NCBI GenBank assembly: GCA_964525725.1
Contig: CAZGJY010000001.1
Location: 1 to 25,559 of the forward strand
DNA length: 25,559 nt
Source: an uncultured Methanosarcinales archaeon
GTDB taxonomy: Archaea > Nanobdellota > Nanobdellia > Woesearchaeales > DATGWN01
Direction of reading: 5' to 3'
Positions 1-25,559 of the stretch are shown piece after piece (within the stretch, counting starts at the first letter, position 1; each line of letters begins with the position of its first letter). The position numbers and the translations under genes were made by a program. The notes below the pieces were generated by a model. That model searched no databases. It was not told where the DNA came from and worked only from the letters and a program-made list of their open reading frames with translations.

Positions 1-34
1 GGTATTAGGCCTGCGCAATTTTCAATAAAGGCGA

Positions 35-43
35 TTATATAAA
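35..43 (+). promoter_or_regulatory. TATA-like box of the histone-csaA unit
   Basis: TTATATAAA ends 23 nt before the ATG at 67, the same spacing seen at several other genes here. Confidence 0.6.
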
Positions 44-66
44 TTAAAACGCTCTATTCTGCAGAC

Positions 67-300
67 ATGGTTAGAACTACTCCAATCCCGCAACGAACGC
101 TTCCGTTGCTCGCTTTCAAGAAAATGCTCAAAGCACAAGGGGCATTGCGAATCGAAGATGATGCTCTCATTGTTATGCGACAGATTCTTGAGCAAGAGAT
201 TGCTACAACGACTGTCGAAGCGCTCAAATATTCGCGCCACGCGAAACGTCGAACAGTCCTCGCGAGCGATGTGCAATTGGCGCTTGTGAATAGGAAGTAA
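67..300 (+). CDS. Archaeal histone (HMf/HMt-like histone fold)
   Basis: Colinear with HMfB-type histones: LP..., GALRI (GAERV), RHAKRRTV (RHAGRKTI), SDVQLA (EDIELA). Residues equivalent to R19, H49, T54 and D59 are kept. Confidence 0.93.
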   Translation: MVRTTPIPQRTLPLLAFKKMLKAQGALRIEDDALIVMRQILEQEIATTTVEALKYSRHAKRRTVLASDVQLALVNRK

Positions 301-301
301 A

Positions 302-655
302 ATGATAAACGCAAACGCACCGACGGCGACAATAACTGATTTTGAGAAGTTGGACATTCGCCTCGGTAAAATTATTCTAGTCGAAGATTTTCCAGAAGCG
401 AAAAAGCCGGCGTACCGGTTGCAGATCGATTTCGGCGCAGAGATCGGCGTGAAAAAATCATGCGCACGGCTTGTTGCGAATTATACAAAAGAATCTCTGC
501 TCGGAAAACAAGTGTTATGCGTCGTCAATTTTCCGCCACGACAAATCGGTCCGGCTGTCTCTGAAGTGTTGACGCTCGGCGTTCCTGATGAGAATGGGAA
601 TTGCGTTCTCGTGCAACCGGAAAGAAATGCGGTTATGGGTAAGAAGTTATATTGA
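302..655 (+). CDS. csaA: CsaA / Trbp111-type OB-fold tRNA-binding and export chaperone
   Basis: DFEKLDIRLGKI, AKKPAYRLQIDFG, VVNFPPRQIG, SEVLTLG match the CsaA family. Starts 1 nt after the histone stop. Confidence 0.88.
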   Translation: MINANAPTATITDFEKLDIRLGKIILVEDFPEAKKPAYRLQIDFGAEIGVKKSCARLVANYTKESLLGKQVLCVVNFPPRQIGPAVSEVLTLGVPDENGNCVLVQPERNAVMGKKLY

Positions 656-684
656 GTACTATTTGTTTTGAACGACCGATAAAA

Positions 685-1620
685 CTAATCAAATAATTCT
701 TTGTATTTTACGTGTATTTCTTTGACGAACTTTTCCAGCGTGAAAATGCCGAATTCACATATTATTCCGGTGATGAGCTTTCGGTCAATTTTCTCGAATG
801 CGTAATTCTTTATTGTGACTCCTTTCGGCGCATCCGCCCAAATCTCTTTGGGCGAACGCTCTTCTATCTCCTCTTTCCAGATATTTGTCGTACGGGGATC
901 GAATTTCCACGAATCCGTGCAGATGTAGACTGGAATATTGTATTCTTTCGCAATGACGCAGACAAGCTCCGAGCCGATTTTGTTGTAGACTTTGAGATCC
1001 GAATCGATCGCGTCAGCGCCGAGGAGAACGAGATCGCATTGCTTGATCGCGATCCGTGCGGCGCTGTCCGGATAGTGGATGACTTTGACGCCGTGCTTTG
1101 CGAGCTCTTGCGCAGTGATCCGTCCTTGCAAAAGCGGACGCGTCTCTGTATTGTGCACCGTTATTTTTTTGCCAGAGACGACTGCATCGAGGATGATTGC
1201 AATGACAGCGGACGAATGACAGTGCGTGAATATGTGCGCGTCGTTCTTTAGTTTTGATGAGCCAATCTGCGGCAATGTGACAATGACATGATCAAAATGT
1301 TTTTGCACCACTCTTTCTCTCGTCAAAATGTCCGCGTGCATGTCATTCATCGACTTGCATTTTTCTGCGCGGACATCAGAGAAGAGAAGACCGAGTGCAT
1401 TGCGTAGCGCAGGCTCTGTGGGCCGCGTCGCAAAAAGACGATCCCGTGCGTTCTGCAATCGTCGAAGGTAGTCTTTTGTCGATTGCAACGATTTGAACGC
1501 TTCGTTCTCTGCGGCGAGAAATGCACGCACTGCTTCGCGCGCGATAGATTCAGCCCCTTGGATCTTGACAGATTTTATGTCTGCCTCTATGCGCAGAAAT
1601 GTTTTATCTAAGATTGGCAT
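685..1620 (-). CDS. Ribose-1,5-bisphosphate isomerase (eIF2B-like family)
   Basis: IQGA, ATRPTEP, THCHS (catalytic Cys), ETRP.LQG, GAD (catalytic Asp), NKIGS, NYAFE. SD-like GGGGA upstream. Confidence 0.85.
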   Translation of the reverse strand: MPILDKTFLRIEADIKSVKIQGAESIAREAVRAFLAAENEAFKSLQSTKDYLRRLQNARDRLFATRPTEPALRNALGLLFSDVRAEKCKSMNDMHADILTRERVVQKHFDHVIVTLPQIGSSKLKNDAHIFTHCHSSAVIAIILDAVVSGKKITVHNTETRPLLQGRITAQELAKHGVKVIHYPDSAARIAIKQCDLVLLGADAIDSDLKVYNKIGSELVCVIAKEYNIPVYICTDSWKFDPRTTNIWKEEIEERSPKEIWADAPKGVTIKNYAFEKIDRKLITGIICEFGIFTLEKFVKEIHVKYKELFD

Positions 1621-1738
1621 GTATGCTATTCCCCTTTTTTGAGAAAATACGTCGTCATAAGTTTATAAATATACGCGCTTACGACCGAACTAAAAAAGGT
1701 TGACCTATAATTGACTAGATAAGTTAGGGAATTTAGAA

Positions 1739-2155
1739 TTAACTGGCTTTTGGCCGTTGTTGCGAAATTGCGCCGTACATTTTTTCGTAATAACCGATTG
1801 CAATATCTAATGTGTCAAAGACATCTTTACCAAATCGAGCGAGATGCGTTTTCCATTCCGGATGTTCTTTGTTTTCCATCAAAGGAGCATAATCATTCTT
1901 GACTTTTCTCGCTAACTGACAACTTGCCATGAAAAGCAATAAATTACTGTACGCTTGCGGATTTGATGTAACATCATTTGTAGAATATGTGAGACCTAAT
2001 CCTTCTTGTACTAAGTCGAGGCAAGCTCTTTGAAATAATTCTGCTTTCTGCTCATCAGAAGCTAATCTTGCTTTAAGAGCAATTCCTTTTGCCTTATGCA
2101 AAAAGAATTCTCGGCCACCTAATACATATGCAGCAATACCATCGTCAATTGCCAT
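1739..2155 (-). CDS. Hypothetical protein (AT-rich orphan, predicted helical)
   Basis: 138-aa ORF filling the gap between two housekeeping genes, with a TATA-like ATATAAAT just upstream. No motif recognised. Confidence 0.7.
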   Translation of the reverse strand: MAIDDGIAAYVLGGREFFLHKAKGIALKARLASDEQKAELFQRACLDLVQEGLGLTYSTNDVTSNPQAYSNLLLFMASCQLARKVKNDYAPLMENKEHPEWKTHLARFGKDVFDTLDIAIGYYEKMYGAISQQRPKAS

Positions 2156-2309
2156 AATGAAGAGGAATAAACCGCAATTTATATTCGTTTGGGAATATGA
2201 TTTGCGTTGATCCTTCCTCTGATTCTTCTTTTGCCGTCAGTAATGAGCAGCGGAAGATCGCTCCCGCTCTTTTGTCGTGCAGCTATTGCGTGCTGCGCAA
2301 GTCAACAAA

Positions 2310-2317
2310 CTTATAAA
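2310..2317 (+). promoter_or_regulatory. TATA-like box of rnz
   Basis: CTTATAAA ends 22 nt before the ATG at 2340. Confidence 0.55.
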
Positions 2318-2339
2318 AGAATTGTCGTTTCCTTCCGAT

Positions 2340-3245
2340 ATGAAAATCACATTGCTCGGCACGAGCTGCATGGTTCCGACGAAGGAGAGAAATGTCAGCG
2401 CGACGTATCTTGAATATAATGGTCAAGGCATCCTCTTCGACTGCGGCGAAGGAACGCAGCGGCAGATGAGCATGGCAGGTATCTCGCGCCACGATACGAA
2501 ACGGATCTTCATCACGCATTGGCACGCAGATCACACTGCTGGTCTCGTCGGTATGCTGCAGACGATGTCTAACGTCGAGAAAGAGCATGTTGAAGTCGAT
2601 ATCTACGGCCCGCTCGGAACTGCGCAGCGCTTGCAATCATTCCTCGACGCAACCGTGAGCGAGCAAGACATCGAGATTCGCGTGCATGAGCTTGAACCTG
2701 CGAGCAAAATATCAGTCGCCTGCGAAACACCATCGTATACTATCGAATATATCTCGCTCGAACACACAACGCCGTGCGTTGGCTATCGTTTTGTCGAGAA
2801 GGATCGGCTGCGAATCAAAGTGAATGAGATCGAGAAGCTCGGGATCCCGCAAGGACCGCTCCTCGGCAAATTGCAGGATGGCAAAGACATTGAGTGGAAG
2901 AAGAAAAAAGTGAAATCTGCCGACGTCACATATCTCGTCGCGGGAAAAACATTCGCATATATCGTTGACACTGCATTCTGCCCGCAAGCAATCGAGCTCG
3001 CGAAAAATGCAGATCTCCTCGTCGCAGAAGCGACGTTCACAAAGGGCCAGGAAGAGAAAGCGATCGCATCAAAACATATGACGAGCACGCAATCCGCGCA
3101 AGTCGCGGCGATGGCTGACGTGAAAAAACTTGTGCTGACTCATATCAGCCAGCGGTACAAAAATCCAGCCGATATTATCGAAGAAGCAAAGGACATTTTC
3201 CCAGACACACAGATCGGTTTCGATTTGATGACAATAAAATTGTGA
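2340..3245 (+). CDS. rnz: Ribonuclease Z (tRNA 3' processing)
   Basis: MKITLLGTS, LFDCGEGTQRQ, THWHADH (HxHxDH), GP-rich exosite GIPQGP, AYIVDT, EATF, LTHISQRY. Start moved from 2277 to 2340 on family N-terminus and TATA spacing. Confidence 0.95.
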   Translation: MKITLLGTSCMVPTKERNVSATYLEYNGQGILFDCGEGTQRQMSMAGISRHDTKRIFITHWHADHTAGLVGMLQTMSNVEKEHVEVDIYGPLGTAQRLQSFLDATVSEQDIEIRVHELEPASKISVACETPSYTIEYISLEHTTPCVGYRFVEKDRLRIKVNEIEKLGIPQGPLLGKLQDGKDIEWKKKKVKSADVTYLVAGKTFAYIVDTAFCPQAIELAKNADLLVAEATFTKGQEEKAIASKHMTSTQSAQVAAMADVKKLVLTHISQRYKNPADIIEEAKDIFPDTQIGFDLMTIKL

Positions 3246-3255
3246 GGTTCATGAG

Positions 3256-3711
3256 ATGCCTGCAATTGAAGCTGAAGAGTATGTCCATCTCCCTCGAGGA
3301 ACAGTTTTTGCCAATCCTTTGTATTATCCAATCGTCACCCCTCAAGGTATTGATTGGCATTGCGAGTCTGCGAACCCACTTAGTCTTGTCGCTCGGCCAC
3401 ACGATGAAACGTCTTATTTCGGAATTATCCATAGAAAATTGTTTGTCAAACCGCCACTCATCGCACGTTTTTTCTTGATAAGAGAATTTGAGCCGCTCTA
3501 TTTTGCGCAGGCACTTGAAGAATTGATTGACAGACAATTAATAGCTGAAAAATATATCGGCGATGCGTATAATATTTCGCGATCCGCGGTAAACGTTCCG
3601 CCTGCGTTCCAGAATGTGTATGTTGTAAACAATGGCAATAATATCTATATCAAAGAACCGCCGAAAGATCCGTCGTTACGCTCAAATAGATTGTTTGCGA
3701 GATTAAGTTAG
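3256..3711 (+). CDS. Hypothetical protein
   Basis: 151-aa ORF 10 nt after rnz on the same strand. No recognised motif. Confidence 0.65.
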   Translation: MPAIEAEEYVHLPRGTVFANPLYYPIVTPQGIDWHCESANPLSLVARPHDETSYFGIIHRKLFVKPPLIARFFLIREFEPLYFAQALEELIDRQLIAEKYIGDAYNISRSAVNVPPAFQNVYVVNNGNNIYIKEPPKDPSLRSNRLFARLS

Positions 3712-3757
3712 TGGAAAGTTGTCCAAGATCAGGAATCAAATGACATTGTCTTCGCAA

Positions 3758-4432
3758 TCATACGGTGCTACTGCAAACTCCTACGAGAAAATTTTTGACA
3801 GACATTTTTCTCATCTGCATGTCGCTTCTGGCGAGGTAGTCTGAATGGAATGATTGAACTACAGAGAGATACGCGGATTCGGCTCGCGCCAGCCCATACT
3901 TTTGCTTTATCTGTCGCAGCGATTGTACCATACGACTTGCGCGCTCATACATCTCATGCGCCGCATCAGTTTGAGCGCTCGAACTGGCATGATGTTCTAG
4001 ATGCTTCTCAGGTACTGTTCGCGCATCTAATAGTCTTCGCACAAGATCATTCAATGCATCATGCGATAATTCGACCATATCATCAAATATACCGTACGGA
4101 AGATTTTTGTCTGCGAATCTAGGAAACTCGGTTCCAATCTGCACTCTATTCCAAGTGTTTTTCCTGTGAACAAGAATCGCATTATCACGGCTTATTTTTC
4201 GGTTGTACACAAAAATGAGATTGGGCACCGCGCCATCCGGCGGATTGAGTGGAGAGACACAGTTCACCGTTAATTCTGAAAGATAATGTGAATACAAGTC
4301 TTTCTGATAAACGCCAACGAAGCCATGATCTCCTGCTCTGACAACATCTTTTGCAGGTATTTGATTCTTGTCGTGCGCGACGCCAGAAAATATCTCGCTC
4401 AATGAACCAGTTGCGTATGAAAAAGCAAACAT
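3758..4432 (-). CDS. Hypothetical protein
   Basis: Long ORF (GTG at 4435, ATG at 4432) downstream of trm5 with an AT-rich TATA-like tract upstream. No recognised motif. Confidence 0.65.
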   Translation of the reverse strand: MFAFSYATGSLSEIFSGVAHDKNQIPAKDVVRAGDHGFVGVYQKDLYSHYLSELTVNCVSPLNPPDGAVPNLIFVYNRKISRDNAILVHRKNTWNRVQIGTEFPRFADKNLPYGIFDDMVELSHDALNDLVRRLLDARTVPEKHLEHHASSSAQTDAAHEMYERASRMVQSLRQIKQKYGLARAESAYLSVVQSFHSDYLARSDMQMRKMSVKNFLVGVCSSTV

Positions 4433-4493
4433 CACAAATGAGGACTCAGGAGTGGTTAATAAAAGTTACGTGCAGCTACACACACAGAACGCA

Positions 4494-5588
4494 TCAAAGA
4501 ATCTCGACATCGACGCAGATACGATATGTGCGGATGCCTTGCGCGCCGCAAGTATAGATGCCAAGCACTTTGTATTTGAGTTCGTGCTTCTTGCATGCAG
4601 CATCGATGCGCTGGATCGCGGTATCGAATTCATCTTCGTGCAGGAAATCGTAATAGTGGATGATTGTTCCGCGTTTTGAAATGGAAAGCGCGTCATCAAG
4701 ATATTCGTGCGCGGATTTGGGCAGATTCATGATAATGCGATCATATGTCCGCGGAATATCTTGCGCGAGATGTTTGTGGTCGAGAAGCAGCGGCAACACT
4801 TTATGCACGTCGCCGCAAAAGAGATGGACATTCTTGAGTTTGTTCGCGTGGATCGTCTCTTGCGCATATTTGTGCGCGATCGGATTTATCTCGATGCCGA
4901 CGATCGATTTCGCTTGCGTCTTTTTGCCTATGACTGCGCAGTACGGCGCTGCTCCGGAGAAAAAAACCATGATATTTTCTCTCGTATCCATAGTATTTTT
5001 GCTATTCTCAGCCGCTTTGACAAGATTTGCGATGCGCAATCGCTCCGTCGATAATCTCGGCGAGAAATATACTTGCTCAACATCGACGAGCATGCGCACG
5101 CCACTCTCGACGTGCATCGTCTCGCGCGTGTCGACGCCGGCGAGGAATTTCATCGGCTGCGTTCTGTATTGTCCTTGATGCGCGCCGTCCTTTCGCAAGA
5201 CAGTTTTTATGTTTGCATTAGTTAGGATGAGCGCGTTTGCGATTTCTTTTTCTTTCTCTCGCAGCTCGTTATCAATCTCGAGGATCGCGATTGTTCCAAC
5301 GGTATCGTATGCAGTCTTGAGTTTTTCGAGCTGCTCTGCGGTGAGAATCGATTTGAGTGCTTGTTTAAGGGTGAGCGAGCGTGCGGTCTTCGTGAAAAAA
5401 TCGTCTGCGACTTCTTTGCATGTCGCGCCGTTGATTGTTTCGCCAATTGCGATAGGTGCTATTACGGGAAAAGAGATTGTTGTCTTTGTTTTTTTGAACT
5501 GGAACTCTTTGTCGAGCAGAGAATCTGATTGCAACACATCAATTACACGTTTTGCATCCGCTAGTTTTGCGGTGATTGCATATACCAT
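4494..5588 (-). CDS. trm5: Trm5-family tRNA (guanine-37-N1) methyltransferase, NLPK type
   Basis: YDTVGTIAI, VYFSPRLSTERLRI, variant motif I FFSGAAPY, GIEINP, RIIMNLPK, IIHYYDF, RICVD. N-terminal D1-like domain present. Confidence 0.85.
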   Translation of the reverse strand: MVYAITAKLADAKRVIDVLQSDSLLDKEFQFKKTKTTISFPVIAPIAIGETINGATCKEVADDFFTKTARSLTLKQALKSILTAEQLEKLKTAYDTVGTIAILEIDNELREKEKEIANALILTNANIKTVLRKDGAHQGQYRTQPMKFLAGVDTRETMHVESGVRMLVDVEQVYFSPRLSTERLRIANLVKAAENSKNTMDTRENIMVFFSGAAPYCAVIGKKTQAKSIVGIEINPIAHKYAQETIHANKLKNVHLFCGDVHKVLPLLLDHKHLAQDIPRTYDRIIMNLPKSAHEYLDDALSISKRGTIIHYYDFLHEDEFDTAIQRIDAACKKHELKYKVLGIYTCGAQGIRTYRICVDVEIL

Positions 5589-5642
5589 GGGAATTGTTTC
5601 ACGGGAATTCTTTTACTGTCTTTCATTGAGAGATACCCTCGA

Positions 5643-5664
5643 ATCTTATAAAGATTTATAAGAT
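5643..5664. promoter_or_regulatory. Perfect dyad of two opposed TATA-like boxes between divergent trm5 and DUF357 genes
   Basis: ATCTTATAA-agat-TTATAAGAT: 9-bp inverted repeat with a 4-nt spacer. Confidence 0.5.
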
Positions 5665-5762
5665 AAATCCTAAGATGATTGACAATCCGATTTAGTAAAA
5701 CGGCTGCGTAATAATTAGCAATAGCCAACAATCGTAACAATTTGTGCTCACGAGTAGAAAAA

Positions 5763-6137
5763 ATGAAAAATACACAAGGCAATTCTGGAAAAGTCGACCG
5801 AGCGACGGAGCGAAACAATCAGATAAGCGATGAGAAACTTGCGAAATATTTCGATGTGACTCGTCGTGCGCTCGCAAAAATAAAATTAGATGCTGATGTT
5901 GTTGTCGATGCGCGCAAGAGCGGCGAAGATTTTCTCGATATGGCGCAGCGATATTTCGACGATGCAAAACATTTTGAGAAGTCTGGCGATTTTGTCAATG
6001 CGTTCGCAGCGCTCAATTATGCGCACGGATGGCTCGATGCTGGCGCGCGGCTCGGATTCTTCGATGTTGGCGGCGACAATGTCTTGTTCACCGTCGATGA
6101 TGCGCATGTCGCTGCGATAAAGAAACGAAATAACTGA
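5763..6137 (+). CDS. DUF357 domain protein
   Basis: MAQRYFDDAKHF...GDFVNAFAALNYAHGWLDAGARLG is the DUF357 signature. ATG at 5763 preferred to the GTG at 5742. Confidence 0.88.
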   Translation: MKNTQGNSGKVDRATERNNQISDEKLAKYFDVTRRALAKIKLDADVVVDARKSGEDFLDMAQRYFDDAKHFEKSGDFVNAFAALNYAHGWLDAGARLGFFDVGGDNVLFTVDDAHVAAIKKRNN

Positions 6138-6177
6138 ATCGCACAATAAACGATCTTTCAGATTTTTCATTGCAACT

Positions 6178-6214
6178 GTGACGCTCCTCCTCAAGGCGTC
6201 CTCGTCACTTTTTT
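6178..6214 (+). terminator. Hairpin plus T6 tract after DUF357
   Basis: GTGACG (6178-6183) pairs with CGTCAC (6203-6208) and is followed by TTTTTT. Confidence 0.4.
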
Positions 6215-6269
6215 CATATCTTTATCACTTTTGAGTAAATAATATAAATGCTGGTTTTATCTCAGCAAT

Positions 6270-6881
6270 ATGACTTCGCAAATTCCCACCCATTTCTTGT
6301 CACAAGTCGGAAAACTTGGTGATTGGAGTGTCGATGAACACATTGTCTATTCAGACGATGAACTGATTGTTGGTGCAAATAAATCGCATCCTGCGCTCTT
6401 CAAGTTTTATGAACTTTCACCTGCGAGTCATCTCAAGCGAGACAATGCTGAGCATCGGTCTGAATTGAATGCAGCACGTGAAACTTGCGAACATTTGCTT
6501 CTTGCTGAACCTATCGGAACTACCGGACTCGGGTTTGCGATTTGGTCGCCGAACATAAATTGGCTTTCGTTGTATGGCTTTGGAAAAACTTTGCAGCCAT
6601 CAGCTAAGAATTTTCCACACATAGTCGATCAGAGATTATTCTCCTACGATGATCCGAGGAATATCGGAAGCACGCTTCACGAGCAGGATCTTAAACCGAG
6701 CGGCGCATTTTGTTCGCTTGAAGGAGAAGTGATTGGCATCGAATCTCAGGAATTCAATGAATTTGTAGCGAGAAAACAACGCGGTGTGCCATCTGAAATG
6801 GCTCTGAAATCATATTTGAAATCCCGCGCACTCGGCCGTATGATTTCCCCAAACTATCATTTAGACCGTGTGCAGTTCTAA
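6270..6881 (+). CDS. Hypothetical protein
   Basis: 203-aa ORF with an upstream AATATAAAT box. Motifs GLGFAIWS and FCSLEGEVIGIE; no function assignable. Confidence 0.75.
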   Translation: MTSQIPTHFLSQVGKLGDWSVDEHIVYSDDELIVGANKSHPALFKFYELSPASHLKRDNAEHRSELNAARETCEHLLLAEPIGTTGLGFAIWSPNINWLSLYGFGKTLQPSAKNFPHIVDQRLFSYDDPRNIGSTLHEQDLKPSGAFCSLEGEVIGIESQEFNEFVARKQRGVPSEMALKSYLKSRALGRMISPNYHLDRVQF

Positions 6882-6947
6882 GCCAACGATATCTTCGCAA
6901 AAACTTTGCAGATTAATTCGATTACGCAACAATTTGAGCTCATCAAA

Positions 6948-6955
6948 TTTATAAA
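6948..6955 (+). promoter_or_regulatory. TATA-like box of eif2g
   Basis: TTTATAAA ends 22 nt before the ATG at 6978. Confidence 0.6.
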
Positions 6956-6977
6956 GAGCCTCAAATTCGTCTGTTCA

Positions 6978-8549
6978 ATGGCTATAACATCGAAAAAATC
7001 TGCAGAAAAAGTAGAAAAACCAGTCGCCAATGCGAATCCTGCGACTGAAAAAACGTCTGCGCATCCAACGCATCCAAAAAACGATGCATCGCATTCATCT
7101 CAATCATCAGCATTGACTACACCTCTTGCAGTCGAAACGCTCGCTGAAACGAAGAAGCAAAAACCAGCGAAAAAATCGACAGCCAAGAAAGGCGAGGATA
7201 ACGCAGGCAGTCCTTCCACAGGCGGTTCTCATTCGCATCATGCAAATGCAAGCTCAACTTCATCGCATGCTCATCCGGCTCATCACTCTGGTGCGGGAAA
7301 AGACGGAAAAGAAATCACCGATAATCAACCTGTCGTCAACATCGGACTCGTCGGTCACGTCGACCACGGAAAGACGACACTGACACAGGCACTCTCAGGT
7401 AAATGGACGGACACGCACTCTGAAGAAGTCAAGCGAGGAATCACAATCAGACTCGGCTATGCCGATGCAATTTTCTACAAAAATACGCAGAGCGGCAAAT
7501 ATTCGACGAAAGACAAAGACGCTGAGAGCGGCAAACCAAACACACCAGTTCGAAAGGTCTCATTCATCGATGCGCCGGGCCACGAAAGCCTCATGGCAAC
7601 GATGCTTGCCGGTTCGATGATCATGGACGGCGCGCTCCTTCTCGTATCCGCAAACGAAACGTGCCCGCAACCGCAGACAAAAGAACATCTTGCTGCGCTT
7701 GAAATGTGCGACATCAAGAACGTCATCGTCGTCCAGAATAAAATCGACATTGTCGATGAAGCTGCTGCACGAAAAAACTATCAACAGATCAAAGATTTTC
7801 TCAAAGGAACTCCATACGAGAATGTCCCGATCATCCCAGTCTCCGCAGTCCACAATATCAATATCGATTATCTCGTCGAAGCGATCGAGACATATATTCC
7901 GACGCCAGCACGCAATCCCAACGATGTGCCGATGATGCTTGTCGCACGAAGCTTTGACGTCAACAAGCCGGGAACAGAGCCGTCAAAACTCAAAGGCGGA
8001 ATTTTGGGCGGAAGCCTTGTCAAAGGAACGCTCAAGATCGGCGATCAGATCGAGATCCGTCCTGGACGTATTTTCGAACAGAAGAACAAGCAAGTCCACA
8101 AATCGTATCTCACGACGGTCACGTCAATCGTCACGGGTTCTAAAGTCGTGCAATCAGTGCGGCCTGGTGGTTCTATCGCAATCCTCACAACACTCGATCC
8201 GGCGATCGTCAAAGCAGACAAATTGACTGGTTGCGTCGTCGGTCATCCAGACAAATTGCCGCCAGTGTGGGATACACTCAAACTCGATGTCCATCTGCTC
8301 GAGCGAGTCGTCGGTTCCAAAGAAGCGAACGAAATCGTCGAGCCGCTGCGAAAAGCCGAACCACTGATGCTCAATATCAATTCAGCGACGACTGTCGGCA
8401 TCATCCGCGATCTTTCACGAGGAGAGATCATCTGCCCGCTCAAATTGCCGGTCTGCGCTGACATCGGCAGCCGAGTCACAATCTCTCGCCGTGTCGGCAA
8501 TCGTTTCCGATTGATCGGCTATGGAATAATAATGGATTATTCAGAATAG
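6978..8549 (+). CDS. eif2g: Translation initiation factor aIF2 gamma subunit with long N-terminal extension
   Basis: QPVVNIGLVGHVDHGKTT, RGITIRLGYA, DAPGHE, QNKID, SAVH, RSFDVNKPG, GRIF, RFRLIGYG. Start at 6978 supported by TATA spacing. Confidence 0.96.
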   Translation: MAITSKKSAEKVEKPVANANPATEKTSAHPTHPKNDASHSSQSSALTTPLAVETLAETKKQKPAKKSTAKKGEDNAGSPSTGGSHSHHANASSTSSHAHPAHHSGAGKDGKEITDNQPVVNIGLVGHVDHGKTTLTQALSGKWTDTHSEEVKRGITIRLGYADAIFYKNTQSGKYSTKDKDAESGKPNTPVRKVSFIDAPGHESLMATMLAGSMIMDGALLLVSANETCPQPQTKEHLAALEMCDIKNVIVVQNKIDIVDEAAARKNYQQIKDFLKGTPYENVPIIPVSAVHNINIDYLVEAIETYIPTPARNPNDVPMMLVARSFDVNKPGTEPSKLKGGILGGSLVKGTLKIGDQIEIRPGRIFEQKNKQVHKSYLTTVTSIVTGSKVVQSVRPGGSIAILTTLDPAIVKADKLTGCVVGHPDKLPPVWDTLKLDVHLLERVVGSKEANEIVEPLRKAEPLMLNINSATTVGIIRDLSRGEIICPLKLPVCADIGSRVTISRRVGNRFRLIGYGIIMDYSE

Positions 8550-8558
8550 AAATAACTA

Positions 8559-9002
8559 TTATTTTTGTTGCACGCTTTTTCTAAGTGCCGCTTCGTGATT
8601 TTCACGTTTCGTTTCAGCTAGCTCGACATCGACAATTAAAAGAGCCAAATTTTCTTGAGACCATTCAACATTAGTTGCACCAAGGGCTCCAAGTAATTTC
8701 TCAATTCGTTCACGCTCTTTCTTCTCGACATATACAACGAGAAAGGGAAGTTTATTGGCAAACTTTCCAATCTGAGCACCATCCATGACATGCTTGAAAT
8801 AATGAACTTCACCGGTGATGAAAAGTGGTTTTAATTTTTCTGCCAGTGCAAGAATTGAGGGATATGCTGCGCTGACTATGTATTTTCCGTATGGATGAAA
8901 ACTTTAGAGTGGATTATCTCGGGAATAGTGGATAAAACTTATTCCTTGTTGCCACACATCAATTTTTGTGGAGCGTTGTTTGAAATCCCAAAACCAGCCC
9001 AT
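8559..9002 (-). pseudogene. 148-codon ORF interrupted by one in-frame TAA (8904-8906)
   Basis: My translation: MGWFWDFKQRSTKIDVWQQGISFIHYSRDNPL*SFHPYGKYIVSAAYPSILALAEKLKPLFITGEVHYFKHVMDGAQ..., continuing into the listed 8559..8786 ORF. TATA-like ATTAATAA ends 23 nt before the ATG at 9002. Confidence 0.6.
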
Positions 9003-9092
9003 TGCAAGATATCGTTACAAGCGCATTATTAATTTATTGCTGAAGTACGCGACGAAAAAGACGCGAGATTCTCATCGAGGGTGTACGCAACA

Positions 9093-9100
9093 TTTATAAA
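9093..9100 (+). promoter_or_regulatory. TATA-like box of the membrane-protein cluster
   Basis: TTTATAAA ends 24 nt before the ATG at 9125. Confidence 0.6.
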
Positions 9101-9124
9101 CAAACTTCTGCAGAATCCGCAACA

Positions 9125-9706
9125 ATGGTATCAGCATTCGGAAATGCAATCGGTTTCTTGGCGAATATCGGACTCTACGACGTCATCCTGCCGTTTCTCT
9201 TGACTTTTACAATCATCTATGCAATCCTAGATAAAACAAAGATTTTGGGCATGGATGACTTTGATGGCAAGAAATATCCGAAGAAAAATCTCAATGCACT
9301 TGTCGCGTTCTGCATCGGTTTCTTGGTCATCGCGTCAAAGAACCTTGTCTCGCTCATCAATACGACTCTCGCACAGATTGTTGTCTTGTTCATGATTTGC
9401 GTATTCTACCTTGCGCTCGTCGGTGTTTTCTACAAGGACAACGTCGAAGACCAATTCAGCAAGAGCTGGAAGACATTCTTCATCGTCACTTTGCTCATCG
9501 CAATCATCCTCATCTTCGCGAACGCGATCACGCTCGCTAACGGCGACAGCGTCCTTGTCTTTATTTACAATCAGCTTGCATTCAATATCGATAGTGCGAT
9601 CGTTTCGACGATTGTCCTCATCGCGCTCATCTTGGGCGCAATGTTCTATGTCGTCACACCGCCAAAGCCGAGCGGTGCAGGAAAAGAGGGAGGAGATAAA
9701 AAATGA
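9125..9706 (+). CDS. Multi-pass membrane protein, paralog 1 (about 5 TM, function unknown)
   Basis: DVILPFLLTFTIIYAILDKTKILG...KKNLNALVAFCIGF; five hydrophobic segments. Confidence 0.9.
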   Translation: MVSAFGNAIGFLANIGLYDVILPFLLTFTIIYAILDKTKILGMDDFDGKKYPKKNLNALVAFCIGFLVIASKNLVSLINTTLAQIVVLFMICVFYLALVGVFYKDNVEDQFSKSWKTFFIVTLLIAIILIFANAITLANGDSVLVFIYNQLAFNIDSAIVSTIVLIALILGAMFYVVTPPKPSGAGKEGGDKK

Positions 9707-10272
9707 GCGTTCTAGATCAAGGATTCCAATCACTGATACAAGGAGATGTATTCGTCATATTGCTCCCATTCCTGCTCATCTTTGCAGTTGTGTTCGGTAT
9801 TTTTACAAAGGTAAAGATTTTCGCTGAAGGCGAGAACAAGAAGTTTGCGACAATCATCGCACTCGTCATGGGTCTTACTGCCGTATTCCAGCACTACGTC
9901 AAAGTCGGTGGTGAGAGCTATGATATCGTCAACATCATCAACGGCGCGTTGCCACAGGTCGCGCTTGTCCTTGTCGCAATCGTGATGCTCTTCCTCATCC
10001 TCGGATTGTTCGGCAAAGTGCCAGCGATCGGCGAGAACAAAGCATCAGTTTGGATCGCAGGCGTTGCGATACTAGCAGTCATCTACATTTTTGGATCATC
10101 TGCAGGTCTTGGCTGGTGGAACTTGCCGTATTGGCTGCAAGACTACCAAATTTGGTCGCTCGTCGTAGTCATCCTCGTCTTTGCGCTCATCATCAGATAT
10201 ATCACTGGTGACGACAAGCCGAAAGATGAAACAAAGACGACGCTTGCAGAATTCTCCAAGCTCTTCAAGTAA
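9703..10272 (+). CDS. Multi-pass membrane protein, paralog 2
   Basis: DVFVILLPFLLIFAVVFGIFTKVKIF...NKKFATIIALVMG. ATGA overlap with paralog 1 and a GGAGG SD. Confidence 0.9.
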   Translation: MSVLDQGFQSLIQGDVFVILLPFLLIFAVVFGIFTKVKIFAEGENKKFATIIALVMGLTAVFQHYVKVGGESYDIVNIINGALPQVALVLVAIVMLFLILGLFGKVPAIGENKASVWIAGVAILAVIYIFGSSAGLGWWNLPYWLQDYQIWSLVVVILVFALIIRYITGDDKPKDETKTTLAEFSKLFK

Positions 10273-10280
10273 GGTAATAC

Positions 10281-10304
10281 TTTTATTTTTTTATTGTTAT
10301 AAAC
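10281..10304 (+). promoter_or_regulatory. T-rich terminator-like tract followed by TATA-like GTTATAAAC
   Basis: TTTTATTTTTTTATTG (10281-10296) follows paralog 2; GTTATAAAC (10296-10304) precedes paralog 3. Confidence 0.4.
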
Positions 10305-10335
10305 ACTACAGCAAAAATAGCGGCAGACACTTTCC

Positions 10336-10908
10336 ATGGCAACTACATTCATCGACACCAGTCTTCTGACAGGAATGCAATTCATCTTCTCATTCATCCT
10401 AGTGTGGATCATTGTGTACTCCGTCCTCGGCTTCACACAGCTTTTCAAAACGAATCAAGGTCTGAGAGGACTTCTTGCGATCATGGTTGCGCTGCTCACG
10501 CTCGCATCGCCAAAAGTGCTCATGGTCGTCTCACTCATCGTACCATGGTTCTCAATACTCTTTGTCTTCATCGCAATGCTGCTTCTTGGCGTCATGCTCT
10601 TTGGCATCGAAGGAAAGACAATCACGAAATGGGTCGAAGAGAAAGACAACGTCACTGTCAATTTCATCATCGTCGTTGCAGGAATCATCTTTATTGCAGG
10701 TCTCGGTTATGTTTTCTTCAGCGGTGGACCAACGACGCAGCAGAATGTGACGCAGACGACAATCACGTCAGCAGGCACAGTAACGACAGCAGATGTCGGC
10801 GGCACAGGTGCTGGCGCATTGATGGCAACGCTCTTCCATCCTAAAGTCCTCGGAGCAATATTCGTCCTGCTGCTGGGTCTCTTCACCATCTTGCTCTTAG
10901 TCAAATGA
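10336..10908 (+). CDS. Multi-pass membrane protein, paralog 3, with Thr/Gly-rich loop
   Basis: FIFSFILVWIIVYSVLGFTQLF...GLRGLLAIMVALL. Loop SGGPTTQQNVTQTTITSAGT contains an N-x-T sequon. Confidence 0.88.
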   Translation: MATTFIDTSLLTGMQFIFSFILVWIIVYSVLGFTQLFKTNQGLRGLLAIMVALLTLASPKVLMVVSLIVPWFSILFVFIAMLLLGVMLFGIEGKTITKWVEEKDNVTVNFIIVVAGIIFIAGLGYVFFSGGPTTQQNVTQTTITSAGTVTTADVGGTGAGALMATLFHPKVLGAIFVLLLGLFTILLLVK

Positions 10909-11453
10909 ACCAATTCAGCAAGCGTCGATCTGTGCGCGTGCGCAAATCATCGCAATCACCAGCACTGCATCTCGCAGTCAGTGGAACACCTGGGACTGGA
11001 AAGACGACGCTCGCCAAACGGATATCTAAACTTTTTGACATACAATACATTTCTCTTATTGATTTGATTCTTGCGAATAAACTGCAAGAACGATATGATC
11101 GACGCGCAAAGACATACGATGTCTCTGTTCCAAAGGTTGAGCGATTTTTGCAGAAGAATCTTGATCGCTCTGATTCCTATGTCATTGATTCGCATCTCGG
11201 ACAACTGCTGCCGAAAGAAATCGTTGATTCAGTCGCTGTCACAACATGCAAGCTTTCTGTGCTCGATAAACGATTGCGCAGACGCAGATACAGCGCGCAG
11301 AAGAGGCGAGATAATCTTGATGCAGAGATATTCCAAGTGTGTTACACTGAATCGATCAATAACAAGAAAAAAACAATAACGATAGATTGCACAAAAAAAA
11401 TGAGCGACGTTGCGCTCAAAGCGCGTCTGCGTCCTCTGCTTCGTCGTCGCTAG
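10905..11453 (+). CDS. AK6/Fap7-type (hCINAP-like) adenylate kinase / ATPase
   Basis: SGTPGTGKTT Walker A, VIDSHL, LDKRLRRRRYSAQKRRDNLDAEI lid region. ATGA overlap with paralog 3. Confidence 0.85.
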   Translation: MNQFSKRRSVRVRKSSQSPALHLAVSGTPGTGKTTLAKRISKLFDIQYISLIDLILANKLQERYDRRAKTYDVSVPKVERFLQKNLDRSDSYVIDSHLGQLLPKEIVDSVAVTTCKLSVLDKRLRRRRYSAQKRRDNLDAEIFQVCYTESINNKKKTITIDCTKKMSDVALKARLRPLLRRR

Positions 11454-11880
11454 ATTCGACCTTAGCAGCCGCTTTCCCTTTCTTTTTCTTCGGGTCTTTC
11501 ATCTTTTTTGTGATAGCGATCTTTGCGTGGCAATCTTTGCATTCGATGAGATATGACGGAACGCCTTGGTATGTCTTTCGCTTGTATGGTGTCGTCGCTT
11601 CACCAGACTTGCCACATTCCGGACAAGTATATTGCGCTTCGAGGGTGAGCGATTCTTCGTGCGGCACTTTCTCTTCAGTGAATCCGCATGATGGGCAAAC
11701 ATAGGCAGTCGATCGGATCTTGACTTTTCCTGTAGAATCATCGACAGGTTTTCCCATGAGTGCTTTCTTGCACTTCGGACATTGTTTTTTGTAGACCCAA
11801 GCTTTGATCGACAGCTTGTCTTTTTTCCTGTTCGTGAAGTAGAGCAGATCAGTTGTTGATGTCGGAATTTTGAGTGCCAT
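11416..11880 (-). CDS. Conserved hypothetical double zinc-ribbon protein
   Basis: Four CxxC motifs (CPKC, CPSC, CPEC, CKDC), then a Lys-rich and an acidic tail. GGTGG SD supports ATG 11880 over GTG 11889. Confidence 0.85.
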   Translation of the reverse strand: MALKIPTSTTDLLYFTNRKKDKLSIKAWVYKKQCPKCKKALMGKPVDDSTGKVKIRSTAYVCPSCGFTEEKVPHEESLTLEAQYTCPECGKSGEATTPYKRKTYQGVPSYLIECKDCHAKIAITKKMKDPKKKKGKAAAKVESSDDEAEDADAL

Positions 11881-12067
11881 TGTGACCACCTTTTTATTTT
11901 CTTGACCAATCGCACACGCAGCGCTGCGATAGTCATCGCGATTAGTCTGAGCATCAGAACTTGATTTATATAACTTTCTTTCGTGATATGCAAGAGAAGC
12001 TCAAGTATGCTCTCACACACTTATTTCTTGCCGCGCTACTTATTGTTACGCACTTATCATTCATATC

Positions 12068-12312
12068 TCATTTTTCTTTTATTTTCCGTATTTCTCTTTT
12101 TTTGCTGAAGGTGAGAATAAAGATAGTAATGGGAGCGATGATGATGAAAACGATGACCAAGGAAGAATAGAGCGCAGTGCGAGAATGAGGAAAATAAGAA
12201 AAACGACGCACGCACAACAACAGACGAATAAGAGATGGCAGGAAAGAAACCAAGAGCGCGAAGGAATCGCGTCGTTGCTGCACCGTTCAAGTATCGCGCC
12301 AGTTATACTCAT
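12068..12312 (-). CDS. Possible small membrane protein, reading frame unresolved
   Basis: ATG 12312 has an SD-like GGTGTGA and encodes VVFLIFLILAL. The best coding-like C-terminus (LVIVFIIIAPITIFILTFSKKREIRKIKEK) is in the 12068..12283 frame. Confidence 0.3.
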
Positions 12313-12330
12313 TTCACACCCATGTTGCTA

Positions 12331-12912
12331 TTATCTCCAGCTGCGGAATAATTCCCATACTTTCTCGTCAGAGATTGGCTGCCATTCTTTGTGCATGACG
12401 TCGAATTGCTTGTATGCGATGTCTACCAAGAGCGGATATGATGTCGGGGCTTTGAGTTGCCAAAAATGAGCGCTTGTTGCGCTTGTGTTCACGAGCGCGC
12501 ATGCATGGTTGACTTGCCGACCGTGGCAATCAACTTTGACAGAGACATAATTCGCCGACAAACCGGCAAAGCGCGCCATCGAGATATAGAGATATGCCAT
12601 CTCTCCGCATATCCCTTGCTTATTCTCCCAGACTTCAATACCTGCGACATAATCACGGTCTGCCGCACGTCGATCTTTTCCGTATCCGATGCGCTCGACA
12701 AGATAATCAAATATTATTCTCGGACGCTGCTCTTTTGGAAGACGGCTGAAGACGCTCGCACGACGGACGAGCTGCGCATCAAGCATCGTCGGCAGCGAAA
12801 CGCTCGCGTCGCAGATCGCAATGCGATAGCCTGCGGCGAGCGCTGGGTTGAGGAGCACGGGCTGATCGATATTTGCAAGGAGCGTCGCTATATTCGTGCG
12901 AGATGCGTTCAT
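12331..12912 (-). CDS. Transglutaminase-like (Cys-His-Asp) domain protein
   Basis: QGICGEMAYLYISMARFAG (Cys), VNHACALV (His), LLVDIAY (Asp). AAGGA SD upstream. Confidence 0.82.
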   Translation of the reverse strand: MNASRTNIATLLANIDQPVLLNPALAAGYRIAICDASVSLPTMLDAQLVRRASVFSRLPKEQRPRIIFDYLVERIGYGKDRRAADRDYVAGIEVWENKQGICGEMAYLYISMARFAGLSANYVSVKVDCHGRQVNHACALVNTSATSAHFWQLKAPTSYPLLVDIAYKQFDVMHKEWQPISDEKVWELFRSWR

Positions 12913-12955
12913 GCTTTTTCCTTATGTTCCATCATTTCTGCTCTCAACTCTGCCC

Positions 12956-14047
12956 TCAACTTTTTCTGCTGTAGATTGCGCGCTCGAGCCCGTTTCCGAC
13001 AGATGTCCGACGTGAGAGGATTGCGCCGTCGAGACGCTGCAAGGCATTCGCGACGGATGTCTGCATCGAGTCGGTGAACCGCTGCATTGATTCAAGACCT
13101 GCTAGAATGTTGCCAAGCTGTTCTGCGCTGCAGCCGAGCGTGAAGTATGACGACGAGATCCGCTCGAGCATCGACGCATAGCTGCATGTGTCGACTGCAA
13201 TCTTTTTAGCGGTTGCAAGCGAACCAAGGAGCAAAAGCTCGACAGCATATGAATGAAGCAGATATTCTTTCTTGCGGGCGATTGCGCGTTGCGCGACGGA
13301 ATGGTCACCTTGCGCAAGAATTGTGCTGATACGTTGGTCATGTGTCGAAAGAAATGCATTTCGTTCTGTTGGTTCCTCGATCGACTGTTGCAATTGCTGC
13401 AGCAGCGCAGCCGGCGAGAGCGTATTCATCGTTTCGGCGAACAGATTTTTTGCGCCTTCCAGCTTGTGCAATTCGTTGCCGAGCGTGAAAACATAGCTGT
13501 GTGTTTTCTTCAGCTCGCTCTGCGTCTGACCGATGATCTCATTGATGCAGATGCTGTATTCGTGCATATGTTGCATCTGCAGATTCACCGTTTCGCGCAG
13601 ATTCGGCACTTGATAATCGACGCCGACGATGCGCAAGAGTCTGCTTGCGCCAGAATAATATGCGTTTGCCATCGACGAGTTTGCTGCGCGCATGCCTCGA
13701 TTGAGAATTATCTGCGTCTGTGCGATTTCTTGTGCGATGTCAGAGAGCCGCTCGTAACCATTCCTTATGCTGAGCAGAGAATCTCCGCTCTGATTTGTCT
13801 GACCCGTTTGCGATGCTCTCGGCGTCATTATCATGTCGAGAACTGGGTGCGCAGAAAATGACGCGACAGGTTGTATAATTGGCCGAGCAATTGCGATATC
13901 TAGTCGTTCTTGTTGTCTATTGCATTGCAAGTCTATTCTCTTTGCAAGTCCGTCGCGCAGCAAGAGAATAGTATCTTTCGTAGTCTGTGCATTTTGTGAT
14001 AGTATTTTCTCTTGCGGAGTGTTCGTTTTTGTTTCTGCGTCAGCCAT
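12956..14047 (-). CDS. Hypothetical, largely alpha-helical / coiled-coil protein
   Basis: 363-aa ORF, Gln/Leu/Ala-rich heptad-like stretches, no catalytic motif seen. Confidence 0.8.
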   Translation of the reverse strand: MADAETKTNTPQEKILSQNAQTTKDTILLLRDGLAKRIDLQCNRQQERLDIAIARPIIQPVASFSAHPVLDMIMTPRASQTGQTNQSGDSLLSIRNGYERLSDIAQEIAQTQIILNRGMRAANSSMANAYYSGASRLLRIVGVDYQVPNLRETVNLQMQHMHEYSICINEIIGQTQSELKKTHSYVFTLGNELHKLEGAKNLFAETMNTLSPAALLQQLQQSIEEPTERNAFLSTHDQRISTILAQGDHSVAQRAIARKKEYLLHSYAVELLLLGSLATAKKIAVDTCSYASMLERISSSYFTLGCSAEQLGNILAGLESMQRFTDSMQTSVANALQRLDGAILSRRTSVGNGLERAIYSRKS

Positions 14048-14246
14048 TGTTCATGCTCTCATATGTTTGTGTTCTTCAGCACAGTTCTATCCGTCCCTAT
14101 TCGTTTCGCTTTTTGTATATTTGGTGACCTAAACCGCAAAATTGGATGACTCGTAATGTTGTTATTGCAATAATGCCGAAAAAATCAACTAGCTCAATGA
14201 ACTAGCGTAATCGATATAAACCATGAAATTTGCTGAATGAATCAGA

Positions 14247-15119
14247 ATGGTATTGCAAACAGTCAGCGGTTTTTTCATCGGACCGCTCTACATTTATTTC
14301 TATGGCATCGTGTATGCTGTTGCTGCGCTTTGTTTGTATTGGTTCCTCTCGAAAAAGAAAGATGCAATCGGAATCACGCAACGCGCTGTTGATGAGTTGA
14401 TCATCGCGGTGCTCATCGGTCTCATCGTCGGCGGGCGCATCTTCCATTTCCTCATCAATGATCCCGGCGTTTTCATCAGGGATCCACTGGAACTGTTTCT
14501 GATCCGCAACGGCGGAATGTCGTTCTTCGGAGCGTTGATCGGTATTCTATGTGGCGTCGGGATCTGGTATCGTATTCAGCTCAAACTGCAAGGTGGAAAT
14601 AATATTGTTGCAAACAGATTGGAGATGAAACGGAAAATGCTGATGATCCTCGACTTGGGAAGTCTTGTCGTCTGCATTGCACTCATCTTCGGTCGGATCG
14701 CGAATTTCCTCAATCAAGAATTGGTCGGACGGATCGCTGACCCAAAACTTGTGCCGTGGTGCGTCAATTTCGCGACGGCGAGCGGTTGCCGTCATCCGTA
14801 TCAATTGTATGCAGCTGTGTCACATCTGCTGCTTGCGGTTGTTTTACTTGTCCTTTATTTTCGCAACGCAAGAACTGGGACAATCATCTATACGTTTTTG
14901 TTCGGCTACGGCGTGCTGCGCTTTGTGACGGATTTCTGGCGAGAGGATCCAATCGTCGCGCTTGGTCTGACGGCGTGGCAGTTTTTTGCGATAGTTCTTG
15001 CCATTGTCGGTGGCTATTTACTTGTTCGCCATCTGCGACAAGGTAATCATAGTGAGAATGAGTCACAGACTCAAGCAAATGTGCAACAGGTACATAAACA
15101 TCATAAACGCAAAGATTAA
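14247..15119 (+). CDS. lgt: Prolipoprotein diacylglyceryl transferase (bacterial-type Lgt)
   Basis: FYG, VGGRIF, GGMSFFGA, GRIANFLNQELVGR, RHPYQLY, YGVLRFVTDFWR, with multiple TM segments. Confidence 0.9.
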   Translation: MVLQTVSGFFIGPLYIYFYGIVYAVAALCLYWFLSKKKDAIGITQRAVDELIIAVLIGLIVGGRIFHFLINDPGVFIRDPLELFLIRNGGMSFFGALIGILCGVGIWYRIQLKLQGGNNIVANRLEMKRKMLMILDLGSLVVCIALIFGRIANFLNQELVGRIADPKLVPWCVNFATASGCRHPYQLYAAVSHLLLAVVLLVLYFRNARTGTIIYTFLFGYGVLRFVTDFWREDPIVALGLTAWQFFAIVLAIVGGYLLVRHLRQGNHSENESQTQANVQQVHKHHKRKD

Positions 15120-15194
15120 AAGCAGTGTTGCTGATTATCACATCATAGTACGTTATTATCAAAAAATTATAATCATGTTTGAAAGAGGAATTCT

Positions 15195-16505
15195 GTGGTC
15201 ACTATAAAATCTAAAAACACGAAAATACATTCAAGCGCAAAAGCGACTCAGCGAACGAAATCAAAATCGAGCGGCAACAGCAAAAATATTGTTGATATGA
15301 CTGCATGGGTTGTTGCGAAACGGACGATCACGGCATCTGCTGTCCGTGGCAAACGTGTTCTTATCCGCTGCGATTATAATGTGCCGATAAAGAATGGCGT
15401 GATCGGCGATGATCTTCGTATCCGCGCAAGCTTGACGACAATTTCGTTTTGCCTGAAAAATGGTGCGAAACAGCTCATTCTTGTTTCTCATCTTGGTCGA
15501 CCAACAGAGAAAAATAAAGAGGACTCGCTGGCTCCGATCGCCAAACGACTTTCAGAATTACTGCGCGAAAATGTCGTTCTTGCACCGTCATGTTTTTATT
15601 CTGAATTTACTGCGCTCGGCGCAAATGCTGTGAATGCCAAAGTTGTGTTGCTTGAGAACGTCCGATTCCATCTACAAGAAGAGAAGAATGATGTGGCATT
15701 TGCAAAGCAAATGGCGCAAATCGGCGATATCTATGTCAACGACGCATTTGGTACTGCGCATCGTGGTCATGCGTCAAACAGCGCGATAACTCGCTTCTTA
15801 CCATCGTACGTCGGGCTCTTGATGCGCAATGAATTAGCAAAGCTTGGCCTGGTGACGTTCAAACCGAAACGACCGCTTGTTGTCATGCTTGGCTTCGCCA
15901 AGATTTCTGATAAACTTGATGCGCTCACTGAATTACTCAAGCATGCAGATATCGTTTTGCTCGGCGGCGCTGTCGCTTTCACATTCCTTGCTGCGCAAGG
16001 GAAAGAGATCGGGAAAAGCAAAGTTGAGTTGGACAAGATTCCTCTTGCTCGGACTTTGCTGCGCAAATATCCGACTAAAATTATTCTGCCGCTCGATGTC
16101 GTTTGCGGAACAGGCATCGATTCGCCGAAGTCGCTCATTTTCTCTGTCGAACATATTCCGCCGGATCTCGCAGGATATGATATTGGTCCGCAGACTGTTG
16201 CGTTGTTTGGTTCGTATCTTGAAACAGCGAAAACAGTATTCTGGAACGGACCGGTGGGCGTTTTTGAGCATCCGCCGTTTGATTTGGGAACGAATGAACT
16301 GGCTCTCGCTCTTGCGCGTGTGACTAGATCACGCGGCGTACTATCTATAGTAGGCGGCGGCGACACTGCGTCGGCCGCGGCGCATGCTGGCGTTGCCGAA
16401 AAGCTGACGCATATCTCGACTGGCGGCGGCGCATCACTCGAATTCATGGAAGGAAAACCGCTTCCTGCAATATCTGCGATATATAAGTCGCAGCGCCGCA
16501 AATAA
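15195..16505 (+). CDS. pgk: Phosphoglycerate kinase (bacterial-type)
   Basis: RCDYNVP, SHLGRP, LLENVRF, YVNDAFGTAHR, WNGPVGVFE, GGGDT, STGGGASLEFMEG. GAGGA SD lies 5 nt before the GTG at 15195. Confidence 0.95.
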   Translation: MVTIKSKNTKIHSSAKATQRTKSKSSGNSKNIVDMTAWVVAKRTITASAVRGKRVLIRCDYNVPIKNGVIGDDLRIRASLTTISFCLKNGAKQLILVSHLGRPTEKNKEDSLAPIAKRLSELLRENVVLAPSCFYSEFTALGANAVNAKVVLLENVRFHLQEEKNDVAFAKQMAQIGDIYVNDAFGTAHRGHASNSAITRFLPSYVGLLMRNELAKLGLVTFKPKRPLVVMLGFAKISDKLDALTELLKHADIVLLGGAVAFTFLAAQGKEIGKSKVELDKIPLARTLLRKYPTKIILPLDVVCGTGIDSPKSLIFSVEHIPPDLAGYDIGPQTVALFGSYLETAKTVFWNGPVGVFEHPPFDLGTNELALALARVTRSRGVLSIVGGGDTASAAAHAGVAEKLTHISTGGGASLEFMEGKPLPAISAIYKSQRRK

Positions 16506-16599
16506 GCTGAATAGAGGCTTTCTTTGTTATTTTGCAATGTTTTAGCCAATTCTACCTACAAAAGATTAATTAACGAGCGTGTCTTTCTTTTGTTTTCCG

Positions 16600-16848
16600 A
16601 TGGTAAAAAAGCGTTCTCACAAGAAAATGAAGAAATCAGGTTTCGCCCTTAAAAAAACGAAGAAGAAAGCATCTAAAAAAAGCTCACTTGCAAAAAAATC
16701 CCGTAAAAAGGGCGCAGTTGCAAAAAAAGTACGAAGACCGGTTATCAAACGAGTTCCGAAACCGCAAGTCACGTTCATCCCTGAGCCTTGGTCCAAAGTC
16801 GCGAAGTACAAGAAGATCAAGAAAGATGGTTATGGCGGTTATTGGTAA
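16600..16848 (+). CDS. Small, very basic Lys-rich protein (82 aa)
   Basis: 27 Lys and 5 Arg against 2 acidic residues (my count), ending KKDGYGGYW. ATTAATTAA upstream and a T-rich tract after the stop. Confidence 0.75.
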   Translation: MVKKRSHKKMKKSGFALKKTKKKASKKSSLAKKSRKKGAVAKKVRRPVIKRVPKPQVTFIPEPWSKVAKYKKIKKDGYGGYW

Positions 16849-16952
16849 TTTTTAGGATTTTTTCTTTGAGTTTTATTTCTTGGATGATGCATTTGTTATT
16901 TTAGGTAGTCATAGGCAGTACTTATTTAAAACAAACCGTTGCAAATAGTATA

Positions 16953-18161
16953 ATGACTGATTCGCAAATCTTGGCGCCATTCTTAAGACGTGCTATTGAA
17001 TTTTTGAATAGTCTTAAAATTAAACTGAACGACAAGCCTGATGAAATTACCGAAAAATTAACAATTATCATACAAGTAGATCGGCAAATCACGCAAAGAA
17101 TTTTAGACTTGCGAGCCACGCAAATCCATCCTGAACTCTACAAAGAAATTTATGACTTTCTTGACTCATTCCAGAATCAAATAAGGAGATTATTAGCACG
17201 AAAGGTTGCTGCATCAGACATATTAAGTCTGGCAAAAGACTTAGATCGTTTAATTTCGCACCTTAACCAAATAATTTTCCTTGAGGAAAGAAATCAGGCA
17301 ATCGCTGCAAAGACTCAGTTTAGTAGAGATGTTTGCCATCGATTTGCTCAGCAATTTGATCAAAATGGCTATTATTTTGAAAACATAAATCAAAGAAATG
17401 CATTTTACCAGCTGGTGCAAATCGTTGAAGAGAGTTTACAGTTACCGTTAACCGCAGATCGAGGGCAAGCAAGTCTAAGATTTCGAGCAGTCCTTGATGC
17501 GTACTTTCCTACTGCCGGCATTCCAACAAATTCCCCCTCGTCAAATCATAAGTTTTGGCGTGCAAGTGAAGACAAAGATTATTTTTTGAAAGCGTTAAAG
17601 TCCTTAAAAAATAAAGGATATCTCGATATTTTGCAAGGATTGTTCACCGTTGATCTAGGGTGCGGCACGGATAATGTTGTCGACTACTATGCTCTTCATT
17701 CGTTTATTAAAAATGCAATATACATCGGGGTTGATTTAGACATTAGAAACTTCGTTATGCGATTTATTTGCACACGATACGGGGACCATACAACCGAAGA
17801 CTTTCTGCAAAAGGTGGATATTGTTGGAGATAATTTTGGATTCACGGATCTTAAGTTCAAAAAGTTGGATGGATATGTTCTGGCTGATATGCACAAACTT
17901 CCGCTTCCGGGCGATTGTGTTGGCCTGTTACTTGTCAATTATACTTATACTGATAATTACAAGCGTGACCTAAAAAATCGAGGGCAGTTCGTCGGCGCTA
18001 TAAATAACAACTTGTTGGTTCACGAAGTATTAAGAATATTATGCGAGGGAGGAATTTACCTCACCAATAATGTAGGCAGCAGTATTGGTGGGCTTGGCGT
18101 TTACCAAAAGAAAAATGGAGCATTAGTTGATCTGAGTCATGAGCTAGGTACGATTTACTGA
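16953..18161 (+). CDS. Helical N-terminal domain fused to a class I SAM-dependent methyltransferase domain
   Basis: VDLGCG (motif I), YIGVDLD, LADMHKLPLPGDCV, EVLRILCEGG in the C-terminal half. AT-rich, with TATTTAAA ending 22 nt before the ATG. Confidence 0.8.
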   Translation: MTDSQILAPFLRRAIEFLNSLKIKLNDKPDEITEKLTIIIQVDRQITQRILDLRATQIHPELYKEIYDFLDSFQNQIRRLLARKVAASDILSLAKDLDRLISHLNQIIFLEERNQAIAAKTQFSRDVCHRFAQQFDQNGYYFENINQRNAFYQLVQIVEESLQLPLTADRGQASLRFRAVLDAYFPTAGIPTNSPSSNHKFWRASEDKDYFLKALKSLKNKGYLDILQGLFTVDLGCGTDNVVDYYALHSFIKNAIYIGVDLDIRNFVMRFICTRYGDHTTEDFLQKVDIVGDNFGFTDLKFKKLDGYVLADMHKLPLPGDCVGLLLVNYTYTDNYKRDLKNRGQFVGAINNNLLVHEVLRILCEGGIYLTNNVGSSIGGLGVYQKKNGALVDLSHELGTIY

Positions 18162-18266
18162 TTGATTCTTCTTTGTTTATACAATTAGGTGACACTCTAA
18201 ATTTCAAACACCCTAAATCACTCGACAACGGCGCCACATAATATCAAAAAAAACTACAGCTGAAAA

Positions 18267-18731
18267 CTATTTCGTCATTTCTCGTCTTAACAGACTTCCT
18301 TTGTCGTACAAGTTCTTCACGACAACGCCGAACTTTCGCGCTGGATCGCAGACGAGTCCGAAGCCGAGTATCTCATGCTGTTTGTTCTTGACTAAAACAA
18401 GCGTGTCTCGATACGCCGTCGGCTCGATGCCGCTCGCGTCGATGATATCTCTGCCGCACAGATAGAGCCATGCGACTTTGTCATCGACGGTTATCGATTG
18501 CTTCGTTTCTCTGAGAAAGAGATCGATGAACAGCGCCGTCGGGCGGAATTCATTCTTGACGAGCTCGCCCAAGATGATGCCGCCGCCAATCACCGGTTGT
18601 CGTGCGTCGAGCACTGCAGCTTGCGCCGGCGTGAAGAGGAAGAGTTCCTTATTGATCGCCCGCAGGACGTGCGTCGGCGGGACGACAAACGTCACGCCGA
18701 ATTTCTCGCAGAATTGTTCGATTGGTTTCAT
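18267..18731 (-). CDS. Nip7/UPF0113-like PUA-domain ribosome biogenesis protein
   Basis: GGGIILGE, FRPT, AWLYLCGRDI, VLVKNKQHEILGFG, KNLYDKGSLLRRE. Start moved to ATG 18731 because the 44 upstream codons overlap a structured element. Confidence 0.7.
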   Translation of the reverse strand: MKPIEQFCEKFGVTFVVPPTHVLRAINKELFLFTPAQAAVLDARQPVIGGGIILGELVKNEFRPTALFIDLFLRETKQSITVDDKVAWLYLCGRDIIDASGIEPTAYRDTLVLVKNKQHEILGFGLVCDPARKFGVVVKNLYDKGSLLRREMTK

Positions 18732-18766
18732 GGTGGTTATTGTTGTTTTTAGGCGAATATTTTGCT

Positions 18767-18867
18767 GACAGTGATGCGGTAAAAATCTGCTCGTCCCGAG
18801 CAGAGCGAGCGTCGAACCGCCTGCATGAATCGGCGGTTCTCCTGAGAAATACCAAGGCATCACTGTC
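18767..18867. ncRNA. Candidate structured RNA (or ssDNA) element: multibranched fold of unknown class
   Basis: Outer 11-bp stem 18767-18777/18857-18867, 3-nt bulge, 4-bp helix 18778-18781/18850-18853, and hairpins 18786-18793/18797-18804 and 18814-18821/18832-18839 (8 bp each). All pairs are Watson-Crick. Confidence 0.55.
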
Positions 18868-18897
18868 CGTGGTTATCTGTATATGTGATTATTTTAT

Positions 18898-19818
18898 TTA
18901 ATCGACGAGCTCGACTTCGATTCCAAGTCGGCGCTTGATCTTTGAGAAGACGCTGTGCTTCTCTGCTTCAATGTTAAGTCCTTTGATCATAGCTTCTTTT
19001 GCTGCAAGATCAGTCTTGTTCGCTGCGATCTTCTGATCGATGAGCTCAAGCTTGCCGGCAAGGTCTTGGAGATCGAGATCATAGAATGAATTGCGATAGC
19101 GTGTGTTCGGGTTCTTGACGGCAATCTTCTCATGGCGGTATCGGTCGTCGTGCTCGATGTCGCTCATCTTTATCTTGAGACGGTTCGCTTCGAGCTGGAG
19201 CGCTTTGATATTCTCTTGCCGTTTGACGACGACTTCTTTGACGCGGCTGACTTCTTCCATTTTTTTATGGACATTGTAGATGCTGCGTTGGATGGAGAGA
19301 TATGTCTGGTAATCAGAATCTTCGAAAATATCGTTCGCTTGGCGGACATTCACTTTGATGCGCTCAAGGATGTCGTGGCAGTGTTTTGTCTGCACCGGCA
19401 AAAGTTCTGAGAGCGATCGATGTCCGCGAGTGAGGATGTCGTCGCAGACGGACAAATATTGCGGCATCGTCTCGTAGAGATCTTTGATGCCAATCGTGTC
19501 TGTCGGAGCCGATTTGACTGCGTCAGTGATAGAATGCATCGCATTGATGAGCAATTTGCGATGATCGATTGTGAGTTGATGGATGTGGACTTTGGCTTCT
19601 GAGACAATCGCTTGCGAAAGTGTGATGCTTGCAGAGTCGAGCTCTTGTGTGAGGTCTTGGAGCGACTGGAAATTTGTCTGCACTTGTCGCTGCACTGGTT
19701 CGAGGACAGTGCGAAACTGCAGATCGACCCATTTCTCTAATTTATCCATGCGGACAGCTGCGCGCTCATACTTCGGCTGAGAGCGGAACTGATTCGCAAA
19801 ACGATTGAACCATTTCAT
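18898..19818 (-). CDS. Hypothetical long coiled-coil protein
   Basis: 306-aa helical, charged ORF. TTTATAAA (19842-19849) lies 23 nt before its ATG. Confidence 0.85.
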   Translation of the reverse strand: MKWFNRFANQFRSQPKYERAAVRMDKLEKWVDLQFRTVLEPVQRQVQTNFQSLQDLTQELDSASITLSQAIVSEAKVHIHQLTIDHRKLLINAMHSITDAVKSAPTDTIGIKDLYETMPQYLSVCDDILTRGHRSLSELLPVQTKHCHDILERIKVNVRQANDIFEDSDYQTYLSIQRSIYNVHKKMEEVSRVKEVVVKRQENIKALQLEANRLKIKMSDIEHDDRYRHEKIAVKNPNTRYRNSFYDLDLQDLAGKLELIDQKIAANKTDLAAKEAMIKGLNIEAEKHSVFSKIKRRLGIEVELVD

Positions 19819-19841
19819 AGCAAAAAGAGGCAGTATAGAAC

Positions 19842-19849
19842 TTTATAAA
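19842..19849 (-). promoter_or_regulatory. TATA-like box (palindromic TTTATAAA)
   Basis: 23 nt upstream of the ATG at 19818. Confidence 0.55.
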
Positions 19850-20133
19850 TCTATTGCCGACGAGAAACAGAGAAAGAAACAGAATAAAGATGGCAAATGA
19901 TGACACCAATGGGAATCTTTTGTGGATGTACAATTGCCGCGAACAGCGATATTGCAATGGTATGGTGGGAAAGAATATATTATTTCGTCCAAAGCCATAT
20001 AAAGCGGTCGTTGCTAGAAACTCAGTTGATCAGACGATGCGAAATATGCTGCGGCAAAGAAGCAGAGCAATCAGGGATTGAAATAATCAAACCTTGAAAT
20101 CTGCGACGTTTGCATCCTGAGGATCCAGAAAAA

Positions 20134-20919
20134 ATGGCGAAAGCGACAACAACAAAAGTGTCTTCATTCCTGATTTCTCGCATCAAAGGGATCATCTTCG
20201 ATCTTGACAATACACTTTACAATTATGAACCAGCGCACCGCGCAGGTCTCATCGCGAGCCATAAAAAATATCCGGTGAACTCAAGTTTTGCGAAATATGT
20301 CGCAAAGTATGAAACTGCACGGATAAACAACGAGCAATTCCTCTTCGGTACGGGCTCGAGCCATAATCGTCTATTGTATTTCCAACGAATGCTCGAGGCA
20401 GAAGCCGATGTTATGGGGGATACAACTAATTCGTGTTTTTCTCCAAGCCTTGCTCTCGAGCTGACGAGCAGTTATTGGATCGCGTTCATCAAAGCGATGC
20501 GACTTGAACCAAACTTGCGAGAGACTCTTCTGTTTCTTGTCAGACGATACAAACTCGGCATATTGAGTGATCTGACTGCCGACATCCAATTCGCAAAAAT
20601 CACTGCGCACCGATTGTGGCCGTTCTTCGATGCAATCGTTGTGAGCGAAGAAGCTGGCGCCGAGAAACCGAGCATTGTCGGGCTGAGGATGTTGCTGCGA
20701 AAGATGCATCTGCACGCAAACCAAGTGATTCTCGTGGGAGATAATCCGGCGGCAGACGGACTTTGCGCACAACAATTACGAATTCCATTCATCCAAATAG
20801 TGCGACCAGATATGCAACATATGAAAAAAACAGGAAAGGGCGCATCAAATAAATCGGGTATCAAGATATGGCGAAAAATAAAGAAGCTGCAGGAACTGAA
20901 GACAATTCTCGCGGCGTAG
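20134..20919 (+). CDS. HAD-superfamily hydrolase, subfamily IA (YjjG/PynA-like)
   Basis: Motif I IIFDLDNTLY, motif II ILSD, motif III EKP, motif IV VGDNPAADG. ATG 20134 preferred to TTG 20110. Confidence 0.88.
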   Translation: MAKATTTKVSSFLISRIKGIIFDLDNTLYNYEPAHRAGLIASHKKYPVNSSFAKYVAKYETARINNEQFLFGTGSSHNRLLYFQRMLEAEADVMGDTTNSCFSPSLALELTSSYWIAFIKAMRLEPNLRETLLFLVRRYKLGILSDLTADIQFAKITAHRLWPFFDAIVVSEEAGAEKPSIVGLRMLLRKMHLHANQVILVGDNPAADGLCAQQLRIPFIQIVRPDMQHMKKTGKGASNKSGIKIWRKIKKLQELKTILAA

Positions 20920-21677
20920 TCATCACATTCGAAGGGATAGAAGGATGTGGCAAGGGCACACAAGTCGCAATCTTAGCTGAGCGTCTCAAGAAAGAAGGAT
21001 TCCCCGTCTCCATCCTCAAATATTATGAGCCTGGTGGAACGCCGCTCGCAGATCATATCCGTGCAATCCTCAAGCAAAATATCGACAAACCAGGGCAGCA
21101 AAGCCTCGTCTCGATCGGCGCGCTGCTCGCGACGTATGAGATGGATCCGTTGACGCAAGCATTTCTTTTCTTTGCAGCGCGTGCGCATCAATTCCACTTC
21201 AAGCTCAAGAAAGAGATTGAAGAAGGAAAAATTGTGATCCTCGATCGTTCCGTCGACTCGACGATTGTCTATCAAGGCTATGCGCAGGATCCGAGCTTGA
21301 TTCCGTTGCTGCGCGCGAACAACAATGCATGCCTTTCTGCGAACGGCATCCGTATCGCAAAAACAATCATCCTCGATATCTCCGTCGAAGTCGCGATGTC
21401 ACGCATCGCTGATCGGAAGAAATTCGACCGCTTCGATTCGCAGAAACGTGAGTTCTTCGAGAAGCTGCGCGACGGATATATGGCGGAAGTCACTTTCAGC
21501 AACAGCGATAAGCTTTCTGCGCAGCGAAAAAAATATGGCGAGGAGAAAGGGCGCATCATCGCGATCGATGGAACTCGCACTCCTGAAAAGATTGCGCAAG
21601 AGATTTATGAGATTGTCCTCCCCCTTATCGCCAGCACAACAAAACTTCCGCAGTTAGGCTCATTCGTGAAGAAATAA
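20868..21677 (+). CDS. tmk: Thymidylate (dTMP) kinase, bacterial-type
   Basis: ITFEGIEGCGKGTQ, YEPGGT, LFFAARAHQ, ILDRSVDSTIVYQG, DRFD, IDGT. Overlaps the HAD gene by 52 nt. Confidence 0.93.
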   Translation: MAKNKEAAGTEDNSRGVVITFEGIEGCGKGTQVAILAERLKKEGFPVSILKYYEPGGTPLADHIRAILKQNIDKPGQQSLVSIGALLATYEMDPLTQAFLFFAARAHQFHFKLKKEIEEGKIVILDRSVDSTIVYQGYAQDPSLIPLLRANNNACLSANGIRIAKTIILDISVEVAMSRIADRKKFDRFDSQKREFFEKLRDGYMAEVTFSNSDKLSAQRKKYGEEKGRIIAIDGTRTPEKIAQEIYEIVLPLIASTTKLPQLGSFVKK

Positions 21678-21800
21678 AAAAAGAACAATAGTTTTTGATA
21701 AAGACGACTGTACACATCTTCGTGCACGGCAAATAGCAATGGATTTGGAATATTTTATAATGTACTATTCTTCAAATATAAATAAAAACACGAGTGATTA

Positions 21801-22634
21801 ATGACGTTAGACAATAGCAAAATACAATATGTGCGAACATTGGCACATGCGTCAGCTACAACGCGTGAAAGATGCATTTCTCTCTTTAATCTTAAGAAAG
21901 GATATGATATAATGCTGGTTAACGAGTCGTCCAATACTGAATTATTTAATAAAGGCGCCAAGAATGTCATTTTACTCATCAATCAAGAGATCAAGATATA
22001 TGAACGAATACTCCGCTGGTATCGGGCGGCTCATCAATTTGCAAGATATGAACAATTTCTTGAACTTGCAGAAAGTGCAGCGGTAGAAAAACAAGCAGGA
22101 GAAATTCTTGTCGAAACCGTCAATAGCGCAAAAAGTATCGACACAGATATTATCAGCACATATGAATCTTTGAAAGAACAATGGTCTTCGTTGTCTGAAA
22201 ATAAGATACAGATGAAAATGTATTACGCTGCACTAGACAAACAACAAGCACTCATGAAAAGCATGGCTGAGAAAACAGAGCGTCTCAATAAACTAATAAT
22301 GCCATTGTTCACAAAGTATAAGCAACTCATCATGTTGAGTATACAAACTATGATCGGGTCAGAAATCGCCTTGCGGACTGGCGAATTAGCAATAAAACGT
22401 TGGCAATCAGATATATATGCTACTTTTTCAGATGCAGAGAAAATTATGTTTTCAATGACAAGCATTCAGATGAGCGGTATTGCAATCTTTGCGGCTCTAT
22501 TCACGCTATTCAATTTGTATTGTAAAACCCAAGATAAGCGAATATGGGAGCAGTCAAGTGATGCATATGCCGCATTTCGTGAACGTATTCGTACTCTTTT
22601 CTCAAGAGACGATACGAATATTCCGCTGGAATAA
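21801..22634 (+). CDS. Hypothetical helical protein with a C-terminal hydrophobic segment
   Basis: 277-aa AT-rich ORF: heptad-like helices, then MSGIAIFAALFTLFNLY. Confidence 0.78.
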   Translation: MTLDNSKIQYVRTLAHASATTRERCISLFNLKKGYDIMLVNESSNTELFNKGAKNVILLINQEIKIYERILRWYRAAHQFARYEQFLELAESAAVEKQAGEILVETVNSAKSIDTDIISTYESLKEQWSSLSENKIQMKMYYAALDKQQALMKSMAEKTERLNKLIMPLFTKYKQLIMLSIQTMIGSEIALRTGELAIKRWQSDIYATFSDAEKIMFSMTSIQMSGIAIFAALFTLFNLYCKTQDKRIWEQSSDAYAAFRERIRTLFSRDDTNIPLE

Positions 22635-22696
22635 AAAATCGAATTGCGGCAGTACTTATGCATTTGACCATTTCTCAAAATTGCCTCTACATATTT

Positions 22697-23215
22697 TTAT
22701 CTGACTGTGCCGAAGAGGAAGACAAGCGTCACAAGCGCGAGGACTGAGATGAAGTCCGCCGTCAAGTTGAATGCTTTGTAGAAGACCTGTCGACGTTTGA
22801 CGGTGAGCGTTTTATGCTTCGTATACGGTTCGACGAGAAGCGAACCAGCCGGCAAACCGTAGAGAAAAACGATGCTTGCGAGCAAGAATACTGCGCTCGG
22901 GTCTTTTGACGTCATCAGAAGAAGGACTGCTGCAACGACATAAAATTCTTGCAGATGAAACGTCCATCTCTTGTGAACGACGCGAAAGAAAATATATGTG
23001 ATGAAGAGGAGCAAGAGCGACGGCCACTCCTCGCGCATCAAGTAAATGACTGTGAGAACGAGGATGAAGAACAGCGCGTCTTTGCCGAGCTGCAGATATT
23101 TTTTCCCCGGCGTGAGCTCTTCGGGTGAATTGATGCCGAGCATGACGCCGACATAGAGCCCGAAATAGCTGACGATGAGCGCGAAGACGAATTGGAGGAC
23201 GGATAACATATTCAT
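22697..23215 (-). CDS. Hypothetical multi-pass membrane protein
   Basis: Several TM segments, SPEELTPGKKY loop, LYGLPAGSL. Host-like codon usage. Confidence 0.85.
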   Translation of the reverse strand: MNMLSVLQFVFALIVSYFGLYVGVMLGINSPEELTPGKKYLQLGKDALFFILVLTVIYLMREEWPSLLLLFITYIFFRVVHKRWTFHLQEFYVVAAVLLLMTSKDPSAVFLLASIVFLYGLPAGSLLVEPYTKHKTLTVKRRQVFYKAFNLTADFISVLALVTLVFLFGTVR

Positions 23216-23278
23216 GCTCTGTCCGTTTCTCGCTTAATAAAAGTGACGAAAAGAAAAGATGGACCGCGAGAAAATAAT

Positions 23279-24016
23279 TCAGTTCTCTTTTTCTTTCTCT
23301 ATTATTGCGACGTACATGAATTTGCCAGATTCGATGTATTTTTTCACTTTCCAACCCGTTCCTGCAAGTATATTCTCCATCTCTTTCTTTGAGACAAGCA
23401 GATAGTCGAACCATTCGCCGATATAATTCTGGAATCTGACTCGTATTTTCAATTGACCAGCCATCCTTCCTCTTTTTTTATTCAGTCTGTGATATGAAAG
23501 ATGCAAGGAATTAGCAGTATTATATGGGTCGTTGCTTTCGGCGATGATCAGTGCGTCGGGAGACGTGATTCTGTGCATGACTTTGAGCAAGCGCTTCGCT
23601 TTCTTGAAATCGCCGAACAATCCGAAGTTATTGCCAAACATGATTATTGTATCGAGCGAGTTTGGTTTGAATTTGTCGATTTTCTCGATAGGCATGATAC
23701 GAACTTTCTTGAGCCCTCGCTTTTTGCATACTGTTATCGCAAGCGGAGAATTGTCGATGCCGGTGACGTTGATATTCTTTTTTTGGAGATAGAGCCCGAC
23801 TCTGCCCGCGCCGCAACCGATGTCAAGAACGTTCCCTTTTGCGAAACGAATCGCTTTTTTCTGCCACGCTGGCCAGTCTTTGAATTGTGCGAAATAAGAT
23901 TTTGCGCCGCCCGATAATCCGACAAAGCCATCGTCTCGCTCTATAACTTCATACGAGTCTTTGCCATTGAATGCTGCCCAGACTTGTTGACCGTACGCGT
24001 CTTTGTTCTTGTGCAT
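23279..24016 (-). CDS. Class I SAM-dependent methyltransferase
   Basis: DAYG, IERDDG, VLDIGCGAGR, GIDNSP, DTIIMFGNNFG. TTTATAAG ends 23 nt before the ATG. Confidence 0.88.
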   Translation of the reverse strand: MHKNKDAYGQQVWAAFNGKDSYEVIERDDGFVGLSGGAKSYFAQFKDWPAWQKKAIRFAKGNVLDIGCGAGRVGLYLQKKNINVTGIDNSPLAITVCKKRGLKKVRIMPIEKIDKFKPNSLDTIIMFGNNFGLFGDFKKAKRLLKVMHRITSPDALIIAESNDPYNTANSLHLSYHRLNKKRGRMAGQLKIRVRFQNYIGEWFDYLLVSKKEMENILAGTGWKVKKYIESGKFMYVAIIEKEKEN

Positions 24017-24124
24017 GAGCAGTAGTACGACTGACGAATCTTATAAAATTTCTGAGTTGCATCAAGAAATAAAAAATTAATGAGAGAAAAATTTGAAGCT
24101 ACGATTTAAAATTAATGAAATTAA

Positions 24125-25456
24125 TCAAAGAGCGTTGAGATACTCTTTGACGGCTTTCATCACTTCGTCGAACTTTGTCTCTGCGCATCGGAATGTGCCG
24201 GCATGCGGATGTCCGCCGCCTTCAACAAATGCGAGCGGGCATTTCTCCTGCACGATCTTGAGCAGATCCTGGAAGTTGAATGGCGTCTCATCCTGCGCGC
24301 GGAATGTGATCGAGTTCGGAGATGTTCCTAGCATCACGAGCGGTTTTGGCGCTTTCTTGTTCGTGATGAGATAGTCGCTCATCATGCTCACGATATTTCC
24401 GAGGCGTGGATACATGTCGCGCAACGTGAGATCCGAAACCGGGAAGAGTGCGTACGAAATTTTGTTCGTCTGCTCGATCTTGATGATCGGCATCGCTTGC
24501 GCAATGATGCGCTGCTCGCGGACTGCGAGTTCCGTCGACAAGAGATCGATCGTCGCAAGCTGTTTGTGCTTGTCGCCGCCGAGCAATGTGTCCATGAGTT
24601 CTCGTCCTTCGACGCCGCGCAGATTGTGCGCGGTGAAATCAATGGATTTTGCAATCTTGAGAAGCAGCTCACGATCATAGTTCGCGGATTTGACCATTTC
24701 AAAGTATGGCGCTGCGCGATCTTCTTCGACGCGGTCGCCGACGCAGGATATTGCTGCGAGCAATTCTTCGCCTTCGACATCAGGATTGATCATCTTCGAT
24801 AGCTCTGCGCAGAGGATTCCGGCGCTGTATTCGCACTCAGTCTTGAAGTGGAGCGGATTTATGTGCTTCGTGACGAGTCCGTCGACTGTCGGATCGATCG
24901 GGTGATGGTCGATGATTGCTACTTCACAGCCGTAGATCTGCAGCTGTTTGATCGGCAAGATATTCTCTGGTCCGCTGCCGAGGTCGACAAGGAGGACGAG
25001 GGGCATCTGTTCGCCGAATTTTTGTTCTAGCGAGAGGAATTGTGCGATGTCTTTTGTGACATCTTCGAGATTGTAGAACGGCGTGACGGAGGGCATTCGT
25101 TTGTATTTCTCCCAAGCTGCCTGCTTTTTGTCGTTGACGGATTCGATGAGCGGGATGATCGCTCGTTCAAGACCGATACCGGCGCAAAAACCGTCGCAAT
25201 CTGCATGATGGCGGATAAAAATGCGGCGTCGATTGCTGATCGCTTCGCGGATCGTTTTCGCAAGCGCGAGCATCTTTGGCTTGAGATTATCGAAGAAATC
25301 TGCGTTCGCCATGAACTTCGCTTCTGCGTTTGGCTCTGGCGAGATGAATCGGTCGGCGAACCGTTTCATCGGTGGCCGTGCGCCGTCTCGAAAGTTTGTG
25401 CTTGCGCTGTTTGAAAAATTTGTTGTGTTTGTTGTATTATTTGTTGGTTGATTCAT
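24125..25456 (-). CDS. RecJ-like DHH/DHHA1 phosphoesterase (COG1107-like core)
   Basis: IRHHADCDG, PFYNLEDVTKD, LVDLGSG, IIDHHP, GGGHPHAG. ATG 25456 preferred to GTG 25519. Confidence 0.85.
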   Translation of the reverse strand: MNQPTNNTTNTTNFSNSASTNFRDGARPPMKRFADRFISPEPNAEAKFMANADFFDNLKPKMLALAKTIREAISNRRRIFIRHHADCDGFCAGIGLERAIIPLIESVNDKKQAAWEKYKRMPSVTPFYNLEDVTKDIAQFLSLEQKFGEQMPLVLLVDLGSGPENILPIKQLQIYGCEVAIIDHHPIDPTVDGLVTKHINPLHFKTECEYSAGILCAELSKMINPDVEGEELLAAISCVGDRVEEDRAAPYFEMVKSANYDRELLLKIAKSIDFTAHNLRGVEGRELMDTLLGGDKHKQLATIDLLSTELAVREQRIIAQAMPIIKIEQTNKISYALFPVSDLTLRDMYPRLGNIVSMMSDYLITNKKAPKPLVMLGTSPNSITFRAQDETPFNFQDLLKIVQEKCPLAFVEGGGHPHAGTFRCAETKFDEVMKAVKEYLNAL

Positions 25457-25559
25457 TAAAATCACTGTTTTTGTTCGTACACAAAGGTACGTTTTGTACT
25501 GAGACAAAATATTGTTCACATATTGCGTTTGTTGCGCAACGGATTAGAAATTGAAAATT

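Follow-up and report, generated by a model that had tools for sequence, protein, structure and literature searches.

The window, as we call the whole 25,559-nucleotide stretch of DNA that was analyzed, carries three consecutive plus-strand genes encoding membrane proteins designated here M1, M2 and M3. The features of the locus are as follows.

9093..9099, plus strand: TATA-like box TTTATAA, about 26 nt 5' of the M1 ATG, read from the sequence
9125..9706, plus strand: M1, 193-aa predicted five-helix membrane protein, the most conserved paralog (open reading frame)
9703..10272, plus strand: M2, 189-aa paralog, joined to M1 by an ATGA overlap (open reading frame)
10273..10335, plus strand: M2-M3 spacer of 63 nt with a T-run and TTATAAA (sequence)
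10336..10908, plus strand: M3, 190 aa, the most divergent paralog (open reading frame)
10905..11453, plus strand: gene of a Fap7/AK6-like P-loop kinase, which shares an ATGA with the end of M3 (PF13238, E=7.6e-19)

The first-pass annotation had described three genes of about 190 codons, all of which are present as open reading frames, and had proposed coupling of the first two. The corresponding ATGA lies at 9703-9706 with a Shine-Dalgarno-like GAGGAG 8-13 nt upstream of the M2 start, and judged from this overlap M1 and M2 are probably translationally coupled. The TTTATAA box upstream of M1 is a putative promoter. A second ATGA, at 10905-10908, links M3 to the kinase gene. The separate promoter-like box claimed for M3 does exist, as TTATAAA (10297-10303) 33 nt before the M3 ATG, in a spacer that is unusually long in the window compared with the gaps of about 1-20 nt in relatives.

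An anciently diverged family of five-helix membrane proteins

The mutual similarity of the three proteins, on which the earlier description depended, extends beyond chance by BLASTP, profile search and hhalign. BLASTP among the window proteins gave E=6e-7 for M1-M2, E=0.002 for M1-M3 and E=0.14 for M2-M3, and the M1 family profile matched M2 over positions 17-187 of 190 (E=9.8e-14). Comparison of ortholog-group profiles with hhalign related M1 to M2 over nearly the full length (99.9%, E=1.6e-33) and M3 to both M1 (98.9%, E=1.4e-17) and M2 (99.2%, E=2.1e-19), with the M3 alignments confined to the N-terminal 90-110 or so columns. The tree groups the position-3 proteins in one clade (support 100/98), and the position-1 and position-2 proteins are each near-monophyletic across orders. 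Judged by these sequence comparisons, M1-M3 are true, anciently diverged paralogs arising from a triplication older than the orders.

M1 carries the signature G16-x-Y-D-V-I-L-P-F-L-L ... K-T-K-[IV]-[LF]-G ... KKNLNA with invariant residues G16, L22, P23, F24, G42 and V75. Compared pairwise, 25 M1 orthologs are on average 50% identical; ortholog identity for M2 is 42.5%. The earlier estimate of about five transmembrane segments per protein is borne out by family-averaged hydropathy for all three proteins and by the AlphaFold2 (AF2) model of M1 (pLDDT 77.7), which agree on five hydrophobic segments. The distribution of Lys and Arg between the inside and outside loops (12.2 versus 2.8 for M1, 8.1 versus 1.6 for M2, 5.1 versus 3.8 for M3) predicts an N-terminus outside and a C-terminus inside for each protein. 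With this orientation, the Lys-rich first loop of M1 and M2 is predicted to be cytoplasmic; no other soluble part of these two proteins is as well conserved. M3 is distinguished by a variable outside loop rich in Ser, Thr, Gly and acidic residues (residues 124-173) that ends in HPKVLG immediately before the last helix; across orthologs this loop varies from 24 to 67 aa and retains a conserved HPKxLG motif at its end. The sequon previously noted in the Thr-rich loop is present in the window as NVT but is not conserved, occurring in 9 of 25 M3 orthologs, and both this sequon and the promoter box of M3 are traits of the lineage, not of the family.

The M family is large, comprising 2,933 clusters at 50% identity in the representative library, from which the best 150 matches were inspected. 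The first-pass annotation had stated that similar tandem genes recur in DPANN genomes, and for the Nanoarchaeia, the class to which the window belongs, this proved true: a match occurs in 297 of 301 genomes, or at genus level in 222 of 224, mostly with two or three copies per genome. Searching the genome collection with the M1+M2 profile recovered no records beyond Woesearchaeota, Nanoarchaeota and Pacearchaeota, apart from some whose labels are evidently wrong. A natural M1-M2 fusion protein (P0202) also exists.

No characterized relative of the family emerged from Pfam, NCBIfam, PDB-sequence or Foldseek searches. None of the 66 M1 homologs or 231 M2 homologs is named, the best Pfam hit for M1-M3 (DUF4153, E=0.0025) fails its cut-off, and a Pfam scan of 53 family members returned scattered sub-threshold matches to unrelated membrane families, each in at most six members. 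The NCBIfam scan of M1-M3 gave no match, and neither a PDB profile search with M1 (best E 0.76) nor a Foldseek comparison of the M1 model with the PDB (best E 2.4) gave anything significant. The five-helix form of prepilin peptidase (Peptidase_A24) was considered and rejected: the M proteins have no PF01478 match at E<=1, and the sole conserved Asp is D19 in M1 and M2, with none in M3, whereas the peptidase needs two catalytic Asp residues, one of them in a GxGD motif. Thus, within the libraries and predicted models compared, M1-M3 appear to be a family with neither a name nor a structural relative.

Gene order and the type-IV-filament-like motor locus in related genomes

Profiling of copy number and synteny, as the first-pass annotation had suggested, revealed both a fixed order and conserved clustering. 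The full M1-M2-M3 order occurs in 25 of 32 loci, in most of a set of 42 and in 74 of 80 named loci, and the canonical arrangement is M1> M2> M3> cc1< cc2< ATPase> partner>, where cc1 and cc2 are coiled-coil genes convergent to the triplet and are followed by genes for an ATPase of about 760 aa and a polytopic partner of about 720 aa. Among the 42 sampled 18-kb loci, cc1 is present in 28, cc2 and the ATPase in 25 each and the partner in 22, while the next-commonest neighbors are translin (16) and an aminoacyl-tRNA synthetase (14). In flank-filtered subsets of the 80 named loci, cc1 is found in 55 of the 63 whose downstream sequence reaches 1.5 kb or more, and cc1, cc2 and the ATPase are found in 41, 41 and 38 of the 48 in which it reaches 6.5 kb or more. 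Downstream of the triplet, the ATPase follows at a distance of 1.4 kb in 25 of 42 and 38 of 48 loci, and by hand count M1 and the partner gene are no more than 10 kb apart in 66 of 118 genomes, against about 2% expected by chance in a genome of 1.1 Mb. Part of this synteny among related genomes is inherited rather than selected, and because the triplet and the motor genes are both near-universal, presence and absence cannot test their coupling. The M profiles are unrelated by hhalign to those of the ATPase, partner or coiled-coil proteins, the best probability being 14% for M1 and the partner over 46 hydrophobic columns.

The ATPase matches PF00437 (E=1.2e-14) and the NCBIfam FlaI model (2e-35), has a long N-terminal extension, and in PDB profile searches matches GspE2 (2oap, 7e-35), CpaF (4e-30) and FlaI (8e-22), matches by which the enzyme beside the triplet in relatives is assigned to the type-IV-filament kind, of FlaI/CpaF type. 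The partner gene always follows the ATPase gene in the mapped loci, and 299 of 301 genomes have exactly one copy of it. Tests of a T2SSF/TadC platform identity for its product gave a weak Pfam T2SSF signal in 4 of 15 members (E 0.011-0.06) and no match to PDB sequences; hhalign found no relationship between its profile and FlaJ of the window's genome, and a Foldseek search with its AF2 model (pLDDT 79.9) returned nothing significant, with a PilC model at E=0.46. The window's genome also encodes a Peptidase_A24 protein (C20:2912-3280, E=1.5e-10, above the Pfam cut-off). Pfam Pilin_N had no match in that genome; open reading frames on its contigs C5 and C35 have, as a pattern match only, KRG/KKA-type leaders with a hydrophobic helix behind them, and in some other lineages open reading frames with a similar class-III-signal-like pattern come next after the partner gene or after the triplet.

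The window itself departs from the canonical arrangement. Its triplet lies between aIF2-gamma and the Fap7-like kinase, and the motor genes are on other contigs, with cc2, ATPase (C2:2960-5308) and partner on contig C2 and cc1 on C35. The triplet has thus moved away from the motor in this family, with the motor parts retained elsewhere in the genome. The same aIF2-gamma/M1-M2-M3/kinase order is found in another genus of the family (G125). The kinase follows the triplet in none of the other 41 loci mapped, where cc1 is the usual downstream neighbor, as it is across the 80 named loci. A functional link between the triplet and the kinase was rejected, the adjacency being confined to the window's own family, and the kinase is probably a lineage-specific neighbor outside the module.

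Candidate roles of the triplet

The fixed order in which the triplet is conserved points to three non-redundant subunits within a single membrane complex, and its usual place beside the coiled-coil genes and motor argues for an accessory module of a known kind of machine over a free-standing system. We consider it an even prospect that M1-M3 form a heteromeric five-helix membrane module of a type-IV-filament-like machine. M1, M2 and M3 would assemble into one complex with about 15 helices per M1:M2:M3 unit. This complex would be an accessory part, within the membrane, of a core type-IV-filament-like machine found in Nanoarchaeia, and the machine would itself comprise the FlaI/CpaF-type ATPase, the polytopic partner of about 720 aa and two cytoplasmic coiled-coil proteins. 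The Lys-rich loop 1 of M1 and M2 may be the docking site for cytoplasmic partners, with the variable M3 loop predicted to face outward. The earlier view of the genes as an undescribed membrane system thus stands insofar as they are an unnamed paralogous family in a fixed-order triplet, and is weakened insofar as it implied a free-standing system, since they usually lie beside a pilus-type motor.

The triplet might instead be an independent essential complex, such as a channel, a small-solute or lipid transporter or an envelope scaffold, whose proximity to the motor reflects inherited order or shared regulation, an explanation that we regard as possible though somewhat unlikely. It draws on the observation that the triplet forms a transcription unit of its own, converging on the coiled-coil genes, which also counts against a motor module, and on the separation of the triplet from the motor genes in roughly 20-45% of genomes, where it is nonetheless kept; such detachment without loss is seen in the window's family and in others. 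Near-universal retention in tiny genomes resembles that of a housekeeping function, and in one 0.49-Mb genome (G059) the M homologs persist despite a motor partner so divergent that it is barely recognizable (E=3e-36). However, the neighbors conserved best across orders, and by a wide margin, are cc1, cc2 and the ATPase, which lie beside the triplet in 79-87% of the named loci with enough flank, whereas any other gene does so in at most 38% of the 42 sampled loci. The first-pass annotation had noted no transporter ATPase or binding-protein gene beside the triplet, and none is present anywhere in the window; in relatives no transporter family, energizing subunit or binding protein was ever associated with it; nor does the AF2 monomer of M1 have a known transporter fold.

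A different partner is suggested by a gene of about 95 codons that precedes M1 by 30-40 nt on the same strand; it occurs there in 6 of the 12 loci sampled outside the Woesearchaeales, and in 6 of the 80 named loci. Its profile matches the solved PRC-barrel proteins 8qzo and 8onw (E=2.5e-15), and Pfam PRC matches all seven members (best E=4.6e-08). Archaeal cell division based on FtsZ involves PRC-barrel proteins, and the triplet could accordingly anchor division or envelope-organizing scaffolds, made up of CdpB-type PRC-barrel and coiled-coil proteins, in place of being part of a filament motor. We find this improbable: the PRC-barrel gene accompanies the triplet in none of 30 loci from the Woesearchaeales order, was not found in the window's genome at E<=1e-3, and is linked to the triplet much more rarely than cc1, cc2 and the ATPase, and neither ftsZ nor sepF was noticed on general inspection of the sampled neighborhoods. 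In the non-Woesearchaeales orders, the gene before M1 nevertheless points to another possible partner. Far less plausible still is a reading of M1 and M2 as unconventional filament or pseudopilin-like subunits that prepilin peptidase would cleave behind the invariant Gly16 and that the motor would handle. This would make sense of the invariant Gly with its conserved hydrophobic helix behind it (G-[LVI]-[YTF]-D-[VAI]-[ILV]-L-P-F-L-L) and of the Peptidase_A24 gene in the window's genome. It would also account for the frequent absence of pilin genes beside the motor, and Makarova et al. report that the cognate pilins of the nanoarchaeal ATPase clade could not be found (PMC4858521). The leader is, however, acidic and amphipathic with a hydrophobic residue rather than Lys or Arg at position -2, four further membrane helices stand in place of a globular domain, and M3 does not have the G-x-x-D motif. 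The class-III-signal-like open reading frames on C5 and C35, and those directly after the partner gene or triplet in other lineages, likewise speak against it.

Returning to the preferred reading of M1-M3 as a module of a filament-type machine, a more specific proposal can be formulated in which the seven genes (M1-M3, cc1, cc2, ATPase and partner) would encode an envelope machine specific to Nanoarchaeia, derived from type IV filaments but making no ordinary pilus, with M1:M2:M3 as the conduit or anchor at the host-contact site. We offer this as a speculation that is unlikely to hold; if true, the M conduit or anchor of this machine would be used for attachment or uptake by host-dependent cells.

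Comparison with known systems

The genomes of Nanoarchaeia (Woesearchaeota, Pacearchaeota and Nanoarchaeota) are about 1 Mb in size, and these archaea are presumed to live in attachment to other cells, taking up what they do not make themselves. The triplet together with two coiled-coil proteins, a highly conserved ATPase and its partner, kept in almost every sampled genome, is a prime candidate for the biology of attachment or uptake. Naming the M family and tying it to the motor yields a concrete hypothesis that can be tested in co-cultures of cultivated Nanoarchaeota, and would also make the annotation of thousands of metagenome-assembled genomes better.

Small membrane proteins encoded with motors are well known, including PilN/PilO, GspL/GspM and the archaellum proteins FlaF/FlaG and FlaX, several of which are paralogous pairs and which scaffold or anchor the ATPase-platform core. 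These proteins are bitopic, with one helix and a soluble domain, whereas M1-M3 are predicted to be almost wholly membrane-embedded with five helices, and no sequence or fold match was found between the two groups. The CdpB-type PRC-barrel proteins (PDB 8qzo and 8onw) have a homolog that is a neighbor of M1-M3 in several non-Woesearchaeales orders, and not a relative.

Among archaeal type IV pili, the nanoarchaeal ATPase branch, described as having no identifiable cognate pilins, lies near subclade 4F of clade 4 (Makarova, Koonin & Albers 2016, PMC4858521). The ATPase family is shared, the nanoarchaeal enzyme of that survey being a possible ortholog of the one beside the triplet, and related halobacterial loci include a coiled-coil accessory protein; no family resembling M1-M3 is described among the accessory membrane proteins located in the survey. 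The closest counterpart is the type-IV-pilus-like coiled-coil protein (CCP)/CpaF/TadC locus conserved in cluster-2 DPANN (Hamm et al. 2024, PMC11291902). It corresponds to the genes downstream of the triplet in relatives of the window, which encode two coiled-coil proteins, an ATPase of CpaF/FlaI type and, where TadC would stand, a large polytopic protein, and it occurs in the same lineages, namely Woesearchaeota, Pacearchaeota and Nanoarchaeota. Nanohaloarchaeota, Aenigmatarchaeota and Undinarchaeota carry such a locus as well. In the window's genome the triplet is separated from the locus, and the five-helix triplet receives no mention in the main text of the report. The CCP/CpaF/TadC locus was already known (PMC11291902); the finding here is the triplet and its synteny with the motor.

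Three tandem paralogs and their age

The three genes for five-helix membrane proteins, M1, M2 and M3, lie downstream of the aIF2-gamma gene:

9125-9706, + strand: M1, open reading frame of 193 aa
9703-10272, + strand: M2, open reading frame of 189 aa
10336-10908, + strand: M3, open reading frame of 190 aa

A TTTATAA box stands 26 nt 5' of the M1 start, and M1 is joined to M2 by an ATGA overlap, with GAGGAG 8-13 nt 5' of the M2 start. The M2-M3 spacer (10273-10335) measures 63 nt compared with 1-20 nt in relatives, and contains a T-run and a TATA-like box, TTATAAA, the latter 33 nt before the M3 ATG. A further ATGA overlap connects M3 with the next gene, which encodes a Fap7/AK6-like P-loop kinase (PF13238, E=7.6e-19), and M3 and this kinase may form their own transcription unit acquired in the window's lineage. 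The remaining genes are housekeeping in nature (IF-2B-like, Trm5/Tyw2, DUF357, Lgt, phosphoglycerate kinase, thymidylate kinase and DHH phosphoesterase), and no secretion ATPase or transporter component is encoded among the genes of the window. Just 5' of M1, on the minus strand, is a 75-aa open reading frame that lacks a Pfam match (8559-8786). Lgt, a bacterial-type prolipoprotein diacylglyceryl transferase in an archaeal genome (14247-15119; PF01790, E=4.7e-44), has a homolog in the same neighbourhood of a related genus (L160:9634-10581).

On sequence comparison M1, M2 and M3 are all paralogs, because both BLASTP and profile matches connect them. Pairwise BLASTP gave E=6e-7 for M1-M2, 0.002 for M1-M3 and 0.14 for M2-M3, and a profile built from 42 M1 homologs matched M2 of the same genome at E=9.8e-14 (positions 17-187/190). 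Pairwise comparison of ortholog-group profiles from 25 related loci paired M1 with M2 (probability 99.9%, E=1.6e-33, columns 3-186), M1 with M3 (98.9%, E=1.4e-17, columns 16-110) and M2 with M3 (99.2%, E=2.1e-19, columns 18-134), the detectable kinship of M3 to M1 and M2 being confined to the N-terminal half. In a maximum-likelihood tree built on the 96 proteins that make up 32 complete triplets, every third-position protein fell into one clade (support 100/98), while first- and second-position proteins were almost cleanly apart, even in genomes of other orders. By this tree, the triplication predates the divergence of orders within the class, and a gene's position tells its orthology group. 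Mean pairwise identity among orthologs decreases from M1 (50%) through M2 (42.5%) to M3 (33%).

A class-wide family and its predicted topology

Neither Pfam nor NCBIfam gave a match above threshold for M1, M2 or M3. When 53 family members were searched against Pfam, each Pfam family was matched by at most 6, with the matches scattered over unrelated membrane families; the best PDB hits had E-values of 0.76 (profile search) and 2.4 (Foldseek), and none of the approximately 300 M homologs in the matches listed bore an informative name. The M1 profile matches 297 of 301 sampled genomes, all of one class, and 222 of 224 genera of the window's phylum, usually two to three times per genome. Searched against a library of 1.84 billion representatives, a combined M1+M2 profile matched 2,933 clusters at 50% identity, and the best 80 loci of a genome-collection scan all came from the window's class. 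Source names of the homologs are Woesearchaeota, Nanoarchaeota, Nanoarchaeia or Pacearchaeota, plus evident mislabels. Triplet-bearing public records (L080, L085, L088 and others; P0009; L116) are labelled 'uncultured Methanosarcinales archaeon', 'Acidobacteriota bacterium' or 'Candidatus Binatia bacterium', and on a DPANN-specific triplet these labels are probably default or mis-binned.

Family-averaged hydropathy gives five hydrophobic segments per paralog. The count of Lys plus Arg in alternate loops, inside versus outside, is 12.2 versus 2.8 for M1, 8.1 versus 1.6 for M2 and 5.1 versus 3.8 for M3, indicating an N-terminus outside and a C-terminus inside, with M3 the weakest case. Conservation is highest in helix 1, where LPFLL contains an invariant Pro, and in loop 1, which is Lys-rich and predicted to be cytoplasmic. 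In an AF2 model of M1 (pLDDT 77.7, pTM 0.48), an amphipathic helix at the N-terminus comes before helix 1, loop 1 contains a short hairpin, and more helices follow. Before its last helix, M3 has a variable outside loop of 24-67 aa with many S/T/G and acidic residues and, at its end, a conserved HPKxLG motif; just 9 of 25 orthologs have an N-glycosylation sequon. The library protein P0202 (365 aa) is a natural M1-M2 fusion in which a linker of 20 residues runs from the C-tail of M1, predicted to be cytoplasmic, to the N-terminus of M2, predicted to lie outside. Unless it arose as an artefact of assembly or the amphipathic N-helix has some other behaviour, this fusion conflicts with the proposed topology.

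Neighbours in relatives and in this genome

We clustered the open reading frames neighbouring the triplet in 18-kb regions from 40 genomes spanning families and orders, together with two contig look-up loci and the window (the 42-locus set). The canonical order is M1> M2> M3> cc1< cc2< ATPase> partner>.

Commonest neighbours of the triplet
cc1, ~215 aa, 28/42 loci: small N-terminal helical domain, P/Q-rich linker, C-terminal coiled coil
cc2, ~149 aa, 25/42 loci: coiled coil
ATPase, ~760 aa, 25/42 loci: T2SSE-type
partner, ~720 aa, 22/42 loci: polytopic membrane protein
translin, 16/42 loci
aminoacyl-tRNA synthetase, 14/42 loci

A second sample of 80 named loci held a complete triplet in 74. 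There, cc1 adjoins the triplet in 55 of the 63 loci whose downstream flank reaches 1.5 kb or more; of the 48 loci where it reaches at least 6.5 kb, 41 have cc1, 41 have cc2 and 38 have the ATPase. By hand count, M1 lies within 10 kb of the partner gene on one contig in at least 66 of 118 genomes, a lower bound as many assemblies are fragmented.

The ATPase matches Archaeoglobus GspE2 (2oap, 7e-35), CpaF (4e-30) and FlaI (8e-22) in the PDB and FlaI in NCBIfam (2e-35), and carries a family-specific N-terminal extension of ~300 residues. Makarova et al. 2016 (PMC4858521) describe a clade of nanoarchaeal ATPases to which they could assign no cognate pilins. The partner gene is single-copy in 299 of 301 genomes (E-values near 1e-290). 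Searches did not identify the partner as a T2SSF platform: its T2SSF match is weak (4 of 15 members), a PDB sequence search gave no match, hhalign found nothing against the FlaJ of the window's genome, and Foldseek with its model (pLDDT 79.9) returned nothing significant, a PilC model appearing at E=0.46.

The genome to which the window belongs retains all of these parts in dispersed form, with the triplet on C1, the window's contig:

C2:1885-7599: cc2, ATPase and partner gene
end of C35: cc1

Detachment of the triplet from the motor is a family-level rearrangement, because the aIF2-gamma/M1-M2-M3/kinase order, with its M3-kinase overlap, recurs in a second genus of the window's family; coupling to the kinase is not general to the triplet. 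At C35:4643-8222, cc1 is preceded by a Nudix-like gene and three open reading frames with class-III-signal-peptide-like N-termini, an arrangement seen in none of the other sampled loci. The genome also encodes a Peptidase_A24 prepilin peptidase and, on C5, a second pilus locus that includes open reading frames with class-III-signal-like N-termini. An archaellum-like FlaH/FlaI/FlaJ gene row occupies C58:28-5863, where two small N-anchored proteins are encoded together with a KaiC-type ATPase resembling FlaH, a FlaI-like ATPase of 557 aa and a FlaJ-like protein. The FlaJ-like protein matches Pfam T2SSF under the family cut-off (E=1.7e-4), and this Woesearchaeota-type archaeon may be motile.

Possible roles of the triplet

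Because all three paralogs are kept, in an order fixed since before the orders diverged and with genes tightly spaced or overlapping, the three would be expected to act as non-redundant subunits within a single membrane complex. Among the neighbours, conservation is strongest and widest for the two cytoplasmic coiled-coil proteins and the type-IV-filament-type ATPase, and we give about even credence to the triplet being an accessory membrane module of this type-IV-filament-like machine, with conserved loop 1 as the likely docking surface. It is less probable, though still a serious contender, that M1-M3 form an independent essential membrane complex whose nearness to the motor is just inherited gene order.

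In orders other than Woesearchaeales, a ~95-aa PRC-barrel gene lies 30-40 nt 5' of M1 on the same strand (L058:7676-7963; also L059, L060, L061, L067, L068; L124, L136, L137, L150, L152, L157). Of the 12 loci sampled from these orders, 6 have it directly 5' of M1, and with its profile the PDB entries 8qzo and 8onw are matched at E=2.5e-15. This suggests an operon of PRC, M1, M2 and M3 that may be linked to the division apparatus of archaea; that the role of the triplet is tied to such a CdpB-type protein seems improbable. Very improbable is that the paralogs are unconventional pilin-like subunits cleaved after Gly16, as the leader is acidic and four further helices follow. In some other orders pilin-like reading frames come after the partner gene, and in one family after the triplet; the machine is therefore not clearly pilin-less.

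As an accessory module, the M1-M3 complex would serve a machine for which there is a published likeness: Hamm et al. 2024 (PMC11291902), whose main text does not include the five-helix triplet, describe loci for coiled-coil proteins, CpaF and TadC that cluster-2 DPANN conserve, among them Woesearchaeota, Pacearchaeota and Nanoarchaeota.

What the first reader, a model, noticed from the sequence alone, without database searches (positions are those of the whole stretch)
14247..15119. Bacterial-type Lgt in an archaeon, with His-to-Phe in the GGxxFHGG motif
Seen: nearly all Lgt motifs are present (Y26, R143, N146, E151, G154, H196, R239 equivalents), but GGMSFHGG reads GGMSFFGA (TTC at 14526-14528), QLYE reads QLYA, and RF..EF.R reads RF..DF.R. 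Established: Lgt transfers diacylglyceryl from bacterial ester phosphatidylglycerol, H103 is implicated in catalysis, archaea make ether lipids, and only distant Lgt homologues are described for haloarchaeal lipoproteins. Some bacterial Lgt homologues also lack this His. Inference: it may lipidate proteins using archaeal or host-derived lipids, or have changed activity.
Basis: partly seen in the sequence, partly recalled or inferred. Interest (0 to 1): 0.6.

Follow-up and report, generated by a model that had tools for sequence, protein, structure and literature searches.

The report
Bacterial-type Lgt native to DPANN archaeon

Summary
Observation confirmed. ORF 14247-15119 (+) is a 290-aa Lgt: Pfam PF01790 E 4.7e-44, TIGR00544 above its equivalog cut-off, and an AF2 model (pLDDT 93.5) that matches only E. 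coli Lgt 5AZB. GGMSFHGG reads GGMSFFGA, QLYE reads QLYA, and EF.R reads DF.R.

The contig is archaeal and not chimeric. A same-family genome keeps the Lgt-PGK synteny, and contigs from independent metagenome runs bridge both junctions.

Lgt is not a one-off. It is over cut-off in 141/151 genomes sampled from the order and 184/201 from the phylum, and it co-occurs with LspA (177 both, 10 neither). This genome also has LspA, Lit, a second N146C-type Lgt paralogue and about 17 lipobox proteins, but no detectable phospholipid synthesis genes.

The Phe is not a lesion. It is the consensus (about 94%) of a well-supported clade of 109 Lgt sequences, with six co-varying positions (S198Y, E202A, G207H, V242T, E243D, G263W). 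About 8% of genomes in the order carry this type, usually as their only Lgt. Natural F/Y/W at this site is already published for bacteria.

Most likely it is a working Lgt that uses scavenged lipid. Lit points to ester-type anchors, which is an inference.

This scan has already reported archaeal Lgt on other DNA (at least 18 findings).

The parts
14247..15119 (+). Lgt gene (290 aa, P0001), prolipoprotein diacylglyceryl transferase family, F-type (FNAD) sub-clade
   Evidence: PF01790 E 4.7e-44. TIGR00544 143.6 bits, above the 118.9 cut-off. PDB 5azb E 6.7e-23 by sequence. AF2 model pLDDT 93.5 whose only PDB fold match is 5azb, E 2.4e-11, TM 0.68/0.70.
14301..14303 (+). Y19 codon, equivalent of essential E. 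coli Y26
   Evidence: Alignments. Y in 111/113 nearest homologues.
14511..14534 (+). GGMSFFGA motif at the N-terminal end of TM3. F94 (TTC 14526-14528) stands where E. coli has H103.
   Evidence: F in 99/113 nearest homologues and in 102/109 members of the clade. The DNA pattern for GGMSFFG hits 12/151 genomes of the order, always inside the Lgt gene, with 0 hits for the reversed control.
14583..14633 (+). Lineage-specific insertion of about 17 aa in the TM3-TM4 loop (residues about 113-129)
   Evidence: These columns are occupied in only 1-6% of 112 homologues. A comparable insertion occurs only in the closest relatives, P0002-P0004.
14691..14729 (+). Lgt signature motif GRIANFLNQELVG (G149, R150 = R143, N153 = N146, E158 = E151, G161 = G154). 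A152 replaces E. coli G145.
   Evidence: G142, R143, N146, N149, E151 and G154 equivalents are invariant in 113/113 homologues. Numbering checked.
14760..14789 (+). Much-reduced periplasmic 'head' (about 21 residues between G161 and R182, against about 41 in E. coli) with a conserved Cys pair, C172 and C181
   Evidence: The alignment shows the gap against E. coli. W171, C172, F175 and C181 are at least 90% conserved in A2.
14790..14825 (+). RHPYQLYA...H segment: H183 (= H196), Y185 (= S198), A189 (= E202), H193 (= G207)
   Evidence: Clade-signature positions. Y185 is 100% in the clade against 9% outside, A189 86% against 15%, H193 92% against 5%. Numbering.
14904..14948 (+). GYGVLRFVTDFWRED segment: Y221 (= Y235), R225 (= R239), T228 (= V242), D229 (= E243), R232 (= R246)
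   Evidence: R239 equivalent in 113/113, Y235 in 108/113, R246 in 108/113. T228 and D229 are clade signature.
14976..14981 (+). W244-Q245 in TM7. W stands where canonical Lgt has the Gly of the 'GQ' motif (E. coli G263-Q264).
   Evidence: W in 97% of the F clade and 0% of 256 H-type sequences. Mapping checked.
15042..15116 (+). His/Lys/Gln-rich C-terminal tail (residues about 266-290), poorly conserved
   Evidence: Column occupancy falls from 0.82 to below 0.1 along the tail. Block mean pLDDT is 73-83 there.
14213..14220 (+). TATA-like element (GATATAAA) about 30 nt upstream of the ATG, as expected for an archaeal promoter with a very short leader
   Evidence: Read directly. Its function is inferred and was not tested.
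15195..16505 (+). Phosphoglycerate kinase gene, the conserved downstream neighbour of this Lgt
   Evidence: PF00162 E 1.2e-133. The same adjacency and orientation are found in same-family genome G089. Run contigs bridge Lgt to PGK.
12331..12912 (-). Transglutaminase-like gene, a conserved upstream-side neighbour (context only)
   Evidence: PF01841 E 2.1e-08. Its homologue lies on the other side of Lgt in G089.

Best explanation
The gene encodes a working prolipoprotein diacylglyceryl transferase that belongs to the archaeon itself.

Proposed pathway:
1. Lgt takes a glycerol-phosphate-headed membrane lipid and transfers its lipid moiety to the Cys of lipobox signal peptides on exported proteins.
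2. LspA (contig C25) cuts off the signal peptide.
3. Lit (contig C63) probably moves one acyl chain to the new N-terminus.

The organism has no detectable phospholipid synthesis genes, so the donor lipid must be scavenged from a partner organism. Because Lit chemistry needs an ester-bound acyl chain, the anchor is most likely bacterial-type diacylglycerol from PG.

The Phe at the H103 position is not a defect. It is the fixed state of a sub-lineage of archaeal Lgt in which the cleft between TM3 and TM7 and neighbouring positions were remodelled together (H103F, S198Y, E202A, G207H, V242T, E243D, G263W). All other essential residues stay invariant.

Shown here: family, fold, residues, native context, partner genes, substrates, distribution.
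Inferred: activity, donor lipid, role of Lit.
For: Family and fold.

Selection:
- Y26, G99, G104, G142, R143, N146, E151, G154, H196 and R239 equivalents are invariant or nearly so in 113 homologues.
- The window copy keeps 43 of the 45 columns that are at least 90% conserved in its clade.

Native to the archaeon:
- aIF2-gamma, a Nip7-like PUA protein and PGK lie on the same contig.
- Lgt-PGK synteny with aIF2-gamma nearby is kept in the independent same-family genome G089.
- Contigs from four metagenome runs are 100% identical to the window and bridge both gene junctions.
- G+C of the gene region is unremarkable.

Lineage-wide distribution:
- PF01790 is over cut-off in 141/151 genomes of the order and 184/201 of the phylum, including one-contig genomes.
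- In a 382-sequence tree one split (support 0.95) separates 78 labelled DPANN sequences from 71 labelled bacterial ones.

Pathway:
- LspA is flanked by aEF-1beta, aIF-1A and an archaellin-type gene.
- Lgt and LspA co-occur across the 201-genome phylum sample: 177 both, 10 neither, 7 and 7 discordant.
- Lit is flanked by TBP and TrmB and is present in 52/61 near-complete genomes of the order.
- Cys at +1 of lipobox-like signal peptides is 12% against a 1.3% background, p = 8e-12.
- Lnt was not found.

No own lipids:
- No hit for GGGPS, UbiA, CarS, CDP-alcohol phosphatidyltransferase, PlsY, PlsC-type acyltransferase or CdsA.
- GGGPS is essentially missing from 61 near-complete genomes of the order.
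- CDP-OH transferase is missing from G089, which is 100% complete.

Phe is ordinary:
- Clade consensus.
- The F-type is present in 12/151 genomes of the order, mostly as the sole Lgt hit.
- PMC13251419 reports natural Y, W or F at H103.
Against: - No biochemical or expression data. No RNA run holding the stretch was listed.
- In E. coli, H103A/N/Q/R/Y all fail to complement (PMC4728403). So in an E. coli background a non-His residue is lethal, and function in the Phe context rests on conservation only.
- G145 (essential for viability in E. coli according to Mao et al.) is Ala here.
- The ester-lipid inference rests on a Pfam-level Lit assignment whose activity in archaea is untested.
- The host and the real membrane lipids of this organism are unknown.
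- The genome is 86.5% complete, so absence of lipid genes is not proven, although seven families are missing and two of them are also missing in a 100% complete relative.
- Whether the archaeal AliA/AliB system is also present was not tested.
Confidence: 0.7

Rival explanations
1. The enzyme is active but uses archaeal ether lipid (archaetidylglycerol taken from an archaeal host). It would then make diphytanylglyceryl-Cys anchors like those of Haloferax, and the remodelled cleft of the F-type clade (H103F, G263W, S198Y, G207H and others) would be the adaptation to that donor.
For: - The organism is an archaeon without its own lipid genes.
- DPANN relatives such as N. equitans take lipids from archaeal hosts (PMC6349945; PMC7414124).
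- Seven co-varying signature positions mark a distinct, strongly conserved configuration.
- PMC13251419 itself suggests that divergent Lgt groups may use other lipid substrates.
Against: - Most Lgt of the same order, in equally lipid-poor genomes, are fully canonical (H, E, E). The archaeal setting alone therefore did not demand remodelling.
- R143 and R239, which hold the phosphoglycerol head group, and N146 and Y26 are unchanged.
- Lit, which needs an ester-bound acyl chain, is present here and in F-type genomes G089 and G098.
- Archaeal lipids have the opposite glycerol stereochemistry. This point rests on established knowledge and was not tested here.
Confidence: 0.2
2. The Phe form has lost or changed the transferase activity (a pseudo-enzyme, a lipid-binding protein or another reaction). 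Lipidation in this genome would then be done by the second, N146C-type paralogue or by an AliA-like enzyme.
For: - H103 substitutions abolish complementation in E. coli.
- The genome holds a second Lgt-family gene on C171.
- The window copy scores lower against the Pfam model (149.7 bits) than most Lgt of the order, which score about 200-270 bits.
Against: - There are 109 distinct sequences with the F-type signature in which every other essential residue is invariant.
- The F-type is the only Lgt-family hit in most genomes that carry it, and at least four of those genomes (G098, G032, G091, G109) keep LspA.
- Within the clade the position tolerates F, Y and L, as in active Gram-positive enzymes that have Y or W.
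- The lower Pfam score is explained by the loop insertion and the clade signature, not by decay: 43/45 conserved columns are kept.
Confidence: 0.07
3. The gene is bacterial contamination, or the contig is a chimera joined at this gene.
For: The genome is a metagenome bin with 261 contigs and 2.5% estimated contamination. One close homologue is labelled Acidobacteriota in NCBI (P0007).
Against: - Archaeal genes lie on both sides of Lgt on the contig.
- Synteny is conserved in G089.
- Junction-spanning contigs come from separate runs, and the best holder (X1) shows roughly even depth across the stretch.
- Lgt is present in closed one-contig genomes of the order.
- LspA and Lit also sit among archaeal genes.
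Confidence: 0.02

Closest known systems
Escherichia coli Lgt (phosphatidylglycerol:prolipoprotein diacylglyceryl transferase; PDB 5AZB/5AZC; Pfam PF01790; TIGR00544)
   Same: - Same family by sequence and by fold.
- Y26, R143, N146, E151, G154, H196, Y235, R239 and R246 equivalents are all kept.
- The gene is accompanied by LspA and by lipobox substrates.
   Different: - H103 is Phe, G145 Ala, S198 Tyr, E202 Ala, G207 His, E243 Asp and G263 Trp.
- The periplasmic head is cut to about 21 residues and carries a Cys pair.
- There is a loop insertion of about 17 aa and a His/Lys-rich tail.
- The host is an archaeon with no detectable PG synthesis, and no Lnt was found.
Bacterial Lgt with natural non-His residues at position 103 (Firmicutes Y, Actinobacteria W, some species F; PMC13251419)
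   Same: An aromatic residue replaces His while all other essential residues are retained. Those enzymes are the functional Lgt of their organisms. Like many Firmicutes, this genome pairs Lgt with Lit and lacks Lnt.
   Different: In the tree, the window's clade lies on the DPANN side of the split that separates all labelled DPANN from all labelled bacterial sequences. It has its own co-varying signature. I did not have labelled Firmicutes or Actinobacteria sequences to compare directly.
AliA/AliB (arCOG02177/arCOG02178) of Haloferax volcanii, the only described archaeal lipoprotein lipidation proteins (PMC12462473, PMC13631571)
   Same: The proposed job is the same: lipidating the lipobox Cys of archaeal secreted proteins. 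Two Arg residues are thought to bind anionic lipid.
N146C-type 'second' Lgt homologues (e.g. M. smegmatis MSMEG_5408, cited in PMC13251419)
   Same: The genome's second Lgt-family gene (C171) has Cys at N146 and lacks E151, as that group does.
   Different: This concerns the paralogue, not the window gene, which has N146 and E151.

Membership tests
Lgt (PF01790 / TIGR00544) | Profile match above the curated cut-offs over the full length | tested here: met
   PF01790 150.9 bits against 24.9, profile positions 4-239 of 240. TIGR00544 equivalog 143.6 bits against 118.9.
Lgt (PF01790 / TIGR00544) | Seven-TM Lgt fold as in 5AZB | tested here: met
   AF2 model pLDDT 93.5, pTM 0.88. Foldseek against PDB gives 5azb as the only significant hit, E 2.4e-11, TM 0.68/0.70. 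The head domain is smaller.
Lgt (PF01790 / TIGR00544) | Residues absolutely required in E. coli other than H103: Y26, R143, N146, G154, R239 | tested here: met
   Y19, R150, N153, G161 and R225. They are invariant or nearly so in 113 homologues.
Lgt (PF01790 / TIGR00544) | His at position 103 (HGGL motif) | tested here: not met
   F94. [quoted passage not shown] It therefore defines the proteobacterial type, not the family.
Lgt (PF01790 / TIGR00544) | Other residues reported essential for viability in E. coli: G99, G142, G145, Y235, R246 | tested here: inconclusive
   G90, G149, Y221 and R232 are present. G145 is Ala152, which is the consensus of its relatives.
Lgt (PF01790 / TIGR00544) | Transfer of diacylglyceryl from PG to the lipobox Cys | not testable with these tools
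   Needs complementation or an in vitro assay.
Bacterial-type lipoprotein maturation pathway (Lgt-LspA, with or without Lnt/Lit) | Signal peptidase II in the same genome | tested here: met
   PF01252 110 bits on C25, among archaeal genes. Lgt and LspA co-occur in 177 of 201 genomes of the phylum sample.
Bacterial-type lipoprotein maturation pathway (Lgt-LspA, with or without Lnt/Lit) | Lipobox-bearing exported substrates | tested here: met
   17 candidates. Cys at +1 is enriched about 9-fold, p = 8e-12. The gene calls and the motif scan are my own crude ones.
Bacterial-type lipoprotein maturation pathway (Lgt-LspA, with or without Lnt/Lit) | Third-step enzyme | tested here: met
   Lit PF07314 85 bits on C63, beside TBP and TrmB. 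Lnt N-terminal domain PF20154 was not found.
Bacterial-type lipoprotein maturation pathway (Lgt-LspA, with or without Lnt/Lit) | Own synthesis of the PG donor | tested here: not met
   No PlsY, PlsC-type acyltransferase, CdsA or CDP-alcohol phosphatidyltransferase was found, and no GGGPS, UbiA or CarS either. The genome is 86.5% complete.
AliA/AliB (arCOG02177/8) | Membership of arCOG02177/8 | not tested
   No model or sequence of that family was available. The window protein is a PF01790 member, a family that the authors found only marginally similar to AliA.

The most novel reading that the evidence does not exclude
Two related readings are not excluded.

1. The F-type clade may be a re-tuned Lgt. 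The role of the TM3 histidine would have been given up or handed to another residue. A candidate is the clade-specific His at the G207 position (92% in the clade against 5% elsewhere), together with a Trp at G263 in TM7. This could change which scavenged lipid or which lipobox peptides the enzyme accepts.

2. More broadly, Woesearchaeota-type archaea may anchor their surface proteins with bacterial ester lipids taken from bacterial partners. They would then be archaeal cells with bacterial-type lipoproteins, and possibly with ester lipids in their membranes.
Probability: 0.25. Interest if true: 0.8.

Novelty: new member of a known kind. Interest (0 to 1): 0.55.

Why it matters
Papers from 2025 and 2026 state that Lgt is absent from archaea (PMC13251419) and that no archaeal homologues of Lgt or Lsp have been identified or reported (PMC12462473, PMC13631571). 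On that basis they present AliA/AliB as the archaeal solution.

Here a whole archaeal phylum of small, lipid-dependent cells carries canonical Lgt and LspA, and its largest order mostly carries Lit as well. That changes the picture of how archaeal lipoproteins are made.

It also turns a hard question into a testable one: which lipids do uncultured Woesearchaeota have in their membranes, and do they take them from bacteria or from archaea? The test is to express these genes and assay PG against archaetidylglycerol.

The specific His-to-Phe point matters less. It shows once more that H103 is not a universal catalytic residue, and it supplies a natural co-varying set of positions to guide mutagenesis.

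Tried and rejected
Synteny was checked instead with the fetch from genomes and tblastn.
- Expression: the look-up of sequencing runs listed 12 rhizosphere metagenome DNA holders and no RNA holder. Nothing can be said about expression.
- Naming the unlabelled neighbours in the tree: the listing of cluster members named only 2 of 10 (one Woesearchaeota, one Candidatus Peregrinibacteria).
No labelled Firmicutes or Chloroflexi, one Actinomycetota and one CPR sequence entered the tree. The donor lineage and true monophyly against all bacteria remain open.
- Trees were FastTree only. No AU test was run and no root was inferred.
- No supplementary tables of PMC12462473 are held, so I could not see whether its arCOG tables list Lgt or Lsp in DPANN.
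- Literature searches that combined DPANN, Woesearchaeota, Pacearchaeota or Nanoarchaeota with Lgt, diacylglyceryl or lipoprotein signal peptidase found no paper describing archaeal Lgt.
- 3D distances between F94, W244 and H193 could not be measured because model coordinates are not exposed.
- The first, loose PROSITE-like lipobox scan was too unspecific: 1078 matches, mostly TM segments. It was replaced by a stricter scan with a residue-frequency control.
- A link between the F-type and lack of CDP-alcohol transferase was considered (G000, G089 and G098 all lack it). It was dropped because three genomes against a 50% background is not evidence.
- AliA/AliB presence was not tested.
Full report
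**The object.** The window is the whole of contig C1 (25,559 bp) of a 1.27-Mb, 261-contig genome bin, 86.5% complete with 2.5% contamination.
- ORF 14247-15119 (+) encodes 290 aa.
- It matches Pfam LGT over profile positions 4-239 of 240 (E 4.7e-44) and passes the NCBIfam equivalog TIGR00544 (143.6 bits against 118.9).
- Its only relative among solved structures is E. coli Lgt 5AZB/5AZC (E 6.7e-23).
- An AlphaFold2 model built on 58 homologues has pLDDT 93.5. It matches 5azb alone in the PDB (E 2.4e-11, TM 0.68/0.70; the next hit has E 0.33).

- GGMSFHGG is GGMSFFGA. F94 (TTC 14526-14528) sits at the H103 position.
- QLYE is QLYA, and EF.R is DF.R.
- Y26, R143, N146, E151, G154, H196, Y235, R239 and R246 equivalents are present.

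**Is it really in an archaeon, and is the contig sound?** Yes.
- The same contig carries aIF2-gamma, a Nip7-type PUA protein and PGK.
- G089 is an independent, 100% complete genome of the same GTDB family. There Lgt and PGK are adjacent in the same orientation. The transglutaminase-like gene lies on the other side, and aIF2-gamma, the three small membrane paralogues and the kinase lie within 8 kb.
- Contigs from four rhizosphere metagenome runs are 100% identical to the window. They bridge both the upstream-gene-to-Lgt junction and the Lgt-to-PGK junction.
- G+C of the gene region (0.46) is like the rest of the window.
- A TATA-like GATATAAA lies about 30 nt before the ATG. This was read from the sequence and its function was not tested.

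**How common is Lgt in this lineage?**
- PF01790 is over cut-off in 141 of 151 genomes sampled evenly across the order (about 136 GTDB families; 108 of 115 high-quality genomes), including one-contig genomes.
- It is over cut-off in 184 of 201 genomes at least 85% complete across the phylum. That is 147/153 in the own order and 36/47 in other orders of the class.
- None of the four model archaea among the control genomes has it.
- The tallies include three unpublished genomes (G112, G121, G132). No sequence from them was fetched, and no claim depends on them beyond three units in those counts.
- NCBI already labels many of these proteins 'prolipoprotein diacylglyceryl transferase [Candidatus Woesearchaeota archaeon]'.
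- In a 382-sequence FastTree, one split (support 0.95) puts all 78 labelled DPANN sequences on one side and all 71 labelled bacterial ones on the other. This fits one old acquisition or inheritance. However, the bacterial sample lacks Firmicutes and Chloroflexi and holds only one Actinomycetota and one CPR sequence, so origin and monophyly stay open.

**The pathway.** The genome also holds:
- LspA: PF01252, 110 bits, 181 aa on C25, flanked by aEF-1beta, aIF-1A and an archaellin-type gene.
- A Lit homologue: PF07314, 85 bits, full length, on C63 between TBP and TrmB genes. The Lit lead came from earlier notes of this scan, and I tested it here.
- No Lnt N-terminal domain.

Across the same 201-genome sample, Lgt and LspA go together: 177 genomes have both and 10 have neither. 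The 10 all belong to a few families of other orders, some with 0.5-Mb genomes. Seven genomes have only Lgt and seven have only LspA. Lit is present in 52 of 61 genomes of the order that are at least 95% complete. Among the 14 control genomes only Lactococcus has it.

Substrates exist. Among signal-peptide-like N-termini that end in a lipobox-like tripeptide, the next residue is Cys in 17 of 142 cases (12%), against 1.3% Cys overall (binomial p = 8e-12). Of ten such proteins, eight have no Pfam family, one is a 698-aa ConA-like lectin-domain protein and one carries a beta-propeller domain.

**Which lipid?**
- The genome gives no hit for GGGPS, UbiA-type prenyltransferase, CarS, CDP-alcohol phosphatidyltransferase, PlsY, PlsC-type acyltransferase or CdsA.
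- In 61 near-complete genomes of the order, GGGPS appears only as two marginal partial hits.
- CDP-alcohol transferases occur in 31 of 61 but not in G089 or G098.
- This agrees with published statements that cluster-2 DPANN commonly have incomplete lipid pathways and that N. equitans takes lipids from its host (PMC7414124; PMC6349945).

The donor must therefore be scavenged. Lit moves an ester-bound acyl chain from the glyceryl anchor to the N-terminus, which is the established function of the family in Firmicutes. Its presence therefore argues for ester-type diacylglyceryl anchors and a PG-like donor. That is an inference, not a result.

**The His-to-Phe question.**
- Among the 113 nearest full-length homologues, the H103 column reads F 99, H 9, Y 4, L 1. 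The E202 column reads A 97 and the E243 column reads D 104. Y26, G99, G104, G142, R143, N146, E151, G154, H196 and R239 equivalents are invariant or nearly so.
- In trees these sequences form one clade of 109 (support 0.99). It is nested among H-bearing DPANN Lgt that already have A202 and D243. So those two changes came first and His-to-Phe followed.
- Most Lgt fetched from genomes of the order are fully canonical, GG[LM]SFHGG with E202 and E243 (my sample was biased toward high scorers).
- An unbiased DNA-pattern count finds GGMSFFG in 12 of 151 genomes, spread over 12 families including the window's own. Every hit checked against the listed Lgt coordinates lies inside the Lgt gene, and the reversed control gives 0 hits. 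Most of these genomes have no other Lgt hit. Of the four that were also in the LspA sample, all keep LspA.
- The clade differs from 256 H-type sequences at seven positions at once: H103F, S198Y, E202A, G207H, V242T, E243D and G263W. Trp is in 97% of the clade against 0% outside, and the new His is in 92% against 5%.
- G263 lies in TM7 two residues from S261, which contacts H103 in the E. coli structure (PMC4728403). A joint repacking of the TM3-TM7 cleft is therefore plausible, but I could not measure distances.
- G089, of the window's own family, has Leu at 103 and keeps the rest of the signature. The side chain at 103 is evidently not catalytic in this clade.
- The window copy keeps 43 of the 45 columns that are at least 90% conserved in its clade. 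Its low Pfam score comes from the clade signature and a loop insertion of about 17 aa shared only with its closest relatives.
- Published work already records Y in Firmicutes, W in Actinobacteria and F in some species at this position, and calls H103 'essential but poorly conserved' (PMC13251419). In E. coli itself H103A/N/Q/R/Y do not complement (PMC4728403).

**Comparison with the known, and novelty.**
- The protein is a member of the Lgt family. The one 'defining' feature not met, H103, defines the proteobacterial type and not the family.
- It is not an AliA/AliB-type protein. Whether AliA is also present was not tested.
- The literature I could search contains no description of archaeal Lgt, LspA or Lit, and it states the opposite: PMC13251419 'absent from archaea'; PMC12462473; PMC13631571 'no homologs ... 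have been reported in archaea'.
- Databases, however, annotate these genes, and this scan has already reported the same phenomenon at least 18 times on other genomes.
- I therefore class this gene as a new member of a known kind. The Phe variant itself is ordinary.
- What this case adds is the definition of the F-type sub-clade with its co-varying signature, the Lgt/LspA cross-tabulation, and the lipid-gene and Lit evidence in this genome.

Noticed in passing
G000:C171:1759-2577 (= L002:1477-2265, +), outside the window: This is a second Lgt-family gene (262 aa, PF01790 85 bits). It has Cys at the N146 position, no E151 and no GGMSF[HF]G motif, but keeps R143, G154, H196 and R239. In at least five genomes of the order (G148, G013, G020, G143, G056) an N146C-type protein is the only Lgt-family hit. 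The four of these that were in the LspA sample still have LspA. The C-type may therefore be a working enzyme rather than a decayed copy.
   Followed up: partly
G000:C63:1088-1582 (-) (= L157:968-1621): A homologue of Lit (lipoprotein intramolecular transacylase) lies between TBP and TrmB genes. The family occurs in 52/61 near-complete genomes of this archaeal order but in only one (Lactococcus) of ten bacterial control genomes.
   Followed up: partly
window 14760-14789: The periplasmic head domain of this Lgt clade is reduced to about 21 residues. It has a nearly invariant W-C...F.....G-C pattern (C172, C181), which may be a disulfide-stapled hairpin.
   Followed up: no
G015:C27:23476-25485 and G023:C161:15788-16789 (relatives, not the window): Some genomes of the order carry tandem arrays of two to four CDP-alcohol phosphatidyltransferase domains, partly within fused ORFs of 360-400 aa. 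Half of the order, including the window's family, has none.
   Followed up: no
P0007 (4.8-kb contig labelled 'Acidobacteriota bacterium' in NCBI): This protein is 45% identical to the window Lgt and falls inside the archaeal F-type clade. It is probably a mis-binned Woesearchaeota contig.
   Followed up: no
window 15042-15116: The Lgt ends in a poorly conserved His/Lys/Gln-rich tail. This genome may add such low-complexity basic tails to several proteins.
   Followed up: no
window 12000-17500: The stretch is held at 100% identity, at low depth (about 2-7x), by several rhizosphere metagenome runs of 2019. This suggests a soil or rhizosphere habitat for this Woesearchaeota-type organism.
   Followed up: partly

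Follow-up and report, generated by a model that had tools for sequence, protein, structure and literature searches.

The window, meaning the whole 25,559-nt stretch of DNA of an uncultivated archaeon that was analysed, carries genes for eIF2-gamma, an IF-2B-family protein, TYW2/Trm5 and Nip7, all of which are archaeal markers. A histone-fold gene, a further archaeal marker, is found on another contig of the same species (L020), which carries a protein identical to one in the window. Gene content and the small size of the proteins suggest a DPANN-like host.

Two neighbouring genes in this window, both on the minus strand, are separated by a gap of 166 nt (18732-18897), the length that the first-pass annotation gave. 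The gap runs from the ATG of a Nip7-like gene (18731-18729) to the stop codon of a gene for a 306-aa protein (18898-18900). The Nip7-like assignment made in that annotation is borne out by a PF03657 domain (Table 1). The gap contains a compact folded element, located 35 nt upstream of the nip7 start. On the minus strand, the sequence TTAAATAA (18901-18894) does end 26 nt before the stem of this element.

Several other genes in the window have unusual features. A 402-aa ORF (16953-18161, plus strand) lies in a stretch of low GC content, 0.38 compared with about 0.45-0.48 around it. It has no Pfam match, and its VDLGCGTDN motif resembles motif I of SAM-methyltransferases. The syntenic contigs of a sister species (L001 and L002) lack this ORF and have a small basic-protein gene directly after nip7, so that it is a strain-specific 1.4-kb insertion adjoining nip7. 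Between this ORF and the PGK gene lies a gene for an extremely lysine-rich protein of 89 aa (16579-16848, plus strand). It belongs to no Pfam family, contains imperfect 30-nt internal repeats (16663-16722), and is conserved as an 82-89-aa gene in relatives. The eIF2-gamma ORF (6906-8549, plus strand) is listed with 547 aa, and its GTPase domain begins only at residue 142. Its N-terminal part coincides with sequence that is very rich in A (AT skew 0.29 at 7001-8000) and is either a long low-complexity extension or a start that was wrongly extended.

Architecture of the element

The element forms a three-way junction, with a closing stem, a short central helix and two hairpins (Table 1).

Table 1. 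Coordinates of the element, its parts and the neighbouring genes in the window
Feature	Position	Strand	Description
Whole element	18767-18867		101 bases; three-way junction
Closing stem, 5' strand GACAGTGATGC	18767-18777	+	pairs perfectly with 18857-18867 (11 bp)
Central 4-bp helix, 5' strand GGTA	18778-18781	+	paired with TACC
A-rich junction strand AAAA	18782-18785	+	predicted 5' cut after 18783 if the motif is a relaxed bulge-helix-bulge
Hairpin 1 TCTGCTCG/CGAGCAGA	18786-18804	+	8 bp; basal 4-5 bp conserved; loop UCRUMCY...
Junction 2 GCGAGCGTC	18805-18813	+	invariant; same in window and L001; inside the core shared by paralogs
Hairpin 2 GAACCGCC/GGCGGTTC	18814-18839	+	8-bp stem, 10-nt loop TGCATGAATC; highest conservation within a genome
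Junction 3 TCCTGAGAAA	18840-18849	+	UCC..GA kept; remainder purine-rich and variable
Central helix, 3' strand TACC	18850-18853	+	paired with GGTA
3-nt bulge AAG	18854-18856	+	3' cut predicted behind 18855
Closing stem, 3' strand GCATCACTGTC	18857-18867	+	partner of 18767-18777
Small ORF MQAVRRSLCSGRADFYRITVSKIFA	18750-18826	-	AUG in loop 2, 12 nt after GGAG
Nip7-like gene	18267-18731	-	154 aa; UPF0113 PUA domain PF03657, E 2.9e-9; neighbour, outside the element
306-aa gene	18898-19818	-	function unassigned; no Pfam family

All 31 base pairs of the window copy (copy A) are Watson-Crick pairs, with no G-U pair among them. The helices and the bulge described in the first-pass annotation are all present in the sequence, and minimum-free-energy folding reproduces them on both strands. 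The folding energy is -45.4 kcal/mol on the plus strand (z -5.26) and -48.0 kcal/mol on the minus strand (z -5.49). On either strand, none of 200 dinucleotide shuffles folded as well.

The same annotation had recognised no RNA family in the element. A scan with Rfam 15 agrees: the window has no match at gathering score, and the surroundings of the element, in the window as in L001, have none even at E <= 10. ARAGORN, including its intron mode, predicts no tRNA in the window, in the doubled 72-nt circle that the interior could form, or in the spliced product. With no cloverleaf detected there, a tRNA of the intron-containing, split or permuted kind was rejected. When looked for by eye, the motifs of hammerhead, C/D, H/ACA and K-turn RNAs are absent or not conserved. 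In the case of a C/D box sRNA, the candidate GUGAUGC lies inside a perfect stem and is found in copy A only, and copies C, H and I have CCGA where junction 3 otherwise reads CUGA. The idea that loop 2 pairs as an antisense with other sites in the window was rejected as well, with 3 matches compared with 4.9 expected.

Two alternative pairings within the element can be drawn. One is the switch-type hairpin GCAGGCG-GTTCGA-CGCTCGC proposed earlier. It is present in the window with one mismatch, but it is not conserved, having only 4 of its 7 pairs left in the sister species L001, and was therefore rejected. The other is preferred over hairpin 1 by RNAalifold on the plus strand and pairs UGCUCGU with GCGAGCG (18788-18794 with 18805-18811, including two G.U pairs). 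This pairing, which may represent an alternative conformer, is incompatible with the base of hairpin 1, and it is that base which shows genuine compensatory change.

Orthologue, insertion and dispersed family

The Nip7-like protein has a sole close relative, 82% identical, which is encoded on the syntenic contigs L001 and L002. There the same gene pair is found with a 150-nt spacer. The element is identical between the window and L001 at 86 of 102 positions. In both flanking genes only 45-50% of third codon positions are identical, and the spacers outside the element can barely be aligned.

The substitutions within the element are concentrated in hairpin 2, where 10 of the 15 make up five double, compensatory changes. 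Its stem changes from GAACCGCC/GGCGGTTC in the window to GCGATGGC/GCCATCGC in L001, while the 10-nt loop is retained except for G/A at 18827. The closing stem, the 4-bp helix, the bulge and junctions 2 and 3 are the same in both species, save for one base inserted in junction 3. The base of hairpin 1 is CTGC/GCAG in L001 compared with TCTGC/GCAGA in the window, and this hairpin has one G.U pair in L001 that favours the minus strand, at a pair that is not conserved. The element is genuine and conserved, and its structure is under selection.

In relatives further removed, nip7 directly adjoins the 306-aa gene. In L008, whose 306-aa homolog is 66% identical, a UPF0113/nip7 gene starts 1 nt downstream, and in L009 (homolog 43% identical) it overlaps by 4 nt. 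In L006 (homolog 71% identical) the next gene, which is unannotated, lies 13 nt downstream. The spacer of L007 is about 58 nt long and lacks the element. A covariance-model search of these four loci gave no match, so that no conserved linkage of the element to nip7 is seen among L006-L009. Because the two genes normally abut, the spacer and its element are an insertion gained in the lineage of the window and L001. The absence of the element from the relatives' gene junction is also evidence against a conserved nip7 control element.

L009 is contig DATGWN010000051.1 of assembly GCA_035299465.1, which is publicly labelled as an Acidobacteriota bacterium. Its gene order (HAD, 306-aa gene, nip7/UPF0113, small-protein gene, PGK) is common to these archaeal contigs, and the bin label is therefore probably wrong.

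The element is not confined to this locus. Nine rhizosphere metagenome runs, and no RNA run, contain the region, and the contigs of the nine were aligned to the element. Other contigs match only its core (18790-18859, 18803-18850, 18803-18842, 18810-18844 or 18826-18860, at 81-100%) and run into unlike sequence on both sides. In run X1 the depths of these contigs are 6.6, 7.5, 5.9 and 5.7, compared with 6.9 for the contig of the window. Runs X2-X4 agree similarly, so that the depths are equal in four runs, and the version of the sister species gives the same picture. In run X1 at least four further contigs are found at equal depth, and the core is covered about four times as deeply as its flanks. 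Altogether, at least ten further copies are present in unrelated flanks on metagenome contigs of equal depth, and many copies per genome are also a feature of MITEs; their assignment to a genome rests on depth and co-occurrence, and both species occur together in some runs.

The paralogs are known as contig overhangs and alignment summaries rather than as full sequences. Contig overhangs of 30 nt show where copies B, C, D, F, G, H and I are bounded, and the version of the sister species made copies K, M and N readable. Two copies are not intact: E is a fragment of 35 nt from the 3' part, and J is rearranged.

The copies have a near-identical core, made up of junction 2 and hairpin 2. Every copy also has the pattern C-GGNR...NNCC-AAG-G in common, and its CC-AAG-G part is invariant in all 12 copies that can be read on the 3' side. 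The closing stems differ: seven copies have seven versions, all of them complementary. Copies A and G form 11 of 11 pairs, copy B forms 10 with a 2-nt bulge, and copies C, D, F and N form all of the 5-6 pairs that are visible. The central helix likewise changes on both strands, being GGCG/CGCC, GGCA/TGCC, GGAG/CTCC or, with a G.T pair, GGCG/TGCC in paralogs. The A-rich junction strand is 4-5 nt long and begins with A in all copies (AAAA, AACA, AATT, ACTT, AGTT, AACTT). At the base of hairpin 1, copies C, D and F have CCGT/ACGG, CCGC/GCGG and TCTCC/GGAGA, which amounts to double compensatory changes at three positions by our own reading of loose contig ends. Junction 3 reads TCC-GAAAAAA, TCC-GAAAGTAA or TCC-GACATTCA in paralogs.

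The stem of hairpin 2 behaves in another way. Copies found together with the window species (runs X1-X7) all have one and the same stem, and those found with the sister species have a different one in which the changes compensate each other. Run X10 contains the sister species together with paralog M, which is of the L001 type, and no window-type copies. Copy N has a third version of the stem, CGACGC/GCGTCG. The core is thus the same among copies of one genome and compensatorily different between species, and the termini differ among copies and are the same between species at one locus. Judged from these comparisons, the 40-nt core around hairpin 2 appears to undergo concerted evolution inside otherwise diverged paralogs.

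The family was also looked for elsewhere. When JGI metagenomes were searched for the two stem arms of the window at a distance of 65-95 nt, the sole genuine match was the orthologous contig; seven other matches were unrelated palindromes, arrays or coding sequence. The two junction motifs gave only two chance matches in GTDB genomes, both in bacterial signal-peptide regions, and the core pattern gave none in viral contigs. A covariance model (R1), together with a descriptor of the form stem, GGNN ... NNCC-AAG, stem, recovered known copies only in 75 kb. Extending past the window ends by means of the end proteins added about 1.5 kb of new sequence, which contains no copy.

A dispersed family therefore exists, and its four helices are maintained by compensatory change. 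That it is a previously undescribed, narrowly distributed, multi-copy family of structured RNA, not represented in Rfam, is well supported.

Functional strand and competing explanations

In a bulge-helix-bulge (BHB) of the canonical type, the 5' strand goes from the outer helix into the central 4-bp helix uninterrupted, and 3-nt bulges lie 3' of each central-helix strand, as in pre-tRNA (PMC4090602). The 5' strand joins these two helices without a break because the first anticodon bases pair with the intron. The element shows this topology on the plus strand only, antisense to nip7, where the order is stem, GGUA, A-rich strand ... UACC, AAG, stem. On the minus strand it is mirrored. The central helix has exactly 4 bp in the window, L001 and the paralogs, and the AAG bulge faces a continuous 5' strand. 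In place of a second 3-nt bulge followed by an inner helix, the 5' strand has 4-5 unpaired bases (AAAA, AATTA and others), and the strand opposite them is interrupted by the junction, which falls outside the strict definition. Since this 5' “bulge” is a strand of a three-way junction, the motif is at best of the relaxed BHL or HBh' type. Relaxed motifs are cut by types of endonuclease that are found in DPANN lineages (PMC5829648). The BHB-like geometry proposed in the first-pass annotation is accordingly upheld in its topology, its AAG and its covarying 4-bp helix, present in every copy, and only in a relaxed sense at its 5' bulge.

Other evidence also bears on the strand. On the plus strand of paralog G, one G.T pair occurs in the closing stem and another in the central helix, and these would be A.C if the minus strand were folded. 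They are the only two wobble pairs in well-supported helices, so that this assignment of the strand depends on two pairs from one paralog, whose sequence comes from contig overhangs of 30 nt. The plus strand is A-rich where it is unpaired, and T-rich tracts (TTGAC, TTGAT, TTTAT, TTTTTG) follow its 3' stem in several copies. The plus strand has no convincing TATA box about 26 nt upstream in both species; the minus strand has a TTAAAT box 26-34 nt upstream in both. Minus-strand transcription is almost certain, because the element lies on the sense strand of an operon. Taken together, the functional strand is somewhat more probably the plus strand.

A bulge-helix-loop on the plus strand is, tentatively, the best mechanistic fit to these features. 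The explanation put forward here, as a provisional first choice, is that the element is a multiplied cassette which the tRNA-splicing endonuclease would cut on the plus strand, releasing a predicted 72-nt RNA. A relaxed BHB of the BHL or HBh' type would be made up of the closing helix, the AAG bulge, the central helix and the A-rich strand. The endonuclease would cut after 18783 and after 18855, positions that follow from the NN|N rule of canonical BHB motifs. An RNA ligase could then seal the 72-nt interior, consisting of hairpin 1, junction 2, hairpin 2 and junction 3, into a circle. In archaea, circular RNAs are known to arise when a BHB is cut and the ends are ligated (PMC12558985). The ligase could also join the “exon” ends into a hairpin whose 11-bp stem has a 7-nt loop. 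The 5' strand of the central helix and the next base (18778-18782) read G-GNRA in every copy (GGUAA, GGCGA, GGCAA, GGAGA), and once the interior had been cut out as predicted, the remaining 11-bp hairpin would therefore have a GNRA-like loop. The element would then be an ORF-less archaeal-type intron, or a circular-RNA cassette, that multiplied in the genome, and its hairpin-2 core might be kept identical within a genome by gene conversion or by a shared partner. No endonuclease gene lies in the window, and no EndA gene in the other loci analysed.

A more specific form of the cassette explanation is improbable as a whole. It would make the element a free-standing, ORF-less, endonuclease-spliced intron or circular-RNA cassette that multiplies in the intergenic DNA of a DPANN-like archaeon. 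Each copy would have its own 11-bp “exon” hairpin, all copies would keep a species-specific hairpin-2 core, and the closing stem might be a locus-specific address. Such an element would, if this is true, be a mobile BHB located elsewhere than in the genes for tRNA and rRNA.

Alternately, the element may be a selfish, non-autonomous mobile repeat resembling a MITE, a REP/BIME or a SINE, which is possible, if on the whole doubtful. The fold would then serve mobilisation through a single-stranded DNA or RNA intermediate, or would do no more than render the insert harmless or stabilising within the host mRNA, with neither endonuclease processing nor a function in trans. Such a repeat would explain the presence and absence of the element among relatives at one gene junction, the many copies including truncated copy E and rearranged copy J, and a hairpin 2 that is species-specific and common to all copies of a genome. 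Direct repeats also bracket the element together with an A-rich tail, which lies on the minus-strand 3' side. In L001 the repeat is AAGACCAAG, 9 nt long and found at 9864-9872 and 9980-9988; a repeat of that length occurs in 0.8% of shuffles. In the window it is ATAACCAC, 8 nt long and found at 18733-18740 and 18869-18876 (plus strand GTGGTTAT), for which the figure is 10% of shuffles. The repeats are perfect within each species and different between them. Since they are perfect although neutral sites are saturated, a recent insertion is suggested, perhaps as independent events at a similar target. They may be target duplications from separate insertions, or a functional A-ACCA motif; with the A-rich tail, they would fit a DNA- or retro-type insertion of a minus-sense unit. 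However, only the upstream repeat abuts the stem in both species, the downstream one being 26 nt away in the window and 5 nt away in L001. If insertions were separate, the shared closing stem would require two independent insertions of the same subfamily at nearly one place. Terminal inverted repeats of the kind conserved in MITEs were not found, the seven copies having seven closing stems, and variable termini around a conserved interior are the reverse of an element recognised by a transposase. Hairpin 1 and the central helix covary within one genome, which would be unexpected after recent amplification from a master copy. Neither a transposase nor a reverse transcriptase is encoded in the 25 kb window or the syntenic contigs.

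The proposal that the element is a REP-like DNA element is thus right in so far as it is a dispersed, multi-copy repeat, and is contradicted by its variable termini, its four covarying helices and the one-stranded G.T pairs of a paralog. For these reasons, selection appears to act on an RNA or single-stranded fold and not on a duplex DNA site. A DNA operator was rejected because the arms vary and the spacer is conserved.

It is rather unlikely, though less so than a nip7 leader, that the copies are linear trans-acting sRNAs or RNA decoys, with a protein predicted to bind the hairpin-2 loop and junction 2. The closing stem would then do no more than protect the ends, and the AAG bulge would make up, together with the central helix, a site for a protein and not for cleavage. 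Loops and junctions conserved in sequence, stems that covary, several copies per genome, and T-rich tracts after the 3' stem on the plus strand, as for archaeal termination, would all be expected of such a family. Against it, the closing stems are the same between species at a locus despite saturated synonymous sites, which would be needless for protection alone. In addition, no promoter is common to the copies, and the truncated copy E behaves like a repeat.

Two readings concern the minus strand at this locus. The first-pass annotation suggested a 5' leader or sRNA ahead of the gene for the Nip7-like PUA protein, possibly with an autoregulatory role. This would be in keeping with a position just upstream of nip7 on the sense strand of the operon and with the TTAAAT box present in both species. 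Most of what argues against it is distribution: the element is absent upstream of nip7 in L006, L007, L008 and L009, and at least ten other copies lie elsewhere in unrelated flanks. Moreover, the switch hairpin is lost in L001, and the wobbles of paralog G become mismatches on the minus strand. The leader reading is therefore very improbable and was rejected. Control specific to nip7 is rejected because the element is one copy of a dispersed family, inserted between genes that normally abut, and it should not be annotated as a nip7 regulator. Even further from likely is a small protein gene that begins at the AUG in loop 2 (Table 1). This frame is open in both species, but all nucleotide differences between them are non-synonymous and the ends differ (25 compared with 29 aa), so that it probably does not code. 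Furthermore, a six-frame peptide search of the protein database returned nothing at E <= 10.

Comparison with known systems

Regardless of mechanism, the element represents a well-supported structured RNA family that is absent from Rfam and has an unusual evolutionary pattern. It could reveal a new abundant, possibly circular, small RNA in poorly known archaea of the DPANN type.

Autoregulatory mRNA leaders of the ribosomal-protein type resemble the element in being structured and directly upstream of a gene for an RNA-binding protein. Such leaders are single-copy and stay with their gene across relatives. The element, in contrast, is missing from the nip7 genes of relatives and present elsewhere in the genome.

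Dispersed intergenic structured repeats are known from bacteria, for instance REP/BIME, ERIC, Correia, BOX and RUP. Like the element, these are about 100 nt long, intergenic, multi-copy and strongly folded when co-transcribed. They too may be there in one organism and lacking in a close relative, and duplications may flank them. However, they have conserved termini or palindromes and variable middles, whereas the element has variable termini and a fixed core. To our knowledge, compensatory evolution across four helices has been described for none of them.

BHB-flanked precursors of circular RNAs include the processing stems of 16S and 23S rRNA and the intron of tRNA-Trp that carries a C/D box sRNA (PMC12558985). 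In these, as in the element, a long closing helix, a 4-bp helix and a 3-nt bulge enclose a conserved structured RNA. The expected product, which for the element is a prediction, is likewise a circle made by EndA and a ligase. Unlike these precursors, the element is multi-copy with different stems. It has no rRNA, C/D or H/ACA signature, and a D-box-like CUGA is found in some copies only.

The closest known analogue is the group of BHB introns in tRNA genes of Thermoproteales. Near-identical introns of this kind have been transposed among tRNA genes, according to the account of Fujishima et al. 2010 in PMC4090602. As to the spread of endonuclease-dependent introns in archaea, the literature goes no further than to infer “intron transposition” from similar introns in different tRNA genes. 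Copies outside host RNA genes, with filled and empty sites among close relatives, would offer a direct handle on how such introns spread. The element differs from tRNA BHB introns in having no detectable tRNA around it, inside it or after its removal, and its “exon” is merely an 11-bp hairpin in intergenic DNA. Its interior is a 72-nt module of two hairpins, and its 5' site is a junction strand rather than a 3-nt bulge. Like those introns, it has no ORF and was gained at the DNA level, and it combines a splice-type boundary motif with near-identical interiors at several loci and outer helices that are specific to each locus.
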